Positions 1 to 57,759 of a stretch of DNA of 57,759 nt are shown one piece after another. The DNA is from a virus (taxonomy: Duplodnaviria; Caudoviricetes): IMG/VR virus record IMGVR_UViG_3300048930_001334, positions 1 through 57,759 of that record. The stretch is one strand, 5' to 3'. The position numbers were made by a program, and so were the translations under genes. Each line of letters begins with the position of its first letter. Within the stretch, counting starts at the first letter, position 1. The notes below the pieces were generated by a model. It did no database searches, had not been told where the DNA came from, and saw only the letters and a program-made list of their open reading frames with translations.

Positions 1-3000
1 TCACTCCACCACCTCCCGCACCTGGGAGCGCAGTTCCTTGGGCGTGCTGCGCACCAGCCGGTCGGCGCGGTCGCGGCGCATCTCCGTGACCCGGCGGCGC
101 ACGGACTGCCCGTTGAGCACGATCTGGGCCTCGGGGTTCTTGCGGTTCCAGTCTGCCAGCCGGTCGCGCGCTGCCTGGATCTTGGCCTTGTCGTTCTCGA
201 ACTGGCCAAGCGCCATCTGCTCAGTGATCTCGCTCTTGACCTTGCTGAACAGCGCGCGCTTCTCGAAGGCGGTGCCTGCCGCGCGGGACTCGGCCGCAAC
301 GCCGGCCGGCTGCAGGCCGATGCCCTTCATCGCGGCGTCCAGCGGGCTGACATCCATCACCTTGCGCCCGCGGGTGTCGGTGTAGATGCCGCGGTCGTAC
401 ATCTCGATGGCCTTGGCCGCGTTGCGCAGCGCCACCGGCGCCACCTGTCCCTTGAGCGCATCGCGCACGAACCCACCGGCCACGCCGAACACCTCCAGCA
501 CCTGCTCTTCCTTGCGGGTTTCGCTGGGCTTGAGAACACCGGTCGCCGGCAGAAGGTCGGCCATGCCCAGGCGCTGCGACACGTCGAACGGCAGCAGTCC
601 GGTGCCGCTGGCGCCGTGCTGCAGGAAGTCGGCGAACGGGCGGCCCAGGGTGGCCACCAAGAACCGATCCATCTGCTCCTTGGTGGTGAAGTTGTAGCCC
701 AGGCCCTGCGCCACGGTGTCCAGCAGATCCTCGGCATCCTCGGCGAACGGAAGGCCCTGAGCGCCGGCCAGCAGCACCAGCATTCCCAGGGCCAGCGCGC
801 GCTCCTTGGGTGGCAGGCGTTTGAGGAACTCGACATACTGCACCGTGAAGGTCTTGAAGGTGAACAGGGTCGCTCCGATGGCGCCGCGCGCCCAATTCGG
901 GCGATTTCCCTTATTGAAGACACCTTGGGTTTCGTCCACGGCGTTTTCGGCGAACCCGAACGGGTTGGGCATGCCCTCCTGCTTGGCGGTCTGGTAGGCG
1001 GCGATGAACGCCACGCGCCGGTTGAAAGTCTCTGCCATCTGGAAGAACGAACCCCACAGCGCCAGGCCGGCTCGCACCCGGATGTCGGAACCCATCGTCC
1101 GGCTGGCCTCTGCCTGGAGCTGGAAGACCTCTTGCGGCTTGATGACGCCATCCTCTTCGGCGCGCTTGACCGCGGCGGCCAGGTCGGCGTCCTCGATCTT
1201 GCCCATCGCCAGCCTCATGGCGGCTGTCACCCGGGCGGCACCTTTGCGCGCACCACCGTACTGCGCCAGGTACGGGAAGGTCTGCACCACCGTCTGCGTC
1301 AGGTTGACCAGGGCCGATGCCACCGAACCGCCGATGTAGTTGATGAACAGCAGCGAGCGGGCGGCCTGGGCCTCTTCGGTCGGGTTGTTCACGTACTCGG
1401 CCAGCTTGATCGCCTCGTCCTTCACGTCACCGGCGCGCACGTTCTCGACCCGCTCCTGAATGCGCAGGCTGTGCAGCGCTCGGCTTGCAGCGCGCGAGTT
1501 GGACGTGATGAAGGCCGCCACCACCCGGCCGGCGTCGTCGTCAAACCCGGCCACGCCCTTGCGGCGGATCTGGCGTTTGAGGGCTGACTGTTCGGCCACG
1601 GCGTTCTGCAGCCACTTCTGCATCGCCTCGTCCTTCTCCACGCCCAGCAGCTCGGCAAACAGCATGGCCGTCTCAGGGCTCACGCCCTTGAGCATCTCGA
1701 ACTCCTTGGCCGACTTGACCGACTGCGACACGCTGAACCCCTGCTCGGCAAAGCGGCGCGCTGCCCGGTTGGCGGCGTACTGCGTCTCGTACAGGCCGAA
1801 GAAAGCCCGCTGGCCGTTCTCGTCCAGCACGTCCACCGCGTAGCGGCCAAAGCGCGAGAGCGGTGCGTAGCCGTTGGACTTGAGCTCGCGCACCCGCTCG
1901 GCCTTCTCTTCCATCCGGTCTTTCAGGTCGGTGATCTTCTTGAGTTCACCCGTCGCGGCGGCCACGGCCTCGGCCAGCCCTTCGGCGTAGGTGTCCGCCT
2001 GCATCTCCTTCTTCATGGCGCGGATCTGCTTGCGCAGCTTCTCGGCCTGCTTGTCCATGGCCTTGCCAGCCTCGGCCAGCGCCGCCATGGGCCGGTCAGA
2101 CGCGGCGGCCTTGCGGATGCGCGCCAGCACCATCTCGTGGTCCAACGGGTTGTCTGCCAGCACCTCGGGGTTGGCCGCGGTCAGCATCCGGTGCACGTCG
2201 GCCGCCATCAGGTTGTCCAAGGACTGGTTGATGGCCGCGCGCGCCTGGCGGTAGAGCTTGATCGCCTCGTCGTTCAGGCCGCGGTCCTGCAGTTCCTTGT
2301 CGGTCCAGACGATGCCGGCGTCCTCCACGTTCTGCGCCTCCACCGGCTCGCCGTAGCCGTCGCGGTTGTAACGCAGCGTGCCATCAAACAGCGCGTCACT
2401 GGCCGCCTTCATGTCGGCCTTGCGCTGGCGGTGCCCGGCAATGCCCATCTGCGGCATCACCTTCTTGATGTCGGCCAGCCCGTCGATCTGCGGCAGCAAG
2501 TCCGGCGCCTCGTCTGCGGCAATCGTGGCCATGCGGCTCACGTCCTTCATGAAGTCCTGCACCGCGTAATAGACCTTGCCGAACTCCTTGTTCGTCTTGG
2601 CCTTGTGCAGTTGGGTGCCCACCGTGCTATGCCACCAGCGGTTGAAGCCGCGTTGCGATTTGGTCATGTCGGCCAGCCGGTCCTGAACGCCCTGGGGCAC
2701 ACGCTCGACGTAGGCTTGGCGGATGTCATCGACCACGCTGAAACGGATGTCGGGGTCCTGGTCATCGAATGCGCCGCCGTTGTCCGTCGCCGACTTGATG
2801 CCGGCCTGGTCGAACGTCATCACCTCGATCTCCCCGTCCTCGTACTCCAGCGCTGCGCCGCCGTTCCCATCCTGCTTGAGCACGGTCGTCAGCTTGTCGA
2901 TGCCGTCCTTGGAGAACCGCGCGAATCGCAGCTTCTGCTGAACGGTCATCAGCTTCGGGTTGTTCGGGCGAACAAACACCTCCATCACGGACTTCTCGCC

Positions 3001-6000
3001 ATCGCCGGCCTTGTTCCTTGCGTAGATGTCCGCGATGCTGGAATCCGTCGTGAAGTAGTGGCCGCGGCCCAGCCAGCCGTGGTCCTTCTTGTTCGTGTGG
3101 TCTACGTCGAAGACGGTGAACCGATCCATTGTGCCGTGGAAGAATACTCGCGGCTCGCCCGTTCGAGGGTTGCGGAAAAGGTCGCCTCGTCCATCTTGCC
3201 CTGCTTGCGCGCCAGCAGCGCCGCGTGCATCTTGTCGTCCAGATCCAGCCGCGCCTGCGCCAGCGCCAGCTTCTGCGGGTCCGTCTCCAGCAGCGAATCG
3301 TCCGCCAGCAGTTGCTCGAATGTCAGTTTCCCAGTCATATCCCCACCATTTCTTGAAGCTCGGCGTGCGAACCTGCACCCACTGCTTGTAGGTCAGTTCG
3401 GTGGCGTCTGCGTCCTTGGCCGCGGAATACGCCTCGTATCCGCCAAGACGAGATTCTGTTTCGCGGAACTCGCGCAGCGCATCGCCATTCGTCGCGCCGC
3501 TGTCGGTGTTGCTGGCGGACAACTTCACATCCGCCCCCATCGGGTCAGCCACCGCGCCCACTTCCGCCCCGCTGAACTCGCGCATGGCGCTGGCCACCGC
3601 CTCGCGCGCTGCTGCAATGTCGGTCAGGAACTCGTCGGTTCCGAACGGGCGGTAGCCGGCCACCTTCCCGGCCAGGTCATCCAGCCACTTGGTCACGAAG
3701 TTGACGATGCGCTTGAACAGGCCCGGCTGGTTCTCGCCCATGGCCTGCCAGAAACCGGCGTCCATGAAGTTGTCGCCAACGATGTCGGCCTCCAGTTCCT
3801 CGCGGATGTCCAGGCCCTTGAGGCTGATGCCGGCGGCCTTGTAGGCGTTCACCGTGCGAATGCCGTACTCGGTTTCGTTCTTGATGAGGTCGTCCAGGCG
3901 GCGCGAGAGGTTCGCGTACATGGTCGGCTGGCTCTTGGCCATCTCGTGCAGCAGCTCGTGGCCCAGCACGGCCAGCAGCGGCTTCTGGCTGTCTATGTTC
4001 AGGAAGATCGTGCCGGGGACGTTCTTCGACACAACCCCGTTGAACAGGGGTGTGCCCTTGAACTTTACGAAAACAACTTCGCGTCCAAAGAGTCGTCGTG
4101 CGATAGAGGCAACCGCAGCGGCGGCTTGTCCACGCTTTCCGTCTCCCGGAGCAACTGCGTCCAGCAAATCAAGGTCAGATCCACCTCCTTCGACTCGCTG
4201 GGCGAAGGATTCTGACAGGCGCTTGGCAGCGTCTCGATGGGCTTGCTTGGCTGGTCCATAGTCGGCAGTATCGGCCGGGCCGGTTCCGTCGTCAACCACG
4301 GAGAACTGCAGATCACCGGCCGGCTTGTCGATCACCACCATGCGGGCGTTCACACTGGTGTTCACCGGCAGGCTCGGGTCCATGAAGCTGCCTTCCGGCA
4401 GTTTCTCGCTGGTGCCGTTGACCGAATCCAGCCACTCGCGGAACTCCTGTGCCTTCTTGTCTTGGCCGAAGAACACCCCTTCGCCCATGATCGCCACGAT
4501 CCGGCCGGCCGGCTTGAGCAGGCTGTAGGCGTGCATGACGTGCTCGGCATCGCGACGGTTGCTGAACGGCGGATTCATGATGATGCGGTCGTAGCCGCTC
4601 CACGAACCTCGGTGGCGCACACCAACCAAGTCCTCTCGGTTGTACCACTGTCCACGCCTGTAATCGACCTCAACACCATCAATCAGCGGCTTGAGCACGA
4701 CACGGCTGCTGCCCATGCCGCCAACCCCTTGCATGACGCCCTCCGTGCCGTCCGGCGCCCGGAACACGTCACCATAGGTGAAGAACTTGCGCGGCTCCAT
4801 CGCCAAGAAGTCGTTGGACTCGGCGATGTGGTAGCCCTTCTCCAGCAGCAGGTCGCGGCGGTCGGGTGAAATCTCCACCACGTCAGGCTCCGCACCAGCG
4901 GCGCGGATGCGGTCAGCAATGTGGCCCATGCCGGCGCTCGGCTCCAGCACTGCCATGTCCGGCTTGATGTCGGCGGCATCAACCATCTGGTCGGCAACCT
5001 CGGCAGGCGTCGGGAAGAAGTCAAGCCCGTCAGACTTGCGCCCGACCATGGCCAACTCCATCTCGCGCACCTTGTTGGCCGTCGAACGCTCTTGCAGGCC
5101 GATGAACTCGCGCAGCGCCGAACGGAACTCGGCGGCCGTCTCAATGCCCATGCGGGCAAGTGCCTTGCGGCGGTCGTGCGCGGTCTGGAACTGCCATGGC
5201 ACGGTCAGGCCGTTCTGCTTGCTGCCGCGGCGGCCGATGGCCTCCACCAGCTCGTTTCCGAAGTCCACCGTCAGCGTGATGCGCTTGTCGCCGTCGCCGG
5301 TCCAGATCTTCTGGTTCATGGCCTCGCTCGGGCTCATGATGATCCGGTTCACGCCGCGCTTTTCGGCCAACACAATGGCCTTACCGGTCAGTCCGCTGCG
5401 CCTGATGGCCTGCTCGGCAATGTCCCGGCTGGCGAAGATCGCGGTTCTAACCTCGTCGCCGCGCTTGACGCTGAACGTGGACAGGCGCAGCAGGTTCTCG
5501 GGCTTCTTGGCGAACTCCAAGTAGGCGTCGGTCACATCATCAGCCACCTTCATCAACTGCGCGCCCAGCTTCTTGGTGCCCTCCACCTCCAGCATCTGGC
5601 GGGCCAGGGCGGCAAGGTCGGAGCGGTACGCTGTGAAACTCGGGAACTCGGCGAAGTCGGCCGTCTCGGCGCTCGTCGGCTCGCCGCGGCGCTTCTCTTG
5701 GTCGGCGTAGCTGGGGTACTTGGCGCGCAGCTCGTTGTACTTGGCCGTGTTCACGTAGCCGGCCAGTGCCTCCACCTGGGTCTTGGTACGCACCGCATCC
5801 AGAAACTTGGCCTTGCCGTCCTCGATGGCCTGGGCGATGTTGCGCATGGTGCGTGCCAGGGCACGCTCGGCCGCTGCGGCGCGCTCGGCGTTGGCGGCAA
5901 AGCGGGCGCGGCGGGCCGTGTTGGTCTTGCGCTCGCGGCTCAAGTCCTCTTCGGCGCTGGCCTCGATCTTGTCGGCCATCTCGCGCAGGCGCTCCATGGC

Positions 6001-9000
6001 GCTCTGGCTGCGGTCGTCCTCGAAGGCGTCCCGGCGCTGCTGGACCTGGGCCTGTGCGTCTGTCGTGTCGCCACCGGCCAGCTTCAAGAAGGCCTCGGCG
6101 TTGGCCTTGTCCTTGAACTGGAAGCCCGGAATGGCGCCATTGCCACGGAAAGCGGAGTACCAGCCGCCCAGCCGCTTGGCACTGGCGAGCACGGTCTTGT
6201 AGTCGTCGGTGCTCAGGCGGTCGGCCAGCTTCACCACGAACAGGTCGTAGCCGTCGCGGGTGTGCTTGGTGGCGATGATCTCGCCGCCAGTGGTCTGACC
6301 GGCCGCGCGCACCTCTGTCTTGGCTGCGCGCTTGCGGGCCTCGCGGGCTTCCTTGGTGCTCTCGGCCTCCAGCTCGTCGTACTTGATGCGCTGCTCAGGC
6401 GTGAGCGACAAGAAGGCTTCCTTGCGGTTCTTGCCTTCCAGCATCCGCGCCTTCACCACCGAACGGAAGTCGTCCAGCGTCTGCGGGTTTTCCAGTGCGG
6501 CGGCGCGGGCCTTGTGGTTCTCCAGGGCTTCGGCAATAGCGGCCTTGCGGTCTTCCACGTACTTGGCCAGCTTCGCGTCGTCGGTGGCCTCGACCACATT
6601 GCGCACAGCCGCCTCAAAGGCGCGCTTGCCCATGCCGTAGGACAGGGTTTCGCCCAGCACGTACTCGCCCACCAGACCGCGGTACACCGCATCCACCACC
6701 TCGGGCTTTGCCTCGTTGGCGTAGCGCTGGCGATACCAGCCGCCCAACTCGTCCAGCAGTTGCGCCTTGGTCATGGCTCCCAACTCGGCCAGCACGGCGG
6801 CCTTGTTGTTCACCATGTCCTCGAAGCTGGCCTTGAACTGCTCGGCGGCGGCCTTGCCTTCGCGCACGGCCTGCATCACGTCCTTGTGGCGGTCCACGGC
6901 CGGGGTCTTGCTGGCGGGCTTGGCCGGCTCCTGTGCCGCATCCTGGGCAGACTCGGCCCTGATGGCGTCCACCAGCTCGCGAATCTTCTCCTTGCCCTGT
7001 CGCATGCCTTCAATGCCGCGCTTGCCGAAAATCTCGGTCGCCAGATTCAGCTTGTCGTTGGTCAGCGCTGCCCCGTCCTTGGCCTTGATGGTCAGTGTCA
7101 GCGGGTAGCCTTCCTTGTCGTTGTTGATCTTGGTGACGACCACGCCGGCAATTTCCACCGGCTCGCCGCCGTTCTTGGCGGCCAGGATCTTGCGCATCAG
7201 GTCCATTTCGGAGCGCTGGCGCTTCGCCTGCTTTTCCTCTTGCGCTGCGGCTTTGTCGGCCTGCTCTTGTGCAATCTCGTCTGGCGTGCGGGCGTCCAGC
7301 ACTGCCTGCTTGACCTTCGGCGCGGCGGCCTTCTCCCATTCGGAGAATCGGACAAGGGCCTTGTCCAGTGCGTTGTTTCGGCTATCGGCTTGCTTGGTGT
7401 TCAGCTTGGCGCGGCCAGCCACGAAACCGCTGTAGGCGCCTGCACGAACGCGGGCCAGCGAGCGGGTTTGCGCAAGGTACTCGGTCTTGTACTGCTGGAT
7501 AGCTTCATCCAGTGCAGCCTGCTGCGCGCCGCTCTTGGCCAGTGCCTTGGCGTCGTCGTACAGCTCCTGAACGCGCTCGACAAACGCATCACGGTCAGAT
7601 CGCGCCCGGCTGGCACCGCTGTGGCTGATGCCGGAATAAGAACCGGAAACCTCCTGCAGCGGGAACTCGGACGGTACGGCAATCTTGCCGGCCGCCTTGG
7701 CTTCGTCGTCTGCCTTGGCTTCGTTCCAGCCCTGCAGCCAGCTTTCTGCCTGGTACACCGGAACCGAACTCACTCCTGCCTGCCGCTCTACGCCTACTGC
7801 GAAGTCGTCGCGGCCCTTTTGTGCCATTTCGTCGCGCGTCATGTCTGCCACCGGCTTGCCAACCGTCAAGGCATTCTTGACAGTTGCGGCGCGGTCGTCT
7901 GCGGCTGGTGCCTGCGCGGCTTTGAGAACAGCCGTCAGCGTTCCTTTCTCGCCAGCGTTGAACGAACCCCATGCACGTGCCTTGTACCGCTCGCCCATGT
8001 CGGTTTGTCCGGCGCCGGCCCACTTGTCCAGCATGGCGGAGCGTGCGGCTGGCGTCATGCCATCCCATGCGGCTTGTGCGTTGAACTCTGCCGCCTGCTC
8101 TTGTGCTTGCGGTTGCTTTGCGTAGGCTTCGCTGGCCTGCTCCTGCTGCGGTTCAGGCTGCTGCGGTGATGCCGGATCTTCCTTGTCTTGTGGTTCAGGC
8201 TGGGCATCTGCCTTGGCCTTTCGCTTTCCAATGAAGCCCGTGCCTCTCGGCGCCTGCACAGCCTCGTGCGATTCGGACAGCCCGCGCTTGTTCAGTTCGC
8301 GCTGTGCCGCAATCTTGGTGGCGAACAACTCGCCGCCCTTGCGGGTAATGATGTCGAACAGCGGATTGCTGGCGTTCTCTTTGTTGGACTTCGCCAGTTT
8401 CTCGCCGGTCGGGTCCAGATTTTCACGGTGCACCGTGCCGCCCTTGCGCTTGCCATCAGCGGTGTAGATCGGCAGTTGCGTACGCTGGCCGTCAAGGTCT
8501 GATTGCCTGACGTGGACGGTCGATCCATCCGCCAGCTTGACCTTCACCGGGTCTGCATCTGCTGCCACCTGTTCACTTTTCCCCGTTTCCTGTGCAGGTT
8601 CGGCGGGTTTCTCAAGCGCAGGCCGCGCGACTTCCTCCGCTTCGCCCATCGGTTGGGTCAGGTCAACATCCGGCGCCTCGGCGATCAGAACATCCGGCTG
8701 GCCTGGCTGGTCTTTGGAAGACCATGCGCGCCCGTTGTAGCTCACGCGGGCGACAAACTGGCCGGCGGCATCAGTGATCTGGACCCCGTTTCCGACCTCG
8801 GACACACCGGCCCCAGCGGTTTCTCTGAACCGAATCCACTTCTCCTGTGCCTCGCTGATGGACTTGACCGGGTAGCTCTTGCCGCCGAAGGAGACGATCA
8901 GCCCATCGGGGACCACCTGGCCGGCGTCTCGCGTTGCGGGAACTCCAGCGGCTGCGGCGCCATCGCCTCGCGCTGCTTCTGGCGCTTGAGCTGGCGCGGC

Positions 9001-10944
9001 TTCGGTTTCGGCTCGGGCGGGTTGTTGCGGTGCGTCTTTGACATCCGTTTTCTCGCTCAGTGCGCCCAAGCGCTCCTGTTCATTGCTTCCAAGTACAGCA
9101 GGCGTGCCGTCGCCAGTTCCTTCTGATGCTGCGGTGTCAACGGCTTGACCGGCTTCGGCGGCGGCGTCTTGGGCTTGGGTGTTCGCAAGGGTGCTCTCCT
9201 GCGGTCGGATGACGAAACCACCGGGCACCTTGACCACGCTGCCGGGGCTCTTCTTGCTGGCGATCTCGGCGGCCTTGAAGGTCTTGAACGGGTCGCCGGT
9301 TGGGCCGTAGATGTCGCCGTGCTGCGCCAGTTGCTCGGGCTGCTCGGCTGGCTTCTGTGCGGCGGGCGGCTGCGCGGCCTGATCGGGCTTGGCAAATGGG
9401 TCGGCCGGCGCTGCCAGCGGGTCAGGCATGGCCTCGCGCTTGCGGCGGGCGATCTCGGCGCTGACTTGCTTGCGGATGCCGGCGTCCTGGGCGTTGCGCT
9501 GGAAGGTGCGCAACTCGTCGTCGCTCATGTCGGCCAGCGTGCGGAGCGGCGCGGGTTCTGCGGCCGGCTCGGCGGCTACCGGTGCGGCTGGCTCCGGCGT
9601 CGGCTCCACCGGCGGGGCAGGCTCGCGCGCCATGAAGTCCTGCATGGCGCCTGTGGATTGCAGGATCTCGTCGTCCGGCGTCTGCACGGCTCGGCTGGCG
9701 GCCATTTCCGCCTCGCGGGCGGAGCGCACCTGGGCTTCCTGTGCGTCCAGAATGGCGCGACCATCGGGCGGCGTGGTCTGCGGCACCATCGGCTCGCCCA
9801 TCTCCTGCTCGGCCAGTGCGCGGGCGCGGGTTTCGGCTTCACGGGCGGCCTGCTCCGTCTGCGCGTTCACCGCCCGGGTCATCGGGCCGGACTCGGGCAG
9901 TTTCGTGGCGCGCACCATGTCGCCGGCTTCCTTGGCCGGGTCGCGCACGGGCGCGGTGCGAACCTCGGGGTTCGGGATGCCCATGAGGCCACCAGTCACA
10001 CCGCCGGCCAGTCCCTCCATGGTCGCCCCGGCCACCACCCCGGCCATGGGGTCCACGTCGAAACCTTCGTTGCGCAGCGCCAGGTTCCCGGCCAGCTTCT
10101 CCTGTCCGCCCTGGGCGATCTCGGGGATGGCTTCGGTTGCAGCACCCAGACCGACACGGGCCAGCATGCCCGGGGCCGCGGTGGTCACGCCGTTGCGCAG
10201 CCCGGAAAGCGCATGCTCCATGCCAGTCGAACCAGCGGCAGCACCCAGCACACCACCGAGCGCGATCTGCCCGGCGTTCTGGCCGTTGTACGCCTGAGCG
10301 GCCTCGGCGCGGGCCTTGGTCTGCTCGGGCGTTTCACCGGGCAGCGGCTTGGCCAGCACCTCGTCGTAGATCACGCCCTTGATGTTGCCGGCGCCCTGTG
10401 CGGCACCAACACCAGCGGCGGCAGCCATGCGCGCAGCCATGGCACCCTGACCGACACCGGGAATCAGTGCGGTGGCCAGCGTCGGGACCGACGTGCCGAT
10501 GGCCTGGGCGATCATCGCGGCCGGCGCCTGCCCGAAGGCGCGGATGCCGGCCACCACCTGCTCGCCGAAACCTTTGTTCTCGGCCTCCTTCATGATCTCG
10601 CTGATGCGCTGCTGGTCCGCCTTGGCGGCGGCGCTCTGCAGCTCGCGCAGCGCATCCTCTGCCGACCGAAGGCCCGTCGATGCCGCGTTGTTGGCACCGA
10701 ACAGGTCGGTCATCATCCGCACGCCGGACACCACGCCGCCAGCGGTTTGTAGGCCAAGGTCGCCGGCCGCGCGGATCATGGAGCGCTCGGGCGCCGGTGG
10801 CGGCGGGGCCTTGTAGCCCAGCCGGTCGGCCAGCACCGCCTTGTCCATGTCGGGGTAGTAAACCTGATGGATGACGTTCAGGGCGGATTCGTCACTGAGG
10901 CCAGCCAGTTCGGGCAGGCGCTTGCGGGCTTCGTTGAGGTCCAT
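1..10944 (-). CDS. Giant polyvalent internal virion/ejection protein (amino-methyltransferase, HExxH zincin-like, ADP-ribosyltransferase-like and PLxRFG regions)
   Basis: 3647 aa. Motifs: FFPTP...VLEPSAGMG...IMNPPF (~4320-5030); LGHELLHE (~3940-3965); VFFHGT...GRGHYFT...IYA...EIEV (~2740-3150); PLSRFG (~1845-1863). Last gene of the ejection operon. Confidence 0.85.
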   Translation of the reverse strand: MDLNEARKRLPELAGLSDESALNVIHQVYYPDMDKAVLADRLGYKAPPPPAPERSMIRAAGDLGLQTAGGVVSGVRMMTDLFGANNAASTGLRSAEDALRELQSAAAKADQQRISEIMKEAENKGFGEQVVAGIRAFGQAPAAMIAQAIGTSVPTLATALIPGVGQGAMAARMAAAAGVGAAQGAGNIKGVIYDEVLAKPLPGETPEQTKARAEAAQAYNGQNAGQIALGGVLGAAAGSTGMEHALSGLRNGVTTAAPGMLARVGLGAATEAIPEIAQGGQEKLAGNLALRNEGFDVDPMAGVVAGATMEGLAGGVTGGLMGIPNPEVRTAPVRDPAKEAGDMVRATKLPESGPMTRAVNAQTEQAAREAETRARALAEQEMGEPMVPQTTPPDGRAILDAQEAQVRSAREAEMAASRAVQTPDDEILQSTGAMQDFMAREPAPPVEPTPEPAAPVAAEPAAEPAPLRTLADMSDDELRTFQRNAQDAGIRKQVSAEIARRKREAMPDPLAAPADPFAKPDQAAQPPAAQKPAEQPEQLAQHGDIYGPTGDPFKTFKAAEIASKKSPGSVVKVPGGFVIRPQESTLANTQAQDAAAEAGQAVDTAASEGTGDGTPAVLGSNEQERLGALSEKTDVKDAPQQPARAETEAAPAQAPEAARGDGAAAAGVPATRDAGQVVPDGLIVSFGGKSYPVKSISEAQEKWIRFRETAGAGVSEVGNGVQITDAAGQFVARVSYNGRAWSSKDQPGQPDVLIAEAPDVDLTQPMGEAEEVARPALEKPAEPAQETGKSEQVAADADPVKVKLADGSTVHVRQSDLDGQRTQLPIYTADGKRKGGTVHRENLDPTGEKLAKSNKENASNPLFDIITRKGGELFATKIAAQRELNKRGLSESHEAVQAPRGTGFIGKRKAKADAQPEPQDKEDPASPQQPEPQQEQASEAYAKQPQAQEQAAEFNAQAAWDGMTPAARSAMLDKWAGAGQTDMGERYKARAWGSFNAGEKGTLTAVLKAAQAPAADDRAATVKNALTVGKPVADMTRDEMAQKGRDDFAVGVERQAGVSSVPVYQAESWLQGWNEAKADDEAKAAGKIAVPSEFPLQEVSGSYSGISHSGASRARSDRDAFVERVQELYDDAKALAKSGAQQAALDEAIQQYKTEYLAQTRSLARVRAGAYSGFVAGRAKLNTKQADSRNNALDKALVRFSEWEKAAAPKVKQAVLDARTPDEIAQEQADKAAAQEEKQAKRQRSEMDLMRKILAAKNGGEPVEIAGVVVTKINNDKEGYPLTLTIKAKDGAALTNDKLNLATEIFGKRGIEGMRQGKEKIRELVDAIRAESAQDAAQEPAKPASKTPAVDRHKDVMQAVREGKAAAEQFKASFEDMVNNKAAVLAELGAMTKAQLLDELGGWYRQRYANEAKPEVVDAVYRGLVGEYVLGETLSYGMGKRAFEAAVRNVVEATDDAKLAKYVEDRKAAIAEALENHKARAAALENPQTLDDFRSVVKARMLEGKNRKEAFLSLTPEQRIKYDELEAESTKEAREARKRAAKTEVRAAGQTTGGEIIATKHTRDGYDLFVVKLADRLSTDDYKTVLASAKRLGGWYSAFRGNGAIPGFQFKDKANAEAFLKLAGGDTTDAQAQVQQRRDAFEDDRSQSAMERLREMADKIEASAEEDLSRERKTNTARRARFAANAERAAAAERALARTMRNIAQAIEDGKAKFLDAVRTKTQVEALAGYVNTAKYNELRAKYPSYADQEKRRGEPTSAETADFAEFPSFTAYRSDLAALARQMLEVEGTKKLGAQLMKVADDVTDAYLEFAKKPENLLRLSTFSVKRGDEVRTAIFASRDIAEQAIRRSGLTGKAIVLAEKRGVNRIIMSPSEAMNQKIWTGDGDKRITLTVDFGNELVEAIGRRGSKQNGLTVPWQFQTAHDRRKALARMGIETAAEFRSALREFIGLQERSTANKVREMELAMVGRKSDGLDFFPTPAEVADQMVDAADIKPDMAVLEPSAGMGHIADRIRAAGAEPDVVEISPDRRDLLLEKGYHIAESNDFLAMEPRKFFTYGDVFRAPDGTEGVMQGVGGMGSSRVVLKPLIDGVEVDYRRGQWYNREDLVGVRHRGSWSGYDRIIMNPPFSNRRDAEHVMHAYSLLKPAGRIVAIMGEGVFFGQDKKAQEFREWLDSVNGTSEKLPEGSFMDPSLPVNTSVNARMVVIDKPAGDLQFSVVDDGTGPADTADYGPAKQAHRDAAKRLSESFAQRVEGGGSDLDLLDAVAPGDGKRGQAAAAVASIARRLFGREVVFVKFKGTPLFNGVVSKNVPGTIFLNIDSQKPLLAVLGHELLHEMAKSQPTMYANLSRRLDDLIKNETEYGIRTVNAYKAAGISLKGLDIREELEADIVGDNFMDAGFWQAMGENQPGLFKRIVNFVTKWLDDLAGKVAGYRPFGTDEFLTDIAAAREAVASAMREFSGAEVGAVADPMGADVKLSASNTDSGATNGDALREFRETESRLGGYEAYSAAKDADATELTYKQWVQVRTPSFKKWWGYDWETDIRATAGGRFAAGDGPAEAGAGAGAAGSGRQDARGAAGAQAGQDGRGDLFRNPRTGEPRVFFHGTMDRFTVFDVDHTNKKDHGWLGRGHYFTTDSSIADIYARNKAGDGEKSVMEVFVRPNNPKLMTVQQKLRFARFSKDGIDKLTTVLKQDGNGGAALEYEDGEIEVMTFDQAGIKSATDNGGAFDDQDPDIRFSVVDDIRQAYVERVPQGVQDRLADMTKSQRGFNRWWHSTVGTQLHKAKTNKEFGKVYYAVQDFMKDVSRMATIAADEAPDLLPQIDGLADIKKVMPQMGIAGHRQRKADMKAASDALFDGTLRYNRDGYGEPVEAQNVEDAGIVWTDKELQDRGLNDEAIKLYRQARAAINQSLDNLMAADVHRMLTAANPEVLADNPLDHEMVLARIRKAAASDRPMAALAEAGKAMDKQAEKLRKQIRAMKKEMQADTYAEGLAEAVAAATGELKKITDLKDRMEEKAERVRELKSNGYAPLSRFGRYAVDVLDENGQRAFFGLYETQYAANRAARRFAEQGFSVSQSVKSAKEFEMLKGVSPETAMLFAELLGVEKDEAMQKWLQNAVAEQSALKRQIRRKGVAGFDDDAGRVVAAFITSNSRAASRALHSLRIQERVENVRAGDVKDEAIKLAEYVNNPTEEAQAARSLLFINYIGGSVASALVNLTQTVVQTFPYLAQYGGARKGAARVTAAMRLAMGKIEDADLAAAVKRAEEDGVIKPQEVFQLQAEASRTMGSDIRVRAGLALWGSFFQMAETFNRRVAFIAAYQTAKQEGMPNPFGFAENAVDETQGVFNKGNRPNWARGAIGATLFTFKTFTVQYVEFLKRLPPKERALALGMLVLLAGAQGLPFAEDAEDLLDTVAQGLGYNFTTKEQMDRFLVATLGRPFADFLQHGASGTGLLPFDVSQRLGMADLLPATGVLKPSETRKEEQVLEVFGVAGGFVRDALKGQVAPVALRNAAKAIEMYDRGIYTDTRGRKVMDVSPLDAAMKGIGLQPAGVAAESRAAGTAFEKRALFSKVKSEITEQMALGQFENDKAKIQAARDRLADWNRKNPEAQIVLNGQSVRRRVTEMRRDRADRLVRSTPKELRSQVREVVE

Positions 10945-10952
10945 GTCGGTGT

Positions 10953-12476
10953 TCAGTTGATGCCGTAACGGGTGGTGCGGATCTGGTTGATGCCGGCCTG
11001 AATTTCATTGGCGCGCACGGCGTCACCTGAGCGGAGCGCGGCGGCGTGGGCTTGGCGCAGGCGCTGCACGTCATGGTCTTTTTGGAAGTTCGCCAGTGCC
11101 TCGCGGTTCTTGCGGGTCTGTTCTTGGATCTGCTGCATGGTCGGCGGCTGGTAGGCCGGCGCCTTTGGCGTGGCCTTCGGTGCTGGTGCAGCGGTTGGCG
11201 CTTCTGCCGGCGAACCGCCTGCGGCCTGCTTTCCTGCCCCGGCAGACGGTGAAGAGCCACCAGCCAAGCCCAGCGGGTCGGCCGCCTGCCCTTTGCCGCC
11301 AGGGATGTACGGATTCAGCAGGTTGCGGTACTGGATGCTCAGGGCGGCGCGTTGCTCGATGAGTTTCTGCGCGCCGGGGTTGTTCGGGTCGAACATGCCT
11401 TCGGCCATGGCCTTGTTCAGCGCGTTGTCCACCGACTTGATCTGGTCGGCCAGCGCCTGGGCGTTGAGCTTGACGGCTGGCGGGATCTTGGCATCCTCCA
11501 TCGTGATCTTGTGCTGCGCCTGCAGACGCCCCTCCTGCGCCTGCTGAATCGCCAGCATCCGGTCGCGGTACTGCAACTGGCTTTCAGTCTCGCGCTTGCG
11601 CAGGTCAAAGTCGCGGTCGGCGTTGGCCTGGGTCTGCTTGCGCTGGGCGTCCTCCACGATCCAGCCGATCTTGGTTTCAACCGGTGCGCGCATCACGCGT
11701 TGCATGAACTGCGCCTTGCCGGCGTCGGAGTTCTCGAAGGTGGCCAGCACGCGGGCTTGACCATCGGCACCCTGGCCGACGAAATCCACCGTCTTGCCGT
11801 CCTTGCCGGGGACCGCGGTGACGTTCACGCCAGAAAGCCCGCCGACCTGGGTTTCTGTCAGCACCTGCGCAGCGGCGGCCGTCCAGTCCGGTGCATTGGC
11901 AAACTTCTCGCCCAGCGCGCGGTTGAACTGCTCGTCGGCGAACTTGAGTTCGGCCGCCTGCAGGCCCAGCCGCTTGGCCTTCTGGTCCAGCAGGTTGGTT
12001 TCCATGGTGCTGGCACGCTCGATCTGGCCGTTCTTCATCAGCGCATCAGCCACCCGCTGGTTGCGGGCGTCGGGCGTGTTCATGCCTTCGGCTGTGGCGC
12101 CGATCTGGTGGCCGCGCGCCATCTGGCCGGTCACGGCGGTCGATGCTTGCTGCACCGGTGCGGCGCCGGTCAGTTCGGCCTCGTTCTCCAGCAGCTTCTG
12201 CATGGCGGCTGCGTTCTCGGCCGACTGGCTGAACACCCGCGTATCACCGGCTTTCGTCTCGGTCCCGGCCACCGTGTCGCGCACGGCTGCTGCGTCTTTC
12301 AGGTCCGCCTTGAGATTGTCCGCCTCTTGCCAGTCCTGGCGATGGCGGTTGCGCTGCTCTTCCAGCCATGCGTCCTGCTTGGCCTGGCGTGCCTTGCGTT
12401 CGTTCTCTTCCCTAGCTGAAACCATGCCAGTACCGACACCGGCCAAGATAGCGGCCATGCCGCGAAGTGCGCTCAT
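10953..12476 (-). CDS. Putative internal virion (ejection) protein
   Basis: 507 aa, Ala/Gln-rich and helical-looking, Gly-rich N-terminus; directly upstream of the giant protein with coupled start/stop. Confidence 0.65.
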   Translation of the reverse strand: MSALRGMAAILAGVGTGMVSAREENERKARQAKQDAWLEEQRNRHRQDWQEADNLKADLKDAAAVRDTVAGTETKAGDTRVFSQSAENAAAMQKLLENEAELTGAAPVQQASTAVTGQMARGHQIGATAEGMNTPDARNQRVADALMKNGQIERASTMETNLLDQKAKRLGLQAAELKFADEQFNRALGEKFANAPDWTAAAAQVLTETQVGGLSGVNVTAVPGKDGKTVDFVGQGADGQARVLATFENSDAGKAQFMQRVMRAPVETKIGWIVEDAQRKQTQANADRDFDLRKRETESQLQYRDRMLAIQQAQEGRLQAQHKITMEDAKIPPAVKLNAQALADQIKSVDNALNKAMAEGMFDPNNPGAQKLIEQRAALSIQYRNLLNPYIPGGKGQAADPLGLAGGSSPSAGAGKQAAGGSPAEAPTAAPAPKATPKAPAYQPPTMQQIQEQTRKNREALANFQKDHDVQRLRQAHAAALRSGDAVRANEIQAGINQIRTTRYGIN

Positions 12477-13597
12477 GCTTTTGCTCCTTCAACCTTCTTT
12501 GTCAGCTTGTCCACCTTGCGCGCGAGTGCGGCGGTGGCGGCCATGTTCACGCCGTTGAGGCTGATGAGGTCCACCATCTTCCCGCCCGGCGCGGCCTGCT
12601 CGCCCATTTTCTTCTGCACATGCTGCGCCATGGGGCCAACGTGCGAACCACCATCACCGGCGCCGTCCTTGTATTTCCAGCTCGACACCGGCGTGTCCTT
12701 CACGGCTTCCAGCGCGGCCTCGTCGGACACCGGCTTGATGTCCTTCTTCTTGTTCTTGTCGGACGTTCCCCACAGCTTGGCGGCCGACATGCCGATGGTT
12801 GCAAGGTCGCCCATCAGGCCGCTGTTGGCCTGGCTCTCAATCTGTGCCGCCTGCCCGTACAACTGGCCGGCGCTGTTGTTGCCGGAAATGGCCGTGTTGA
12901 AGCCCTGCCCTGCGGTCTGCACGGCTGCATTCGACTGCGCCAGCGGAACACCGGCATTGCTCACAGCCGAATTGCCGGCGTTGAGCGCCACACCGGCGCT
13001 GGTTGCCTGGTTCGATGCCAGATTGCGCCCCAGGTTGGCAGCATCCATCTTGCGGGCGTAGCCCTGCATCTCAACGGTGTCGCGGGCCTTGTTGGCTGCG
13101 CCGGCCTTGCCAAGTGCTTCTGCCATCGACATCTGGCTGTCCAGCGCAACCGACTTTCCGCTACTCGGGTTCACGCCCATGCGCTGCTGCTGGCGGGTCT
13201 GCGCTTGCTTTGCCAGCCCAACCTGCATACCGACATCGGCAACAGCCTCGGATGCCGCAGCTTCGCGCTTGGCCGGCGTGTCGTAGGCTTGCGCATCGGC
13301 CACGATGTCCTGCTCCAGCGGCCGGTACGTGTCCTTCTGGTAGTTCCAGTAGTCCTGGCTGATCTCGTCGTTCAGCTTTGACGATGCCAGTTGCTGGTTT
13401 GCAACGTCCATGGCGATGGCGGCGGCTGCTTCGCGCTGTGGAGCCTGCTCGGCATAGACCTGCTTGTAGAAGGCCAATGATTCCTTGGACAGTGCTGCGT
13501 TTGCTTGGGCTGCTGCGTTCATGCCACTGGTGTCCGGTGCATCAGCGCATGAAGCGTGCCATCCGATGGCGCGGCGCTTTTCTTCAATCGGGTTCAT
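12473..13597 (-). CDS. Putative ejection protein with C-terminal peptidase S74-like intramolecular chaperone domain
   Basis: 374 aa Ala/Gln/Asn-rich body followed by SDKNKKKDIK...WKYK...HVGPMAQ...coiled coil, resembling the S74 SD-x-x-x-K signature. Confidence 0.7.
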   Translation of the reverse strand: MNPIEEKRRAIGWHASCADAPDTSGMNAAAQANAALSKESLAFYKQVYAEQAPQREAAAAIAMDVANQQLASSKLNDEISQDYWNYQKDTYRPLEQDIVADAQAYDTPAKREAAASEAVADVGMQVGLAKQAQTRQQQRMGVNPSSGKSVALDSQMSMAEALGKAGAANKARDTVEMQGYARKMDAANLGRNLASNQATSAGVALNAGNSAVSNAGVPLAQSNAAVQTAGQGFNTAISGNNSAGQLYGQAAQIESQANSGLMGDLATIGMSAAKLWGTSDKNKKKDIKPVSDEAALEAVKDTPVSSWKYKDGAGDGGSHVGPMAQHVQKKMGEQAAPGGKMVDLISLNGVNMAATAALARKVDKLTKKVEGAKA

Positions 13598-14196
13598 GCC
13601 GACTCCTTGTAGAACTTGACCATCTGAATCCCGAACGGCTCGTATCCCATCCGGCGCAGCAGCACGTCAGCCCGGTTCACGAGCTTGCTGTTGGAGCGGA
13701 TCTCGGTGATCCCGATGGAGGTCAGCGCCTGCTCGGCAAAGCGCAGCAGGGCCATGACCAGAAAGCCGCCGCGGTGCTCGGGCAGCAGGAAAATGGTGTC
13801 TTCGGTAGCCACCGGCGTCTGGGTGTGCAGGCTGTTGCTGACGAACATCCGCATGTTCCCGACCAGTGCGCCGGCCTTGCGCACGGTGAACTGCACCATG
13901 CCGCCGGCCGCCTCGATGGCGGCGTAGCGCTGGTAGTCCGGGTTGAGTTTCAAGCCATGGCGGAACTTTTCGGTTTCCAGCCAGTGAGCCTCGTGCAGCG
14001 GGTGCAGTTCCTGCACGATGTCCGCGAACCGCTCGGCACGGATCTGGTAGCCCTGGTGCTCCACCTCGCCAAACGAGGCCGGGTTGATGGCCTCGCCACC
14101 GTCAACGGCCGCAAGCTCAACCTCGCAAGCGAGTTCCGGCGTCAGCATCTTGCCGATGTTCGCGCTCAGGACTTTGCGGATGCTGGGGGTTGTCAC
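13594..14196 (-). CDS. GNAT-family acetyltransferase
   Basis: Motif-A-like DTIFLLPEHRGG and C-terminal LLRRMGYEP. Confidence 0.75.
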   Translation of the reverse strand: MTTPSIRKVLSANIGKMLTPELACEVELAAVDGGEAINPASFGEVEHQGYQIRAERFADIVQELHPLHEAHWLETEKFRHGLKLNPDYQRYAAIEAAGGMVQFTVRKAGALVGNMRMFVSNSLHTQTPVATEDTIFLLPEHRGGFLVMALLRFAEQALTSIGITEIRSNSKLVNRADVLLRRMGYEPFGIQMVKFYKESA

Positions 14197-14235
14197 GGTA
14201 GGGCCTTGAAGCGGCCCGCCGTGGGCCTGGGCGGC

Positions 14236-14269
14236 ATAGTGCCCAGACCGCGCTCGGAGTCAACGTGTC
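14236..14269 (-). promoter_or_regulatory. Phage-specific (putative late) promoter for the GNAT/ejection operon
   Basis: Minus strand GACACG-TTGACT-CCG, 16-bp spacer, CACTAT. The 15-mer is identical at 28071 and 37010. Confidence 0.7.
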
Positions 14270-14906
14270 ACCAGACCGGCACAGCCTCCACCTCTTCTGG
14301 TGTGGTCGCTGCGGCAAGCTGGGCCTTGAGCGCCTGGGCGTGGTTGAAGTTGGACGTGCCCTGCGCCACCATGGCGCCGTAGAACTGGCCCCAGGTCGCC
14401 AGATCTGGGATCGGCAGGATCGTGTTGTCCATCGCCTTCCATCCGCCAGGCCAGCCGCCGGGCATGGCGCCCAGCATCAGGATCGCACCGTGCGCCGCGT
14501 CAATGTCGCTTCGGCTCAATGGGTCCACCGCGATCTGCTTGCCTGCAAAGACGAAATGGGACTGGTTGGCGCGCAGTCGCGCGGCATTGATCGCTGCGTT
14601 CTTGGCCGCTTTCAGATCGGACAGCGATGAAGCGGGGTCAGGAACACTGCGAACGTCACCACCGATCAGCGGGCTTTCCGGATGCGTTGCCAGCGACTGC
14701 TCGGGGTTTCCGACATCAAAATCCGATCCGAACACCACAACCGTGCGTGCGTCGGGCTCTCGCTGGGCTGTGAAGTCCTCCAGACGAACCCATGAGAAGA
14801 CGGTGACGGTCACAGAGTCTTCGGACAGCAGCGCCCCGCCAGGTGCGTGGTACTCGACATTCATGCCGTTGGCCACGGCAGGCAACGCGATGTATTTCAG
14901 GATCAT
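14268..14906 (-). CDS. Tail fibre assembly/chaperone-like protein (DUF4376-like)
   Basis: Start set at ATG 14906 (ATGA overlap with the tail fibre stop). C-terminal pattern AAINAARL...WKAMDN...LKAQLAAATTPEEVEAVPVW. Confidence 0.7.
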   Translation of the reverse strand: MILKYIALPAVANGMNVEYHAPGGALLSEDSVTVTVFSWVRLEDFTAQREPDARTVVVFGSDFDVGNPEQSLATHPESPLIGGDVRSVPDPASSLSDLKAAKNAAINAARLRANQSHFVFAGKQIAVDPLSRSDIDAAHGAILMLGAMPGGWPGGWKAMDNTILPIPDLATWGQFYGAMVAQGTSNFNHAQALKAQLAAATTPEEVEAVPVW

Positions 14907-17900
14907 GGCGTCGTCCCCTGATCGGCAGATGAGTGCGTAGTGGTTCCGGAAAGCGTGACACTGGTCGTCGCCACCGTCGTGATGACCCCGGTTGACCGCT
15001 GGCGCAGTTTTGTCGTGATGCTGAACGTGCATGTGCGCGTTCCGGCCGGATCGGAGACTGAGGAAACGTCCATCCAGATGTCGGCCTTGCGCGTCCAGTT
15101 CATCCACTTCCATGTACCTGCCGTCACGTCCATCTTGACGGTGGCCGATGGACCGCTACCGCCCATCGTGCGCGGAGACACCTCAAACAGGATGTCGTAG
15201 TTACCGGCCTGCCCCGAGCTGACCGGGGACCCTTGCAGCCAGCTTCCGGTAAGGGTTGTTGTCCCGTTGCGCGTCAGGCTCCATGTGCCGTTGGTCTTGA
15301 ACTCCAGCTTGACGCCAGGTACAGCGAAGGTGGAGCCGGTGACGGATGACGCAGCCGACGACGGTACGGTTTGAACGGCCTCAAGCTGCCCAAGCTCTGG
15401 TGCCAGTTGGACCTTCTGGAGCTTGAACACACTTCCTCGCCGGAGGATGTTTGATGCGGTCCCGCTTGCACGCCGAAACTGCACTTTCATCTGACCTGCC
15501 GATGCGGTGTAGATGAACGCCTTGATGTGCTGGTTCATGCCGAATGGCGTTCCACCAATCCCAGTAGCAGCCTGCCGGCACACGAACTCCATGCGGCCAT
15601 TTGCATCGAGCTGGTACACCTCTTTGACAACTGCGGCGGGGGTAGAACCGAGGTTCCCTGAGAGCTGGGTGGAGATTCCGTTTCCGACCGACCCGGACGG
15701 CGGCAGCAGTCCGATGCTCCAGTCCTTGAAATCGCCGTTCGGGCCATCGACACGAGCGATAGCATCGAACTCGTAGTAGCTGTCCGCATCCAGCGTCCAC
15801 ACCACGCCCTGCACATCGGCCCAGGTTGTGGATGCCTGGCTCTGGTCAGACCGAACAGCGATGGATGGCGGTGAAAACGCAATCGTCACGCTCACGTCAT
15901 CGCTGTCCATGTCGATCAGGTAGCCCGGCACCAGGCTCTTGATCGTCGCGGTGTTTGTCGCTGGGTCGGGATCGGCGACGAGCGACACGCCGGTTTCGTC
16001 AGCTTGCTGCAGGGTCGTGACCCACGGCGGAACCGCGTCACCGACTGCAGTCAGCAGCACGCGCCCGGTGCCACTCTTGACGACGGCGCCCTTGAACTCG
16101 CTTGACCCATCGTACCTGAGTCGGAACCCGTATGGCTCGGAAGGCGTATCGAAGGTGTGCGACTCGACGGAATCGGCGGTTACGCGCACGCCTCCGATCT
16201 GCCCGGTTCCGTCGCTGTTCAGGCGCGTGCCGGACTCGCCCAGCACGTAGCTGTTGGACTGCAGGTAGTTGCTGCCGATGGTCCAGCCTCCGATGGCGCC
16301 CTGGCTGGCGAAGATCGTGCCGCGCACCACCACGCCGGAAAATTCAGCCGTTCCGTCGCCGTTGATGCGCCAGCCGCTGGAGCCGGCGACGTAGCCGGTG
16401 CTCTGGGCGTATTGCCCGACCGCCACCGACCCGGCCGTCAGCTTCGACACCGACAGGCTGGCGATCTTGGCGTCATCAACTGCCAGGTTGGCGATCTTCG
16501 CGTTCGTGATCGTGCCGTTCATGATGAACGCCGATTCGGCGTACATGCCGGCCGGGACCGCCACGCCGTTGACCGTCGTCGGCACGGCCTGCACCACAAA
16601 TGGTAGGGTCTGTGGAGTCGTGCTCCACGCGCTGCCGGTCCAATACTGCACCAGCCCGGTCGTGCTGTTGCGCCACACGAAGCCCTTGTAGAGGCCGGTG
16701 GACGGTGCCGTGGCCTGGTTTACCGTGGGCGGCGCCACGAAGAACTGGCCAGCCTGGATGCCGAAGGCGCTGGTCGGAGCGGAGTTGTTCGCGGTGCTGG
16801 CCAGGCCGTAGCCCGAGATCAGGTTGCCGACATCGGCCTTGAGCGTGTACTGCGCGTACAGCTCGCCGGTCTGGGTGGCGCGGGTGGTGGCCTCTGCACT
16901 GATGGCAGCGGATAACGAAGAGTTGACGGATGAAACAAGGGTCGATGCGGCCGATGCTGCCGCGGACACAGCATCCGCCTCGGCCTGGTCCACGTAGGCG
17001 ACACTGGCCTTGCTCGCCAGCCCGGTTGCCGGATCTTCGACAGCGGCCTTGAACGCCGTGTAGTTGTTCGAGAGCGCCGTGACGGTTCCGCTCAGGTTGC
17101 TGACGTTCGTGTTCGTCGTGTTCAGCGCGCTGGCATCGGCCTTGGTTCCGGCCAGCGTGTTCGCTGCGTTGGCGGTGGCCTGTGCCGCGTCCGCCAGCGC
17201 CTTGGCCTTGGCTGCAATCGCGTTCAGCAGCGCCGTGCGTGCGGTGTAGAGGTTCTGCCAGTTGCTACGGAAGGTGGCGCCGACGATGGTTGTCGTCGCG
17301 CTCAGGTTCGCATCGCTGATCCAGGATGGAACGCCGCTGGTCCAGGTCGCCCCGGCGTTCAGGTAGTTCGCCAGGGTCTGGAATGCATTGTTGTAGGCCG
17401 TGTTCTCGGTCGTGACTGAGAAGGTGCTGGCCTGCGTGTTGATGCCTGCCTTCTCGGCGGCCACCACGTTCCACTCGCTGCGAACCGATTGCTTCTCGAC
17501 CGGTGTCAGCTTCGCGTCACTGGCGATGTCGGCCAGCAACGTGTTGGCCGTGGCAGCACTGGTGGTGGCGCTGTTCGCGGTGGTCTGGGCCGCTGCCGCT
17601 GCCGTCGCTGCGTTGTTGGCAGCGGTCTGAGCCGCTGTGACGTTGGTGTTCGTCGTGGCCAGCGAGCTGTTCAGGTTCGTGATCGATGTCGCCTGGCTGG
17701 TGTTCGTGTTCTCGGTTGCGGTCACGCGCGTATCCAGCGCGCTCAGTGCGCTGGCGTCCGCCTTTGTTGCCACCGTGCTGTTCGTCGTGGCCAGCGAGTT
17801 CTGCAGGTCGGTGATGCTGCTACCCTGGGTCGTGTTGACGCCCTCGGCGCTGGTCACGCGCGTTGTCAGCGCCGTGAGCGCGGATGCATCAGCCTTGGTG

Positions 17901-19903
17901 GACAGCGTGCTGTTGATCGTCGTCACGCTGTTTTGCAGCGAGGTGATCGAGGAGCCCTGCGACGTGTTCACACCCTCTGCCGATGTGACTCGTGTTTCCA
18001 GTGCGCTCAAGGCGGACGAATCAGCCTTGCCTGCAATTGCGGCGTTCAGAGAAACGATGTCCTGCGCGTTGGCGTCATCCCCTGCGATCATGGCTGTCTG
18101 CAGCGCCTGCAGCTGCGCACTCGACGCGCCCGGGCTCGGCCGCCCGATGGCCACCCAATCCAGCTCGAAATAGTCGGTCGGCGTGATCGAGCCGGACGCA
18201 TCGAAACGGATCTGGCGGATCGTGGCGCTGGTCCATCCGGCCGGCATGTTGAACGTCACCAGGCCGATGCCGTTGGCGTCGTAGGTTGGCTCGGCCACGG
18301 CCAGTGACTTGGCGACGTTGTAGGTCGCGTCGGTGGTCGTGATGAAGTAGATCGCCCCCTCCCAGGTTGGCGATCCGACCTTGCGCACGCGCATGCGAAC
18401 CTGTGGGTATTTCGATCCATTGATGCCCAGGTTGTCCGGGCTGATGAAATAGCGGTCGGTCAACGTGCCGGAGTTGGACACCAGCCGCAACCAGCCGGCC
18501 ACGGCAGACAGCGTGGAGCCCGTGCTGTTGGTGGTCCAGCTCTCGGTGCCGGCGTCGTAGTACCAGATGTTGGAGTAGTCGAACTGCTCGCCCGCGCCGG
18601 CTGAAAGCAGCGTGATCTGCTGCGCCAGCGCGTTGTCTGCGGCGGCGCTCGTCTCGCGCATCTGGTACAGCAGGCCAGATGACAGCATGTTCAGATCGGT
18701 GGCTGTGCTTCCGCCTGTGAGTTGTGAGCGCAGCGTGCTGGCGCTGGTGGCGATGGCGCTGTCGATGGTCGCCTTGGCGTAGGTGTAGTTCTGAGCGGCG
18801 GCCAGAGTCGTGCTGTCAGCGGCGGCGAACTCGGCGCGCAGCGTGTTCAGAGTGGCCGTGTCGGCGGCGTCGATGGCCGACCGGCTGTAGGTGAAGCTCT
18901 GCGCGCTGGCCAGCGTCGCGGCGTCTGCCGCCTGGAAGTTGGTCGTCAGCTGCGTGCCAAGGGCCGCAATCGCGCTGTTGATCTCGGTCTTGGAGAAGGT
19001 GTAGCTGTTGGCGCTGGCCAGGACGGCGGCGTCGGCCGACTGGAACGCGCTGGTCAGCGCGGTGACGACAGCGGCATCTGCGGTGGCAAGGTCGTCTCGA
19101 ATCGCCGTGTCCACGGCACTGATCGCGGCAACGCGGTTGCCCACCTCGGCGGCGAGATCGGCCGCGGCAGCATCGGCTGCAGCCTGGATGGCGTCTGCCC
19201 GGTCCTGTGCCTCGTCAGCGTCAGCCTGCGCCCGGTCGAGGATTTCTTGTGCCAGCGCGCTGGCGATGCCCGGGATCTGGCTGATCGGCGTGCTCAGGCT
19301 GGTTGACAGCTCGCTGCTTGTGATCTGGCCGGTCAGCGCCTCCAGCAGGCTCGACACGTCCTGCCCGGTTGTGGCCGCCACTCCGTTCGTTCCACCGGCG
19401 GGCGTTGCACTGAGCACGCCGTCCACGCTCTCCCACTTGATCCACAGGTGCCAGGTGGTGGCCGGGTTGCTCGGCATGCCCCAGATCGTTCCGTCAAACT
19501 GGCCAACCTCGATGGCATCGGCAAATACAGGCAGCGGATCACCTGGGTCGCCATGGATAGCGCCATAGACGTGCGTGCGCAGATGCCCGTGACCCTGGGT
19601 GTAGAACGGCTGGGCCTGCTCGATCAGGATGTGCGAGATCGCGGGCGTGGCCATGAACGCGCCGGGCTGCGGCGGCGGCGTCAGGTCGGGCTCGTATGGT
19701 GCGGCACTTCCACCGCCAATGCCTGGGCCGGGGATCAGACCGCCGCCAGGCCCAGGCACGATCACGCCGGACTCGATGGCATCTGCCAGGGTCAGGGCTC
19801 GCTCGCGGCCGTTCCCGAGCTTGCCCATGAGCACATGCATCTCTTCGCGCAGGCGCGAGAGGTAGTTCGGGCTGTTCGGGTTGGGTAGGTCTTTGCGTGC
19901 CAT
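14903..19903 (-). CDS. Long tail fibre / host-specificity protein
   Basis: 1666 aa with coiled-coil repeats (ADASALSAL.TRVT.AE), J-like segment YTLKADVGNLISGYGL...GTITNAKIANLAVDDAKI and beta-rich C-terminus. Confidence 0.8.
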   Translation of the reverse strand: MARKDLPNPNSPNYLSRLREEMHVLMGKLGNGRERALTLADAIESGVIVPGPGGGLIPGPGIGGGSAAPYEPDLTPPPQPGAFMATPAISHILIEQAQPFYTQGHGHLRTHVYGAIHGDPGDPLPVFADAIEVGQFDGTIWGMPSNPATTWHLWIKWESVDGVLSATPAGGTNGVAATTGQDVSSLLEALTGQITSSELSTSLSTPISQIPGIASALAQEILDRAQADADEAQDRADAIQAAADAAAADLAAEVGNRVAAISAVDTAIRDDLATADAAVVTALTSAFQSADAAVLASANSYTFSKTEINSAIAALGTQLTTNFQAADAATLASAQSFTYSRSAIDAADTATLNTLRAEFAAADSTTLAAAQNYTYAKATIDSAIATSASTLRSQLTGGSTATDLNMLSSGLLYQMRETSAAADNALAQQITLLSAGAGEQFDYSNIWYYDAGTESWTTNSTGSTLSAVAGWLRLVSNSGTLTDRYFISPDNLGINGSKYPQVRMRVRKVGSPTWEGAIYFITTTDATYNVAKSLAVAEPTYDANGIGLVTFNMPAGWTSATIRQIRFDASGSITPTDYFELDWVAIGRPSPGASSAQLQALQTAMIAGDDANAQDIVSLNAAIAGKADSSALSALETRVTSAEGVNTSQGSSITSLQNSVTTINSTLSTKADASALTALTTRVTSAEGVNTTQGSSITDLQNSLATTNSTVATKADASALSALDTRVTATENTNTSQATSITNLNSSLATTNTNVTAAQTAANNAATAAAAAQTTANSATTSAATANTLLADIASDAKLTPVEKQSVRSEWNVVAAEKAGINTQASTFSVTTENTAYNNAFQTLANYLNAGATWTSGVPSWISDANLSATTTIVGATFRSNWQNLYTARTALLNAIAAKAKALADAAQATANAANTLAGTKADASALNTTNTNVSNLSGTVTALSNNYTAFKAAVEDPATGLASKASVAYVDQAEADAVSAAASAASTLVSSVNSSLSAAISAEATTRATQTGELYAQYTLKADVGNLISGYGLASTANNSAPTSAFGIQAGQFFVAPPTVNQATAPSTGLYKGFVWRNSTTGLVQYWTGSAWSTTPQTLPFVVQAVPTTVNGVAVPAGMYAESAFIMNGTITNAKIANLAVDDAKIASLSVSKLTAGSVAVGQYAQSTGYVAGSSGWRINGDGTAEFSGVVVRGTIFASQGAIGGWTIGSNYLQSNSYVLGESGTRLNSDGTGQIGGVRVTADSVESHTFDTPSEPYGFRLRYDGSSEFKGAVVKSGTGRVLLTAVGDAVPPWVTTLQQADETGVSLVADPDPATNTATIKSLVPGYLIDMDSDDVSVTIAFSPPSIAVRSDQSQASTTWADVQGVVWTLDADSYYEFDAIARVDGPNGDFKDWSIGLLPPSGSVGNGISTQLSGNLGSTPAAVVKEVYQLDANGRMEFVCRQAATGIGGTPFGMNQHIKAFIYTASAGQMKVQFRRASGTASNILRRGSVFKLQKVQLAPELGQLEAVQTVPSSAASSVTGSTFAVPGVKLEFKTNGTWSLTRNGTTTLTGSWLQGSPVSSGQAGNYDILFEVSPRTMGGSGPSATVKMDVTAGTWKWMNWTRKADIWMDVSSVSDPAGTRTCTFSITTKLRQRSTGVITTVATTSVTLSGTTTHSSADQGTTP

Positions 19904-21519
19904 CAGACTTGAGCCAGTTCGGCCATGGTGTTGGCGACGGCAATGCCTTGCACGGCGCCGGTGGTTTCGACTTCAAAACTCCAGTCCAGGGCCGTGAAGC
20001 CGGCCGGCAGAAAGAACGGCGAGCGGCTGGTTACGGTCTGGGTGTGCTTGAGCACGCCATCGGCGTAGAACTTGGCCGTCACCGGGTAGGCGTCTGCCAC
20101 CACCTCGGCGCAGGCGAAGTTCGTGGGCGCCGGTGCCCGGAAGGTCTTGGACTTGGCGCGTGCGCCCATGAACGTGGTCCCAGCGTCCCAGCGCTGCACG
20201 CTGGTGCCCGAGAGCACGTAGAGCTGGTCCTGCAGCTCGTCAAAGTGCATGGACTCGTAGCCGGTGTCCAGAAAGTACAGCCCGGTCGGGTTGGACGGGT
20301 CGATCATGAAGCCCTTGCGACCGCTGCCGTCGTCGTAGCTTCCGAAGTACAGACCCTCGTACATGCGGCCGGTGATCGTCTCCGGCTTGAGTGCCCGCCA
20401 GTCCTCGCGGGTCATCACGCCAGCGGTCAGGACGCGCGGGCCGGTGGACGGTCCCCACCAGCACAGGCCGTCGTTGCTGGCCCAGGCCACGCCGGCACCC
20501 ATGCTGGCCACCGACTGCGGCGCGACACAGGCTTGGCTGAACTCCAGTGGCTGCTGGTCCATGCTGTCCGGGCTGGTGCCCGACATGAGCATGGGGCGAC
20601 CGTTGGTCAACACCAGCAGGTACTGCCCGGCAACACCCAGCGCCACCGGCTGAGAATCCGGCGGGATAGCCTCGTACTGCAGCGGCCAGGCGTATGGCAC
20701 GTAGGGCTCACTGAACCGAACACCGCCGCCGCTGATGCCGGCGGCCATTCCGTTCCACAGCGCGGTCAGGTGGCTCAGGTCGTCCGGTGCCGGTATCCAG
20801 GTGGTGGTGGGCAGAACCTCACCCAAGGTCCGGTTGTCGTCCTGCGTCGTCAGTGCCCCGTAGGCGATCTCGCGCAGGAAAAAGAACTCGGTCGCTCCGC
20901 TCGTGCCGGTCTGGGTCCGGTAGATGCGGATGCGGTCAATGCCGTAGTTGCCGGCCGGTGCAGCGGCGAAAGCCGAGAGCGTGGTGGTTGCATCGCTCTC
21001 ACGGTCCAGCTGCGCGCTCACCGGTGCAGGCCCGCTCTCCCACCCCCAATCGTTCACGAACGTGTAGGTGTAGAAGTAGGTCACAGTGTCACCGGTCCAG
21101 GCGCCCGAATCCTTCACCGCGGTCAAGGCCGTGGCCGGTGCCGGCAGGCCCATCGGGCGGCCGGTGGTCGGGTACGGCGCAGAGGCCAGGCCCATGACGT
21201 TGTTCGTCACCTTGGGTGTGCCGTCGCCGGTGTAGAAGGTCTGTTCGGTCGTGTCGTCACTGGAGAAGCCGCGGATGGCGTGCACCACACCCGGCCAGGA
21301 CAGCCAGTAGTTGGCATCGCTGGCCACGTCCCGGCCCATGCGGTAGATCGTCTGTCGGCCGGCGGGAACCGTTGCCACCGTCAGCGGGGTGCGCCACGGG
21401 CGCAGATCGCCACGCCCCGGCTTCTGGTTGCGCGAGAGCGTTCCCACGGCATCGCCCAGCAGCATCGGGTGCAGCGCGCGGTTCTCACCCGAGAACCCGG
21501 ACCAGCGGATCACGGCCAT
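19903..21519 (-). CDS. Putative tail nozzle/tubular protein (podovirus)
   Basis: 538 aa, beta-rich, YTYTFVNDWGWESGPAP and RFSEPYVPYAWP motifs; directly upstream of the fibre gene. Confidence 0.65.
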   Translation of the reverse strand: MAVIRWSGFSGENRALHPMLLGDAVGTLSRNQKPGRGDLRPWRTPLTVATVPAGRQTIYRMGRDVASDANYWLSWPGVVHAIRGFSSDDTTEQTFYTGDGTPKVTNNVMGLASAPYPTTGRPMGLPAPATALTAVKDSGAWTGDTVTYFYTYTFVNDWGWESGPAPVSAQLDRESDATTTLSAFAAAPAGNYGIDRIRIYRTQTGTSGATEFFFLREIAYGALTTQDDNRTLGEVLPTTTWIPAPDDLSHLTALWNGMAAGISGGGVRFSEPYVPYAWPLQYEAIPPDSQPVALGVAGQYLLVLTNGRPMLMSGTSPDSMDQQPLEFSQACVAPQSVASMGAGVAWASNDGLCWWGPSTGPRVLTAGVMTREDWRALKPETITGRMYEGLYFGSYDDGSGRKGFMIDPSNPTGLYFLDTGYESMHFDELQDQLYVLSGTSVQRWDAGTTFMGARAKSKTFRAPAPTNFACAEVVADAYPVTAKFYADGVLKHTQTVTSRSPFFLPAGFTALDWSFEVETTGAVQGIAVANTMAELAQV

Positions 21520-21522
21520 GTG

Positions 21523-21990
21523 TCAGTTCTCCGTGTTGGTCAGCTTCACCGCGGCGTCGTACCGAGCTTGGCACTCGGCAAGCTGTACGCGGAGCCGGTC
21601 GGCTCTGGCAGATTCCCCGACAAGAAACTCTCCATCCGGTCGGTAAAGCTGGGCTCCGGTGCAGGCCACTGGACCGGCGGCAGGCGCGGGCACTGCACCA
21701 CCGGCTGGGCGGGCTGGACGGTCCCGCAGGCTGCGAGAAAGGCGGTCAACAGTAGCGGCAAGAGTTTGCTTTTCATGGTCGGCCCTCTGGGTGATGGTCT
21801 GGATCTCGGTGGTGTGCGTGCGCTCGGCGGCGCGGCGGCTGGCTTCGGCCAGTCGGACGGCCTCGGCGTACTGCTCGCGGGTTTCGGCCAGTTCGACGCG
21901 GACGGCCTGCAGCCGGTTGTGCGTGGTGCAGTTGGTCAGCACCGATCCCAGCAGGGCGATGCACAGGGTGTAGGTCAGCAGCTTGGTCAT
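21523..21990 (-). CDS. Rz-like inner-membrane spanin
   Basis: N-terminal hydrophobic helix then coiled coil; follows the endolysin. Confidence 0.8.
   Translation of the reverse strand: MTKLLTYTLCIALLGSVLTNCTTHNRLQAVRVELAETREQYAEAVRLAEASRRAAERTHTTEIQTITQRADHEKQTLAATVDRLSRSLRDRPARPAGGAVPAPAAGPVACTGAQLYRPDGEFLVGESARADRLRVQLAECQARYDAAVKLTNTEN
21546..21776 (-). CDS. Rz1-like outer-membrane lipoprotein spanin embedded in Rz
   Basis: Signal peptide with lipobox FLAAC and Pro-rich mature part; entirely inside Rz in another frame. Confidence 0.8.
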   Translation of the reverse strand: MKSKLLPLLLTAFLAACGTVQPAQPVVQCPRLPPVQWPAPEPSFTDRMESFLSGNLPEPTGSAYSLPSAKLGTTPR

Positions 21991-22631
21991 GCGAACACCG
22001 CCATTCCTTGGTGGTACAGGGCCACGCGCTTGTCCAGCCCGTTCAGGCCCCCATTGACGAGCTTGGTCATGGACTCCACATCGCCACGGTCAGCCGCAGC
22101 GTTCAGGCCGTGCGACTCCCAGAACCAGCCGGCGGACAGCGCGGCGTTGACGGGCAGCAGCAGGCGGTCGGGGTTGGTGATGAAGTCCTCACCCAGGGCG
22201 ACACCGCACCGGCGGTAGTTGTCCCGGCCGGTCAACTGCTTGAGGCCGCGGCCTCGGTAGAGCCAGCCATCGCCAGGCAGGGTGTTGCCCAGGTTCTCCA
22301 GGCCCCACTTTCCGCCGTAGATCAGGTTGGCGATGGCCTCCTGGTTTGCCTTCTGGTACGGAGTTCGGCCGACCTTGCGCGCGTCGGCCTCGCTGATGCG
22401 GTAGCGCTTGAACTCGCTCAACAGGGCCTCCACGCTGTAGTTCAGGCTCTCGGTCAGGCGCGTGAAGCCGGCGGACTCGTGCCCGATCTGCGACATGAAG
22501 CCGGCGATGCGGCGCGGCGTCGTGATGTCGAACGCCTTGCACGTCCCCTGCAGGAACGGAAGGAACTTCTCGGCCTCGGCCGCGCGGGCGCCGGAAGCCT
22601 TGACGATCTGGGCGACGGTCAGCGGGATCAT
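21987..22631 (-). CDS. Endolysin, glycoside hydrolase family 19
   Basis: QIGHESAGF...ESLNYS...DGWLYRGRGLKQLTGRDNY...TKLVNGGLNGL. Confidence 0.92.
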   Translation of the reverse strand: MIPLTVAQIVKASGARAAEAEKFLPFLQGTCKAFDITTPRRIAGFMSQIGHESAGFTRLTESLNYSVEALLSEFKRYRISEADARKVGRTPYQKANQEAIANLIYGGKWGLENLGNTLPGDGWLYRGRGLKQLTGRDNYRRCGVALGEDFITNPDRLLLPVNAALSAGWFWESHGLNAAADRGDVESMTKLVNGGLNGLDKRVALYHQGMAVFA

Positions 22632-22633
22632 GG

Positions 22634-22870
22634 TCAGGCCCCGGAAGCAGGGAGATCCTGCTTGACCACCCGCGCGCCCATTCCGGCCAGGAACACCAGC
22701 AGCGCCGTGATGGCAACCAGCTGGTCCGGCTGCACACCGAACAGGGTCAGCAGTGCGGATCGCTGCTCATCGGTCAGCACCATCCAGGCGGCCATGGCCG
22801 ATGCCCCCAGCCCCTGCACCCACATGACGGCGAAGCGGTACGCCTGCTTGTAGTTGTCGATCAACTTCAT
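22634..22870 (-). CDS. Putative holin/antiholin (2 TM)
   Basis: 78 aa with two hydrophobic segments, immediately upstream of the endolysin. Confidence 0.65.
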   Translation of the reverse strand: MKLIDNYKQAYRFAVMWVQGLGASAMAAWMVLTDEQRSALLTLFGVQPDQLVAITALLVFLAGMGARVVKQDLPASGA

Positions 22871-23124
22871 TGGGACACCTCCGGGTGGTCAGGTTTGGTC
22901 TTCATCAGCCACATGCGGCGCTCGTGCTCGCGCTTCTCGCGGCGGTCGCGCTGCCACTGGAACCACACGTTCACCAGAAGACTGGCTGCTGCCAGCATCA
23001 AGCCGAACAGGGCCACATAGCCGTTATCCGCCAACCAGGCAACGACGGATGTCAGCCCTCCGACCTTCGTTGCTTGCCCGGTGATGGCAATTGCGGTTGC
23101 TTCTGCTGCTGCATGGTCTTTCAT
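22867..23124 (-). CDS. Putative holin
   Basis: 85 aa, hydrophobic core then a strongly charged C-terminus (QRDRREKREHERR); lysis cassette position. Confidence 0.7.
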   Translation of the reverse strand: MKDHAAAEATAIAITGQATKVGGLTSVVAWLADNGYVALFGLMLAAASLLVNVWFQWQRDRREKREHERRMWLMKTKPDHPEVSQ

Positions 23125-23127
23125 CGG

Positions 23128-23604
23128 TCAGGCTTTCGTGCTGATGCAGTTGTGGATCTCTCGCGTGGCCATCAGCCAGCGGCGGATGTCGCAGGGGGAC
23201 GGTGGGGCATCGCTCAGCATCCACGGCGTATCGACACCGCAGGCCAGCATGTCTTCGTTGACCATCTCGCTGCAGATCTTCCCGGCCGCGTTCCTGGTGC
23301 TCTTTCCGATCAGGTGGTAAAGCGCGCGCAGGGAGAACAGCAGGTAGTCCACGAACCCGTAGTGGCTGTTGTCGGTGGTCAGTCGATGTTCCTGGTACTC
23401 GCGCGTGACCTCTGGGAAGTCCCACAGCTCCACGGTCGCATCGGCGTAGTGCGGCCACTCGCGGCGGCGGCGCAGCAGGTTCATGTCGTAGATCAGGCCG
23501 GCGCCCTCGTCCACCCAGGCGACGTGATAGGCGTGGCATCCGGTGAAGAAATAGGTCAGCTTGCCGCTGAACTTCTCCGGGTTGGAAATGACGGCCAGCA
23601 GCAT
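23128..23604 (-). CDS. Putative permuted papain-like (NlpC/P60) enzyme
   Basis: His (AYHVAW) precedes Cys (KICSEMV), with YGFVDY and SPCD; permuted NlpC/P60 order. Confidence 0.55.
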   Translation of the reverse strand: MLLAVISNPEKFSGKLTYFFTGCHAYHVAWVDEGAGLIYDMNLLRRRREWPHYADATVELWDFPEVTREYQEHRLTTDNSHYGFVDYLLFSLRALYHLIGKSTRNAAGKICSEMVNEDMLACGVDTPWMLSDAPPSPCDIRRWLMATREIHNCISTKA

Positions 23605-23605
23605 G

Positions 23606-23836
23606 TCAGAGCACTCCCATGAAGATGAGCAGGGCGAGCGAGCCGGTCAGGCCGCCCGCGGCGGTGGCCGCAAAGTCGAGTTCGTCCGCCGTGCCGGCAC
23701 CGGTGGCGTCGTAGATCTCCTTGGCCGCGCCAGCGACGACAGCGGCGACAAGGCCGGCGGCCGGGTTCGTCAGGATGCCGACCAGCAGTGCCAGCACCAG
23801 ACCGGCCCAGAAGTGGAGCTTCTTGTCGGCCGGCAT
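23606..23836 (-). CDS. Small membrane protein (DKKLHF...AKEIYD...DFAAT pattern)
   Basis: ATG 23836 overlaps the upstream stop; three hydrophobic segments. Confidence 0.65.
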   Translation of the reverse strand: MPADKKLHFWAGLVLALLVGILTNPAAGLVAAVVAGAAKEIYDATGAGTADELDFAATAAGGLTGSLALLIFMGVL

Positions 23837-24147
23837 CAGGACTTCTCCTTGACCTTGATCGTGATCTCGTGCTCGCGCCGCTCGCCGCTGGTGGTGTTGA
23901 TCCACATGGTCAGCAGGTAGCTCTGGCCGTCCGTGCCGCCCGAAACCAGCACACGGAAGACAGAAGTGGCCGGGTCGAACACCTGGGAATCGACCGTAAT
24001 GCCGGTTGGCACGGTGTCGAGTTCGATGGGGTCAAACGCGCGGGCCGTGTCACCCAGCTCGGACAGCAGGTCAGAGAAAGAGACGGGCACCCAGATCGTT
24101 TCGCGGGGTTGCTTGGGGAATTGGTTGGTTATGACGGGATCGCTCAC
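23836..24147 (-). CDS. Putative fibre-to-virion adaptor protein
   Basis: Probable GTG start overlapping the upstream TGA; FPKQPRE...VSGGTDGQSY...TTSGERRE, beta-rich. Confidence 0.55.
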   Translation of the reverse strand: MSDPVITNQFPKQPRETIWVPVSFSDLLSELGDTARAFDPIELDTVPTGITVDSQVFDPATSVFRVLVSGGTDGQSYLLTMWINTTSGERREHEITIKVKEKS

Positions 24148-25019
24148 ATCAGGCTCCATTGGGATTGGCGCGCATCGCTGGGCGCAACAGACAGGTAGGT
24201 GGTGGCATCGGCCACCGACAGATAGCGCACGCCTTGCACCACAGATAGGTATGTGGACGGGTCGGCAATCGACAGCAGCGGCGTGACGGGCTCTTGGTAG
24301 ACGCCATCAACCGACCACGCCCCCGACAGCGTGGCCTTGGCCAGAGCCGTGACGGACCACGAGCCAATGAGCGAAGGGCCGGCCACGCTGTTGCGCACCT
24401 GCCAGCCACCGGGCAGCGCGGCAGCAGCCGATGCGCGGACAGACCACGCACCACCGACCGATGCGGCCGACAGGTTGCGCACCGACCACCCGCCGGCCAG
24501 CAGCGCAGACGCCGACCCGGCAGACTGGACGGACCATGCGCCGCTGAACGTGGCCCCGGCCAGCGACCGGACAGACCACGATCCGGCCAGCGAGCGCGCG
24601 GCGGCATTGCGAACGCTCCAGGCCCCTGCCAGGGTGGAAGATGCGGAACCTGCGGCCAGCACGCTCCAAGAACCCGGCAGCGCCGATGCTGCGGTGTTGC
24701 GAACAGCCCAGGCGCCCGCCAGTTCCGCGGCAGACTGATTGCGCACGCTCCACGCACCGGCCACCGACGACAGCGCCAAGCCACGCACCGACCATGCGCC
24801 AGCCAATGCAGAGGATGCAGACGTGCGGACGGACGACGCTCCGGCCAGGGATGCACCGGCCAGGTTGCGGGATGACCACGCGCCCGATAGGCTGGATGAG
24901 ACGATTGCCGGCCCGCCGCCCGTGCTGGTCGTGTCCAGCACATAGCCAACACCCGGCACCAGCGCCTGACGCTGGCCCGTGCCGACAAAGTACGCGCCGG
25001 GTAACTGGTATTGCGCCAT
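24144..25019 (-). CDS. Repeat-rich putative fibre protein
   Basis: 291 aa with 14 tandem ~15-aa (L/V)xG(A/S/G)WSV(R) repeats. Confidence 0.7.
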   Translation of the reverse strand: MAQYQLPGAYFVGTGQRQALVPGVGYVLDTTSTGGGPAIVSSSLSGAWSSRNLAGASLAGASSVRTSASSALAGAWSVRGLALSSVAGAWSVRNQSAAELAGAWAVRNTAASALPGSWSVLAAGSASSTLAGAWSVRNAAARSLAGSWSVRSLAGATFSGAWSVQSAGSASALLAGGWSVRNLSAASVGGAWSVRASAAAALPGGWQVRNSVAGPSLIGSWSVTALAKATLSGAWSVDGVYQEPVTPLLSIADPSTYLSVVQGVRYLSVADATTYLSVAPSDARQSQWSLM

Positions 25020-26353
25020 CAGCTCACCTCAGCCTTCGGGCAGACGTAAACGGTGGTCGATGGCTTGCCAAGGCGGACGGCAATGCTCAAGAATCCGACC
25101 TCTTGAGGCGTGAACGTGACCGACAGCTTTTGCTTGACCGGAGAGGAAATGCCGGTCGTCGTCCACGTTGCCGAGCTGCTGGCGTGGTTCGTCGGTGCGG
25201 CCAGGATCGTGGCCACCTTGTTGCTGGCCGTCAGCCCGAGCGGGAAGCCGTTGGTGCCCAGGTAATCGACGTTCAGCCAGCAATCGTTGTCGGTCAGTGT
25301 CACGCCATCGGTCAGCACCTCCACCGTCACGGTCACAGGTGATCCGATGGTTTCATTCCACACCACAATCGGGTCGGCCCGCAGCGGCACGTTCAGGCTG
25401 TTCGCGTCAGCGTTTGACGCCATGCGCCACGCAATCGGAGTGGTGCCATCGCTGGCCCCTCCACTGCGCACAATGGTCGTCTCATCTCGGATGGACCCGG
25501 CGTAGTCTTCAATCCACAGCCGGTAATTCGTGTCCGCGTTGTCGCAGTTGTAAATGCTCACCCGCTGGCCGCTGAATCGCGTGCCGCTGAATAGAGAGCC
25601 GGTCCACCCGCTAGGCAACTTGCAGTTGCTCAGTCTGGTAATCATGGACGCCGTGCTGGATGACACAAGGTTTGACTCCGCGCCAACGCCGGACAAGTCC
25701 ATGCCGTCGATCTCGGCATAGGTGTTTCGCCCGCTGGCTGATGTCTGGAAAACACCAGTTGTGTAGCTTGTAGGTCCTGAAACAGAACCGCCAGAGATCG
25801 TGACGCGGCCACCGATGCCAATTCCATGCGTGGCTTGATTGCCTAAAACAAAAGTGCAATCCGTCGCCGACACACGAGAGGCCGCAGAAAAGTTTGCTGA
25901 CTGGAAAAATACGCGGCTCGCGCTGCCGGTGTTGTTCAGCGTGAACGTACAGCCACGGAACTCCGAAGCCTGAGCACCAGAGCCGGAAGCCAGCGTGATT
26001 GATCCGGTTGAGTTGGTCCCAGTTCCTGCTGAAAAGGCCATCCCATCAACATAGCCAAACGGGCCTATCAGCCAGTTTGCAGATGCGGTCAATGCCTCAG
26101 CCCCACCGGACGCCGTGGTCGTTGGTGGAGCTGCCGAATCGTTGACAGAAATAACTTTGAGCGGATTGCTGGCCGTGCCGGGGAATGTCAGCGTTTGCGA
26201 TGCAAGCCCGCTTGCACTGTGCGCTGAACTTACGTAGATGTTGTCCCCCGCTGCCGATCCAGTCACAGCCGTGGCAAGCGTCGTTGCAGCCTTCGCCCAT
26301 GTGTCATAGGGCGATGTGTTGCTGCCGGTGTTCTTGACGTATCGGTCAGCCAT
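25019..26353 (-). CDS. Putative beta-helix spike/appendage protein
   Basis: 444 aa, Ser/Thr/Gly/Asn-rich; N-terminal YVK..GSNTSPYDTWAKAATTL...GDNIYV typical of beta-helix starts. Confidence 0.55.
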   Translation of the reverse strand: MADRYVKNTGSNTSPYDTWAKAATTLATAVTGSAAGDNIYVSSAHSASGLASQTLTFPGTASNPLKVISVNDSAAPPTTTASGGAEALTASANWLIGPFGYVDGMAFSAGTGTNSTGSITLASGSGAQASEFRGCTFTLNNTGSASRVFFQSANFSAASRVSATDCTFVLGNQATHGIGIGGRVTISGGSVSGPTSYTTGVFQTSASGRNTYAEIDGMDLSGVGAESNLVSSSTASMITRLSNCKLPSGWTGSLFSGTRFSGQRVSIYNCDNADTNYRLWIEDYAGSIRDETTIVRSGGASDGTTPIAWRMASNADANSLNVPLRADPIVVWNETIGSPVTVTVEVLTDGVTLTDNDCWLNVDYLGTNGFPLGLTASNKVATILAAPTNHASSSATWTTTGISSPVKQKLSVTFTPQEVGFLSIAVRLGKPSTTVYVCPKAEVS

Positions 26354-26825
26354 TTCCAGCAGCCCTCACAGCGTCTGCCTGCTCGGCAGTCAGGATGCCG
26401 ATGGCTTCGTAGAGAGCGATCTGCTGTAGCACCTCCGGCCGGTACGGGCGCTCGATGTACTTGGCGACCTTGAAGTCTTCCATGCCAGACCGGATTTCAT
26501 CTTTCTGCTCTGCCGTCAGCAGCGGACTGCTTTCGTACTTTGCATTGAATGCGTCCACTGCCTTTTTAGCAGTGCCGAACAGGTTGCGGAAGTCCAGAAT
26601 GGACAGCGGAATCAGCGACCCGACAACCAGTGCACGGGCGGCTGCTCGGGCTGTGTACTGCTGGTTCAGCATGGCAACCCGTTCATCCAGCACCATCTGT
26701 GCGTCCTGCTCGCCCAGCCACTCATACTTCAGCTCGTCGCCCTCGTCCGTGACGTGAACCTCTCGCACCCAGCGTCGGCCATCTGCCTGCGGCGGCCCTT
26801 CGGTGTAGCTGCTGCTGACGATCAT
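26346..26825 (-). CDS. Hypothetical virion-associated protein
   Basis: ATG 26825 with GAGGTG upstream; fills the gap between neighbours. Confidence 0.65.
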   Translation of the reverse strand: MIVSSSYTEGPPQADGRRWVREVHVTDEGDELKYEWLGEQDAQMVLDERVAMLNQQYTARAAARALVVGSLIPLSILDFRNLFGTAKKAVDAFNAKYESSPLLTAEQKDEIRSGMEDFKVAKYIERPYRPEVLQQIALYEAIGILTAEQADAVRAAGNG

Positions 26826-26833
26826 GGTGCACC

Positions 26834-27337
26834 TCAGACGGTTTCGCAGTCGAAGCCAAGCGACCAGGTGTCGTTGGCCGAGTTCCCTGCACCGGCCGAC
26901 ACCGTTCGGCGCAGCCATACGGATTTGTGCTGACCTGCGGGGATGTCGCCGAGGGCAAGGCCCGCGGCGGCAGACGCCGGGGCGCTGAAACTCACGCCGC
27001 TGGGGGCCGTCGTTTCGCTGGCCACGGTCTGCTCCGTGCCGTTGACGGCGGCCGTGCCAACACCGATTTCCAGAGTGGTCCCTGCGAGCGGGGTGTTTGC
27101 AGATACCCACACACGGGCCGCCGTCATCGTGTCGGAGCCGTTCGCGTTGTGCAGGTAGATGCACCGGTACTCGACTCGACCGGCCAGGGCTTCGGCGGCG
27201 CTCACAGCGTCAAACAGCGCATCCACACCGGTGGACACGGCGGTGGAGCTTTTCGCTCCGCCCAGCGATGCGTTGGCGTTGCTGTTTGCGGAGCCGCCCG
27301 ACAGGCGGAACGCGAAGTCGTTGGAGATGATGGACAT
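26834..27337 (-). CDS. Putative virion structural protein
   Basis: 167 aa beta-rich (SLGG...LFD.VS..E...EYRCIY...VWLRRTV); AGGAG SD. Confidence 0.65.
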   Translation of the reverse strand: MSIISNDFAFRLSGGSANSNANASLGGAKSSTAVSTGVDALFDAVSAAEALAGRVEYRCIYLHNANGSDTMTAARVWVSANTPLAGTTLEIGVGTAAVNGTEQTVASETTAPSGVSFSAPASAAAGLALGDIPAGQHKSVWLRRTVSAGAGNSANDTWSLGFDCETV

Positions 27338-27358
27338 GGTTGTGCGCTCCTATGGGGG

Positions 27359-28012
27359 TCAGTCCTTGGGGGAAACAGCGGCCGTGCCAGCAACCTCGTC
27401 GCCGAGATCGGCGTCACAGAGTTGCTTGAAGCCGGTGGCCAGCGTTGGGTTGGCCAGCTCGGTCTGCTTGCTGTAGCAGCGGAACATCACGTAGTTGCGC
27501 AGCGCGTTGGCGAACAGGTCGGACAGACTCAGGTTGCCGGTGATGTCGTCGGTGGTGGTGCCCAGCGCAGGGACCGTGATGTCCACGGTCTGAGCGGCGT
27601 ACTTGAGCGACACGTTGGCGCCGACCAATGCAGGCGGGTACACATCGAAGCTGCGCGGCTCGCGCTCGTCGTACATGAAGTGCAGGATCTCGACCTTGCC
27701 GGTCAGGCCGCGCCAGCCGGCGAGCTGGGCGTCCAGCAGCGCAGACGCCACGCGCGAGATCGCCCGCTTGTTGCCGGTCGTGTTGTGCGACACGTCGATC
27801 AGCTTCTCGCCGCCGGCCGGCAGAGTCTGGGCAGCGCCAGCCACCAGCGCGTGCTCCACTGTCAGGTGGCTCGCATCGGGGCGCTTGGTGATGATGTAGC
27901 GCTGTCCGTCGTTGAAGTACCGCGCGAGGTCTTGCGTTGTCCAGCGGATGCTGGTGGTGTCGTTCAGATCGCGGGCGACCTGTTCGAGTATGGATTTCGC
28001 GGTGAGTGCCAT
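27359..28012 (-). CDS. Head-tail adaptor / tail tubular protein
   Basis: RDLNDTTSIRWTTQDLARYFNDGQ...FDVYPP...ALRNYVMFRCYSKQ; start at ATG 28012. Confidence 0.65.
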   Translation of the reverse strand: MALTAKSILEQVARDLNDTTSIRWTTQDLARYFNDGQRYIITKRPDASHLTVEHALVAGAAQTLPAGGEKLIDVSHNTTGNKRAISRVASALLDAQLAGWRGLTGKVEILHFMYDEREPRSFDVYPPALVGANVSLKYAAQTVDITVPALGTTTDDITGNLSLSDLFANALRNYVMFRCYSKQTELANPTLATGFKQLCDADLGDEVAGTAAVSPKD

Positions 28013-28051
28013 TGATAAGCCTCGCAAGTGCCGGCGGGTGGATTGCGCGGC

Positions 28052-28085
28052 ATGATGCGTGGACTGGCCTCGGAGTCAACGTGTC
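28052..28085 (-). promoter_or_regulatory. Phage-specific (putative late) promoter
   Basis: Minus strand GACACG-TTGACT-CCG, 16-bp spacer, CATCAT. Confidence 0.7.
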
Positions 28086-28698
28086 AGAAAAACGGGGTCG
28101 GCGTGCGCAGTTTTGCGGCAGCAATGCCGCGCGAATATTTGGCCGCAACGATGGCGCGGCGCTGCTCGTATTCAGTCTTTTTGAGTGCGGCAAGCCCATG
28201 GTCCGTGAAGGCTTGCTTCGGGATTCCCATGACCGCGGCTGCGATGCCCTTGGCGATGTCGTCGGCGTGCTCCAGGGCGATGTCGTCATCCAGCCCGGTC
28301 GATGTGCCAAGCGCCGGCATCAGGGCGGCGGTGATGACGACCTGGGCTCCAGCAGCTTCCAACGGATACACCAGCAGCGTCTGGTTGTCGGTCGTGTAGG
28401 CGAACTCGTGCTGCGTGCTGGAGCGCGCCAGGCGGATGCCTTCGAGGCCGGTGGCCAGATGGCGCTCTCGGCCATCGACGGCCACATCCATCGGCCGCAC
28501 GATCTGCATGCCGGTCGGCGGTGCAATGTCGATCTCGTGCGTAGTTCCGTTCGCCAACTCTGGGTCCAGTGTGCGCTGCAGGCACAGCGTCTTTCGGCAC
28601 CAGTCGATGGCGGTCAGGCGTGCGTGGTGCTCCATCACCGGCAGCGGGCAGCCGATGACGTAGGGCATCACGTAGGGTTCAAAGTCACGCCACAGCAT
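28084..28698 (-). CDS. Putative adaptor/head-completion protein
   Basis: Start MLWRDFEPYVMPYVIGCP at 28698; downstream of the capsid genes. Confidence 0.6.
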   Translation of the reverse strand: MLWRDFEPYVMPYVIGCPLPVMEHHARLTAIDWCRKTLCLQRTLDPELANGTTHEIDIAPPTGMQIVRPMDVAVDGRERHLATGLEGIRLARSSTQHEFAYTTDNQTLLVYPLEAAGAQVVITAALMPALGTSTGLDDDIALEHADDIAKGIAAAVMGIPKQAFTDHGLAALKKTEYEQRRAIVAAKYSRGIAAAKLRTPTPFF

Positions 28699-28930
28699 CG
28701 TCGTACTGTCGGTGGGTGATGTAGCGCAGTTGCTCGCGGATCTTCTCGTCCGGCATGTCGGCCAGCGTGCTGCGGGCCAGGCCGCGGCGGTGGGCCAGCG
28801 CGCGCAACGGCTCGCCGGAGAGCTTGTCCGGGTTCTCGCGGTCTGCGGCGGACAACGAAGAAAGCGCGGCCGAAGCCTCGGCCTCGGCACGCGCTTTCTT
28901 GAAGCCGGGTTGTGGGCCTCGCTTGCCCAT
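28685..28930 (-). CDS. Small basic hypothetical protein
   Basis: 81 aa, coupled to neighbours; LSGEPLRALAHRRGL helix-turn pattern. Confidence 0.6.
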   Translation of the reverse strand: MGKRGPQPGFKKARAEAEASAALSSLSAADRENPDKLSGEPLRALAHRRGLARSTLADMPDEKIREQLRYITHRQYDDAVA

Positions 28931-29376
28931 CAGAAGCCCGACTTGGGTGCCAGCGTCATGTACGCCGTGACAACCTGGCCGGCGGCCGGATTGGCGCCAG
29001 CGAACTTGATGCCCCAGCTCCGGTCCTGGGTGTCGGGCGCCACGGCGTTGGCCACCTTGTTGCGGCGCAGGACGCCAGCGGTTGCGGCAGCACCGGTGGC
29101 AATGAACTCGTTGCCCATGGTGCGGGTGCCGAGGTCGCCGTAGTAGCCGGACAGCACACCCACGTCCAGGGTGGCCGAAGCGCCCAGCGCGCCGTTGTCC
29201 ACGATCACGTCGATCACTTCGCAGTTGCGCGGGATGGCGCCCATTTCCACGATGTCGCCAATGGCGGCACCGGTGGGAACGGTGAAGTCGCCTTGCACAA
29301 CGATCAGGCAGGAAGCCTCGGTGGTGTGAGCGGCCGGCTCGCCGGCCGCCACCTGTTTCGATTTGAAGTTTGCCAT
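28930..29376 (-). CDS. Putative capsid decoration/cement protein
   Basis: 148 aa beta-sandwich-like (GDIVEMGAIP...TLDVG) directly after the major capsid gene; AAGGAG SD. Confidence 0.6.
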   Translation of the reverse strand: MANFKSKQVAAGEPAAHTTEASCLIVVQGDFTVPTGAAIGDIVEMGAIPRNCEVIDVIVDNGALGASATLDVGVLSGYYGDLGTRTMGNEFIATGAAATAGVLRRNKVANAVAPDTQDRSWGIKFAGANPAAGQVVTAYMTLAPKSGF

Positions 29377-29413
29377 TGCAGTTTCTCCTTGGAAGGTTCA
29401 GGTGGCGGGGTTA

Positions 29414-30526
29414 TCAGACGGCGGCGGTGTAGGCCGAGTCCACGGAGATCATGGAGTAGTCCAGGCCCTCGTATTGGGACTTGTCCGCACCGAAGATCGT
29501 CTCGAAGTACAGGATGGCGTCGTGGCCGCGGTCATCGCTGTCCTCGTCAATGCTCACGGTCATGCCATCCTTCATGCCCTTGGTGCCGTTGGCCACCACG
29601 ACAGCGTTGGCGCCCATGAACAGGCTGCGGGTGGCGGCGATGTTCGAGCCCGAACCGTAGTCCGAGAAGTACACGCCGAACTCCATCTCGTCGGTCAGCA
29701 CGCCGTTGAACATGCCGGCACCGCCCTTGAACAGTTCGGCTTCCTTGCCCACGGCGGCGGTCAGGGCCTTCTGGGCTTCAAACCAGCCCTGGGCGCCCAC
29801 GTCGTCGCGGATGTCCTGCATCACCTCGGGGCAGACGGCGAACACGAAGCACTCCTTGCCGCCCTTCATGACCTTTTCCATCTTCACCGGCTTGCCCTTG
29901 CCGCCGAGCATGCGGACGGCCTTGGTGCGCAGCTTGTTGATGGTGGCCAGGCTCAGCTTGTCGCCAGCGACCAGCGTGTTCTTGGCCTTGGAGCCATCGG
30001 GGCCGACGAACAGGTGCTTGGCATCGGGAGCGCGCAGGGCGTTCGGGTAGCCGGCGTAGCCTTCTTCCAGGGTGTGGAGTTCTTCGCCCACACCGCGGGC
30101 GCCGGCAGCGGCGGCCACGATGGTGTGCTCGTACAGCTCCTTGATGTAGTCGGTCAGCTTCTCGCGGCCCTGCTTGCGCAGGTTGAAGCCCACGCGGTCC
30201 TGGTCGATGCGGGCGCCGATGTTCACGCCATGGCGGTGCTCGTTGATCCGCATGGTGTGCGAGGCATGCGACATCTTGAACTCGTGGCCGGCGAGCTTTT
30301 CGCCTTCGCGGCGGGCGCGGCCTTGGAGCTTGGCGACCAGGGTGGTCGTCACTTCGTCGCCGGCACCCTTTTCGAGTTCGGTCTTGCGCACGACTGCGGA
30401 GCGCGAGCCCTCTTCACCGATCATGCGGGCGAAATACTGCTTCTGGGCAGCGTCGTTGGCGACTTTCGCCGCCCAGGCTTTGCGTTTGACCGGATCGGTC
30501 GGCAGGATGGAAGTGGTCTGTGCCAT
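29414..30526 (-). CDS. Major capsid protein, N4-gp56 family
   Basis: 370 aa; ELEKGAGDEV...EGEKLAGHE...INEHRHGV...LFKGGAGMFNGV; follows the scaffold gene. Confidence 0.88.
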   Translation of the reverse strand: MAQTTSILPTDPVKRKAWAAKVANDAAQKQYFARMIGEEGSRSAVVRKTELEKGAGDEVTTTLVAKLQGRARREGEKLAGHEFKMSHASHTMRINEHRHGVNIGARIDQDRVGFNLRKQGREKLTDYIKELYEHTIVAAAAGARGVGEELHTLEEGYAGYPNALRAPDAKHLFVGPDGSKAKNTLVAGDKLSLATINKLRTKAVRMLGGKGKPVKMEKVMKGGKECFVFAVCPEVMQDIRDDVGAQGWFEAQKALTAAVGKEAELFKGGAGMFNGVLTDEMEFGVYFSDYGSGSNIAATRSLFMGANAVVVANGTKGMKDGMTVSIDEDSDDRGHDAILYFETIFGADKSQYEGLDYSMISVDSAYTAAV

Positions 30527-30609
30527 GATTTACCTCTTGAGGTTTTGTCATGACGCACTCCTGCGCGCCGGGGAAACTCCCCGGTCTGGCCGGGGCCTTG
30601 AGGACTGGC

Positions 30610-30810
30610 TTACGCCGCGAGTTTCTCGGGTTTTCCGATCCTGACGGTCGGTGAAGCCTGAAACCTGATGCGAGCGGTCTGCCCGTCCTTCTTTTCGAGT
30701 ATCACAGTTACCGGTTCGGAGTCAACGCCACCGACGTTGCGCAAAACTACGCACTCTCCGGCGCGCATCTCCAGCACCAGACCGGCGCGCTGCTCCTTGC
30801 TCATGGTCAC
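30610..30810 (-). CDS. CsrA-fold-like small protein
   Basis: LVLEMRAGECVVL...VTVILEKKDGQTARIRFQASPTVRI aligns by eye with CsrA strands beta1-beta5; lacks the C-terminal helix. Confidence 0.55.
   Translation of the reverse strand: MTMSKEQRAGLVLEMRAGECVVLRNVGGVDSEPVTVILEKKDGQTARIRFQASPTVRIGKPEKLAA
30698..30727 (-). promoter_or_regulatory. Putative late promoter for the major capsid gene, inside the csrA-like ORF
   Basis: Minus strand CG-TTGACT-CCG, 16-bp spacer, TGn-GATACT. Confidence 0.55.
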
Positions 30811-31754
30811 TCTCCCAGCAGTGCAGCCTGTTGAGCCGGGCTGAGTTTCTGGAAGCCGGCCTCGAACGCTGCGCCGGACAGATTGGCCATCTGCTCGACC
30901 ACGCCGCCGCCGGTGTTCGGGGTGGCTGCCACCGGAACGCCGCGCAGGGTGGCCGGCGGTTTCTCGGTCGGCATGCGGGTGCCAGTGGGTTTGGCCTGCG
31001 TCTGCTGTGCGGTTTCCTGCTGTTTCTGCTGACCGTCCAGGCTCAGGCCACGGATGGCCAGAACCGTTTTGTTCGCATCGGAGGCCAGGTCGGCAAAACT
31101 CTTGGCGGCATTGGCCGGGTCGGCGCGCAGACCAGCCATCACCACGTCGAACTGGCGCTGTGCGGCTGCGTCCTTGGTGTAGTCCAGCACCGGCTTGGTG
31201 GTGTCCACGATCTGGGCGATCACCATGCCCTCGTAACGCGCGCTGGTCTGCTGGTTGATCTCGGCCAGGGTTTCGGCGCGGGAGATCTGGCGGTCGATCT
31301 TGGCCAGCTCGTTGGCCACCTTGATCTCGACGGCGGCATAGTCCTTGGCCTCAATCTCGCCGGACATGAGTTTTTCCAGCGCCTCGGCCTTCTCGGTCAT
31401 CAGGTCGGTGCGCTTGCCGTCCAATTCGGCCGGGATCTCGGCGGCGTATGCGGTCGGCGCCGGCTGCTTGATGCCAAGCGGGTCGGCCAGTTCGTTCAGC
31501 ACAGATTCGTCAACGCCATCAGCAGCCTGTTGGGCGGCAGCTTCGGCGGCTGTCCTTTCGGCTACGTCATTGAACGCCTCATCGTCGGTGGTGTTCGGGT
31601 CCAATGCTGCGGGGTCGCTGGAAGCCTGGGCGTCGGGCTCCAGAGCGGCGGTGTCGTCGTCCAGATCACCGAACGGGTCTTTGCCGGCGGCCTCGGCGGC
31701 TTCAATGGCTTTCAGGGCTTCGGCTTCGGCGGGGGAAAGATGGGATTTGGTCAT
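30807..31754 (-). CDS. Capsid scaffolding protein
   Basis: 315 aa, acidic N-terminus, helical; between portal and capsid genes. Confidence 0.7.
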   Translation of the reverse strand: MTKSHLSPAEAEALKAIEAAEAAGKDPFGDLDDDTAALEPDAQASSDPAALDPNTTDDEAFNDVAERTAAEAAAQQAADGVDESVLNELADPLGIKQPAPTAYAAEIPAELDGKRTDLMTEKAEALEKLMSGEIEAKDYAAVEIKVANELAKIDRQISRAETLAEINQQTSARYEGMVIAQIVDTTKPVLDYTKDAAAQRQFDVVMAGLRADPANAAKSFADLASDANKTVLAIRGLSLDGQQKQQETAQQTQAKPTGTRMPTEKPPATLRGVPVAATPNTGGGVVEQMANLSGAAFEAGFQKLSPAQQAALLGE

Positions 31755-31817
31755 GGCTCATGCTCCTGCGAGCGGTTGTTGAGGGAGTCCGTGACCGGTT
31801 GCTTCGATGACGTTCAA

Positions 31818-32021
31818 TCAGACCTTGCCGCCATCGGCAATTGTCTTGAGAGCTTTCTGCTCTTCGAGTTTTTCCTTGGCGGCACGCTGGACGTTCTTCA
31901 TGCGCTTGGGATCGGCCTGGATCTCCTTGGCGCGCACGATGGTCATGAGATCGTCGTGGGCCTGCCATTTGTCGTAGTCGCTCGCTTTCTGCTGAGATGC
32001 GACGGCTCCAATGCCGTTCAT
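31818..32021 (-). CDS. Hypothetical protein
   Basis: 67 aa, ATGA overlap with the portal stop; AGGAG SD. Confidence 0.65.
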   Translation of the reverse strand: MNGIGAVASQQKASDYDKWQAHDDLMTIVRAKEIQADPKRMKNVQRAAKEKLEEQKALKTIADGGKV

Positions 32022-34183
32022 GCTGGTACTCCTGCTGGGTCGGTTGGTGGAACTGTCTCGGCCGGCGGCATCGGCTGCGCTGGCTGCTGCGCGTCGATCA
32101 CCTGCGGCGCGGCCATGTCGCGGAACCCTGCGGAGCGCAGCAGTTCGTCGGCCACCGGCATTGCCTGCGGCATGGCCATGAGGGTTGCGGCGGCTTGTGC
32201 GGACTGGTACAGCGCATCGAGGCGCGCGGCCCAGGTTTCGGCCTCCAGCTTCTCGCCATTGGCCTGCGCTTCCTTCACGGCGGCTTTCATCTGTGCCATC
32301 TGCAGCTCGAACTGCGCTTGTGCCTGCGCCTGTTTCCGCCGGCGGTCTGCCTGCTGCTCGGGCGAGAGCTTGCCGTCCAGCGGTGCCTGTCCGTTGATCG
32401 CGCGGATGCGCTCAAGGATCACTGCCTTCTTCGGCAGGTTCGGGTGCATCTCAAAAAGTACGTCCAAGATGTTCAGCACCACCTGCGGTGCGGCGGCTGC
32501 AAGCTGGGTGAACACCTGCATCATGGAGTCGAACGCCGCTTCGGCCAGCGTCTGTTTCCACGCCTGCTCGCCAACCTTGAAACGCGCCTGACGGGTGGTG
32601 ATGTCGTTGACGTACTGGCCGCTGGCCTCGTCCCACTGGTTCAGGGTGGTGTACTGCTGGGTGTTCTTGTCGTCCTCGGTGATGACCGTCACCGGCATGG
32701 TGATGAATTGCTCGGCCAGCGAAAGCACCATCTCGCCTTCCATCTGGCGGGCCAGCAGCAGGTTGTCGAACAGTTCCGTGGTCAGCCGCGTGCCCTGGTC
32801 CTGCTTTGCCAGCACCGCACGCCCTGACGTGGCGTTCGTGTCAAGCCCGCGGTTCTCACCGGTCACGCCGGACATCTGGCGCAGCGACTGGATGTCCAGT
32901 GAGGCCAGGTTGGTCTGCTGGATGGCTGCGCTCTGGTGCTCGCGCTCCTGAACCTTGCCGCCGGACAGTGCGCCAGCGGCGAACACGGCCATGCCGTTCG
33001 GGTCGTTGAGTTCTTCGCGCAGCTCGTGCAGGTCCATGACCTCCTTGTCCCATGTGCCGACCTCCAGCTTGATCTGGTTGCTGCTGGCCTCGAAAAGCGC
33101 GCGGGCCATGCGGTGGTTCAGGGACTCCTGCGGTCCGATCATCTGCCAGATGGGGCCATACGGCAGGCCGGTGCGCTTGTTGCGGTAGGCCCAGACCGGG
33201 ATGAACGGGAAACGGTCGTGGCGGAACGGGCTCATGGCCTCCACCAGCGTGTCCTTCTCCGTCATGATCGAGCACATCACCTTCCAAGTGATGGGGTCGG
33301 CGATGCCGTAGCGGTTGGGCTCCTTGTTCGGCACCGGAATGCGGCTCCAGCACTCCATCAGCAGCACGCGCGGGCGACCATTGAACAGGTCCACCGGCGA
33401 ATCCATGAGGTAGTCCAGTTCGTTGTTGGAGCCAGTGGCGAAGTCGTCCAGGCTGGAAATCAGGCCGGAACCGATCAACCAGTCATGAAACAGGCGGGCA
33501 TCCTCGCCTTCCTGCATGCAGGATCGAATCTCCTGCTCCTTGTCGGGGAAGCAGGCCAGCGCCACGTCCAGATCCACCACCTTGATGCGGAAGATGAACC
33601 GGGCATCGCTCATGTCCGCCTTGGTGGCGCGGCTGTCGTAGATGATGTTGCGCCAGCTCTCGGCGCCGATGTAGATGGGCGGGCCGTTCTTGTCGCCTCG
33701 CAACCCGACCTCGATCCAGCCCAGACCGGCCTTGAAAGCGTCGTCGGCCGCCTGGCTGCGCTCAAAGCCTGCGCGATTGGTGGCGTCCAGCCACTTCATC
33801 AGCTTGGTCTTGGCCGTGGCGTCCTCGCTGGCTTCATCGCCTGGTTCCTCGGCCACCACGATGAAATCAACCCGCGTCTGCCGCTCGGTGCCGATCAGCC
33901 AGTCGATGGTCGGCTTGACCTCGTTGTAAACCACCGGCCTCTGCCCACGGGCGCGCAGTTCCTGGGCGTCCTCGTGCTTCCACTGCTCGCCGTCGTAAAA
34001 GGACTCTGACCTAGCCATGAGTGCCCTGTTGGCCGCCTGGCGCGCGGCTTCACCCAGAAACCAGTTCTTGCGCTGCTCGTGGCGCATCCGTACCGATTCC
34101 GGGTCCATCTTGAGGCCGCCGGATGGCGTCACCTGGCTGGCCTTCTCTTCTGGCGTCACCGCCGTGGGTTTCTTCGTGGCCAT
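32018..34183 (-). CDS. Portal protein (P22-like)
   Basis: 721 aa; FYDGEQW...RGQRPVVYNEVKPTIDWLIG...SGRAVLAKQDQG; Gln-rich C-terminal barrel region. Confidence 0.9.
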   Translation of the reverse strand: MATKKPTAVTPEEKASQVTPSGGLKMDPESVRMRHEQRKNWFLGEAARQAANRALMARSESFYDGEQWKHEDAQELRARGQRPVVYNEVKPTIDWLIGTERQTRVDFIVVAEEPGDEASEDATAKTKLMKWLDATNRAGFERSQAADDAFKAGLGWIEVGLRGDKNGPPIYIGAESWRNIIYDSRATKADMSDARFIFRIKVVDLDVALACFPDKEQEIRSCMQEGEDARLFHDWLIGSGLISSLDDFATGSNNELDYLMDSPVDLFNGRPRVLLMECWSRIPVPNKEPNRYGIADPITWKVMCSIMTEKDTLVEAMSPFRHDRFPFIPVWAYRNKRTGLPYGPIWQMIGPQESLNHRMARALFEASSNQIKLEVGTWDKEVMDLHELREELNDPNGMAVFAAGALSGGKVQEREHQSAAIQQTNLASLDIQSLRQMSGVTGENRGLDTNATSGRAVLAKQDQGTRLTTELFDNLLLARQMEGEMVLSLAEQFITMPVTVITEDDKNTQQYTTLNQWDEASGQYVNDITTRQARFKVGEQAWKQTLAEAAFDSMMQVFTQLAAAAPQVVLNILDVLFEMHPNLPKKAVILERIRAINGQAPLDGKLSPEQQADRRRKQAQAQAQFELQMAQMKAAVKEAQANGEKLEAETWAARLDALYQSAQAAATLMAMPQAMPVADELLRSAGFRDMAAPQVIDAQQPAQPMPPAETVPPTDPAGVPA

Positions 34184-34184
34184 G

Positions 34185-34688
34185 TCACACCTCGCCTTCG
34201 TGGATCACCTTGCCGGATTCCTTGATGCTGGCCTTGACCTCCCACATGGGACTGGTGTCAAGCTGCTTGCGCACCTCGCGCGGGGCCACCGGCATGTGGA
34301 CCAACTGCTCGGCGAACTTGAGCACCACGTCACACAGGGCGATGTGGGCCTGCTTGTCGTTGGGGTCTTTGCCCAGCAGCGGCATGGCGGCTCTGGCCTC
34401 GCGCTGGCAGTGCTCGCTGACCGATCCGGTGCAGTTGCCGTGCTGGTCGAATCCCACGAACTCCGTGATGGCGGTACGCAGGATGGCCCACATGCCCAGG
34501 CTCTCGGTGCCGGCCTGCAGGATGTTGCCGGCCGACCAGATGACCATGGCGGGTTTTGCCTTGCGGCCTTCGCCCACCCATTCGAGTGAGCACACATAGC
34601 CGCGGTGCTCTGCGACTTTCCACGCTTGGCGGCCACCGGCGGTGAACACGGGATGGCCTTCCGGCGAGAGGACTGGTGACATTTGCAT
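34185..34688 (-). CDS. Hypothetical protein
   Basis: 167 aa with GGGAG SD, between terL and portal. Confidence 0.65.
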   Translation of the reverse strand: MQMSPVLSPEGHPVFTAGGRQAWKVAEHRGYVCSLEWVGEGRKAKPAMVIWSAGNILQAGTESLGMWAILRTAITEFVGFDQHGNCTGSVSEHCQREARAAMPLLGKDPNDKQAHIALCDVVLKFAEQLVHMPVAPREVRKQLDTSPMWEVKASIKESGKVIHEGEV

Positions 34689-34785
34689 TACTTTCTCCCT
34701 TTTTGAAAGCGCGGTTTTAAGCCAGAAATTGTTACAAATTTGATGCGTTAGTGCCTATTTCGTCACAATGCACCGTTGGTCGGAT

Positions 34786-36303
34786 TCACAGGCCAGACCT
34801 CCGCCGCGACTTGAAGGCGCGCAGGCTGTCGGCGTCCATGTTTGGCTGATTCGGGCGCTGCGCCCACTGGCGGAAAGCGTCGGCGCCGTTGGAGGCCCAG
34901 TTGTGGTACGGCTCGGCGCTCCACATACCGCGCTTCTCGTCCCACACGTATTGGTAGCCGTCCAGGCACTTGATGCCTTCGGCGCACTTGACGACGCAGA
35001 TGCGGGCGCCCTTCTTCATGGCGTCCCGCGTCAGGTCGATGCCCACCGAAAGGTCGGACACGCGCGGCACGATCTCCACGTTCTTGACGTTGAGCTTCTT
35101 GGTCAGGATGGAGAATGCGGACTCGATCTCTTCGCCCTGGCGCTCGGCCTTGCCGTCGTGAGGAAGCCAGTGTTTTCCCCAGCGCTCGAATCCGTGCTCG
35201 GCCTTGAAGTCCTCCAGCCGCTGCCACCATTTGCGCAGGCCCACACGGGTGTCGTGCATGTAGCCGATGAAGTGGTGCCACTGGCCGATCTCTTGGTGCA
35301 GCCAGATGGCGGTGTGGTCGTTGGAGCCCAGATCCCAGAAGGTGTTGACCGGCTCAAGCGGGTCGATGGGCAGGTCTGCAATGCGGCCATGCTCGCGCAT
35401 GAACGTCATTTCATCGCCGTAGATCGCTCCGTCCACGGCCTGCTCGAAGGCTTCCTTTGGAGTGGATGGGTACTCGCGCTTCATGTCGCGGCCCAGCGTC
35501 TCGGCCTTCTTGACGTACCAGGCGCGCTGCTGGTCGCTCAGCTTGGCGGCTGTCTCGGCTTCGATCTTGTGGAAATACTTGCCTTCGGCGTCAGATATGC
35601 GGATGCCGTCAGGGTTGAGGCGGTAGTCGGCCGACCTGAACCACGGGAAGAAGTGAAGGCGGAAGTCCAGATCGCTCAGGCGCTCCTTGGCCTCATGCTT
35701 CTTGAGCGCAGCGTCGGTCAGCTCGTAGAAGGAGCCTGCTGCTCCCTCTGCGGTGGACTCCACCACGATGATGCCGCCACCAAGGGGAACGGCCTCAAAG
35801 GCGCCGGTGACGATCTCGCGCGCCTTCTCGGGGTACTTGCGGGCGATCTTGCCCATTTCCGATACGTGCAGCATCTGCAGGGTGCCGCCGCGGGCGCTGG
35901 TTCCCACCGAGAAAGCGGAGTCGTTCGCCCAGATAAGTTCGGTGTCGGTGCGCTTCTTGACAGGCTTGAGTGCTCGGATGGCCTCGGGCAGGCGGTCATA
36001 GGCGAAGCTGGCCTTGCGGAACAGCTTGACGGCGTTCGGCAGGGTGTCGGCGATCACGCCGGCCGCGAAGTTGTCATTGAACAGGCACTGGTCAAGCGCC
36101 AGGATCTGCATGAGGGTTGAAAACCCCAACTGCCGCGCCTTGAGGATGACGTTTCGCGTGTGCAGGTTGTCGTAGAACGCGCGCTGCTCGGGGTTCGGTT
36201 TGAACGGAACGGGTCGGCCGTCCTTGTCCACGATCCAGTACAGGTTCTCGATCCGCCACCACGGGTCGGCGAGAGCGTGCAGAAGATCGTCCTCGCGCAT
36301 CAT
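34786..36303 (-). CDS. terL: Terminase large subunit
   Basis: ILKARQLGFST (Walker A), LHVSE (Walker B), VESTAEG, nuclease WDLG...LPHD...SNGADAF. Confidence 0.95.
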   Translation of the reverse strand: MMREDDLLHALADPWWRIENLYWIVDKDGRPVPFKPNPEQRAFYDNLHTRNVILKARQLGFSTLMQILALDQCLFNDNFAAGVIADTLPNAVKLFRKASFAYDRLPEAIRALKPVKKRTDTELIWANDSAFSVGTSARGGTLQMLHVSEMGKIARKYPEKAREIVTGAFEAVPLGGGIIVVESTAEGAAGSFYELTDAALKKHEAKERLSDLDFRLHFFPWFRSADYRLNPDGIRISDAEGKYFHKIEAETAAKLSDQQRAWYVKKAETLGRDMKREYPSTPKEAFEQAVDGAIYGDEMTFMREHGRIADLPIDPLEPVNTFWDLGSNDHTAIWLHQEIGQWHHFIGYMHDTRVGLRKWWQRLEDFKAEHGFERWGKHWLPHDGKAERQGEEIESAFSILTKKLNVKNVEIVPRVSDLSVGIDLTRDAMKKGARICVVKCAEGIKCLDGYQYVWDEKRGMWSAEPYHNWASNGADAFRQWAQRPNQPNMDADSLRAFKSRRRSGL

Positions 36304-36905
36304 TGCTCGGACTTCTTGACGGGCAGGCGACTGCCGCGGGCGGACAGTTCGGCCATGAAGCGGGCCATGGCGTCACCCGGGTTGTTCTGCTCGTTGTCGG
36401 CTTTGAACAGGCCCTTGTGCTTGAACAGGCGCTCGATGGCTGAGTTCTTGTCGGCGATCTTGTACTTGAGCACCTGGCCGACTCCAACGTCAGCGTTGCC
36501 GACCGCGGCCACATCCAAGCCCTGGATGGCCGCCGCTGTGTCGTCGTCCAGTTGGTTGAGTGGCAGCGGGTTGCCGTCCTTGTCCACCAGCTTGCGGATG
36601 TCGAAGAACGCCAGGCGCATGGCTTCCTGCAGCAGCCGCTCGGTGGTCAGGCCGATGGCTTTGGACCGTTTCTCGCTGATTTCCGAGATTGCGGCTTGAA
36701 CTGAAGGTTTCTGCAGCAGTTGATAGCCTTGCTGCTCGGCGGTTTTCTCGGAATAGCCGGCCTTGATGGCGGACTGCTTGGCGTTGAGCGTCTGTACGTA
36801 GTGCTCCACGAACAGGGTTTGCCTGTCGTTGAGTTCTCGTGTCGGCTTGGCCGGGGATGTCTTTGCGCTCTCCTGTGCGGGAGGCGCGCTCTTGCGCGCT
36901 GGCAT
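36300..36905 (-). CDS. terS: Terminase small subunit
   Basis: FVEHYVQTLNAKQSAIKAGYSEKTAEQQGYQLL. Confidence 0.93.
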   Translation of the reverse strand: MPARKSAPPAQESAKTSPAKPTRELNDRQTLFVEHYVQTLNAKQSAIKAGYSEKTAEQQGYQLLQKPSVQAAISEISEKRSKAIGLTTERLLQEAMRLAFFDIRKLVDKDGNPLPLNQLDDDTAAAIQGLDVAAVGNADVGVGQVLKYKIADKNSAIERLFKHKGLFKADNEQNNPGDAMARFMAELSARGSRLPVKKSEQ

Positions 36906-36990
36906 GTTGGGAGACTCCGAAAAGGCGCCCCAGGCGGTGAGGCCCGGGGCGTGAAGGTCATCGTTGCAACCGGATCAACCGGCGAGGCGC

Positions 36991-37024
36991 ATTACGCCTG
37001 AACTGTGTACGGAGTCAACGTGTC
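36991..37024 (-). promoter_or_regulatory. Phage-specific (putative late) promoter upstream of terS
   Basis: Minus strand GACACG-TTGACT-CCG, 16-bp spacer, CGTAAT. Confidence 0.72.
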
Positions 37025-37151
37025 GGGGTCTGGGTGTGGATCGGCTACTTATGAACCGTTTTTTGAAGTGCTCGGGCACAATAGCGCAACGCCCCATGCG
37101 GTCAGGCATGAGGCGTCACTTCCCAAACCATTGCTTATAAGGAGCAACAGC

Positions 37152-37676
37152 ATGAGCGGCAGGAATACTACCCCAAAGCGTCCGATCAGAATCGAAGGAG
37201 ATGTTGCCTACGTGCCTCTGACAAGAGGCTGCGAGGCATGCATAGATTCCTGTGACGTTCCGTTGGTTGATGGCATGAATTGGTATGCCCTCAAAAGGCG
37301 CAACAAGTTTTATGCCGTCGGTTGGCTCAGGAAGCCAGGCGGGTCAAAGACGCTTCTGCTCATGCACCGGCTGATTTCTGCCACTCCGGCAGGCCTTGAA
37401 ACAGATCACGTTGATGGAGACGGCCTGAACAACCGGCGGGAAAATTTGAGACACGCAACAACTGCAGAGAACCAGTGCAACAGGGGCGCACAGAAAAACA
37501 ATACGTCAGGCCGGAAAGGCATCACGTTCCACAAATCCACTGGAAGGTGGGCGTCCAGGATAACAATGAACGGCAAACGCCATCTCGTCGGCTATTTCGC
37601 CACACCTGAGTTAGCCTGGGAGGCCTACTGTGCAGCCGCTGAACGCATACATGGCGAGTTTGCGAGAGCGGCCTGA
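37152..37676 (+). CDS. HNH endonuclease with AP2 domain
   Basis: MHRLI...TDHVDGDGLNNRRENLR...NTSGRKGI...GYFATPELA; AAGGAG SD before ATG 37152; lower GC, opposite strand to neighbours. Confidence 0.9.
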   Translation: MSGRNTTPKRPIRIEGDVAYVPLTRGCEACIDSCDVPLVDGMNWYALKRRNKFYAVGWLRKPGGSKTLLLMHRLISATPAGLETDHVDGDGLNNRRENLRHATTAENQCNRGAQKNNTSGRKGITFHKSTGRWASRITMNGKRHLVGYFATPELAWEAYCAAAERIHGEFARAA

Positions 37677-37710
37677 TTCAGCCCACCGGATCAGGGACCG
37701 CGGCGGGATT

Positions 37711-37965
37711 CTATTGGCGATCAGTGCTGGTAGCAACGTGAAATTGCTCCCTCCTTGCTCGCTCGATCCAAGCGTCAGCATCCTCTCCAAGTGCGTGGAT
37801 CGCTGCGGCAGCAACAGAGGCAACAGCGAGTGAACCGCATACAGCGATGCCACCGGACATCCCAAGGATCTCAAGGCGTGGACCCATGACAGTAGGACCG
37901 GCATGCCCGACAACAGCGCCGGGGTGCATCGGGAATGCACGCGATGATGGTTCAGTCATGTTCAA
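37711..37965 (-). CDS. Hypothetical protein
   Basis: 84-aa ORF coupled to the upstream stop; one hydrophobic stretch. Confidence 0.45.
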   Translation of the reverse strand: MNMTEPSSRAFPMHPGAVVGHAGPTVMGPRLEILGMSGGIAVCGSLAVASVAAAAIHALGEDADAWIERARREQFHVATSTDRQ

Positions 37966-38195
37966 ACCTCTCGGACCATGAACACCGGCTGCTGCTGCGC
38001 GCCGTCGCTCTCCACGTAGCCCAGCTTCTGCAGGCGGTGGATCAGGCGGCGGGCCTTGAGCTTGCTGGAGCGGCAGGCTTTGACCACCTCGGGGTGGGTT
38101 TCGATCTTGCGCTCGGTGGCCGGGCCGATGGCGGCCATGACTTCGAGGATTGTGGCGATGGTGCCCTGCAGGCCGGGTTTGCTGGTGTCGGTCAT
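37962..38195 (-). CDS. Putative winged-helix DNA-binding protein
   Basis: ARRLIHRLQKLGYVE; start set at ATG 38195. Confidence 0.5.
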   Translation of the reverse strand: MTDTSKPGLQGTIATILEVMAAIGPATERKIETHPEVVKACRSSKLKARRLIHRLQKLGYVESDGAQQQPVFMVREV

Positions 38196-38209
38196 GGTTT
38201 CGCTGGTGG

Positions 38210-38503
38210 TCACTTGATGGAATCGGTCAGGTGGTTGGGGTTGCAGCGGCCTTCCTTCTCCATCAGCCGTGCGCGGCTGGCAAGGCAGTCCTCGCAGAAG
38301 TTGTAGAAGATGTTGAAGGCGGGTTCTCCGCGGACGATGGCGATGACGGTCTGCTCGTCGCGCTGGTTCTGGACCGCAGCCGCGCTCTTGAGGAAGGTCA
38401 ACCAGGCTCGGCGGTCGGGCCAGCATGGCGGGTGATCTGGCGCCAGGTCGTCCACGGCATCGGACAGGTTCAGGCGTTGGGCCGGTGCGGTCGGTGTCTT
38501 CAT
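38210..38503 (-). CDS. Hypothetical Cys-containing protein
   Basis: ATG 38503 overlaps the upstream stop; PPCW...FCEDC...GRC. Confidence 0.6.
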   Translation of the reverse strand: MKTPTAPAQRLNLSDAVDDLAPDHPPCWPDRRAWLTFLKSAAAVQNQRDEQTVIAIVRGEPAFNIFYNFCEDCLASRARLMEKEGRCNPNHLTDSIK

Positions 38504-38970
38504 GCGCTGGCTCCCAGCATGCGGTGGATGTCGTCGGCTCCGAATCCACGGTCTGCAATGACCGCTTTGCAATCAAGCATCCCGTGGCCGATGGCGAAGA
38601 TGGAAACGCGCTCGATCAGGCGCTCAACTGCGGCCAAGCCGGATTGAATGGATGCGCGGTGGACCTCCAGGCGGCCAAGGTGCAGCGCCAAGTCTTCGAG
38701 TGCGCCGGCCATTCCGCGGATGATCCTGATGTCCGGGTCGTCCTTGCTGATCTGGTGCAGCTGGCAAGCCCTGGCCACGGAGAAAAGCAGAATCCCGGCC
38801 TTTCGCACCAGATGCTCCGGATCGTCACCAAACAAGCTGTGAAGCTCGGCTCCCGTCTTGAGTTCGGACAGGCTGCTTCTGAGTTCACGCTCGATCTCGG
38901 CCTCTTGCTGCTTGACTACCCACGGGTTGCGCGGGTCCGGTCCTTTGATGTGCTGGCGCTTCTTCTTCAT
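38500..38970 (-). CDS. Hypothetical protein
   Basis: ATG 38970 coupled to the upstream stop; 156 aa helical. Confidence 0.6.
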   Translation of the reverse strand: MKKKRQHIKGPDPRNPWVVKQQEAEIERELRSSLSELKTGAELHSLFGDDPEHLVRKAGILLFSVARACQLHQISKDDPDIRIIRGMAGALEDLALHLGRLEVHRASIQSGLAAVERLIERVSIFAIGHGMLDCKAVIADRGFGADDIHRMLGASA

Positions 38971-39494
38971 CAGCGCGCCCCCAGGCCGGCAAACGGATTC
39001 GCCAGCGAGATCATGGATGCCATGTTCCCGGTCCGGCACTTGCTGGCCGTCTGCTGACTGATCCCCAGACGCTTGGCAACGGCCTTCCCGGTTTCTGGCG
39101 ACGAGATGATCTCGATGTACGTCTCAGGCGTGACACTGGAGCGCGCGGCTCCGATGCGACGGTTTGCCAGCAGCTTTGCCGGGTTGTTCTTGTAGATGCC
39201 GCTGTCTGCCATGTGCTGGCCCCACTCGGCTTTTGTGCCCTGCTTGACGTGCTCGGGATTGATGCAGTGCTGGCAGGGGCAGGTGCCGTAGATCACATGA
39301 CCGTCAGTAACGGGCGTCTGGTTCGTTGCGTACCAGACGGCCCGCTTACCCGGGACGCAGGCCATGGCGCCCTTGTTGTAGTCGAACGTCCAGACTCTGG
39401 CCTGTCCGTCACGGGTCACAGCGCCTTTGAACAGCCAGCATCCGGTGATTTCGTGGATCACGCAGCGGCCCTTGATTTCTTCGATGGTCTTCAT
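38970..39494 (-). CDS. HNH-like zinc-loop protein with C-terminal HTH
   Basis: TGCWLFKG...TCPCQHCINPEHV...AVAKRLGISQQTAS. Confidence 0.65.
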   Translation of the reverse strand: MKTIEEIKGRCVIHEITGCWLFKGAVTRDGQARVWTFDYNKGAMACVPGKRAVWYATNQTPVTDGHVIYGTCPCQHCINPEHVKQGTKAEWGQHMADSGIYKNNPAKLLANRRIGAARSSVTPETYIEIISSPETGKAVAKRLGISQQTASKCRTGNMASMISLANPFAGLGAR

Positions 39495-39700
39495 GCTTTC
39501 TTCTGGTGTGTGCAGCCGGCGCAGCCGGGATCGTTGGGATTCAGGCGGGTGAACTGGCAGTCCGTGGTGTTTCGGTACGGGATCTGCACGATGCGCGGCA
39601 GGCGGGTGCCGGCCTCGGGCTTGCTCATTGGGTGGTAGCCGTCCTGGGCGTGGTGCCAGGGCTTGAAGGGCTGGCGGTTGTGGCAGCCGTGGTGCTTCAT
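39491..39700 (-). CDS. Small Cys-rich hypothetical protein
   Basis: GCHNR...TDCQF...GCAGC; ATGA overlaps. Confidence 0.6.
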   Translation of the reverse strand: MKHHGCHNRQPFKPWHHAQDGYHPMSKPEAGTRLPRIVQIPYRNTTDCQFTRLNPNDPGCAGCTHQKKA

Positions 39701-40200
39701 TTCTTCCCCATCAACAGGTTGAGCGCCCAATCGGCGGCCTTGCGGAATCGCGGTTTCTCTTTCGGGTCGGAAGCGATGCGCACCCACTCCTGCACCTGGC
39801 GCGCGTGGGCCGCGTCGAAGCTGGCGCGCTTCTCGGCGTCAGTCAGGTGGCTGCTCTGGTCCAGCAGGGAATGGCAGGCGAAGCAGCCCCAGACCATGTA
39901 GCAGTCGTCGGCCTTGCGCGCGCCGGCCTTGCCGTGGTCGGCCCAATTGCTGTGCGCGGCCACCGTTGTGTCGGTGCTGGGGTTCAGGCAGCGATCAGGG
40001 AACTGCAGCAGGCACTGTCGGCCATTGGCCATGTCGCGCAGCGCCTGGCTGCGGTGAACCTCGGGCTTGGGGTCAGTTATCGGAATTCCGATATCCGCTC
40101 GCGCGAAGCTGGCCGACCGGCGCAGGTGCTCCGGGATCGGGGTGTGCACGGTGCGCGTGCGCTCGATCTGCGGACGCTTGAAGCTGGAGCGGGTCAGCAT
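39697..40200 (-). CDS. DUF1364/YbcO-like putative nuclease
   Basis: ANGRQCLLQFPDRC...TTVAAHSN..HGKAG.RKADD...GCFACH. Confidence 0.75.
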   Translation of the reverse strand: MLTRSSFKRPQIERTRTVHTPIPEHLRRSASFARADIGIPITDPKPEVHRSQALRDMANGRQCLLQFPDRCLNPSTDTTVAAHSNWADHGKAGARKADDCYMVWGCFACHSLLDQSSHLTDAEKRASFDAAHARQVQEWVRIASDPKEKPRFRKAADWALNLLMGKK

Positions 40201-40787
40201 GTGGCCTCCTTCTGCTGGAAGGCAACCAGTGGCTGGAGACGGCCGTGGTAGAAGTCAGACGCCTCTGCGCGCGCCGACTCTTCCCGCTTGTAGGCTTCCC
40301 ACATCCGCAGGTTTGCCAGCCGGGCGATGTCGATGACCTGCTCGGGCTTGAGTCGGTATGCGTCTTTCGCTGGCGTTGCGCGCCGCACGACTTCTGCCAC
40401 CACTGGAGTCGCGCTGTTGCGCCGCTCGCGCATCAGGATCACACCGCTGGCCGGCGACGGCAGGCAGTCCAGCAGCTCGGGTCGCCAGATTTCCTTCGGC
40501 ATGGCGTAGTAGTGCTTCCAGACCTTCGGCGGGTGCCGGCGTGGGCAGTCGGCACCGTGCATGCCTGTCCACCCAAGGCGGTGCCACCACTTGTCCTTCT
40601 TGGCGTCGGCCTTCAAGTCGGCCCGGCTGATCTTCACCTCCACGTCGATGATGCGCAGGTCGGTGGTGACGCCCAGCACATCGCACTCGTGCCCGGTCCA
40701 GTTGCAGTTGTCCACCAACACCACGCACTTGCGGGCCAGCGTCTGCACAGCGATAGCGCGGGCGATTACCCCCTCGCTCCAGTTCAT
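40194..40787 (-). CDS. PD-(D/E)xK nuclease-like (MmcB-like) protein
   Basis: ECDVLGV...DVEVKISRADLKAD..K; ATG 40787 overlaps the upstream stop. Confidence 0.7.
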   Translation of the reverse strand: MNWSEGVIARAIAVQTLARKCVVLVDNCNWTGHECDVLGVTTDLRIIDVEVKISRADLKADAKKDKWWHRLGWTGMHGADCPRRHPPKVWKHYYAMPKEIWRPELLDCLPSPASGVILMRERRNSATPVVAEVVRRATPAKDAYRLKPEQVIDIARLANLRMWEAYKREESARAEASDFYHGRLQPLVAFQQKEATC

Positions 40788-41278
40788 GCCGCCCTCCGAG
40801 ACTTCATGGCCGACAGGTAGAACACCTCGCCGGTTTCCGGATCGACGTATTCCTCTTGGAACTCCACGCCCAGCTCGGTCGCGGCGTAGGCGGTCACGCG
40901 GTCGATGTACTCTCCGTAGCCCTTGACGCCCAGGTCTTCGGTGCTCACGCGCTGGCGGCGGCGGACCTTCTTGCCCGTCATGGGGTTCTTGACGGTCACG
41001 GTCTTGAAGCCCAGAAACTCGGCGCGGAAGTGCTCCTTCCACGTCTTCATGTCGAACTTCTGGCCGCCGGGCGCGGCCTGCCGGGCAATGGTCATCAGCA
41101 CGTAGCCGTGCAGATAGCGGCGCTGCTTGTCGGTCTTGCAGTCCTCTGCGGTGCGGACTTCGACCACCGTGCCGTGGCCGGCGATGGCTAGGGCCTTGAT
41201 CTGCTGCCACACGGAACCGGCCAGCGTCTTGTGCGCTTCGACAGGGTTGGCGCTCAGGTTGAAGGTGATTGCGGTCAT
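40784..41278 (-). CDS. NinB/Orf-like recombination accessory protein
   Basis: KTDKQRRYLHG...WKEHFRAEFL...STEDLGVKGYGEYIDRVTAYA...GVEF. Confidence 0.65.
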   Translation of the reverse strand: MTAITFNLSANPVEAHKTLAGSVWQQIKALAIAGHGTVVEVRTAEDCKTDKQRRYLHGYVLMTIARQAAPGGQKFDMKTWKEHFRAEFLGFKTVTVKNPMTGKKVRRRQRVSTEDLGVKGYGEYIDRVTAYAATELGVEFQEEYVDPETGEVFYLSAMKSRRAA

Positions 41279-41481
41279 GCAACCCCCTCGAACAGATCAA
41301 GCTGGTCCACCTCTTGGCGGGTGGCGTGGCGCTTGTAGGCGGGGCCTGGGCGCACGGCGCCGGTCTTGCGGGCGGCCAGCGGCATCAGGTTGGACTTGCG
41401 GGCGCAGACAGGGCCTACAGGCATGCCGGCGATAAGCACGGCGGCATGCGTCAGAGGCTTGGAGCAGAGGACGCACTTCAT
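41275..41481 (-). CDS. Small zinc-finger protein
   Basis: MKCVLCSKPL...VGPVCARK. Confidence 0.6.
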   Translation of the reverse strand: MKCVLCSKPLTHAAVLIAGMPVGPVCARKSNLMPLAARKTGAVRPGPAYKRHATRQEVDQLDLFEGVA

Positions 41482-42428
41482 TCGCACAACCCGTAGGCGC
41501 TTTCGCACGCCTTCGGCTCCTCTGTAATGCGAATCCAGTCCATGAGCTGGCCGCCGCGCTGGGTCTTGCTCCACTCGACAACCGCACGGATGCCGCGCTT
41601 GTTCAGGTGGGCGTCACGGTCCGGGTCGGGGAAAAAGCTGGCTTCCATCCGCTTGCTGGCCATGGCTACGGCACGCTCCCAATACTCGATACGGTCGATG
41701 TGGCCCGGGAATCGCTTGCTGATTTCCAGCACCTCGTCCTTGCCGGCATTGATGCACGGCATGCAGCCCACCCGTGTCATGCCCTGCAGGTACAGCGGGT
41801 TCGGCTTGAGGCCGTAGCAGGCGGCCGCCTCGAAAACATCGGCCGCCGTCCAGCGCAGGATGGGCCGGTAGTTCCAGATGCCGCCGCCGCGCTCGTCCAG
41901 GCTGATGACGCATGCGCCGGTGCCCTGCAGTCGGGTCCGTCGGCTGTGCGATTCGTCAATGCGAACGCCCTGCCATGAATAGACCGCCTCGCACAGGCCG
42001 CCGTCGATCAGGTCCAACTGGTACTCGGTTGCCGGCAGGGTCTTCAACTGCTCGGTGCAGAACTGCGCGCGGCGCGACTGGAACCTGCCTTTCCAGATGC
42101 ACAGGTCCAAGAACGGGTTGCCTGTGGGCACCATGGCCTTTGCGGCGCGCTCGCACGCCTCTTGCGGCACGCCCTTGAGCGGCCACTTGGTCAGGATGTA
42201 CTCACGCTGACGCGCGATCTGGGCCGAGAACTCGGCGCGCAGCGTGTCGATCTGAATGCCCAGGTGGGCGCCCATGTAGGCCACGTAGTCGTAGGTCGAT
42301 TCGTGCTCGTTTCCGGTGTCGCAGAAGATGAACCGCAGCGACTCGCGCGGCATCGTCTCCAGCGCCAGGATGGCCGTGGCGGCGCTGTCTTTGCCGCCGC
42401 TGATGCTGACAACGTGCAGGACCGTCAT
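41478..42428 (-). CDS. PAPS-reductase-family (PP-loop) protein
   Basis: SISGGKDS, FCDTGNEH, FCTEQLK, NPLY.QG.TRVGCMPC; ATG 42428. Confidence 0.88.
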   Translation of the reverse strand: MTVLHVVSISGGKDSAATAILALETMPRESLRFIFCDTGNEHESTYDYVAYMGAHLGIQIDTLRAEFSAQIARQREYILTKWPLKGVPQEACERAAKAMVPTGNPFLDLCIWKGRFQSRRAQFCTEQLKTLPATEYQLDLIDGGLCEAVYSWQGVRIDESHSRRTRLQGTGACVISLDERGGGIWNYRPILRWTAADVFEAAACYGLKPNPLYLQGMTRVGCMPCINAGKDEVLEISKRFPGHIDRIEYWERAVAMASKRMEASFFPDPDRDAHLNKRGIRAVVEWSKTQRGGQLMDWIRITEEPKACESAYGLCE

Positions 42429-42646
42429 TTGCCACCCCACTGCAGCAGAGCACCACGCAGGTACACGAGGGTGTAGGCGCCGACCAGCGCACCAAGGCCC
42501 CATGCGTTTGTCTGGTAGGCAAACCACGCCCAAGCCGGCTGGCCCATCAGGCCGATGACCGGCGCCCACTTGCGGCCGGTGGGGTGGTTGCCCATGGCCA
42601 ACCAAATCGACGTGAGGCCGAACATGGCGATGAACAGTTGTGTCAT
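42425..42646 (-). CDS. Small membrane protein
   Basis: 73 aa, three hydrophobic segments, GLMGQPAW; ATGA overlaps. Confidence 0.6.
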   Translation of the reverse strand: MTQLFIAMFGLTSIWLAMGNHPTGRKWAPVIGLMGQPAWAWFAYQTNAWGLGALVGAYTLVYLRGALLQWGGK

Positions 42647-43068
42647 GCGCGCGCTCCCCGAACCGGCCACGCCACCATGGCGGCATCGCGCTCGTGCTGG
42701 TTGCTGCGGCCAGTCCAGCCGGTCAGCTTCTTGAACTGCTCGGCGTTCAGCTTCGCACCCTTGCCCTTCGGGCTGATACCGTGTGCCACGATGCCGCGGG
42801 CGGCGCACAGGTCCACAAGCTGGGTACACCATGCGTCGATCTGCCCGACGTTGCGGGCGATCTTGCGCAGGGCGGCGGGCGAAACTCCGCGGACCCAGGT
42901 GGCGCGGGTCAGGCGCGAGTCCTCGAACACAACGCGCTCGGGCTGGATCTCATCCAGCAGGGCGGCCACGCCTTGCGGGTCGGTGGTGCGCAGAGCGGTC
43001 AACTTTCCCTTGATGAAGATGGCCACACCGGTGTGCTTTCCCGGGTCGATGCCGATGATGGTTGTCAT
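42643..43068 (-). CDS. RuvC-like Holliday junction resolvase
   Basis: IIGIDPGKHTGVA...VVFED...HERDAA. Confidence 0.75.
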   Translation of the reverse strand: MTTIIGIDPGKHTGVAIFIKGKLTALRTTDPQGVAALLDEIQPERVVFEDSRLTRATWVRGVSPAALRKIARNVGQIDAWCTQLVDLCAARGIVAHGISPKGKGAKLNAEQFKKLTGWTGRSNQHERDAAMVAWPVRGARA

Positions 43069-43114
43069 GCGCGGATCTCGTATGTGGGGAACAGGTAGGG
43101 GACTTCTTCCCAAC

Positions 43115-43342
43115 TCAGGGGTGTTTCGTCGTGGTCTGGTCGGCGGACACCGGCGCGCATGCCGGGCCAGGTTTTGACATGGCGGCCGTCAGGCTGTCCG
43201 GCAATCCACGGAAAAGCCCAGACTCGTCGGCTTCCAGTTCCTTGGCGCGTCTCCACGCATAGGCTTTCCAGTCGGGTAGGCGGGCCAGCGAGATCAGGTG
43301 ATCCAGCTGCGCCTGGTACTCGGCTTGTCTGTCGAATGGCAT
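43115..43342 (-). CDS. Hypothetical protein
   Basis: 75 aa, starts directly after the upstream TGA; protein-like composition. An alternative frame 43065-43346 is also open. Confidence 0.5.
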   Translation of the reverse strand: MPFDRQAEYQAQLDHLISLARLPDWKAYAWRRAKELEADESGLFRGLPDSLTAAMSKPGPACAPVSADQTTTKHP

Positions 43343-43927
43343 TCATGCCGCCCTGCCAGAAGTCAGGCGCTCCATGCGGGCCAGCGCTGCCACCTCGTCG
43401 CCGCCGGCCAAGCCGATCGCACTGGCCACCAGTTGGCACAGGCCAGCCAGACCGGCACCCACACGAACCAAGCCAACATCTGCATCCAACTTGGCGCGGT
43501 AGGCTGCCATGGCCTTGGCGCGGGCCTTGGCTGTGTACGACGACTTGAGCCCTGCCGACATCTCGATGGCGCCAGGCCTGTCGAAGTGAGCGGTGCGCGG
43601 CTGCAGAGCCCGGCACAGGCCCAGAAACTCGGGCAGCGTCGGCGGGAACTTCGGGTGGTCCGTCTTGCAGCGATCGGCGGCAGAGCGCACAACGGCCGGG
43701 TCGAAGCGGGCGAGATCCGATTGCCAGATGACCATGGCCGACTTCACGCCCTTGTCCTTGCCTTCGGCGTCCACCTCGCCGGTGGCGTAGCGCGACAAGA
43801 ACAGGTTGCCGTACATGCCGTGGAACAGCATGAACAGGCTGCGCACCGCCTTCGCCGGGTCGGCTTCTGCAGGCTGGGCGCGGTTGATGTCGGCGCGCGC
43901 GATCGCTGCGCTGATGTGCTCAGACAT
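43343..43927 (-). CDS. Replication protein P-like (helicase loader)
   Basis: Follows the initiator; LFMLFHGMYGNLF...W...KFPPTLPEFLGLC. Confidence 0.65.
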   Translation of the reverse strand: MSEHISAAIARADINRAQPAEADPAKAVRSLFMLFHGMYGNLFLSRYATGEVDAEGKDKGVKSAMVIWQSDLARFDPAVVRSAADRCKTDHPKFPPTLPEFLGLCRALQPRTAHFDRPGAIEMSAGLKSSYTAKARAKAMAAYRAKLDADVGLVRVGAGLAGLCQLVASAIGLAGGDEVAALARMERLTSGRAA

Positions 43928-44768
43928 GGGTGGCTCCTTCAAAAATCGCGGCTGCGGCGCCGGCATGCTTGTTGTCCGTGTGTCCAGCCGTCCGCGATGC
44001 CGTAGGCAACGGGTGCGAGCGCTGGCAGATGTCCGAGCGGCACCAGTTGCGCCAGGTCGCCGGCCAATCGGCCTTGCGGGCGTCCTTGCCGGACTTTCCC
44101 CGCCAGTGGTCGCGGAACTTGTCGGCCTCCAGCCGCACGACATCGGCCGTCCAGTGCGGGTACTCGGCCAGCGCCCACTCGCCCCAGGTGCGCGGCAACT
44201 GCCAGTCGTCGGGCAGTGGGTGGGCCTTGGGATGGGCGGGCGGCTTGTCGGCTTCTGGCGTCACCACCACCGGCGAATCGGTTCGGGCCGCGTCAGCGGC
44301 ACCAAGCATGTTTCCGGTAGAGGTGTCTTCTTTCTTCTCTTCTCTACTCTTCTCTTCTCTAGGTAACGCACTGGTAACGCTGTGTGCGTTACCTTCTTGG
44401 TGGTCTTCGTCTTGTTGTGCGTTACCGGCCTTGTGGTTTGCGACACGCTTTGCCGTCTGGCAGCGTTTCTTGGCCGATGCGCCGTTGTGCTCTTCAAACT
44501 TGACGATGCGAACACCATCAGGGTGATCTGCAACCCATCCGATTTCGCACAGCGCTGCACCCAGGCCCTTGACGCCGGTTTTCTGGTCGATGCGGCGCAG
44601 GCTCAGGCCGGGCATGATCCCGTCCTCGGTGTGCTGGTCTGCCGTGGCCCAAAGCCAGTACAGACCGCCGATCACCTGGGCCTCTCCGCAGTCGCACAGG
44701 TCGCACAGCCTTGAAACCCGCGGGTCGTCCCACAGGTTGCCGCGCATCTTGATCCAGTCGCCGGCCAC
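43920..44768 (-). CDS. Replication initiator (O-like) with DnaT-like C-terminus
   Basis: GTG start, AGDWIKMR...GGLYWLW, EEKSREEK linker, FRDHW...DWPATWRNW. Confidence 0.8.
   Translation of the reverse strand: MAGDWIKMRGNLWDDPRVSRLCDLCDCGEAQVIGGLYWLWATADQHTEDGIMPGLSLRRIDQKTGVKGLGAALCEIGWVADHPDGVRIVKFEEHNGASAKKRCQTAKRVANHKAGNAQQDEDHQEGNAHSVTSALPREEKSREEKKEDTSTGNMLGAADAARTDSPVVVTPEADKPPAHPKAHPLPDDWQLPRTWGEWALAEYPHWTADVVRLEADKFRDHWRGKSGKDARKADWPATWRNWCRSDICQRSHPLPTASRTAGHTDNKHAGAAAAIFEGATHV
44327..44426. promoter_or_regulatory. Putative replication origin (iterons plus pyrimidine-skewed tract)
   Basis: GGTAACGC(A) at 44362 and 44373, inverted copies at 44385 and 44418, next to a TCTTC/TCT tract (44327-44360) inside the initiator gene, as in lambdoid origins. 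Confidence 0.7.
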
Positions 44769-44769
44769 G

Positions 44770-45072
44770 TCAAACCGCCTTCCACACGCGGAAACCACCC
44801 ACCACCACGTCGTTCCCCACCTCGTCCTGCATGACGCAGGCAAGGCCGGCGCGGGCCATCTCGGGCAATCGGCGATCCACCTGAACGACCTGCAGGCCAG
44901 TCATCGCAGCCAGGCCGTGGGCCGTGCGCGGGCCTTCCTTGAGCGCTTGCAGAATCCGGCCAGCGTGAGTGCTGGCGAAGCGATCTGCGTTCACCGCGGC
45001 GGCCTTGCTGGTGCCGGGGTCAGTGCGGCGGGAGCGCTGAACCGGGGTGATGTTGTCGAATACGAGGTTCAT
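44770..45072 (-). CDS. Winged-helix protein
   Basis: RSRRTDPGTS..AA...ILQAL...VDRRLPEM. Confidence 0.65.
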   Translation of the reverse strand: MNLVFDNITPVQRSRRTDPGTSKAAAVNADRFASTHAGRILQALKEGPRTAHGLAAMTGLQVVQVDRRLPEMARAGLACVMQDEVGNDVVVGGFRVWKAV

Positions 45073-45722
45073 GCGGCCTCCTTCATGGCGTTGATGGCTT
45101 CAACGGCCTGGATGCGCTCGCCGATCCAGCGGGCTACGGATAGGCATAGAGCAAGAAATTCAGCGTCCGTAAGATCACGCTTCGCACGGTTGGCGGCTGC
45201 TGTAACCCATCGAAGGTTGTTTAGTTCATGTTTGCCGCCTCGGGCTTGTGGGATGCGGTGATCCAGTTCCGCGCTTCTATCCAGACGCTCGCCTGTCAGC
45301 GCGCAGAGTCCGCGCTGATCCTTCCAAAGACGTGCAAGGTCGTAGGCAGTGATGCCGTGCATCTTCTTGGCGCGAACGTAGAAGAAACGTGCGCCGTGCC
45401 ACTCGCGGCGCTTGGCGTTGAGGCGTTCTCGGTTTTGCTGGACCCATTCCCTTTGCCGCGCTCGCGCAGCTTCTGGGTCTGATGCACGCCTCTTGGCCAT
45501 CCCATCGGCCTTTGCGCGGCGAATTTCGTCTGGTGTCCGCTTTGGCGCTCGCTCCCGCACTAGCCCCATGCCATTTGCCTTGCACTGGATGGTGCGCCGA
45601 CCACGCCCAGGAAGCATCTCCTGCAGCACGGTAAATGGCGCTGTAGCGTAGTGCTCACGCAGAATGGATTCCTCGGCATGGGTCCAACGAATGTGACGGC
45701 CAAAAGCGCGTTCAATTCCCAT
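45069..45722 (-). CDS. HNH endonuclease
   Basis: QRGLCALTG...ELDHRIPQARGGKHELNNLRWV..AANRAK. Confidence 0.85.
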   Translation of the reverse strand: MGIERAFGRHIRWTHAEESILREHYATAPFTVLQEMLPGRGRRTIQCKANGMGLVRERAPKRTPDEIRRAKADGMAKRRASDPEAARARQREWVQQNRERLNAKRREWHGARFFYVRAKKMHGITAYDLARLWKDQRGLCALTGERLDRSAELDHRIPQARGGKHELNNLRWVTAAANRAKRDLTDAEFLALCLSVARWIGERIQAVEAINAMKEAA

Positions 45723-47382
45723 GATTTACACCTTCAACCATCTGGATTCTTTGACCTATCCAGGCCGCAACAGGAACAGCCCAGCTATTTCCAAGAGCCT
45801 TGTAACGAGGTCCGTCAGGGCACTCGCTGGCGGGCTTCTTGCGCCAAGGGATGGCGGTGTAGTCGTCTGGGAAGCCCTGCAGACGCTCGCACTCCACGGG
45901 CGTGAGGCGGCGGACTTGCATGGCGGTCAGCAACGCGGGCGGCGGGCTGTTGGCGTCAAGGCAGGTTGTGCGCTCTTCAAACAGCTTGCCGGCGTTGTTG
46001 CTGCCGGTGTTGTGCAGCTTTGTGGTGTAAGCAACCGCCACCGTCGCGTTACCTTGGCTGCTGCCGGTTCCCATGCAGTGCGTAGAACCGTCTTCACTGC
46101 AGATCGGGTCTTGCGTCGGGTGAAAAGCAATCGCAGGCGCATGAGCCCCAGCCGCCAGCGGGTGGCACGGGTCTCCGGCCTTGGGTACGCTGCGGTTCGC
46201 TGCGCTGGTGATCTGGGTGGTGTCGAAGCAAACCGCCTGCACTTCGGCGCGCGCCTCCAGCGTGTACGCATGGTCAGCTTGAACGCCTACGCCATCAGGC
46301 CCACTGTTCGGGTTCGTGCGCAGCGCCCCCGCCTGGATGGCGAACGCAACAGGCTGCTGAACAACGGTCGTGCTGCTGTTATCGATATTCCCTGGTGTGC
46401 GGGCGCGCAAGCACTGCGCTACGTCGTCATAGCTGGCAACCTTGCGCACGGTCGGGTCTGTGCCGTGGATAGTCACGCCGACCGGAACCAGCGGCGTGCC
46501 GCGCCCCGTGCCGTCCTCGCTGGCGTCGAAGCCTTCGGCGCGCAGGGTGTGCGCCACATACGGCGCTTCGTGGTTGCAGTTCAGCGTCGGCGTCATGTCG
46601 GCACCGATTTCGGCACCGGCCTGACCCGTGGCTACGCAGATGGTTCCGTCGTCGCAGTCGAAGTCGGTTCCAAGGCCACCGCCTGCAGTGCTGCGGCTAG
46701 GGATGGTGGGAGCGACTTTCCGCGCTTCTCGGCTCGGCGCAGAATCCCGGCGCAGGCCGTCCCACTCAAAAAGAACCGCTGCGGGATCGAACCTGTTTCG
46801 AGCACTTGCGACAACGAACACACGGCGGCGTCGTTGGGCCACTCCGAAATATTGGGCGTCCAGGGTCCGCCATGCGATTGCGCGCGCTGGTCCATACACA
46901 GCACCAGCGTTCGACCACCGGCCCCCTGATGGCTGTAGCGGCTCATCTTCTCCGGCAAGCCCAGCCAAAAAGCACCCGAATGCGTTGTCTTTTGTGCTGA
47001 GAACACCTGGCACGTTTTCCCAGATGACGATGGACTCCGGCTTTCCTGCTCGGACTCGAACATGGTCAATTGCATCAGCAAGCTCCACAAACTTGAGGGT
47101 CAGATTCCCGCGCTCATCAGACAAAGATGCGCGAAGTCCGGCGACGCTGAACGCTTGACAAGGCGTGCCGCCGCACAGCATGTCTGGAGCCTCCACATCT
47201 CCAAGCAGAACGCGGCGGGCGATGGTTGTCATGTCGCCCAGGTTGGGGACTTCCGGGTAGTGATGAGCCAACACCGCACATGGAAACGGCTCGATCTCAG
47301 CCAGCCATGCTGCCTGCCATCCAAGCGGAGAAAACGCTACAGATGCGGCCTCAATGCCGCTGCAAACGCTGCCGAACCTCAT
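45712..47382 (-). CDS. DNA (cytosine-5) methyltransferase
   Basis: SVCSGIEA (I), GGTPCQAFS (IV), WENVPG (VI), QRRRRVF (VIII), RRLTPVECERLQGFP (IX), YKALGNS (X). Confidence 0.93.
   Translation of the reverse strand: MRFGSVCSGIEAASVAFSPLGWQAAWLAEIEPFPCAVLAHHYPEVPNLGDMTTIARRVLLGDVEAPDMLCGGTPCQAFSVAGLRASLSDERGNLTLKFVELADAIDHVRVRAGKPESIVIWENVPGVLSTKDNAFGCFLAGLAGEDEPLQPSGGRWSNAGAVYGPARAIAWRTLDAQYFGVAQRRRRVFVVASARNRFDPAAVLFEWDGLRRDSAPSREARKVAPTIPSRSTAGGGLGTDFDCDDGTICVATGQAGAEIGADMTPTLNCNHEAPYVAHTLRAEGFDASEDGTGRGTPLVPVGVTIHGTDPTVRKVASYDDVAQCLRARTPGNIDNSSTTVVQQPVAFAIQAGALRTNPNSGPDGVGVQADHAYTLEARAEVQAVCFDTTQITSAANRSVPKAGDPCHPLAAGAHAPAIAFHPTQDPICSEDGSTHCMGTGSSQGNATVAVAYTTKLHNTGSNNAGKLFEERTTCLDANSPPPALLTAMQVRRLTPVECERLQGFPDDYTAIPWRKKPASECPDGPRYKALGNSWAVPVAAWIGQRIQMVEGVNHGN
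46632..47075 (-). CDS. Nested alternative-frame ORF inside the C5-methyltransferase gene (M.EcoHK31I beta-like)
   Basis: 147-aa frame with GGAG 7 nt before ATG 47075; CSLSQVLETG.IPQRFFLS..AC.GILRRA..RGK.LP. Confidence 0.6.
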   Translation of the reverse strand: MQLTMFESEQESRSPSSSGKTCQVFSAQKTTHSGAFWLGLPEKMSRYSHQGAGGRTLVLCMDQRAQSHGGPWTPNISEWPNDAAVCSLSQVLETGSIPQRFFLSGTACAGILRRAEKRGKSLPPSLAAALQAVALEPTSTATTEPSA

Positions 47383-47846
47383 GCCACGCCTCCGTGCTCA
47401 ATGCGGTGGCAGTTCGGGCAAATCACTTCACCATTACCGACCGTGTTCAACCCGCCATTGCTTCTCGGCTTGATGTGGTGGACATCGCAAAGCGCCTTGT
47501 CCCACCCGCATCGTTGGCATCTGTTGCCGTGTTGCCGACGTACTGCATTGGCCCAAGACTTCCTGCTTTTGAAAACCTGCTCGTTTCCATGAAGCTGGTA
47601 GGTGCGTCCGGCGTTCCACGCCTTCTTTGGCGCTGACGAAACAGCAGATCGCAAGCAGCCGCAGGACTGCGTTCCCTTCTTTTCACCAGACCTAAAGTTG
47701 TTGCTTTGAACTGCGCACTCGGTTCCGCAGTCGCAGGCACATTTCCAGAGGATGTGACCGTCTTTTGAGCGGCCGAATTGCTCCACAACAGTCAAACGAC
47801 CATACCGACGACCGGCGTGATTGATGGCATTTCCTTGCTTCATCAC
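47379..47846 (-). CDS. HNH endonuclease
   Basis: GRRYGRLTV...WKCACDCG...SCGC; CQRCG...VHHIKPRSNGG..N...ICPNCH. Confidence 0.85.
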   Translation of the reverse strand: MMKQGNAINHAGRRYGRLTVVEQFGRSKDGHILWKCACDCGTECAVQSNNFRSGEKKGTQSCGCLRSAVSSAPKKAWNAGRTYQLHGNEQVFKSRKSWANAVRRQHGNRCQRCGWDKALCDVHHIKPRSNGGLNTVGNGEVICPNCHRIEHGGVA

Positions 47847-48172
47847 GCCCCCTGCTTGTTCGACCGCATCGCCTGCGGAATCTCGCCATCCCGGCGCTTG
47901 GTGATCGTGATGTTGTTCTTGCGGCGCGGTGCCGTGCGCAGCAGGTAGGCGGCTTCACCCTTGGGACTGAGCACGCCCAGATCCAGCGTGGATTTCTCGC
48001 TGGTGTTGGTGATCTGCTTGCCGCGGGCAAAGTGCGGGTCTTGGGCAAAGATGCTGGGGAGCACCTTGCGCATGGCCAGTCGTTCCCATGGATTGGGGAC
48101 GCCTACCACAGTTGAGGGATTCACCTCGGGCACTGATGTGCCGATAGTGGGGGCATGGACACGTTTCGTCAT
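47843..48172 (-). CDS. Hypothetical protein
   Basis: 109 aa directly after cro; GGAGG SD. Confidence 0.55.
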   Translation of the reverse strand: MTKRVHAPTIGTSVPEVNPSTVVGVPNPWERLAMRKVLPSIFAQDPHFARGKQITNTSEKSTLDLGVLSPKGEAAYLLRTAPRRKNNITITKRRDGEIPQAMRSNKQGA

Positions 48173-48175
48173 GGC

Positions 48176-48436
48176 TCAGACCTCCACCTTGGACTTCTTG
48201 CCCTTGCTGGCCAGCTCGGGCCAGATGGCTTTCCAGTCGTCGGGGCGCAGCATCTGGCGCGTGACGGCGCCTTTGGTGGCCTGCTCAATGGCGACGCACT
48301 TTTCAATCGGAACAGGGCGCTCGCCCTTGCACCACTGATGGACGGTCGGCGGCTGCACGCCAAGGCTTTTCGCCAGGGCGCTCACCGATCCGACGTTTTT
48401 CGCCGCGTCCAAAACCGGCTGGAATTGCTTGTTCAT
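48176..48436 (-). CDS. cro: Cro-like repressor (YdaS-type HTH)
   Basis: GSVSALAKSLGVQPPTVHQW...IEQATKGAVTRQMLRPD; divergent from cI. Confidence 0.88.
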   Translation of the reverse strand: MNKQFQPVLDAAKNVGSVSALAKSLGVQPPTVHQWCKGERPVPIEKCVAIEQATKGAVTRQMLRPDDWKAIWPELASKGKKSKVEV

Positions 48437-48442
48437 GCGCTC

Positions 48443-48518
48443 ACTATAAGGCATTGCCTTACGGAAGGCAAGTCATTGCCTTACACGCGCGACGAATGGG
48501 AGACTAGGCAATGCTTAC
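48443..48518. promoter_or_regulatory. OR operators with PR and PRM
   Basis: TAAGGCATTGCCTTA (48447-48461) with variants at 48469-48483 and 48504-48518. Minus-strand TTGCCT-N17-TATAGT (48471-48443); plus-strand TTGCCT-N18-GAGACT (48476-48505). Confidence 0.8.
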
Positions 48519-49191
48519 TGGCAAAGAACTAGGCGAAGCCATCGCGCAGGCGCTGCAGCAAAACGACAAGACGCAAGCGGATGCGGCCCGCTTTTTCGGC
48601 GTGAAACCGCCATCCGTCACCGGCTGGATCAAGACGGGCCGAATATCCAAGGACAAGCTGGACAAACTGCGCGCATGGCTGGTGCTTACGCCAGATGAGC
48701 ATTGGGGGGCCAGTTCCTCGGCGGTGGCTGGGATAGCGCGTGTTTCCGGCCCGGCCTCCGATGTGGTCGAGGCCATGGCCAGCATGGGCGCTGTTCCACT
48801 GATCTCATGGGTGCAGGCCGGCGCCTGGGCGGATGTGGCCGACCCGTTTCAGCCCGGCATGGCCGACGAATGGCTGCCCTGCCCTGTTGCGCACGGTCCA
48901 CACACCTACGCGGTGCGCGTGCGCGGAGATTCCATGCACAACCCTGGCGGTCGGCCCAGCTACGCAGACGGAGACATCATCTTTGTAGACCCCAGCCGTG
49001 ACGCAAAGCATGGGGACCGCGTGATCGTGCGCCTGGACGACCACGCCGAAGCCACCTTCAAGCAACTGCTGATCGAGGACGGACGCAAGCTGCTCAAAGC
49101 CTTGAACCCCGAGTGGTCGCCGCGCTACATTCCGATCAACGGCAACGCCACCGTCTGCGGGGTTGTCATCGGCAAGTGGGTTCCTGAGTAG
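48511..49191 (+). CDS. cI: CI-like repressor (HTH + S24 peptidase)
   Basis: TQADAARFFGVKPPSVTGW; VPLISWVQAG; VRGDSM; ATFKQL. Confidence 0.93.
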   Translation: MLTGKELGEAIAQALQQNDKTQADAARFFGVKPPSVTGWIKTGRISKDKLDKLRAWLVLTPDEHWGASSSAVAGIARVSGPASDVVEAMASMGAVPLISWVQAGAWADVADPFQPGMADEWLPCPVAHGPHTYAVRVRGDSMHNPGGRPSYADGDIIFVDPSRDAKHGDRVIVRLDDHAEATFKQLLIEDGRKLLKALNPEWSPRYIPINGNATVCGVVIGKWVPE

Positions 49192-49200
49192 GAGAGCATC

Positions 49201-49476
49201 ATGAAAGCCATCGTCGCCGGCCTGCTGGCCTTTGCTTGTTCCGCTGCGTCTGCCAGCATGGACAACCCCATGGTTGCCGCACAGGAAGCTGGATCTGGCG
49301 GCTATGACCCATCATCCAGCGGGTCTGGCGGCGGAATTGCCATGCTCTTCGGCGCCATCGGTGCGGGCTGGTTCTGGTGGGGCGCGAAAGAAGACGCCAA
49401 CGCCATGACATCGGCCGCAGTCGGCGCAGTCATCGGCTCCATGGTCGGCTTTCTTGTTGCGCTGGCGCTACGCTGA
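49201..49476 (+). CDS. Small exported/membrane protein co-transcribed with cI
   Basis: Signal-peptide-like N-terminus (ASA), two C-terminal TM segments; AGGAG SD. Confidence 0.65.
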   Translation: MKAIVAGLLAFACSAASASMDNPMVAAQEAGSGGYDPSSSGSGGGIAMLFGAIGAGWFWWGAKEDANAMTSAAVGAVIGSMVGFLVALALR

Positions 49477-49484
49477 ACCCGCTC

Positions 49485-49514
49485 CGTTGACTCCGACTGT
49501 GACTTAGGCGTAAT
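49485..49514 (+). promoter_or_regulatory. Promoter of the same family as the late promoters
   Basis: CG-TTGACT-CCG, 16-bp spacer, AGG-CGTAAT (same -10 context as the terS promoter). Confidence 0.65.
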
Positions 49515-49557
49515 ACCGGTTGTCAATGTGCAGCCACACAGAGACAATCGCACCATC

Positions 49558-49635
49558 AGAGCCCTGAGGCTCATGCGTTTCACCCTTCGAGGGACAGTGT
49601 GGCTGCACTGGAAACGCATGGCCCTCAGGGCTTTT
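49558..49635 (+). ncRNA. C4/P4-CI-like structured antisense RNA candidate
   Basis: Long stem (49560-69/49623-32 and 49572-81/49611-20) closing two hairpins; 49597-49608 is the exact complement of upstream 49528-49539. Confidence 0.6.
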
Positions 49636-49927
49636 GCATTTCCGGTTGACCGCATTCACTGCGGCACGTCGGTGGGTGAATGCGGCAGAACCCTGCTACA
49701 CGAGCAAGCCAGAGCGGGGGCGGTGGGCCAAGGCCAGAGCCGGGCGGTAGCGGATAGAGCCTCGCACCATGTTGCGCCTCAACGTCCGTCAAGTCTGGCC
49801 AGCGTGATGCTGACGGCATGGCTCCGGGAAGCAAGCGAGTGCGGCACCGTTTTGTTACGGTAAAGGCCGCGCTCGCCTCAAACATCCACCCAGAAGCAAG
49901 TGAAGAAAGAAGGAAAGGCGGGAAGAG

Positions 49928-50272
49928 ATGAGAGTCAACCTGAAATGCCCCTTTTCCGAGAAAGACCAGGCAAAGGCCCTCGGCGCAAAGTGGGACGCAT
50001 CCGAGAAAACGTGGTTTGTGATCGACCCGCCAGACATGCGCCCGTTCATGCGCTGGCTCGGCGGCAAGTGGCATGACGCGCCGGCCCAGACCACCGAGGC
50101 GCGTACCGCAAAGAAGCAGCTCCGCAACGGACATAGGCCCGCCGGCCACAACAACGGTTTCGCCACCATTGGCCGAGGCTACGTCGAAGACCTTACCGAG
50201 TACCACGTACCGCCATGGGAAGACGTTGACGACTGGCAAGCCATCAAGGCGCTGCGCGAAGCCTGCGCGTAG
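49928..50272 (+). CDS. DUF5710-like domain protein
   Basis: LKCPFSEKDQAKALGAKWDASEKTWFV. Confidence 0.75.
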   Translation: MRVNLKCPFSEKDQAKALGAKWDASEKTWFVIDPPDMRPFMRWLGGKWHDAPAQTTEARTAKKQLRNGHRPAGHNNGFATIGRGYVEDLTEYHVPPWEDVDDWQAIKALREACA

Positions 50273-50319
50273 GGTCGTGAACACCCTCAACGCGGGAGTT
50301 CATTTAGCAACACACCATC

Positions 50320-50342
50320 GCCCGCCACGAGCGGGCTTTTTT
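50320..50342 (+). terminator. Rho-independent terminator
   Basis: GCCCGC-cacga-GCGGGC-TTTTTT. Confidence 0.85.
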
Positions 50343-50361
50343 GTTGCCGTTCGTCGGACAG

Positions 50362-50413
50362 TAAGGCATTGCCTTTCAAGGTGGTTGCCTTAGCTTAGGC
50401 ATTGCCTTACACT
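50362..50413 (+). promoter_or_regulatory. OL operators and PL promoter
   Basis: TAAGGCATTGCCTTT (50362-76), TTAGGCATTGCCTTA (50395-409) and a degenerate middle site; TTGCCT-N17-TACACT (50385-50413). Confidence 0.82.
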
Positions 50414-50432
50414 TCTTCCATCACCACCACAG

Positions 50433-50765
50433 ATGGAGAAGACAGTGAACATCGAAGCAACCAAGAACGGCAAGCCGGCACCTGCTGGCATCCGTTACGT
50501 GGACATGGAGCCGCGCATTCCGGTGCGGTTTGAGTTCACAGCAGACGGCCAGTTCATCCGCGCAACCCAGGCGCACATCGGCGGCGCCGATGACATGAGC
50601 GCCGTGCTGTGCCGCAAGCAGCTTGACGACATGCAGCGCATCGCTCAGAAGCGCATCCGTGTTGTTTCCGCCTACTACGCCGCCTGGAGCCACCCGCCAA
50701 AGGTCAACCAGTTCAGCGTGAACGTGGACGACTTGAAGATCCGCGGCGGGGGGTATGCGCGATGA
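50433..50765 (+). CDS. Hypothetical early protein
   Basis: First ORF after PL; start may be GTG 50445 (GGAG upstream). Confidence 0.6.
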   Translation: MEKTVNIEATKNGKPAPAGIRYVDMEPRIPVRFEFTADGQFIRATQAHIGGADDMSAVLCRKQLDDMQRIAQKRIRVVSAYYAAWSHPPKVNQFSVNVDDLKIRGGGYAR

Positions 50766-50965
50766 GCCAGAACCACGCAACTGGCCGAATCCCGGCCGCC
50801 CTGGCGCAAGCCCTTGCGCCGTTCGCACCTCCGCAAAGCAGCGTTCATGAAGACGCGGCCATCCGTGCGGATCTGGCCTACAACGACCTCAAGAACAGCG
50901 GCGAACTGCGCCGCCGTGAAGACGCCCGCGCGCTGGCCGATCAAGTGCAGTGGGGTGTGCAATGA
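50762..50965 (+). CDS. Hypothetical early protein
   Basis: 67 aa, ATGA overlaps at both ends. Confidence 0.6.
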   Translation: MSQNHATGRIPAALAQALAPFAPPQSSVHEDAAIRADLAYNDLKNSGELRRREDARALADQVQWGVQ

Positions 50966-51210
50966 GCGCCGCCCGCAGCCTCTTCGCGCCCATCGTTGAC
51001 GGCGCCATGTACTGCGTCATCCGCATGGCGCAGGCCCTGATGGAAGACGACGCCCGCCCGGCCAAGCCGCTCAAGGCCAAGCCGCTGCCGGATCTGGAGC
51101 ACCGCGAGGCCGGTAGCTGGTTTTCAGGATGGTGGCACGGCATCTGTGTCGGCGCTGTCATCGGTGCCGGCCTCATGGCTGTGATTCTTCCTGTGATGGG
51201 GGTTGAATGA
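50962..51210 (+). CDS. Hypothetical protein with C-terminal TM
   Basis: ATG 50962 overlap; hydrophobic C-terminus. Confidence 0.6.
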   Translation: MSAARSLFAPIVDGAMYCVIRMAQALMEDDARPAKPLKAKPLPDLEHREAGSWFSGWWHGICVGAVIGAGLMAVILPVMGVE

Positions 51211-51557
51211 AGCTGCCACTCAAGCGCCGCAAAGACACACGCTTCGGCATCGCATGGAAGGAGGCCAGCCCGTTCATCGAGAACTCGCGGGCCGTCCTGA
51301 TCCACCGCCCGCGCTACGTCACCACCCACAAGATCGGCGAGAAGTGGAAAGCCCACATCGCCGTCGAATGCTGGTGCGGCAACACCTTCACCGGAACCAA
51401 GAAGTTCACCTTCTTGGATGCCCCGCCAGACAACAAGTTGCTGTGCGCTCGGTGCGAAACGCGAGCCGTCGAAAGTGGCCTACCAACTGCCTACGAACTG
51501 GCAGGCCGACACGTACACCTTGGGCGACTTGTGCCCCAACAACTCTGCTGCAACTGA
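51207..51557 (+). CDS. Hypothetical Cys/His-rich protein
   Basis: CWCGN...LCARC; ATGA overlap. Confidence 0.6.
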   Translation: MKLPLKRRKDTRFGIAWKEASPFIENSRAVLIHRPRYVTTHKIGEKWKAHIAVECWCGNTFTGTKKFTFLDAPPDNKLLCARCETRAVESGLPTAYELAGRHVHLGRLVPQQLCCN

Positions 51558-51567
51558 TGGAGTCCGC

Positions 51568-51654
51568 ATGACCCTAGCCCGCACCTTTCCCGCATCCATT
51601 GCCCTGGCAGTGGTCTACGTCATCTCCTTCATCGCCATCTACATCGTTCTCTGA
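51568..51654 (+). CDS. Putative 28-aa single-TM peptide
   Basis: GGAG SD; MTLARTFPASIALAVVYVISFIAIYIVL. Confidence 0.45.
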   Translation: MTLARTFPASIALAVVYVISFIAIYIVL

Positions 51655-51655
51655 C

Positions 51656-51880
51656 ATGAGCCTCACCACACAAGAAACCGCAGAAGTCCTCGCAGGGTTT
51701 GACATGGCCATGGTTGCCGCGCTGCCCCAGAAGCCGGCCACCGATGCGCCGCCCGCAAATTCGCTGATCCGCCTGATCGCATCGGCCTACGGAGTGGATG
51801 ACGAAATCGCGTGCCAGTGGCTGTGCGCCCGTCAAGACGACTTCGAGGCTTGGATTCCCCCGCTGGGCGCTGTCGCCTGA
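51656..51880 (+). CDS. Hypothetical protein
   Basis: 74 aa starting 1 nt after the previous stop. Confidence 0.55.
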   Translation: MSLTTQETAEVLAGFDMAMVAALPQKPATDAPPANSLIRLIASAYGVDDEIACQWLCARQDDFEAWIPPLGAVA

Positions 51881-51910
51881 GCACATCAACAACCAGACAA
51901 GGAATACATC

Positions 51911-52003
51911 GTGAGCACTGCACTGAAAGCCGCATGGCGAGAGTTCTGGCGTGTTCTGCGCCGCCAGCGGCGAACGAAGCACATCCCTGATCCGCTCGCC
52001 TGA
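51911..52003 (+). CDS. Putative 30-aa basic peptide
   Basis: AAGGA SD, GTG start, STALKAAWREFWRVLRRQRRTKHIPDPLA. Confidence 0.4.
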   Translation: MSTALKAAWREFWRVLRRQRRTKHIPDPLA

Positions 52004-52048
52004 TTCACAACCACAGCACACCAGCACAACCAACACAGAAAGCACACC

Positions 52049-52699
52049 ATGAGCATCGCAACACTGATCCTCGGCAGCAGCGGTTCCGGCAAGTCCACCA
52101 GCCTGCGCAATCTCGACCCGGCCAAGACCTTCCTGATCCAGTGCATCAAGAAGCCGCTCCCGTTCAAGGCGGCTGGCTGGAAACAGCGCCTGAACATGAA
52201 GACGCCGGGGAACGTCTACCAGACCAGTGACCCGGTGGAAATCGAGAAGCTGATGCGCAGCAGCCCGCACGAGGTTTTCGTCATTGACGACTATCAGGCT
52301 GTCATGGTCAGCGAGCTGATGAACCGATCCAGCGAGAAGGGCTACGACAAATTCACAGACATCGGCCGCCACGCTTGGGACATCTTCAACGCAGCCGGTG
52401 CGCTGGACGAAAAGCGCCGCGTCTACATCCTGGCACACACCAACACCGACGAGTTCGGGAACGTCCGCATGAAGACGGTCGGGAAGCTGGTGGATCAGCA
52501 CATCGTGCCGGAAGGATTTTTCACCATCGTGCTGCGCACTGATGTCGTCAACGGCCAGTACACGTTCCGCACCCAGACCAACGGGCAAGACTGCTGCAAG
52601 TCGCCCATCGGCATGTTCCCTGACCTTGCCATCCCCAACGACATCGCAGAGGTTGACCGCGCCATCTGCGAGTTCTACGACCTGACCCAAGCGGCATAA
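52049..52699 (+). CDS. AAA ATPase, Sak4-like recombinase
   Basis: GSSGSGKST Walker A, VIDD Walker B, YILAH; paired with an SSB-like gene. Confidence 0.8.
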   Translation: MSIATLILGSSGSGKSTSLRNLDPAKTFLIQCIKKPLPFKAAGWKQRLNMKTPGNVYQTSDPVEIEKLMRSSPHEVFVIDDYQAVMVSELMNRSSEKGYDKFTDIGRHAWDIFNAAGALDEKRRVYILAHTNTDEFGNVRMKTVGKLVDQHIVPEGFFTIVLRTDVVNGQYTFRTQTNGQDCCKSPIGMFPDLAIPNDIAEVDRAICEFYDLTQAA

Positions 52700-52724
52700 C
52701 CACACCACCACAAGGAAACACACC

Positions 52725-53342
52725 ATGTACGCACTCGACACCACCGCCGCCAAAAAGGCCGATCAAACCGGCTCGCGCATCAACGAACTCGGCAAGTACG
52801 TCGGCCAGTTCAAGCAGGCCGAAGACATCACCGCCAGCACCGGCACGAAAGGTATTGCCCTGCGCTTTGAAGCCAACGGCCAGACCGCCGACCTGTCGAT
52901 CTACACCCAGCGCGCCAACGGCGAGCAGATCATGGGCTATCAGGCACTCATGGCCATCATGACCTGCCTGCAACTGCGCAACATCGCCCCCAAGCCCGGC
53001 ATGGTCAAGCATTGGGACAACGACGCGCGGCAGGAAGTCGAGAAGCAGGCCCAGGTGTTCCCGGACCTGTGCGGCAAGGAAATTGGCCTGCTGCTGGAAA
53101 CCGAGGACTACACCAAGAAAGACGGCGGAATCGGCACGCGCATGGTCATCGCCGGGATCTTCCAGGCCAAGACCGAGTTGACGGCTTCGGAGATTCTGGA
53201 CCGCAAGACAACGCCCGAGCATCTGGCAAAGATGGTTGCCCGCCTGCGTCACCGTCCTGTCAAGGGCGAAGCCGCTCCGGCCCGCCGCGAGTCGTCATCG
53301 GCTCCCAGCGGGTTCGACATGGATGAAGAAATCCCGTTCTGA
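52725..53342 (+). CDS. Putative single-stranded DNA-binding protein
   Basis: Acidic tail DMDEEIPF; follows the Sak4-like ATPase. Confidence 0.65.
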   Translation: MYALDTTAAKKADQTGSRINELGKYVGQFKQAEDITASTGTKGIALRFEANGQTADLSIYTQRANGEQIMGYQALMAIMTCLQLRNIAPKPGMVKHWDNDARQEVEKQAQVFPDLCGKEIGLLLETEDYTKKDGGIGTRMVIAGIFQAKTELTASEILDRKTTPEHLAKMVARLRHRPVKGEAAPARRESSSAPSGFDMDEEIPF

Positions 53343-53350
53343 GGTGACAA

Positions 53351-54034
53351 ATGCAAACCCTGTTCATCGATATCGAAACCATCCCGACCGACCGTGATGA
53401 CGTGCGCGAGTACGTCGCCGCCAAGATCACGCCACCCGGCAACATCAGCAAGGCCGAAACCATCGCCAAGTGGGAAGCTGAGAGCAAGCCTGCAGCGATT
53501 GAAGAGGCGGTGCACAAGACCAGCCTTGACGGCGCATTTGGTCGCGTGTGCGTGATCTGCTGGGCGCTGGATGATGGCCCGATCCGCACTGTCAAGAGCG
53601 CACAAGACGAAGCCGGTCTATTGGAGACGTTCGCCGACTGGCTGCGCTTGGATGTGAAGTCCACCGACCTGTTTGAAACCGCCGTGTGCGGCCACAACGT
53701 CAGCGGCTTTGATCTGCGTTTTCTGGCGCAGCGCTTCACCGTGCACGGCATCAGACCGCCAGCCATCATCGGACGCGCCGCCAGTGCCAAGCCTTGGGAA
53801 TCCGACAAGGTGTTTGACACGATGGTTCAGTGGGCAGGCGTTGGCAATCGCGTGAGCCTGGAGAAGCTGTGCCTTGCCTTGGGCATCGAATCGCCGAAGA
53901 ACGATCTTGACGGCTCCAAGGTTGCCGCTGCTGTTGCTGCTGGCCGCCTGGATGACGTGGCGACGTACTGCGCTGGTGACGTTGAAGCCGTGCGCAAGGT
54001 GTTCAACCGGCTGACGTTTGCGGTGGCCGCATGA
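53351..54034 (+). CDS. 3'-5' exonuclease (DEDDy, PolB/DnaQ-like)
   Basis: IDIET, GHNVSGFDL, YCAGDV. Confidence 0.85.
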   Translation: MQTLFIDIETIPTDRDDVREYVAAKITPPGNISKAETIAKWEAESKPAAIEEAVHKTSLDGAFGRVCVICWALDDGPIRTVKSAQDEAGLLETFADWLRLDVKSTDLFETAVCGHNVSGFDLRFLAQRFTVHGIRPPAIIGRAASAKPWESDKVFDTMVQWAGVGNRVSLEKLCLALGIESPKNDLDGSKVAAAVAAGRLDDVATYCAGDVEAVRKVFNRLTFAVAA

Positions 54035-54159
54035 GTCGCATGTCTGAACGCTGGCGCGAGCAACAAGACCGCCAAGAGCAAGGGCCGAATGAAGCCATCT
54101 GCGCCGCCATCAGCGCCCACGTCCTGGCTGCGCCTGTCAAGGCACTGGAGGCGGCGTAA
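54031..54159 (+). CDS. Putative 42-aa peptide
   Basis: ATGA overlap with the exonuclease stop; MSRMSERWREQQ...LEAA. Confidence 0.4.
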   Translation: MSRMSERWREQQDRQEQGPNEAICAAISAHVLAAPVKALEAA

Positions 54160-54194
54160 CTCACGCGGGGCCATCCAATCCTTTCACCTTTGAC

Positions 54195-54319
54195 TGGCCC
54201 ACAAGGGAACCAGCCGACTCTGCAAGCCCACCGCGTCCCGCCCGATTGAATTGCGCGGTGGAGCTTGTCAACCAGTGGATGGCCGCAAGCATAGAGCTGG
54301 AAAGAGTCGGAACGGGCCA
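54195..54319 (+). ncRNA. Candidate multi-branched structured RNA
   Basis: Four nested complementary segments and a C-GCAA-G tetraloop in the intergenic region before rdgC. Confidence 0.45.
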
Positions 54320-54346
54320 CACGAATAACCCAACACACACACCACC

Positions 54347-55258
54347 ATGTTCAAGACCCTCAACATCTTCCGCATCACCTCCGGCTGGAATCAGGAGCCC
54401 GACACCGGAACCATGGACGACATGGCCGACGCCATGCCCTTCACGCCCTGCACCGCCACGCAAGACAAGTCCGTGGGCTGGGTTCCGCCGCGTGGTGAAA
54501 ACCACGGCGCCCTGGTCGAGTCCATCAACGGCCACAGCATCATGAAGCTGATGATCGAAACCAAGTCGGTCCCCAGCGCCACGGTCAAGAAGAAGGCCCA
54601 GGAAGCGGCCGACCACATCGAAGCCACTACCGGCCGCAAGCCCGGCAAGAAGGAAATGAAGGAACTGCGCGAGGACGCGCTGACCGCCCTGCTGCCCCAG
54701 GCTTTCCCCAAGCAGACCGCCGTGCTGGTGTGGTTCGACTTCGCCGCTGGCCTGCTGATGACCGACGCCAGCAGCCAGGGCAAGAGCGATGAAGTCATCA
54801 CCGCCCTGGTGCGGACCTTCGACGGCCTGGCGCTGGCCTACGTGCAGACCAAGACCGCACCGCAAGCCGCGATGACCGAATGGCTGGTGGCCACCGACAC
54901 CGAATACGAATGGCCCGAAGGATTCGCCATCGAACGCGCCTGCGAACTGCGCAGCGCCGACGAAGAGAAGTCGGTGGTCAAGTTCAACCGCCACAACCTG
55001 CAGAACGATGTCGTGCGCCGCCACATCAGCGAAGGCAAGCTGCCCAAGTGGGCCGCTATGAGCTGGGAGGGCCGCATCGGCTTCGTGCTGACCGACACCA
55101 TGCAGCTCAAGAAGATCGAGTATCTGGAGGGCGTGTTTGAAGACCGCGCAGACGACGAAGAAAGCGGCTTCGACGCCGACGTGGCGCTGGCCACCGGTGA
55201 ACTGCGCAAGCTGATTCCTGCGCTGGTCGATGCCCTGGGCGGCGAGGTGGTGGCATGA
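54347..55258 (+). CDS. rdgC: Recombination-associated protein RdgC
   Basis: MFKTLNIFR...GWVPPRG...LLPQAF...FDADVAL.TGEL..LI..LVDALGGE. Confidence 0.93.
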   Translation: MFKTLNIFRITSGWNQEPDTGTMDDMADAMPFTPCTATQDKSVGWVPPRGENHGALVESINGHSIMKLMIETKSVPSATVKKKAQEAADHIEATTGRKPGKKEMKELREDALTALLPQAFPKQTAVLVWFDFAAGLLMTDASSQGKSDEVITALVRTFDGLALAYVQTKTAPQAAMTEWLVATDTEYEWPEGFAIERACELRSADEEKSVVKFNRHNLQNDVVRRHISEGKLPKWAAMSWEGRIGFVLTDTMQLKKIEYLEGVFEDRADDEESGFDADVALATGELRKLIPALVDALGGEVVA

Positions 55259-55563
55259 ATATCGAGGAACTGAAACTGGTCCTGTCAACCATCAACCAAG
55301 TGTCATCCGACGCCAGCAATGCGGCGATTGTCTGGATGGGTTTGCACTATGGGCTGGACTTCTTGGAAACGGTCGGCATTACGTTGGCTATTGCATGGAC
55401 CGTTGTTACCGGAATCCGCTCCGTTGCTGCAGCCAGCGAATGGGCCGAAATCGGCCGGCGCGTTGTCCGTTCACACGGCGGGCGTGGCGGGTACATGGTT
55501 TTCGATGAAGACCACAAAGCCGCTGAACGCGCCATGAAAAAAGACGAAAGGAAATCAGCATGA
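55255..55563 (+). CDS. Hypothetical membrane protein
   Basis: 102 aa, ATGA overlap, hydrophobic centre. Confidence 0.6.
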   Translation: MNIEELKLVLSTINQVSSDASNAAIVWMGLHYGLDFLETVGITLAIAWTVVTGIRSVAAASEWAEIGRRVVRSHGGRGGYMVFDEDHKAAERAMKKDERKSA

Positions 55564-55764
55564 ACAAGAGCATTGACGATCTCGTGGATCGACTCCGCAA
55601 AGAGACTGCCGCCCTGCGCGTAGCAGCGAACAACGTGGTCGGAGAGAACGAAGCCCTGCGCGAGCGGGTGGCGAGCCGTGGAGCACGGCTTCGATGACAG
55701 CAAGACGCCCAACACCGAAGCGCAGCGGGCCGCCGCAGGCGGTCCGACTGGCGCGCAGAGTTAG
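55560..55764 (+). pseudogene. Small coiled-coil ORF, apparently frameshifted near 55671
   Basis: MNKSIDD...EALRERV stops at 55697. Removing one G at ~55671 continues it as RAVEHGFDDSKTPNTEAQ...AQS* through attC-like site 1, in the same Asn frame as the two downstream genes. Confidence 0.45.
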
Positions 55765-55766
55765 AG
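55707..55766 (-). repeat. attC-like site 1 (60 bp)
   Basis: Minus strand CTCTAAC-TCTGC-GCGCCAGT-CGGACCGCCTGCGGCGGCCC-GCTGCGC-TTCGGT-GTTGGGC. Confidence 0.8.
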
Positions 55767-55776
55767 GGCCGACACG

Positions 55777-56121
55777 ATGGAAACAGTTTGCATTTTGGTT
55801 GGCGGGCCAGACCGGGTGATTGTTGACCGGCTGAACAAGAAGTGGCTCTTTGAAGACCACCCGTATTGCGGGCCTGTGGTTATTGGAAAGAACGGTGACC
55901 CGCTCGAAAACCAGCCGCCTGAAAGCTCGCCATTCTGGGAGGCCGTGCAATGCTGGTATGACCAGGGCAAGCGGACGCGAAAGCCGCTGATGAACGAGAC
56001 GTGGTGCATTTGGGACAAACCGACCATGCAGAAGATGCGCCACCTTGGCGGGGTGCATTACATGCTGGTGACGGATGAGTCCTCTAACACCCCAATCAGC
56101 GGCGGCACGTCCGCTGCATAA
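55777..56121 (+). CDS. Hypothetical cassette-borne protein
   Basis: 114 aa (WLFEDHPYCGP...SPFWEAV..W); lies between sites 1 and 2, stop codon inside site 2. Confidence 0.7.
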   Translation: METVCILVGGPDRVIVDRLNKKWLFEDHPYCGPVVIGKNGDPLENQPPESSPFWEAVQCWYDQGKRTRKPLMNETWCIWDKPTMQKMRHLGGVHYMLVTDESSNTPISGGTSAA

Positions 56122-56132
56122 CAGAGTTCGGC
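56082..56132 (-). repeat. attC-like site 2 (51 bp)
   Basis: Minus strand GCCGAAC-TCTGT-TATGCAGC-GGACGTGCCGCC-GCTGATT-GGGGT-GTTAGAG. Confidence 0.8.
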
Positions 56133-56153
56133 ACTGCCGATGGAAAGGAAACC

Positions 56154-56597
56154 ATGAGCGACTACGAAAACGCCGCATTTGAAGAGGCTGCAAAGCACAT
56201 TCTTGCACTGGCAAGGTCAGGAGATAAGTACCAAGACGGGTACACGCAAACGTGTTGGGAGCTATGGAAGGTCCGCGCAGCGCTTCCAGGGGCAGCGGCA
56301 GCAGACGTGCTGGCCGAACGCCAGCGCCAGATCACAGCAGAAGGATGGACACCAGAGCACGACGACGAACACATGGAGGTCGATGCCGGACGCGGATTGA
56401 CAGAACTGGCCCGCGCTGCAAAGGCGTATATCGAAGCTGATGTGTACAACTGGCCTTGGACCCCAATCAGCTTCAAGCCGACATCTCCGCGCCGCAACCT
56501 CGTGAAGGCCGGCGCACTGATCCTCGCCGAGATTGAGCGATTGGACCGCTTGTCGCCGAACACCCAGCTCACCGGCCGCAGGTCCGGCGCATCGTAG
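56154..56597 (+). CDS. Conserved phage hypothetical protein, cassette-borne
   Basis: DVLAERQRQI..EGWTPEHDDEH...WPW...RRNLVKAGALILAEIERLDR; AAGGA SD; stop inside site 3. Confidence 0.8.
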   Translation: MSDYENAAFEEAAKHILALARSGDKYQDGYTQTCWELWKVRAALPGAAAADVLAERQRQITAEGWTPEHDDEHMEVDAGRGLTELARAAKAYIEADVYNWPWTPISFKPTSPRRNLVKAGALILAEIERLDRLSPNTQLTGRRSGAS

Positions 56598-56605
56598 AGT
56601 TTGGC
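56555..56605 (-). repeat. attC-like site 3 (51 bp)
   Basis: Minus strand GCCAAAC-TCTAC-GATGCGCC-GGACCTGCGGCC-GGTGAGC-TGGGT-GTTCGGC; 2 bp after the integrase stop. Confidence 0.75.
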
Positions 56606-56607
56606 AA

Positions 56608-57759
56608 TCACCAAAGCCGCGCGGCGAGGTCTGAGCCCCGAAGATTCGCGTAGCGCGCCAGCATCGCCATGCTGCGATGTCCGGTGATCTTGGCTATCTG
56701 CATCTCGCTCAGTGTCGTGCGCTCAAACAGGCGGCTGGTGGCCTCGTGCCGAAGGTCGTGGAAGTGCAAGCCCTTGCACCCAGCCGCCTCAAAAATCCCG
56801 CCTGACCTGTTGTTGTGGAACAACTTGGAAAGCCGGTCTGACAGCTCGGCCAGGTCGCGCTCTTTGACCGATCCATCCCACCACGGGAACAGCGCGTCAG
56901 GCTTGGCGCAGGCCGCCGCATCGCGCCCGGTGTCGATGTAGGCCGTCAGCACTGCCAGCGCGACGGAACTCAGCGGCACCTGCCGCTTGTCGCCGTTCTT
57001 GGTCTTGTCCAGAAACACCGTGCGCCGCGGCAGATCCACCTGATCGAGCGTCAGCGTGTATATCTCGCGCAACCGCATCGCCGACTCCACCGCCAGGATG
57101 AACAGCACGCGCAGCGCCTGGGCGTGCTCCAGTTTCAGCGGGCGCTGCTTGCGCGGCAGCACGCCGGCGTCCAGCACGGCCAGGATGCGCTCGTACTCTC
57201 CCTGCTCAAGTCGCCGGTCCCGGCTGACATCCTCGCGGCCATCGCCGGCCATGGCCGCATCCGCCTTGCTGTACTGCGCATAGCCATCGGGCAGCGTGCG
57301 CAGCGGGTGGTCCGGCATCGTCAAATGGCCCTTGCGCATCCCCCAATCCGTGCAGCGGGCCAGCGCGCCGACTTTCGCGCGGATCGTGGCCGGCGCCAGC
57401 TTCTCCACACGCTTCAACTCGGACACCCACGCATCCACCCAGGCGGCATTGATGCTGGCAAGCGGCGTGTCTCCCTTGGTCTTGCAGACCGCCGTGAGCT
57501 GCTGCACGTCCTTGGGCTTCGGGCTGGCCTCGCGCATGTAGAGCGTCACCAGGCCGTCGATGGTCAGCACGCGAGACGGCGCCTTGAGTTCGCCGGGCAC
57601 GATGCCGCGGTCCAGCAGTGCCTCGACCTTCTTCACGTACTCGCGCGCCTGGTCCTCCTGCTCTTGCGGGTAGGTTAGATAGATCGGCTTTTCCAGCAAG
57701 CCGGCGCGCTTGATGACGAACTGAACCGTTCCGTTTGGGAATCGCTTGATGCCTGCCAT
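56608..57759 (-). CDS. int: Tyrosine recombinase / phage integrase (Rci/HP1-like)
   Basis: AMRLREI (R), KTKNG (K), FHDLRHEA (HxxR), ITGH, LARY (Y). Confidence 0.93.
   Translation of the reverse strand: MAGIKRFPNGTVQFVIKRAGLLEKPIYLTYPQEQEDQAREYVKKVEALLDRGIVPGELKAPSRVLTIDGLVTLYMREASPKPKDVQQLTAVCKTKGDTPLASINAAWVDAWVSELKRVEKLAPATIRAKVGALARCTDWGMRKGHLTMPDHPLRTLPDGYAQYSKADAAMAGDGREDVSRDRRLEQGEYERILAVLDAGVLPRKQRPLKLEHAQALRVLFILAVESAMRLREIYTLTLDQVDLPRRTVFLDKTKNGDKRQVPLSSVALAVLTAYIDTGRDAAACAKPDALFPWWDGSVKERDLAELSDRLSKLFHNNRSGGIFEAAGCKGLHFHDLRHEATSRLFERTTLSEMQIAKITGHRSMAMLARYANLRGSDLAARLW

What the first reader, a model, noticed from the sequence alone, without database searches (positions are those of the whole stretch)
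55560..56597. Cassette genes are antisense to attC and borrow their stop codons from the neighbouring site
Seen: the genes are on + while the attC asymmetry is canonical on -. Both ORFs cross the predicted crossover with the core AAC read as an in-frame Asn and stop inside the adjacent site (..SN-TPISGGTSAA*, TAA 56119-21; ..PN-TQLTGRRSGAS*, TAG 56595-97). Site 1 also has a stop in that frame (PN-TEAQ...AQS*, TAG 55762-64). Established: ordinary cassettes carry genes in the attC sense with their own stop before or in R''. Inference: this is a distinct architecture where a fixed frame at the crossover lets any cassette end in any neighbour's attC, so shuffling swaps C-terminal tails.
Basis: partly seen in the sequence, partly recalled or inferred. 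Interest (0 to 1): 0.8.

Follow-up and report, generated by a model that had tools for sequence, protein, structure and literature searches.

The report
Back-to-front integron cassettes in a prophage
Two small early genes of a temperate phage sit in integron-type mobile cassettes mounted the opposite way round from ordinary ones, so each gene runs across the recombination point and takes its last few amino acids and its stop codon from whichever cassette lies next.

Summary
Three attC-type sites (55707-55766, 56082-56132, 56555-56605) bracket two genes at the integrase end of a provirus. A model built only from 25 attC sites of a Thermomonas chromosomal integron finds all three on the + strand and nothing else in the window. 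That orientation is the recombinogenic bottom strand of a class 1 attC, so the + strand genes are antisense to the usual cassette polarity. Both ORFs read the crossover AAC as Asn and stop in the next site. Relatives 83-94% identical diverge directly after that Asn.

Of 33 distinct cassettes in related arrays:
- 16 read through, always in the Asn frame
- 9 use the TAA inside the TAAC box
- 6 have their own stop
- 2 are unclear

So the frame is biased, not fixed, and I found no evidence that the tails have a function.

The neighbouring integrase is not an IntI, and 26 of 27 of its relatives lack such sites. A host IntI acting in trans is the likeliest recombinase.

attC clusters in phages are published (Qi et al. 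2023). I did not find the back-to-front mounting or the borrowed stops in print. Earlier notes of this scan report backwards phage arrays on other DNA.

The parts
55707..55766 (+). attC-type site S1, with the bottom strand on +. R' box GCCCAAC (AAC 55711-13), R'' box GTTAGAG (GTT 55760-62).
   Evidence: R1 54.5 bits on + against 17.4 on -. Independent R2 41.1 bits on +. The constrained fold has a 6/5-nt unpaired spacer and a 15-bp stem with two single-base bulges on the 3' arm.
55713..56087 (+). Cassette A as bounded by AA|C crossovers: the S1 body plus gene 2, which lacks its own stop.
   Evidence: Homology blocks in relatives end at the AAC after the gene. The flanks GTTAGAGG and CCTCTAAC are complementary.
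55777..56121 (+). Gene 2, 114 aa, unknown function. The last 10 residues and the TAA stop lie in S2.
   Evidence: ORF list. 31 homologues. Tails diverge after Asn. No Pfam, NCBIfam or PHROG match.
56082..56132 (+). attC-type site S2, short (51 bp). R' box CTCTAAC, R'' box GTTCGGC.
   Evidence: R1 37.1 bits on +. R2 21.0 bits on +, E 0.004. 73% identical to S3.
56088..56560 (+). Cassette B: the S2 body plus gene 3, which lacks its own stop.
   Evidence: The flanks GTTCGGC and GCCGAAC are complementary. Homology of gene 3 relatives ends near residue 132-141.
56154..56597 (+). Gene 3, 147 aa. It is a domain common in phage proteins. The last 11 residues and the TAG stop lie in S3.
   Evidence: 576 relatives in viral contigs. 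9 PHROG families of unknown function. None of the 80 best relatives' loci holds a site.
56555..56605 (+). attC-type site S3, short and degenerate. R' box GCCGAAC, R'' box GTTTGGC. It ends 2 nt from the integrase stop codon.
   Evidence: R1 40.8 bits on +. R2 17.2 bits on +, E 0.05. The fold is no better than shuffles.
56608..57759 (-). Phage tyrosine integrase. It is not an integron integrase and is probably not the cassette recombinase.
   Evidence: PF00589 at 77 bits. No TIGR02249 hit. 26 of 27 relatives' loci have no site. Homology with relatives ends at the stop codon.
52049..55697 (+). Phage early recombination operon that reads into the cassettes: Sak4-like annealase, SSB, 3'-5' exonuclease, RdgC and two small ORFs.
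   Evidence: PHROG and Pfam/NCBIfam hits. Overlapping stops and starts. No promoter-like site in 54000-57759.

Best explanation
This is a small cluster of integron attC sites without an integron integrase (a CALIN): three sites and two cassettes. It sits at the distal end of the early recombination operon of a temperate phage, directly against the phage integrase gene.

The sites belong to the attC class of Xanthomonadales-type chromosomal integrons and of class 1 resistance cassettes. Their recombinogenic bottom strand is the phage + strand. Each mobile unit therefore runs from the C of one AA|C, through the site body and the following gene, to the AA of the next AA|C.

The genes lie on the bottom strand, the reverse of ordinary cassettes. 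That orientation lets the phage operon transcribe them. The R' box overlaps the 3' end of each ORF. An ORF whose frame reads AAC as Asn has no stop of its own and terminates in whatever follows, so its last 1-35 residues depend on its neighbour.

Shown: the identity and strand of the sites, the position of the breakpoints, the read-through, and the divergence of tails.

Inferred: a host IntI acts in trans; the tails are a tolerated by-product; the Asn frame is favoured because attC sites usually supply a stop in that frame.
For: Strand and class of the sites:
- A site of the Thermomonas array (L086) matches class 1 attC sites at 87-90% identity in at least 5000 plasmid records.
- Oriented like that query, aadB lies on the - strand with its attC 3' of it, and intI1 lies on +.
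- Model R1 scores that attC 64.8 bits in this orientation against 28.6 in the other. All 64 primary hits in the window and 74 loci are on the gene-sense strand. The 20 minus-strand hits are weaker echoes at the same places.
- The independent model R2 gives 86.3 against 22.4 bits for the class 1 attC and finds S1-S3 on + only.
- This matches the published description of the bottom strand: a 5' RYYYAAC box that is cleaved between A and C, with the extrahelical bases on the L'' arm (Nivina 2016, PMC5027507, passages).

Control within one genome:
- The Thermomonas chromosome has intI and 25 attC sites at E <= 1e-7 (26 at E <= 0.1) beside it in the opposite relation to the genes.
- There the genes with Pfam support (bPH_4, N6_N4_Mtase, Methyltransf_31) lie on the top strand.

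Breakpoints:
- Tails differ directly after Asn in homologues 83-94% identical.
- L098 homology ends at TCTAAC.
- The upstream site stays with the gene in 3 pairs (L086/L087, L154_4839/L155_2112, L153_4424/L156_758). The downstream site alone never does.

Cassette ends: perfect inverted repeats of 7 or more bp in 31 of 37 intervals.

Stop codons: a stop falls inside the site in the Asn frame in 43 of 50 distinct sites, against 25 of 50 in the other open frame.

The phage integrase is not involved: 26 of 27 relatives' loci lack sites. The Thermomonas array sits beside a serine recombinase instead.
Against: - No IntI is visible for this provirus, because only the 57.7-kb record is held. Trans action is therefore inferred.
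- S2 and S3 are 51 bp, below the published 57-141 bp range. Their boxes depart from RYYYAAC/GTTRRRY. The base bulged beside the stem in S2 is C, not the usual G (my reading). They score only 17-21 bits with the independent model, so they may be decayed.
- Two homologous pairs (L155_705/L157_220 and L150_700/L154_3432) show exchange of the gene alone, with breaks at both GTT and AAC. A single bottom-strand pathway does not predict this.
- S3 has no cassette gene on its GTT side, which simple insertion at a secondary site does not predict.
- The arrays compared were all found through one gene family, so the sample is biased.
Confidence: 0.75

Rival explanations
1. One reading: a purpose-built architecture in which a fixed frame at the crossover makes C-terminal tails interchangeable, and shuffling diversifies protein function.
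For: - Read-through occurs only in the Asn frame: 16 of 16 read-through cassettes, from about 10 families that are dissimilar at DNA level.
- Tails really do differ between close homologues.
- 43 of 50 sites stop that frame inside the site.
Against: - 15 of 33 cassettes do not read through.
- The tail sequence is dictated by the attC structure, and tails vary from 1 to 35 residues with no shared motif beyond the box-encoded S/P-N.
- Homologues outside cassettes end without any tail.
- No tail was tested for function.
Confidence: 0.1
2. The sites act mainly as conserved boundary sequences for relaxed homologous recombination by the phage's own Sak4/SSB system, not as IntI substrates.
For: - The operon encodes a Sak4-like annealase, SSB, an exonuclease and RdgC just upstream.
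- Two pairs show exchange of the gene alone between sites that stayed put or differ.
- No IntI is present in the record.
Against: - Breaks fall on the AAC and GTT triplets although the site bodies are only 49-58% identical in the relevant pair.
- The sites are of the same class as attC sites beside an intI in the same Thermomonas genome.
- Ends specific to each cassette are complementary over 7-12 bp, which suits a folded circular cassette and is not needed for homologous exchange.
Confidence: 0.1
3. The neighbouring phage tyrosine integrase recombines the sites, with S3 as its own cassette-like site.
For:
- One relative (L175) has three sites in the same relative orientation.
Against: - 26 of 27 relatives' loci have no site.
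- In L175 the sites lie about 1 kb from the integrase.
- In relatives, homology ends at the stop codon and a convergent gene follows.
- The Thermomonas array sits beside a serine recombinase.
- The protein has no IntI signature.
Confidence: 0.03

Closest known systems
Clusters of attC sites lacking an integron integrase (CALIN) in phage genomes (Qi et al. 2023, PMC9892861; CALIN defined by Cury et al. 2016, PMC4889954)
   Same: Two or more attC sites with cassettes and no IntI nearby, carried by a phage. The sites are presumed to be served by a bacterial IntI in trans. Qi et al. showed experimentally that phage attC sites recombine with attI1 (section 3.4 read in full).
   Different: In what I read of that paper there is nothing on genes lying antisense to attC, on cassettes made from phage core-accessory genes, or on ORFs crossing the crossover.
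Class 1 integron cassettes, such as aadB with its attC
   Same: Same attC class. The class 1 aadB attC scores 86.3 bits with the model built from the Thermomonas chromosomal attC sites. The L086 site is 87-90% identical to class 1 attC sites. Same AA|C crossover and the same complementary cassette ends.
   Different: There the gene lies on the top strand and is followed by its own attC, with intI1 and attI alongside. Here the gene lies on the bottom strand and is preceded by its attC, with no intI or attI.
ORF-11 and ORF-18 of attI1 (review PMC8876359, passages)
   Same: An ORF spans the recombination crossover and depends on the inserted neighbour for an in-phase stop, usually the TAG at positions 3-5 of GTTRRRY. 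S1 offers exactly that TAG (55762-64).
   Different: Those are short leader peptides of the platform that aid translation of the first cassette. Here whole cassette proteins borrow the stop, and from an attC rather than at attI.
Sedentary chromosomal integron of Thermomonas sp. S9
   Same: Same attC family. It lies in a genome that also holds a back-to-front array (L086) in a prophage-like island.
   Different: It has intI beside it, and the cassette genes with Pfam support lie on the top strand.

Membership tests
Integron attC site | Inverse core boxes 5'-RYYYAAC-3' and 5'-GTTRRRY-3' with invariant AAC and GTT | tested here: inconclusive
   AAC and GTT are present in all three sites. S1's 5' box GCCCAAC fits. 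The other five boxes each depart from the consensus at one position (read; consensus from PMC5027507).
Integron attC site | Imperfect hairpin of one strand, with an unpaired central spacer and extrahelical bases on the L'' (3') arm of the bottom strand | tested here: met
   S1 meets it: 6/5-nt spacer and a 15-bp stem with two bulged bases on the 3' arm of the + strand. S2 has a 6-8 bp stem with one bulged C on the 3' arm. S3 folds poorly. The feature is therefore met for S1 and weak for S2 and S3.
Integron attC site | Match to a sequence-and-structure model of attC sites known to lie beside an IntI | tested here: met
   R2, built from 25 Thermomonas chromosomal attC sites, scores S1 at 41.1 bits, S2 at 21.0 and S3 at 17.2. 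All are on +, and nothing else in the window is hit. There were 0 hits in 459 kb of other phage DNA with R1.
Integron attC site | Length 57-141 bp | tested here: inconclusive
   S1 is 60 bp. S2 and S3 are 51 bp.
Integron attC site | Recombined by an integron integrase at AA|C of the bottom strand | not testable with these tools
   There is indirect support only: homology breakpoints fall at the AAC.
Complete integron | IntI gene with its specific domain, attI and Pc beside the array | tested here: not met
   No TIGR02249 match anywhere in the record. The neighbouring recombinase matches only generic PF00589 and weak Xer models. No promoter-like site was found.
CALIN | At least two attC sites on one strand with no integron integrase nearby | tested here: met
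   Three sites on + within 900 bp. No IntI in 57.7 kb.
Canonical gene cassette | ORF on the attC top strand, followed by its own attC, which moves with it | tested here: not met
   The ORFs lie on the bottom strand. The downstream site is never the one linked to the gene.
Phage promoter-stem-loop boundary elements (PeSL type; the name is recalled, not from a call) | Early promoter plus stem-loop repeated between genes | tested here: not met
   0 promoter-like sites in 54000-57759.

The most novel reading that the evidence does not exclude
Temperate phages keep their own pool of back-to-front integron cassettes, made from phage early genes. The recombinogenic bottom strand is the non-template strand of the early operon. 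When the prophage is induced, by the same SOS signal that switches on IntI, transcription would then expose the attC hairpins and shuffle the phage's accessory genes, with attC sites doubling as stop-codon donors in one preferred frame.
Probability: 0.15. Interest if true: 0.8.

Novelty: new variant of a known kind. Interest (0 to 1): 0.6.

Why it matters
Integron cassettes are taken to be promoterless genes read in one direction from the platform promoter. How new cassettes are made is an open question.

Here ordinary phage genes sit in cassettes of the same attC class as a host chromosomal integron, but mounted so that a phage operon reads them. One of these genes has 576 relatives in viral contigs, and the loci of the 80 best of them hold no attC site. 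This points to two things:
- phages recruit the host integron recombinase to shuffle their accessory genes;
- cassettes can be formed from phage genes.

It also gives a concrete case in which recombination changes the C-terminus of a protein.

For annotation there are practical consequences. Tools that assign cassette genes by attC strand would miss these genes, and gene callers will report neighbour-dependent tails as real protein sequence.

Tried and rejected
Steps that led nowhere:
- An energy-based search for AAC..GTT hairpins found only S1 in 54001-57759.
- RNAalifold on the MAFFT alignment recovered only the R box, so I gave the inner pairs by hand for model R1.
- The exact motif in the first 84 loci hit only L022 and L057 besides the window's own copies. 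On reading them, both look like chance: L022 holds a start codon and no hairpin.
- The phage collection holds no close relative of the region, only partial matches to gene 3.
- Rfam gave nothing.
- Pfam, NCBIfam and PHROGs gave no function for gene 2.

Ideas considered and dropped:
- That the chromosomal integron of Thermomonas also holds reversed cassettes. Six site-sense ORFs there are Arg/Ala-rich, have no relatives in my loci and look spurious.
- That the 45-aa ORF 55560-55697 is a frameshifted cassette gene feeding S1. I did not test this.

Literature: searches for back-to-front cassettes or borrowed stops found none described. This covers only the held library.

Not used: complex prediction, structure prediction and the read-laying tools.

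Full report
**What is there.** The window is an IMG/VR provirus record of 57,759 bases. Its right end holds an early operon on the + strand. The operon encodes a Sak4-like annealase, SSB, a 3'-5' exonuclease, RdgC and two small ORFs. Next come gene 2 (55777-56121) and gene 3 (56154-56597). Last is a tyrosine integrase on the - strand (56608-57759). Three related imperfect palindromes lie before gene 2, between the two genes and after gene 3. The exact motif AACACC-N20-50-AGAGTT occurs three times, against 0.06 expected from shuffles. S2 and S3 are 73% identical over 55 nt. Each gene is flanked by its own inverted repeat that includes the GTT and AAC triplets: GTTAGAGG with CCTCTAAC, and GTTCGGC with GCCGAAC. 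This is the signature of integron cassette ends.

**Are they attC sites, and which strand?** A homologue of gene 2 lies in the chromosome of Thermomonas sp. S9 (L086). There it sits in an array of at least seven such cassettes, between a DNA methylase, a DUF2303 gene and a large serine recombinase.

One site of that array matches attC sites of class 1 cassettes at 87-90% identity in at least 5000 plasmid records. When a class 1 integron is oriented like that site, aadB lies on the - strand with the attC just 3' of it, and intI1 lies on +. So the gene-sense strand of the array is the bottom strand of a canonical attC.

Model R1, built from 14 sites including the window's own, gave 84 matches at E <= 1 over the window and 74 loci. 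It scored the class 1 aadB attC best, 64.8 bits in that orientation against 28.6 in the other. It placed all 64 primary hits on the gene-sense strand. The 20 minus-strand hits were weaker echoes at the same coordinates.

To remove circularity I built R2 from 25 attC sites of the Thermomonas chromosomal integron alone. R2 scores the class 1 attC 86.3 against 22.4 bits. In the window it finds S1 (41.1 bits), S2 (21.0) and S3 (17.2), all on + and nothing else.

R1 found no site in 459 kb around 80 phage relatives of gene 3, so false positives are rare.

The published description of the bottom strand fits S1 on +. That description gives a 5' RYYYAAC box cleaved between A and C, with the extrahelical bases on the L'' arm (PMC5027507, passages; fold). 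S2 and S3 are short (51 bp) and weakly structured.

**Control in one genome.** Thermomonas has an intI about 620 kb from the array; the match is split over two frames. Beside that intI lie 25 attC sites at E <= 1e-7 (26 at E <= 0.1), all in the opposite relation to their genes. The cassette genes with Pfam support there (bPH_4, N6_N4_Mtase, Methyltransf_31) lie on the top strand. The site-sense ORFs look spurious. The chromosomal integron is thus canonical, while the array in the prophage-like island of the same genome is back to front.

**Where are the breakpoints?** Gene 2 has 31 homologues. Those at 83-94% identity share ..LVTDESSN and then differ completely. Others end ..SSN..ASN or ..TPN followed by unrelated tails. 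Homologues outside cassettes stop at ..LVTD or ..LVTK.
- DNA homology with L098 (89% at protein level) ends at TCTAAC.
- L086 and L087 share a 100% identical upstream site and a 92% identical gene. They share nothing to the left of the site's TAAC or to the right of the gene's AAC.
- Among pairs of homologous cassettes, the upstream site stays with the gene in three pairs.
- The gene alone was exchanged in two pairs.
- The downstream site alone never stays with the gene.

The AAC inside the ORF is therefore a real recombination boundary, and the tail and stop belong to the neighbour. The two gene-only exchanges are not explained by bottom-strand recombination alone.

**Is the frame fixed?** There are 37 inter-site intervals, 33 after removing four duplicates. 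L101 was assigned.

| Class | Distinct cassettes |
|---|---|
| Reads AAC as Asn and stops in the next site | 16 |
| Ends on the TAA of the TAAC box | 9 |
| Own stop 8-64 nt before the AAC | 6 |
| Unclear | 2 |
| Reads through in the third frame | 0 |

The 16 read-through cassettes fall into about 10 families by DNA dissimilarity. I did not test relatedness at protein level.

Of 50 distinct sites, 43 stop the Asn frame inside the site (median 12 codons). Only 25 stop the other open frame (median 24.5 codons). 39 have T before the AAC.

So the frame is biased, not fixed. The simplest reason is that only the Asn frame reliably meets a stop.

A precedent for borrowing a stop across the crossover exists at attI1, for ORF-11 and ORF-18 (PMC8876359, passages).

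**Which recombinase?** The neighbouring integrase has no IntI signature. Of 27 relatives' loci only L175 has sites, and they lie about 1 kb away from the integrase. Elsewhere a convergent gene follows the integrase stop codon. The Thermomonas array lies beside a serine recombinase instead. A host IntI acting in trans is the best inference, but this provirus's host is not available.

**Comparison with what is known.** attC clusters in phages are published (Qi et al. 2023; abstract, passages and section 3.4 read). CALINs are defined in Cury et al. 2016 (passages). I found no description of arrays mounted back to front in a phage operon, nor of cassette proteins borrowing stops. Supplements were closed.

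Earlier unchecked notes of this scan report backwards cassette arrays in prophages of other phyla. I saw them only after reaching my reading, and I do not count them as evidence.

**Verdict.** This is a new variant of a known kind. The main weaknesses are the weak S2 and S3, the unseen host, a sample of arrays drawn through one gene family, and the two unexplained gene-only exchanges.

Noticed in passing
L085 about 610-660 and L087 about 420-470: In two different genomes the last cassette of the array joins, directly after its AAC, a homologous non-attC sequence that runs into the start of the next gene. This may be a shared secondary or entry site for the arrays.
   Followed up: no
L175 2131-2222 (- strand): The third site of this related provirus has GCT where GTT should be and contains the start of a 101-aa ORF. 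It is a decayed or hybrid site at the array end.
   Followed up: partly
G001 C1 2181927-2182864 (L190, L193): The integron integrase of Thermomonas sp. S9 matches the family model in two pieces in different frames. This is a frameshift or an assembly error in a long-read assembly.
   Followed up: no
L098 270-400: The closest DNA relative of gene 2 has no attC site upstream. Homology starts 6 nt before the ATG, and the upstream DNA is AT-rich and unlike the rest. It may be a chimeric contig or a different kind of junction.
   Followed up: partly
window 56154-56597: Residues 46-137 of gene 3 match the C-terminal ends of nine PHROG families whose profiles are 186-685 positions long. It is therefore a widespread phage domain of unknown function that here stands nearly alone.
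   Followed up: no
window 56599-56610: S3's GTT box starts 2 nt from the integrase stop codon, and homology with 27 integrase relatives ends exactly at that stop. In relatives a convergent gene occupies the place taken here by the cassettes.
   Followed up: partly
L103 2318-5394: One interval of this 10-12-site array is about 3 kb long. By eye it begins with a DNA methyltransferase-like gene, in line with the methylases reported in phage cassettes by Qi et al. I did not scan it.
   Followed up: no

Follow-up and report, generated by a model that had tools for sequence, protein, structure and literature searches.

A probable CALIN of back-to-front cassettes next to the integrase gene of a prophage

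The question raised by this locus is whether a temperate phage keeps a row of integron cassettes among its own genes and, if so, which recombinase placed them there. Integrons are bacterial gene-capture devices, and integron cassettes were recently shown to hold many anti-phage defense systems. The window, i.e., the whole stretch of DNA that was analyzed (57,759 bases), is an entire IMG/VR provirus record and therefore does not include flanking host DNA. In its rightmost 2.5 kb a run of plus-strand genes, opened by rdgC (54347-55258) and followed by two small ORFs, converges on the minus-strand gene of a phage tyrosine integrase (56608-57759; Pfam Phage_integrase, 1.4e-21). The final backbone gene of the rightward early operon is separated from this integrase gene by a segment with three related imperfect palindromes at 55705-55768, 56080-56134 and 56553-56607 (sites 1 to 3), of which site 1 is the innermost and most distant from the integrase gene and site 3 begins 2 bases past the integrase stop codon. 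The stretch is very probably a genuine CALIN inside a prophage, composed of three attC sites and two one-gene cassettes that a host IntI may have inserted in trans. As such, it is a well-supported new example of the published phage CALINs with an unusual and recurrent orientation.

Three attC-like hairpins and their boundary boxes

The palindromes can be described by a search pattern, AACACC and AGAGTT separated by 25-55 bases, which was derived post hoc from the three sites themselves. It matches three times in the window, always at the array and on the plus strand, compared to a mean of 0.09 matches in shuffled sequences, of which 0 of 100 reached three matches. Sites 2 and 3 are 73% identical across 55 bases in an ungapped alignment. 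The single-strand folding z-scores of the plus strand are unexceptional (-1.75, -2.23 and +0.57 for sites 1 to 3), and folding energy was dropped as evidence for the sites since these scores are weak.

More informative is the relationship between neighboring sites. The original prediction stated that the end box of each site complements the start box of the following site, and this complementarity is exact over 8 and 7 bases, as expected for cassette-type boundaries. GTTAGAGG, the box following site 1 (55760-55767), reads in reverse complement exactly as CCTCTAAC, the box with which site 2 opens (56081-56088), which gives the 8 bases of cassette A. Likewise, GTTCGGC following site 2 (56126-56132) is complementary in full to GCCGAAC, the opening box of site 3 (56555-56561). 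Between the outermost half-boxes, GCCCAAC and GTTTGGC, 6 of 7 positions can pair. The inverse core consensus of attC sites is RYYYAAC, and AAC and GTT cores are present in all three sites. Compared to this and to the core consensus GTTRRRY as printed in section 3.4 of PMC9892861, only the minus-strand R' box of site 1 (GTTGGGC) agrees fully; the other five of the six boxes are each off at one position, a deviation that had been foreseen. Similarly, the expected shortness of sites 2 and 3 was borne out, as both span 43 bases from AAC to GTT and lie under the 47 bases of the shortest genuine site collected.

To judge the sites against real attC sites, a covariance model, R1, was built from integrons. 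IntI genes were accepted by the integron integrase profile TIGR02249 with its own cut-off, which was passed in three of the five genomes holding relatives of the 114-amino-acid cassette gene described below as well as in 74 of 201 genomes sampled from the class to which one of these five belongs; leaving aside the unpublished genomes G044 and G146, which contributed nothing else to the analysis, the count is 72 of 199. The DNA flanking 23 intI genes served as source of seed sites, which were chosen by attC box geometry and by end boxes chaining with the neighboring site, and R1 was made from 44 aligned attC sites of 13 chromosomal arrays adjoining IntI genes. The seeds were picked with a scanner that encodes this geometry, making R1 independent of the window and not of a prior picture of attC. 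Used alone, the simple box-geometry scanner was too permissive, with 66 matches in the window, and it was kept only in combination with box chaining in IntI-headed arrays. The window was scanned whole and unfiltered, and the E-values are rough due to a shortened calibration.

An attC covariance search of both strands had been proposed as a check, and with R1 it places the three sites at the top of the window, on the minus strand and at full length. Site 1 scores 31.7 bits (E 4.9e-5, model positions 1-71) on the minus strand and 11.5 bits on the plus strand, and site 2 scores 19.2 bits (E 0.03, full model). Site 3 reaches 11.5 bits (E 1.6, full model) and is the fourth match in the window, tied with the plus-strand match of site 1, and the strongest unrelated match is partial with 9.2 bits. 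As controls, 80 phage loci (579 kb) holding relatives of the 147-amino-acid cassette gene gave no match at E<=1, and eight integron stretches outside the seed set gave 14 matches of 23-48 bits, all 14 on the expected strand; the score of site 2 lies under this range of genuine unseen sites. Sites 1 and 2 satisfy the attC model and site 3 is marginal. For all three sites R1 returned the alignment that had been predicted for the minus strand, i.e., a spacer of 5 bases, then an 8-base box that carries one additional base, the sequence GGAC, a box of 7 bases and finally a spacer of 5-6 bases. The inner boxes and spacers of sites 1 and 2 are placed gap-free except for one spacer base, the inner boxes of site 2 nearly match those of a genuine chromosomal attC site (L199:1064-1127), and site 3 has two non-pairs within its inner box.

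The extra bases of the sites lie on the 3' arm of the plus strand. In agreement with the original prediction, the minus strand of the window is to be read as the attC top strand, and the plus strand would carry the recombinogenic bottom-strand sequence. The opposite reading, with the plus strand as top strand and G|TT cassettes at 55761-56126 and 56127-56599 holding one whole gene each, was rejected because site 1 scores 11.5 bits on the plus strand versus 31.7 bits on the minus strand and because the likeness of the mobile module and of the protein relatives ends at AAC and not at GTT.

Cassettes as modules and the direction of their genes

Crossover at G|TT on the minus strand gives two minus-strand cassettes, cassette A of 375 bp (55713-56087), composed of site 1 as its attC and most of a gene of 114 codons, and cassette B of 473 bp (56088-56560), composed of site 2 as its attC and most of a gene of 147 codons. 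These cassette limits had been predicted from the boxes, and it is near AA|C that the likeness of the cassette B copies and of the cassette A proteins stops. Each of 20 of the 24 sequencing runs listed (14 studies) holds about one fifth of the sampled words of the 2-kb array stretch; these word shares of about 0.2 were read only after placement of the reads, and uncovered parts in the four runs described next are not evidence of absence. In X1, X2, X3 and X20, which come from four studies, contigs match cassette B with 0-4 mismatches, from 56084/85 (56111 where the contig begins) to 56561, 56564 or 56576, and on either side the contigs continue with sequence that does not resemble the window. 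Where a match extends slightly past the cassette ends, the additional bases are core letters common to most sites. The data sets with near-identical copies stem from wastewater, soil, a bioreactor and an isolate. The 473-bp cassette B is a discrete module found in differing surroundings. The hairpin body of site 1 (55711-55762) is also present in other contexts with 0-5 mismatches. A contig of X1 that joins 55764 to 56084 was set aside, as its shorter side has only 28 bases.

For cassette A, the protein relatives are instructive. The three closest relatives of the 114-amino-acid protein (94, 85 and 83% identity) are alike up to the asparagine codon that forms the AAC of the box and then continue with unrelated tails. 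The divergence of these tails past the AAC codon indirectly bears out cassette A as a putative mobile unit. Moreover, 74 loci with relatives of the gene were collected, some of which are duplicates (L126/L127; L179/L180 overlap), and in 12 of them 7-11 complementary bases connect a GTT box before the gene with an AAC box at the gene end. Besides the box of the window, five further box sequences were observed among the relatives, each with its matching partner.

The gene of cassette A (55777-56121, plus strand) has no assigned function. It has 31 protein relatives, and searches of Pfam, PHROG and NCBIfam gave no match. Its plus-strand frame is the coding one because the differences from 36 relatives pile up at the third codon position (993, 794 and 1749 at positions 1, 2 and 3). 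An Atlas look-up returned a top score of 0.84, which is at chance level. The box following site 1 provides the sequence GAGG 9 bases 5' of the start codon. The 147-amino-acid protein of cassette B (56154-56597, plus strand) matches phrog_9763 (E 1.5e-34) and eight further PHROGs, i.e., nine families in total, and its residues ~47-135 form a common phage domain. It has at least 576 relatives in viral contigs, and their likeness stops near residue 132. For this protein the Atlas look-up gave a structural lead to Ead/Ea22-like proteins.

Both genes run antisense to attC and co-directionally with the early genes of the phage. Their stop codons (56119-56121 and 56595-56597) lie past the junctions 56087/8 and 56560/1, inside sites 2 and 3, respectively, so that the following site supplies the stop. 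Neither cassette therefore shows the canonical form, in which the gene is in sense to attC and wholly inside the cassette. Matched boxes are present in 13 loci, the window counted, and in 12 of these the gene likewise reaches the cassette end with no stop codon and terminates inside the next site. Across the 74 loci, R1 gave 60 matches at E<=1 in 22 loci, of which 58 lie opposite to the gene strand, and the two same-strand matches overlap stronger opposite-strand matches at the same coordinates. Furthermore, of 32 cassettes from the relatives' arrays, some of them redundant, 30 have a best ORF, as chosen by a GC3 heuristic, that runs antisense to attC.

Which integrase moved the cassettes

As claimed by the original prediction, the array lacks an integron integrase of its own, as TIGR02249 has no match within the 57,759-base record. 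An IntI-free record with attC sites is a CALIN, defined by at least two attC sites and an integron integrase not nearby (PMC9892861). A complete integron has intI, attI and Pc beside the array; here the neighboring gene encodes a tyrosine recombinase of phage type, whose best NCBIfam match is XerC with 48.5 bits against a cut-off of 335. The cassettes may have entered by attC x attC recombination under a host-supplied IntI, with crossover at G|TT on the minus strand. The first of them would have gone into a weak site that followed the integrase gene and consisted of the body of site 3 and the left half of site 1, or else, by a published alternative (bioRxiv 10.1101/2022.09.11.507474), into a secondary genomic site; site 3 may represent the place of this first entry. 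When a cassette recombines into a site that is already there, the recipient hairpin would stay beside the integrase gene and the outer half-box of that site would end up at the distal end of the array. Such a recipient-site exchange fits with site 3 being the weakest site and with the outermost half-boxes nearly pairing. The loci of the 27 integrase relatives lend no support to the view that site 3 derives from an old terminator of the integrase gene. In most of them, as judged by eye, a convergent, excisionase-like gene ends in antisense behind the integrase stop codon, and a hairpin was not seen. Expression of the cassette genes would proceed by read-through from the early, PL-type promoter; a promoter and terminator scan revealed neither a promoter-like site nor a terminator-like site on the plus strand, which makes this route plausible.

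The same layout was found in other prophages. As an example, L117 is a prophage region of a Thermomonas chromosome, 0.6 Mb from the intI gene of that genome, in which a methyltransferase gene and a phrog_210 gene are followed by seven attC sites with six small plus-strand genes, among them genes for an HTH protein and a phrog_1273 protein, and then by a serine recombinase. The IntI of this genome matches the profile in two pieces and may be broken. In the provirus L017, whose integrase is 64% identical to that of the window, three attC sites lie on the integrase strand 1-2.2 kb downstream of its gene, and the cassette genes, one of which encodes a Mom-like DNA-modification protein, are antisense to attC. 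Of the 27 integrase relatives, 25 have no attC site nearby, so that the array appears tied to a position in temperate phages and not to one integrase family. A scan of the 27 loci for the end motif of the window gave nothing convincing, and both cassette genes are missing from them except for weak matches to the 147-amino-acid protein in L022 and L023; rdgC is present in L028. In GenBank phages a related array was not found, and the matches are confined to the integrase, rdgC and the common domain of the 147-amino-acid protein. A seeming cassette abutting the integrase gene in L123 was set aside as a probable chimeric contig.

With these data, the alternatives can be weighed. The array might be an inert relic, i.e., a stranded piece of a host integron or cassettes inserted once, with sites that have ceased to recombine in hosts without a working IntI and with genes that are now fixed in the phage. 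Several observations would suit this explanation, such as the absence of IntI from the record, the degeneration of site 3, sites 2 and 3 being shorter than any genuine site collected, the possibly broken IntI of the Thermomonas genome, and the fact that neither an excised circle nor a variant of the same phage with another cassette set was seen. However, cassette B is near-identical in four studies with different flanks (0-4 mismatches over ~480 bases), pointing to recent movement, the boxes at the boundaries have kept perfect complementarity over 7-8 bases, and the back-to-front layout recurs in unrelated prophages with other cassette sets. We therefore regard a relic as unlikely.

Less probable still is cassette movement by the phage's own tyrosine integrase through recognition of the hairpins. 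This protein does not resemble IntI, most of its relatives lack attC sites in their vicinity (25 of 27), and an array of the same kind stands beside a serine recombinase in L117; moreover, the sites fit a model built purely from IntI-headed arrays, including the geometry of the extra bases. These points stand against the proximity of the integrase gene, which lies 2 bases from site 3 on the same strand as the attC top strands, and against the downstream array of the same orientation that accompanies the 64% identical integrase of L017.

Finally, a role of the hairpins in the transcript, as regulatory or structural elements such as terminators, processing sites or mosaic linkers whose flanks are complementary by chance, can practically be dismissed. 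They do sit among genes of the same operon and fold as hairpins, and weak terminators have been proposed to reside in attC sites (PMC9892861, section 3.4). However, a T-tract terminator was not found on the plus strand, the terminator-like matches (3 versus 3.0 expected) are all on the minus strand, an Rfam search gave only two matches at chance level, and regulation leaves the covarying end boxes, the modular copies elsewhere and the attC scores unexplained.

Relation to known integrons and meaning for temperate phages

Phages with CALINs were described by Qi, Rajabal, Ghaly, Tetu and Gillings (2023), who reported 17 of them in 10,705 phage genomes, and five of six phage attC sites tested recombined with attI1 under the action of IntI1 (PMC9892861). 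The window shares with these published examples the presence of at least two attC sites with cassettes in a phage genome and an IntI that is not nearby, and the DNA-modification genes reported as phage-type cargo there (PMC9892861) have a counterpart in the Mom-like cassette of L017. The orientation differs. In the descriptions given in the main text of PMC9892861, the cassettes of two virulent phages have the typical bacterial direction and another phage has divergent attC sites, whereas all cassette genes of the window, L117 and L017 run antisense to attC and extend over the junction. A betaproteobacterial prophage was not found among the passages of that text that were searched, the word 'Burkholderia' is absent from it, and its supplementary tables may list CALINs of temperate phages. 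The back-to-front layout with cargo of phage families and borrowed stop codons was not found in a search of published main texts.

Compared to sedentary chromosomal integrons (L193 of Thermomonas and another 12 arrays headed by IntI), the geometry of the sites is the same. The AAC and GTT cores, the 5-base spacer, the pair of 8-base and 7-base boxes with an extra base, and a GGAC or CGAC center are common to both, the inner boxes of the window sites are in places near-identical to those of chromosomal sites, and the boxes of neighboring sites are complementary in both, over ~7-11 bases in genuine chromosomal arrays. Differences are that chromosomal arrays are headed by intI and, by definition, by attI, whereas the window has no IntI, and that the convincing genes of L193 (encoding proteins with signal peptides, a sigma factor and a methyltransferase) are in sense to attC whereas those of the window are antisense. 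Toxin-antitoxin cassettes of chromosomal integrons are often reverse-oriented. Cassettes with promoters of their own, as these toxin-antitoxin cassettes exemplify, are independent of Pc (PMC13108822), as are the cassettes of the window. Unlike them, the window cassettes have no promoter-like site that was found and no stop codon of their own, and apparently rely on the phage operon. Another route is given by the attG sites of SALINs, as IntI was reported by Loot et al. to insert cassettes at genomic GWT sites (bioRxiv 10.1101/2022.09.11.507474). By this route cassettes are seeded outside the integron and can be expressed from a nearby promoter (10.1101/2022.09.11.507474); according to the preprint, attG sites are double-stranded and follow a GWT consensus, whereas the integrase-side cassette of the window is bounded by a third attC-like hairpin.

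In the window, integron recombination sites organize small early genes that belong to the phage itself. From this a broader, tentative proposal can be derived, to which we give somewhat less than an even chance: temperate phages of integron-bearing hosts may keep, beside the integrase gene at the distal end of the early operon, a dedicated back-to-front array in which the SOS-induced host IntI swaps phage-specific, stop-less cassettes between phages, the cassettes carrying genes of phage families in antisense to attC. In that case swapping by IntI would fall into the same stress window as prophage induction. If the host IntI shuffles these cassettes, phage and host would use one recombination machinery for opposite ends, and the back-to-front orientation would be a signature that separates phage cassettes from host cassettes in databases. 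If such an exchange of cassettes between phages takes place, integron recombination would be a general engine of mosaicism for accessory and possibly anti-defense genes of phages. The array provides a concrete and testable source for part of the mosaicism that is present beside the integrase genes of temperate phages.

Position and start of the attC array

The integrase has 27 relatives in the set examined (L004-L030), and in most of these loci inspection by eye placed a convergent excisionase-like gene, with its antisense 3' end, directly after the integrase stop codon. In the window, the position just after the integrase stop codon is occupied by the attC array, and no excisionase-like gene was seen there. 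At the start of cassette A (window 55760-55779), the starting box on the plus strand includes the motif GAGG, located nine bases 5' of the ATG of the 114-aa gene (55777-56121, plus strand). The recombination core at the start of the cassette may thus double as the ribosome-binding site of this gene.

Cassette genes and their relatives

For the 147-aa protein (gene at 56154-56597, plus strand), the common phage domain is limited to residues 47-135, and in several PHROG families this domain forms the C-terminal part of far longer proteins. The structures nearest to its Atlas model are unnamed phage protein clusters and an Ead/Ea22-like cluster (TM 0.56); this modeled likeness to the Ead/Ea22-like cluster is no more than a lead.

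A relative of the 114-aa gene, 89% identical, is found on the metagenome contig L123 (350-1145). Here, the last ~40 codons of an integrase-like gene directly adjoin the AAC box of the 114-aa gene relative, and the stop codon of the integrase-like gene falls within a GTTAG box. Bordering this stretch on both sides are low-GC gene fragments, which in translation read as a CoA-transferase and as an AhpC-like protein; the contig is probably a chimeric assembly. The related provirus L017 carries a Mom-like DNA-modification gene (2302-2847, minus strand; phrog_1384, E 2.7e-35) as a back-to-front cassette with one attC site on each side.

Integron integrases in bacteria and a probable repeated attC family

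When one class was sampled evenly, 74 of 201 genomes had an integron integrase above the curated cut-off, a high share (72 of 199 without two unpublished genomes). For the Thermomonas integron integrase (G001:C1:2181927-2182864; L188, L191), the family model was matched in two adjacent pieces (model positions 2-255 and 252-314), suggesting that the gene is frameshifted, even though it is followed by more than 20 attC sites. Finally, in the wastewater sequencing run X1 the site-1 hairpin (window 55702-55768) reached a summed contig depth of ~800 and was surrounded by many different flanks. It seems to be a member of a highly repeated attC family, as a large chromosomal array would give.
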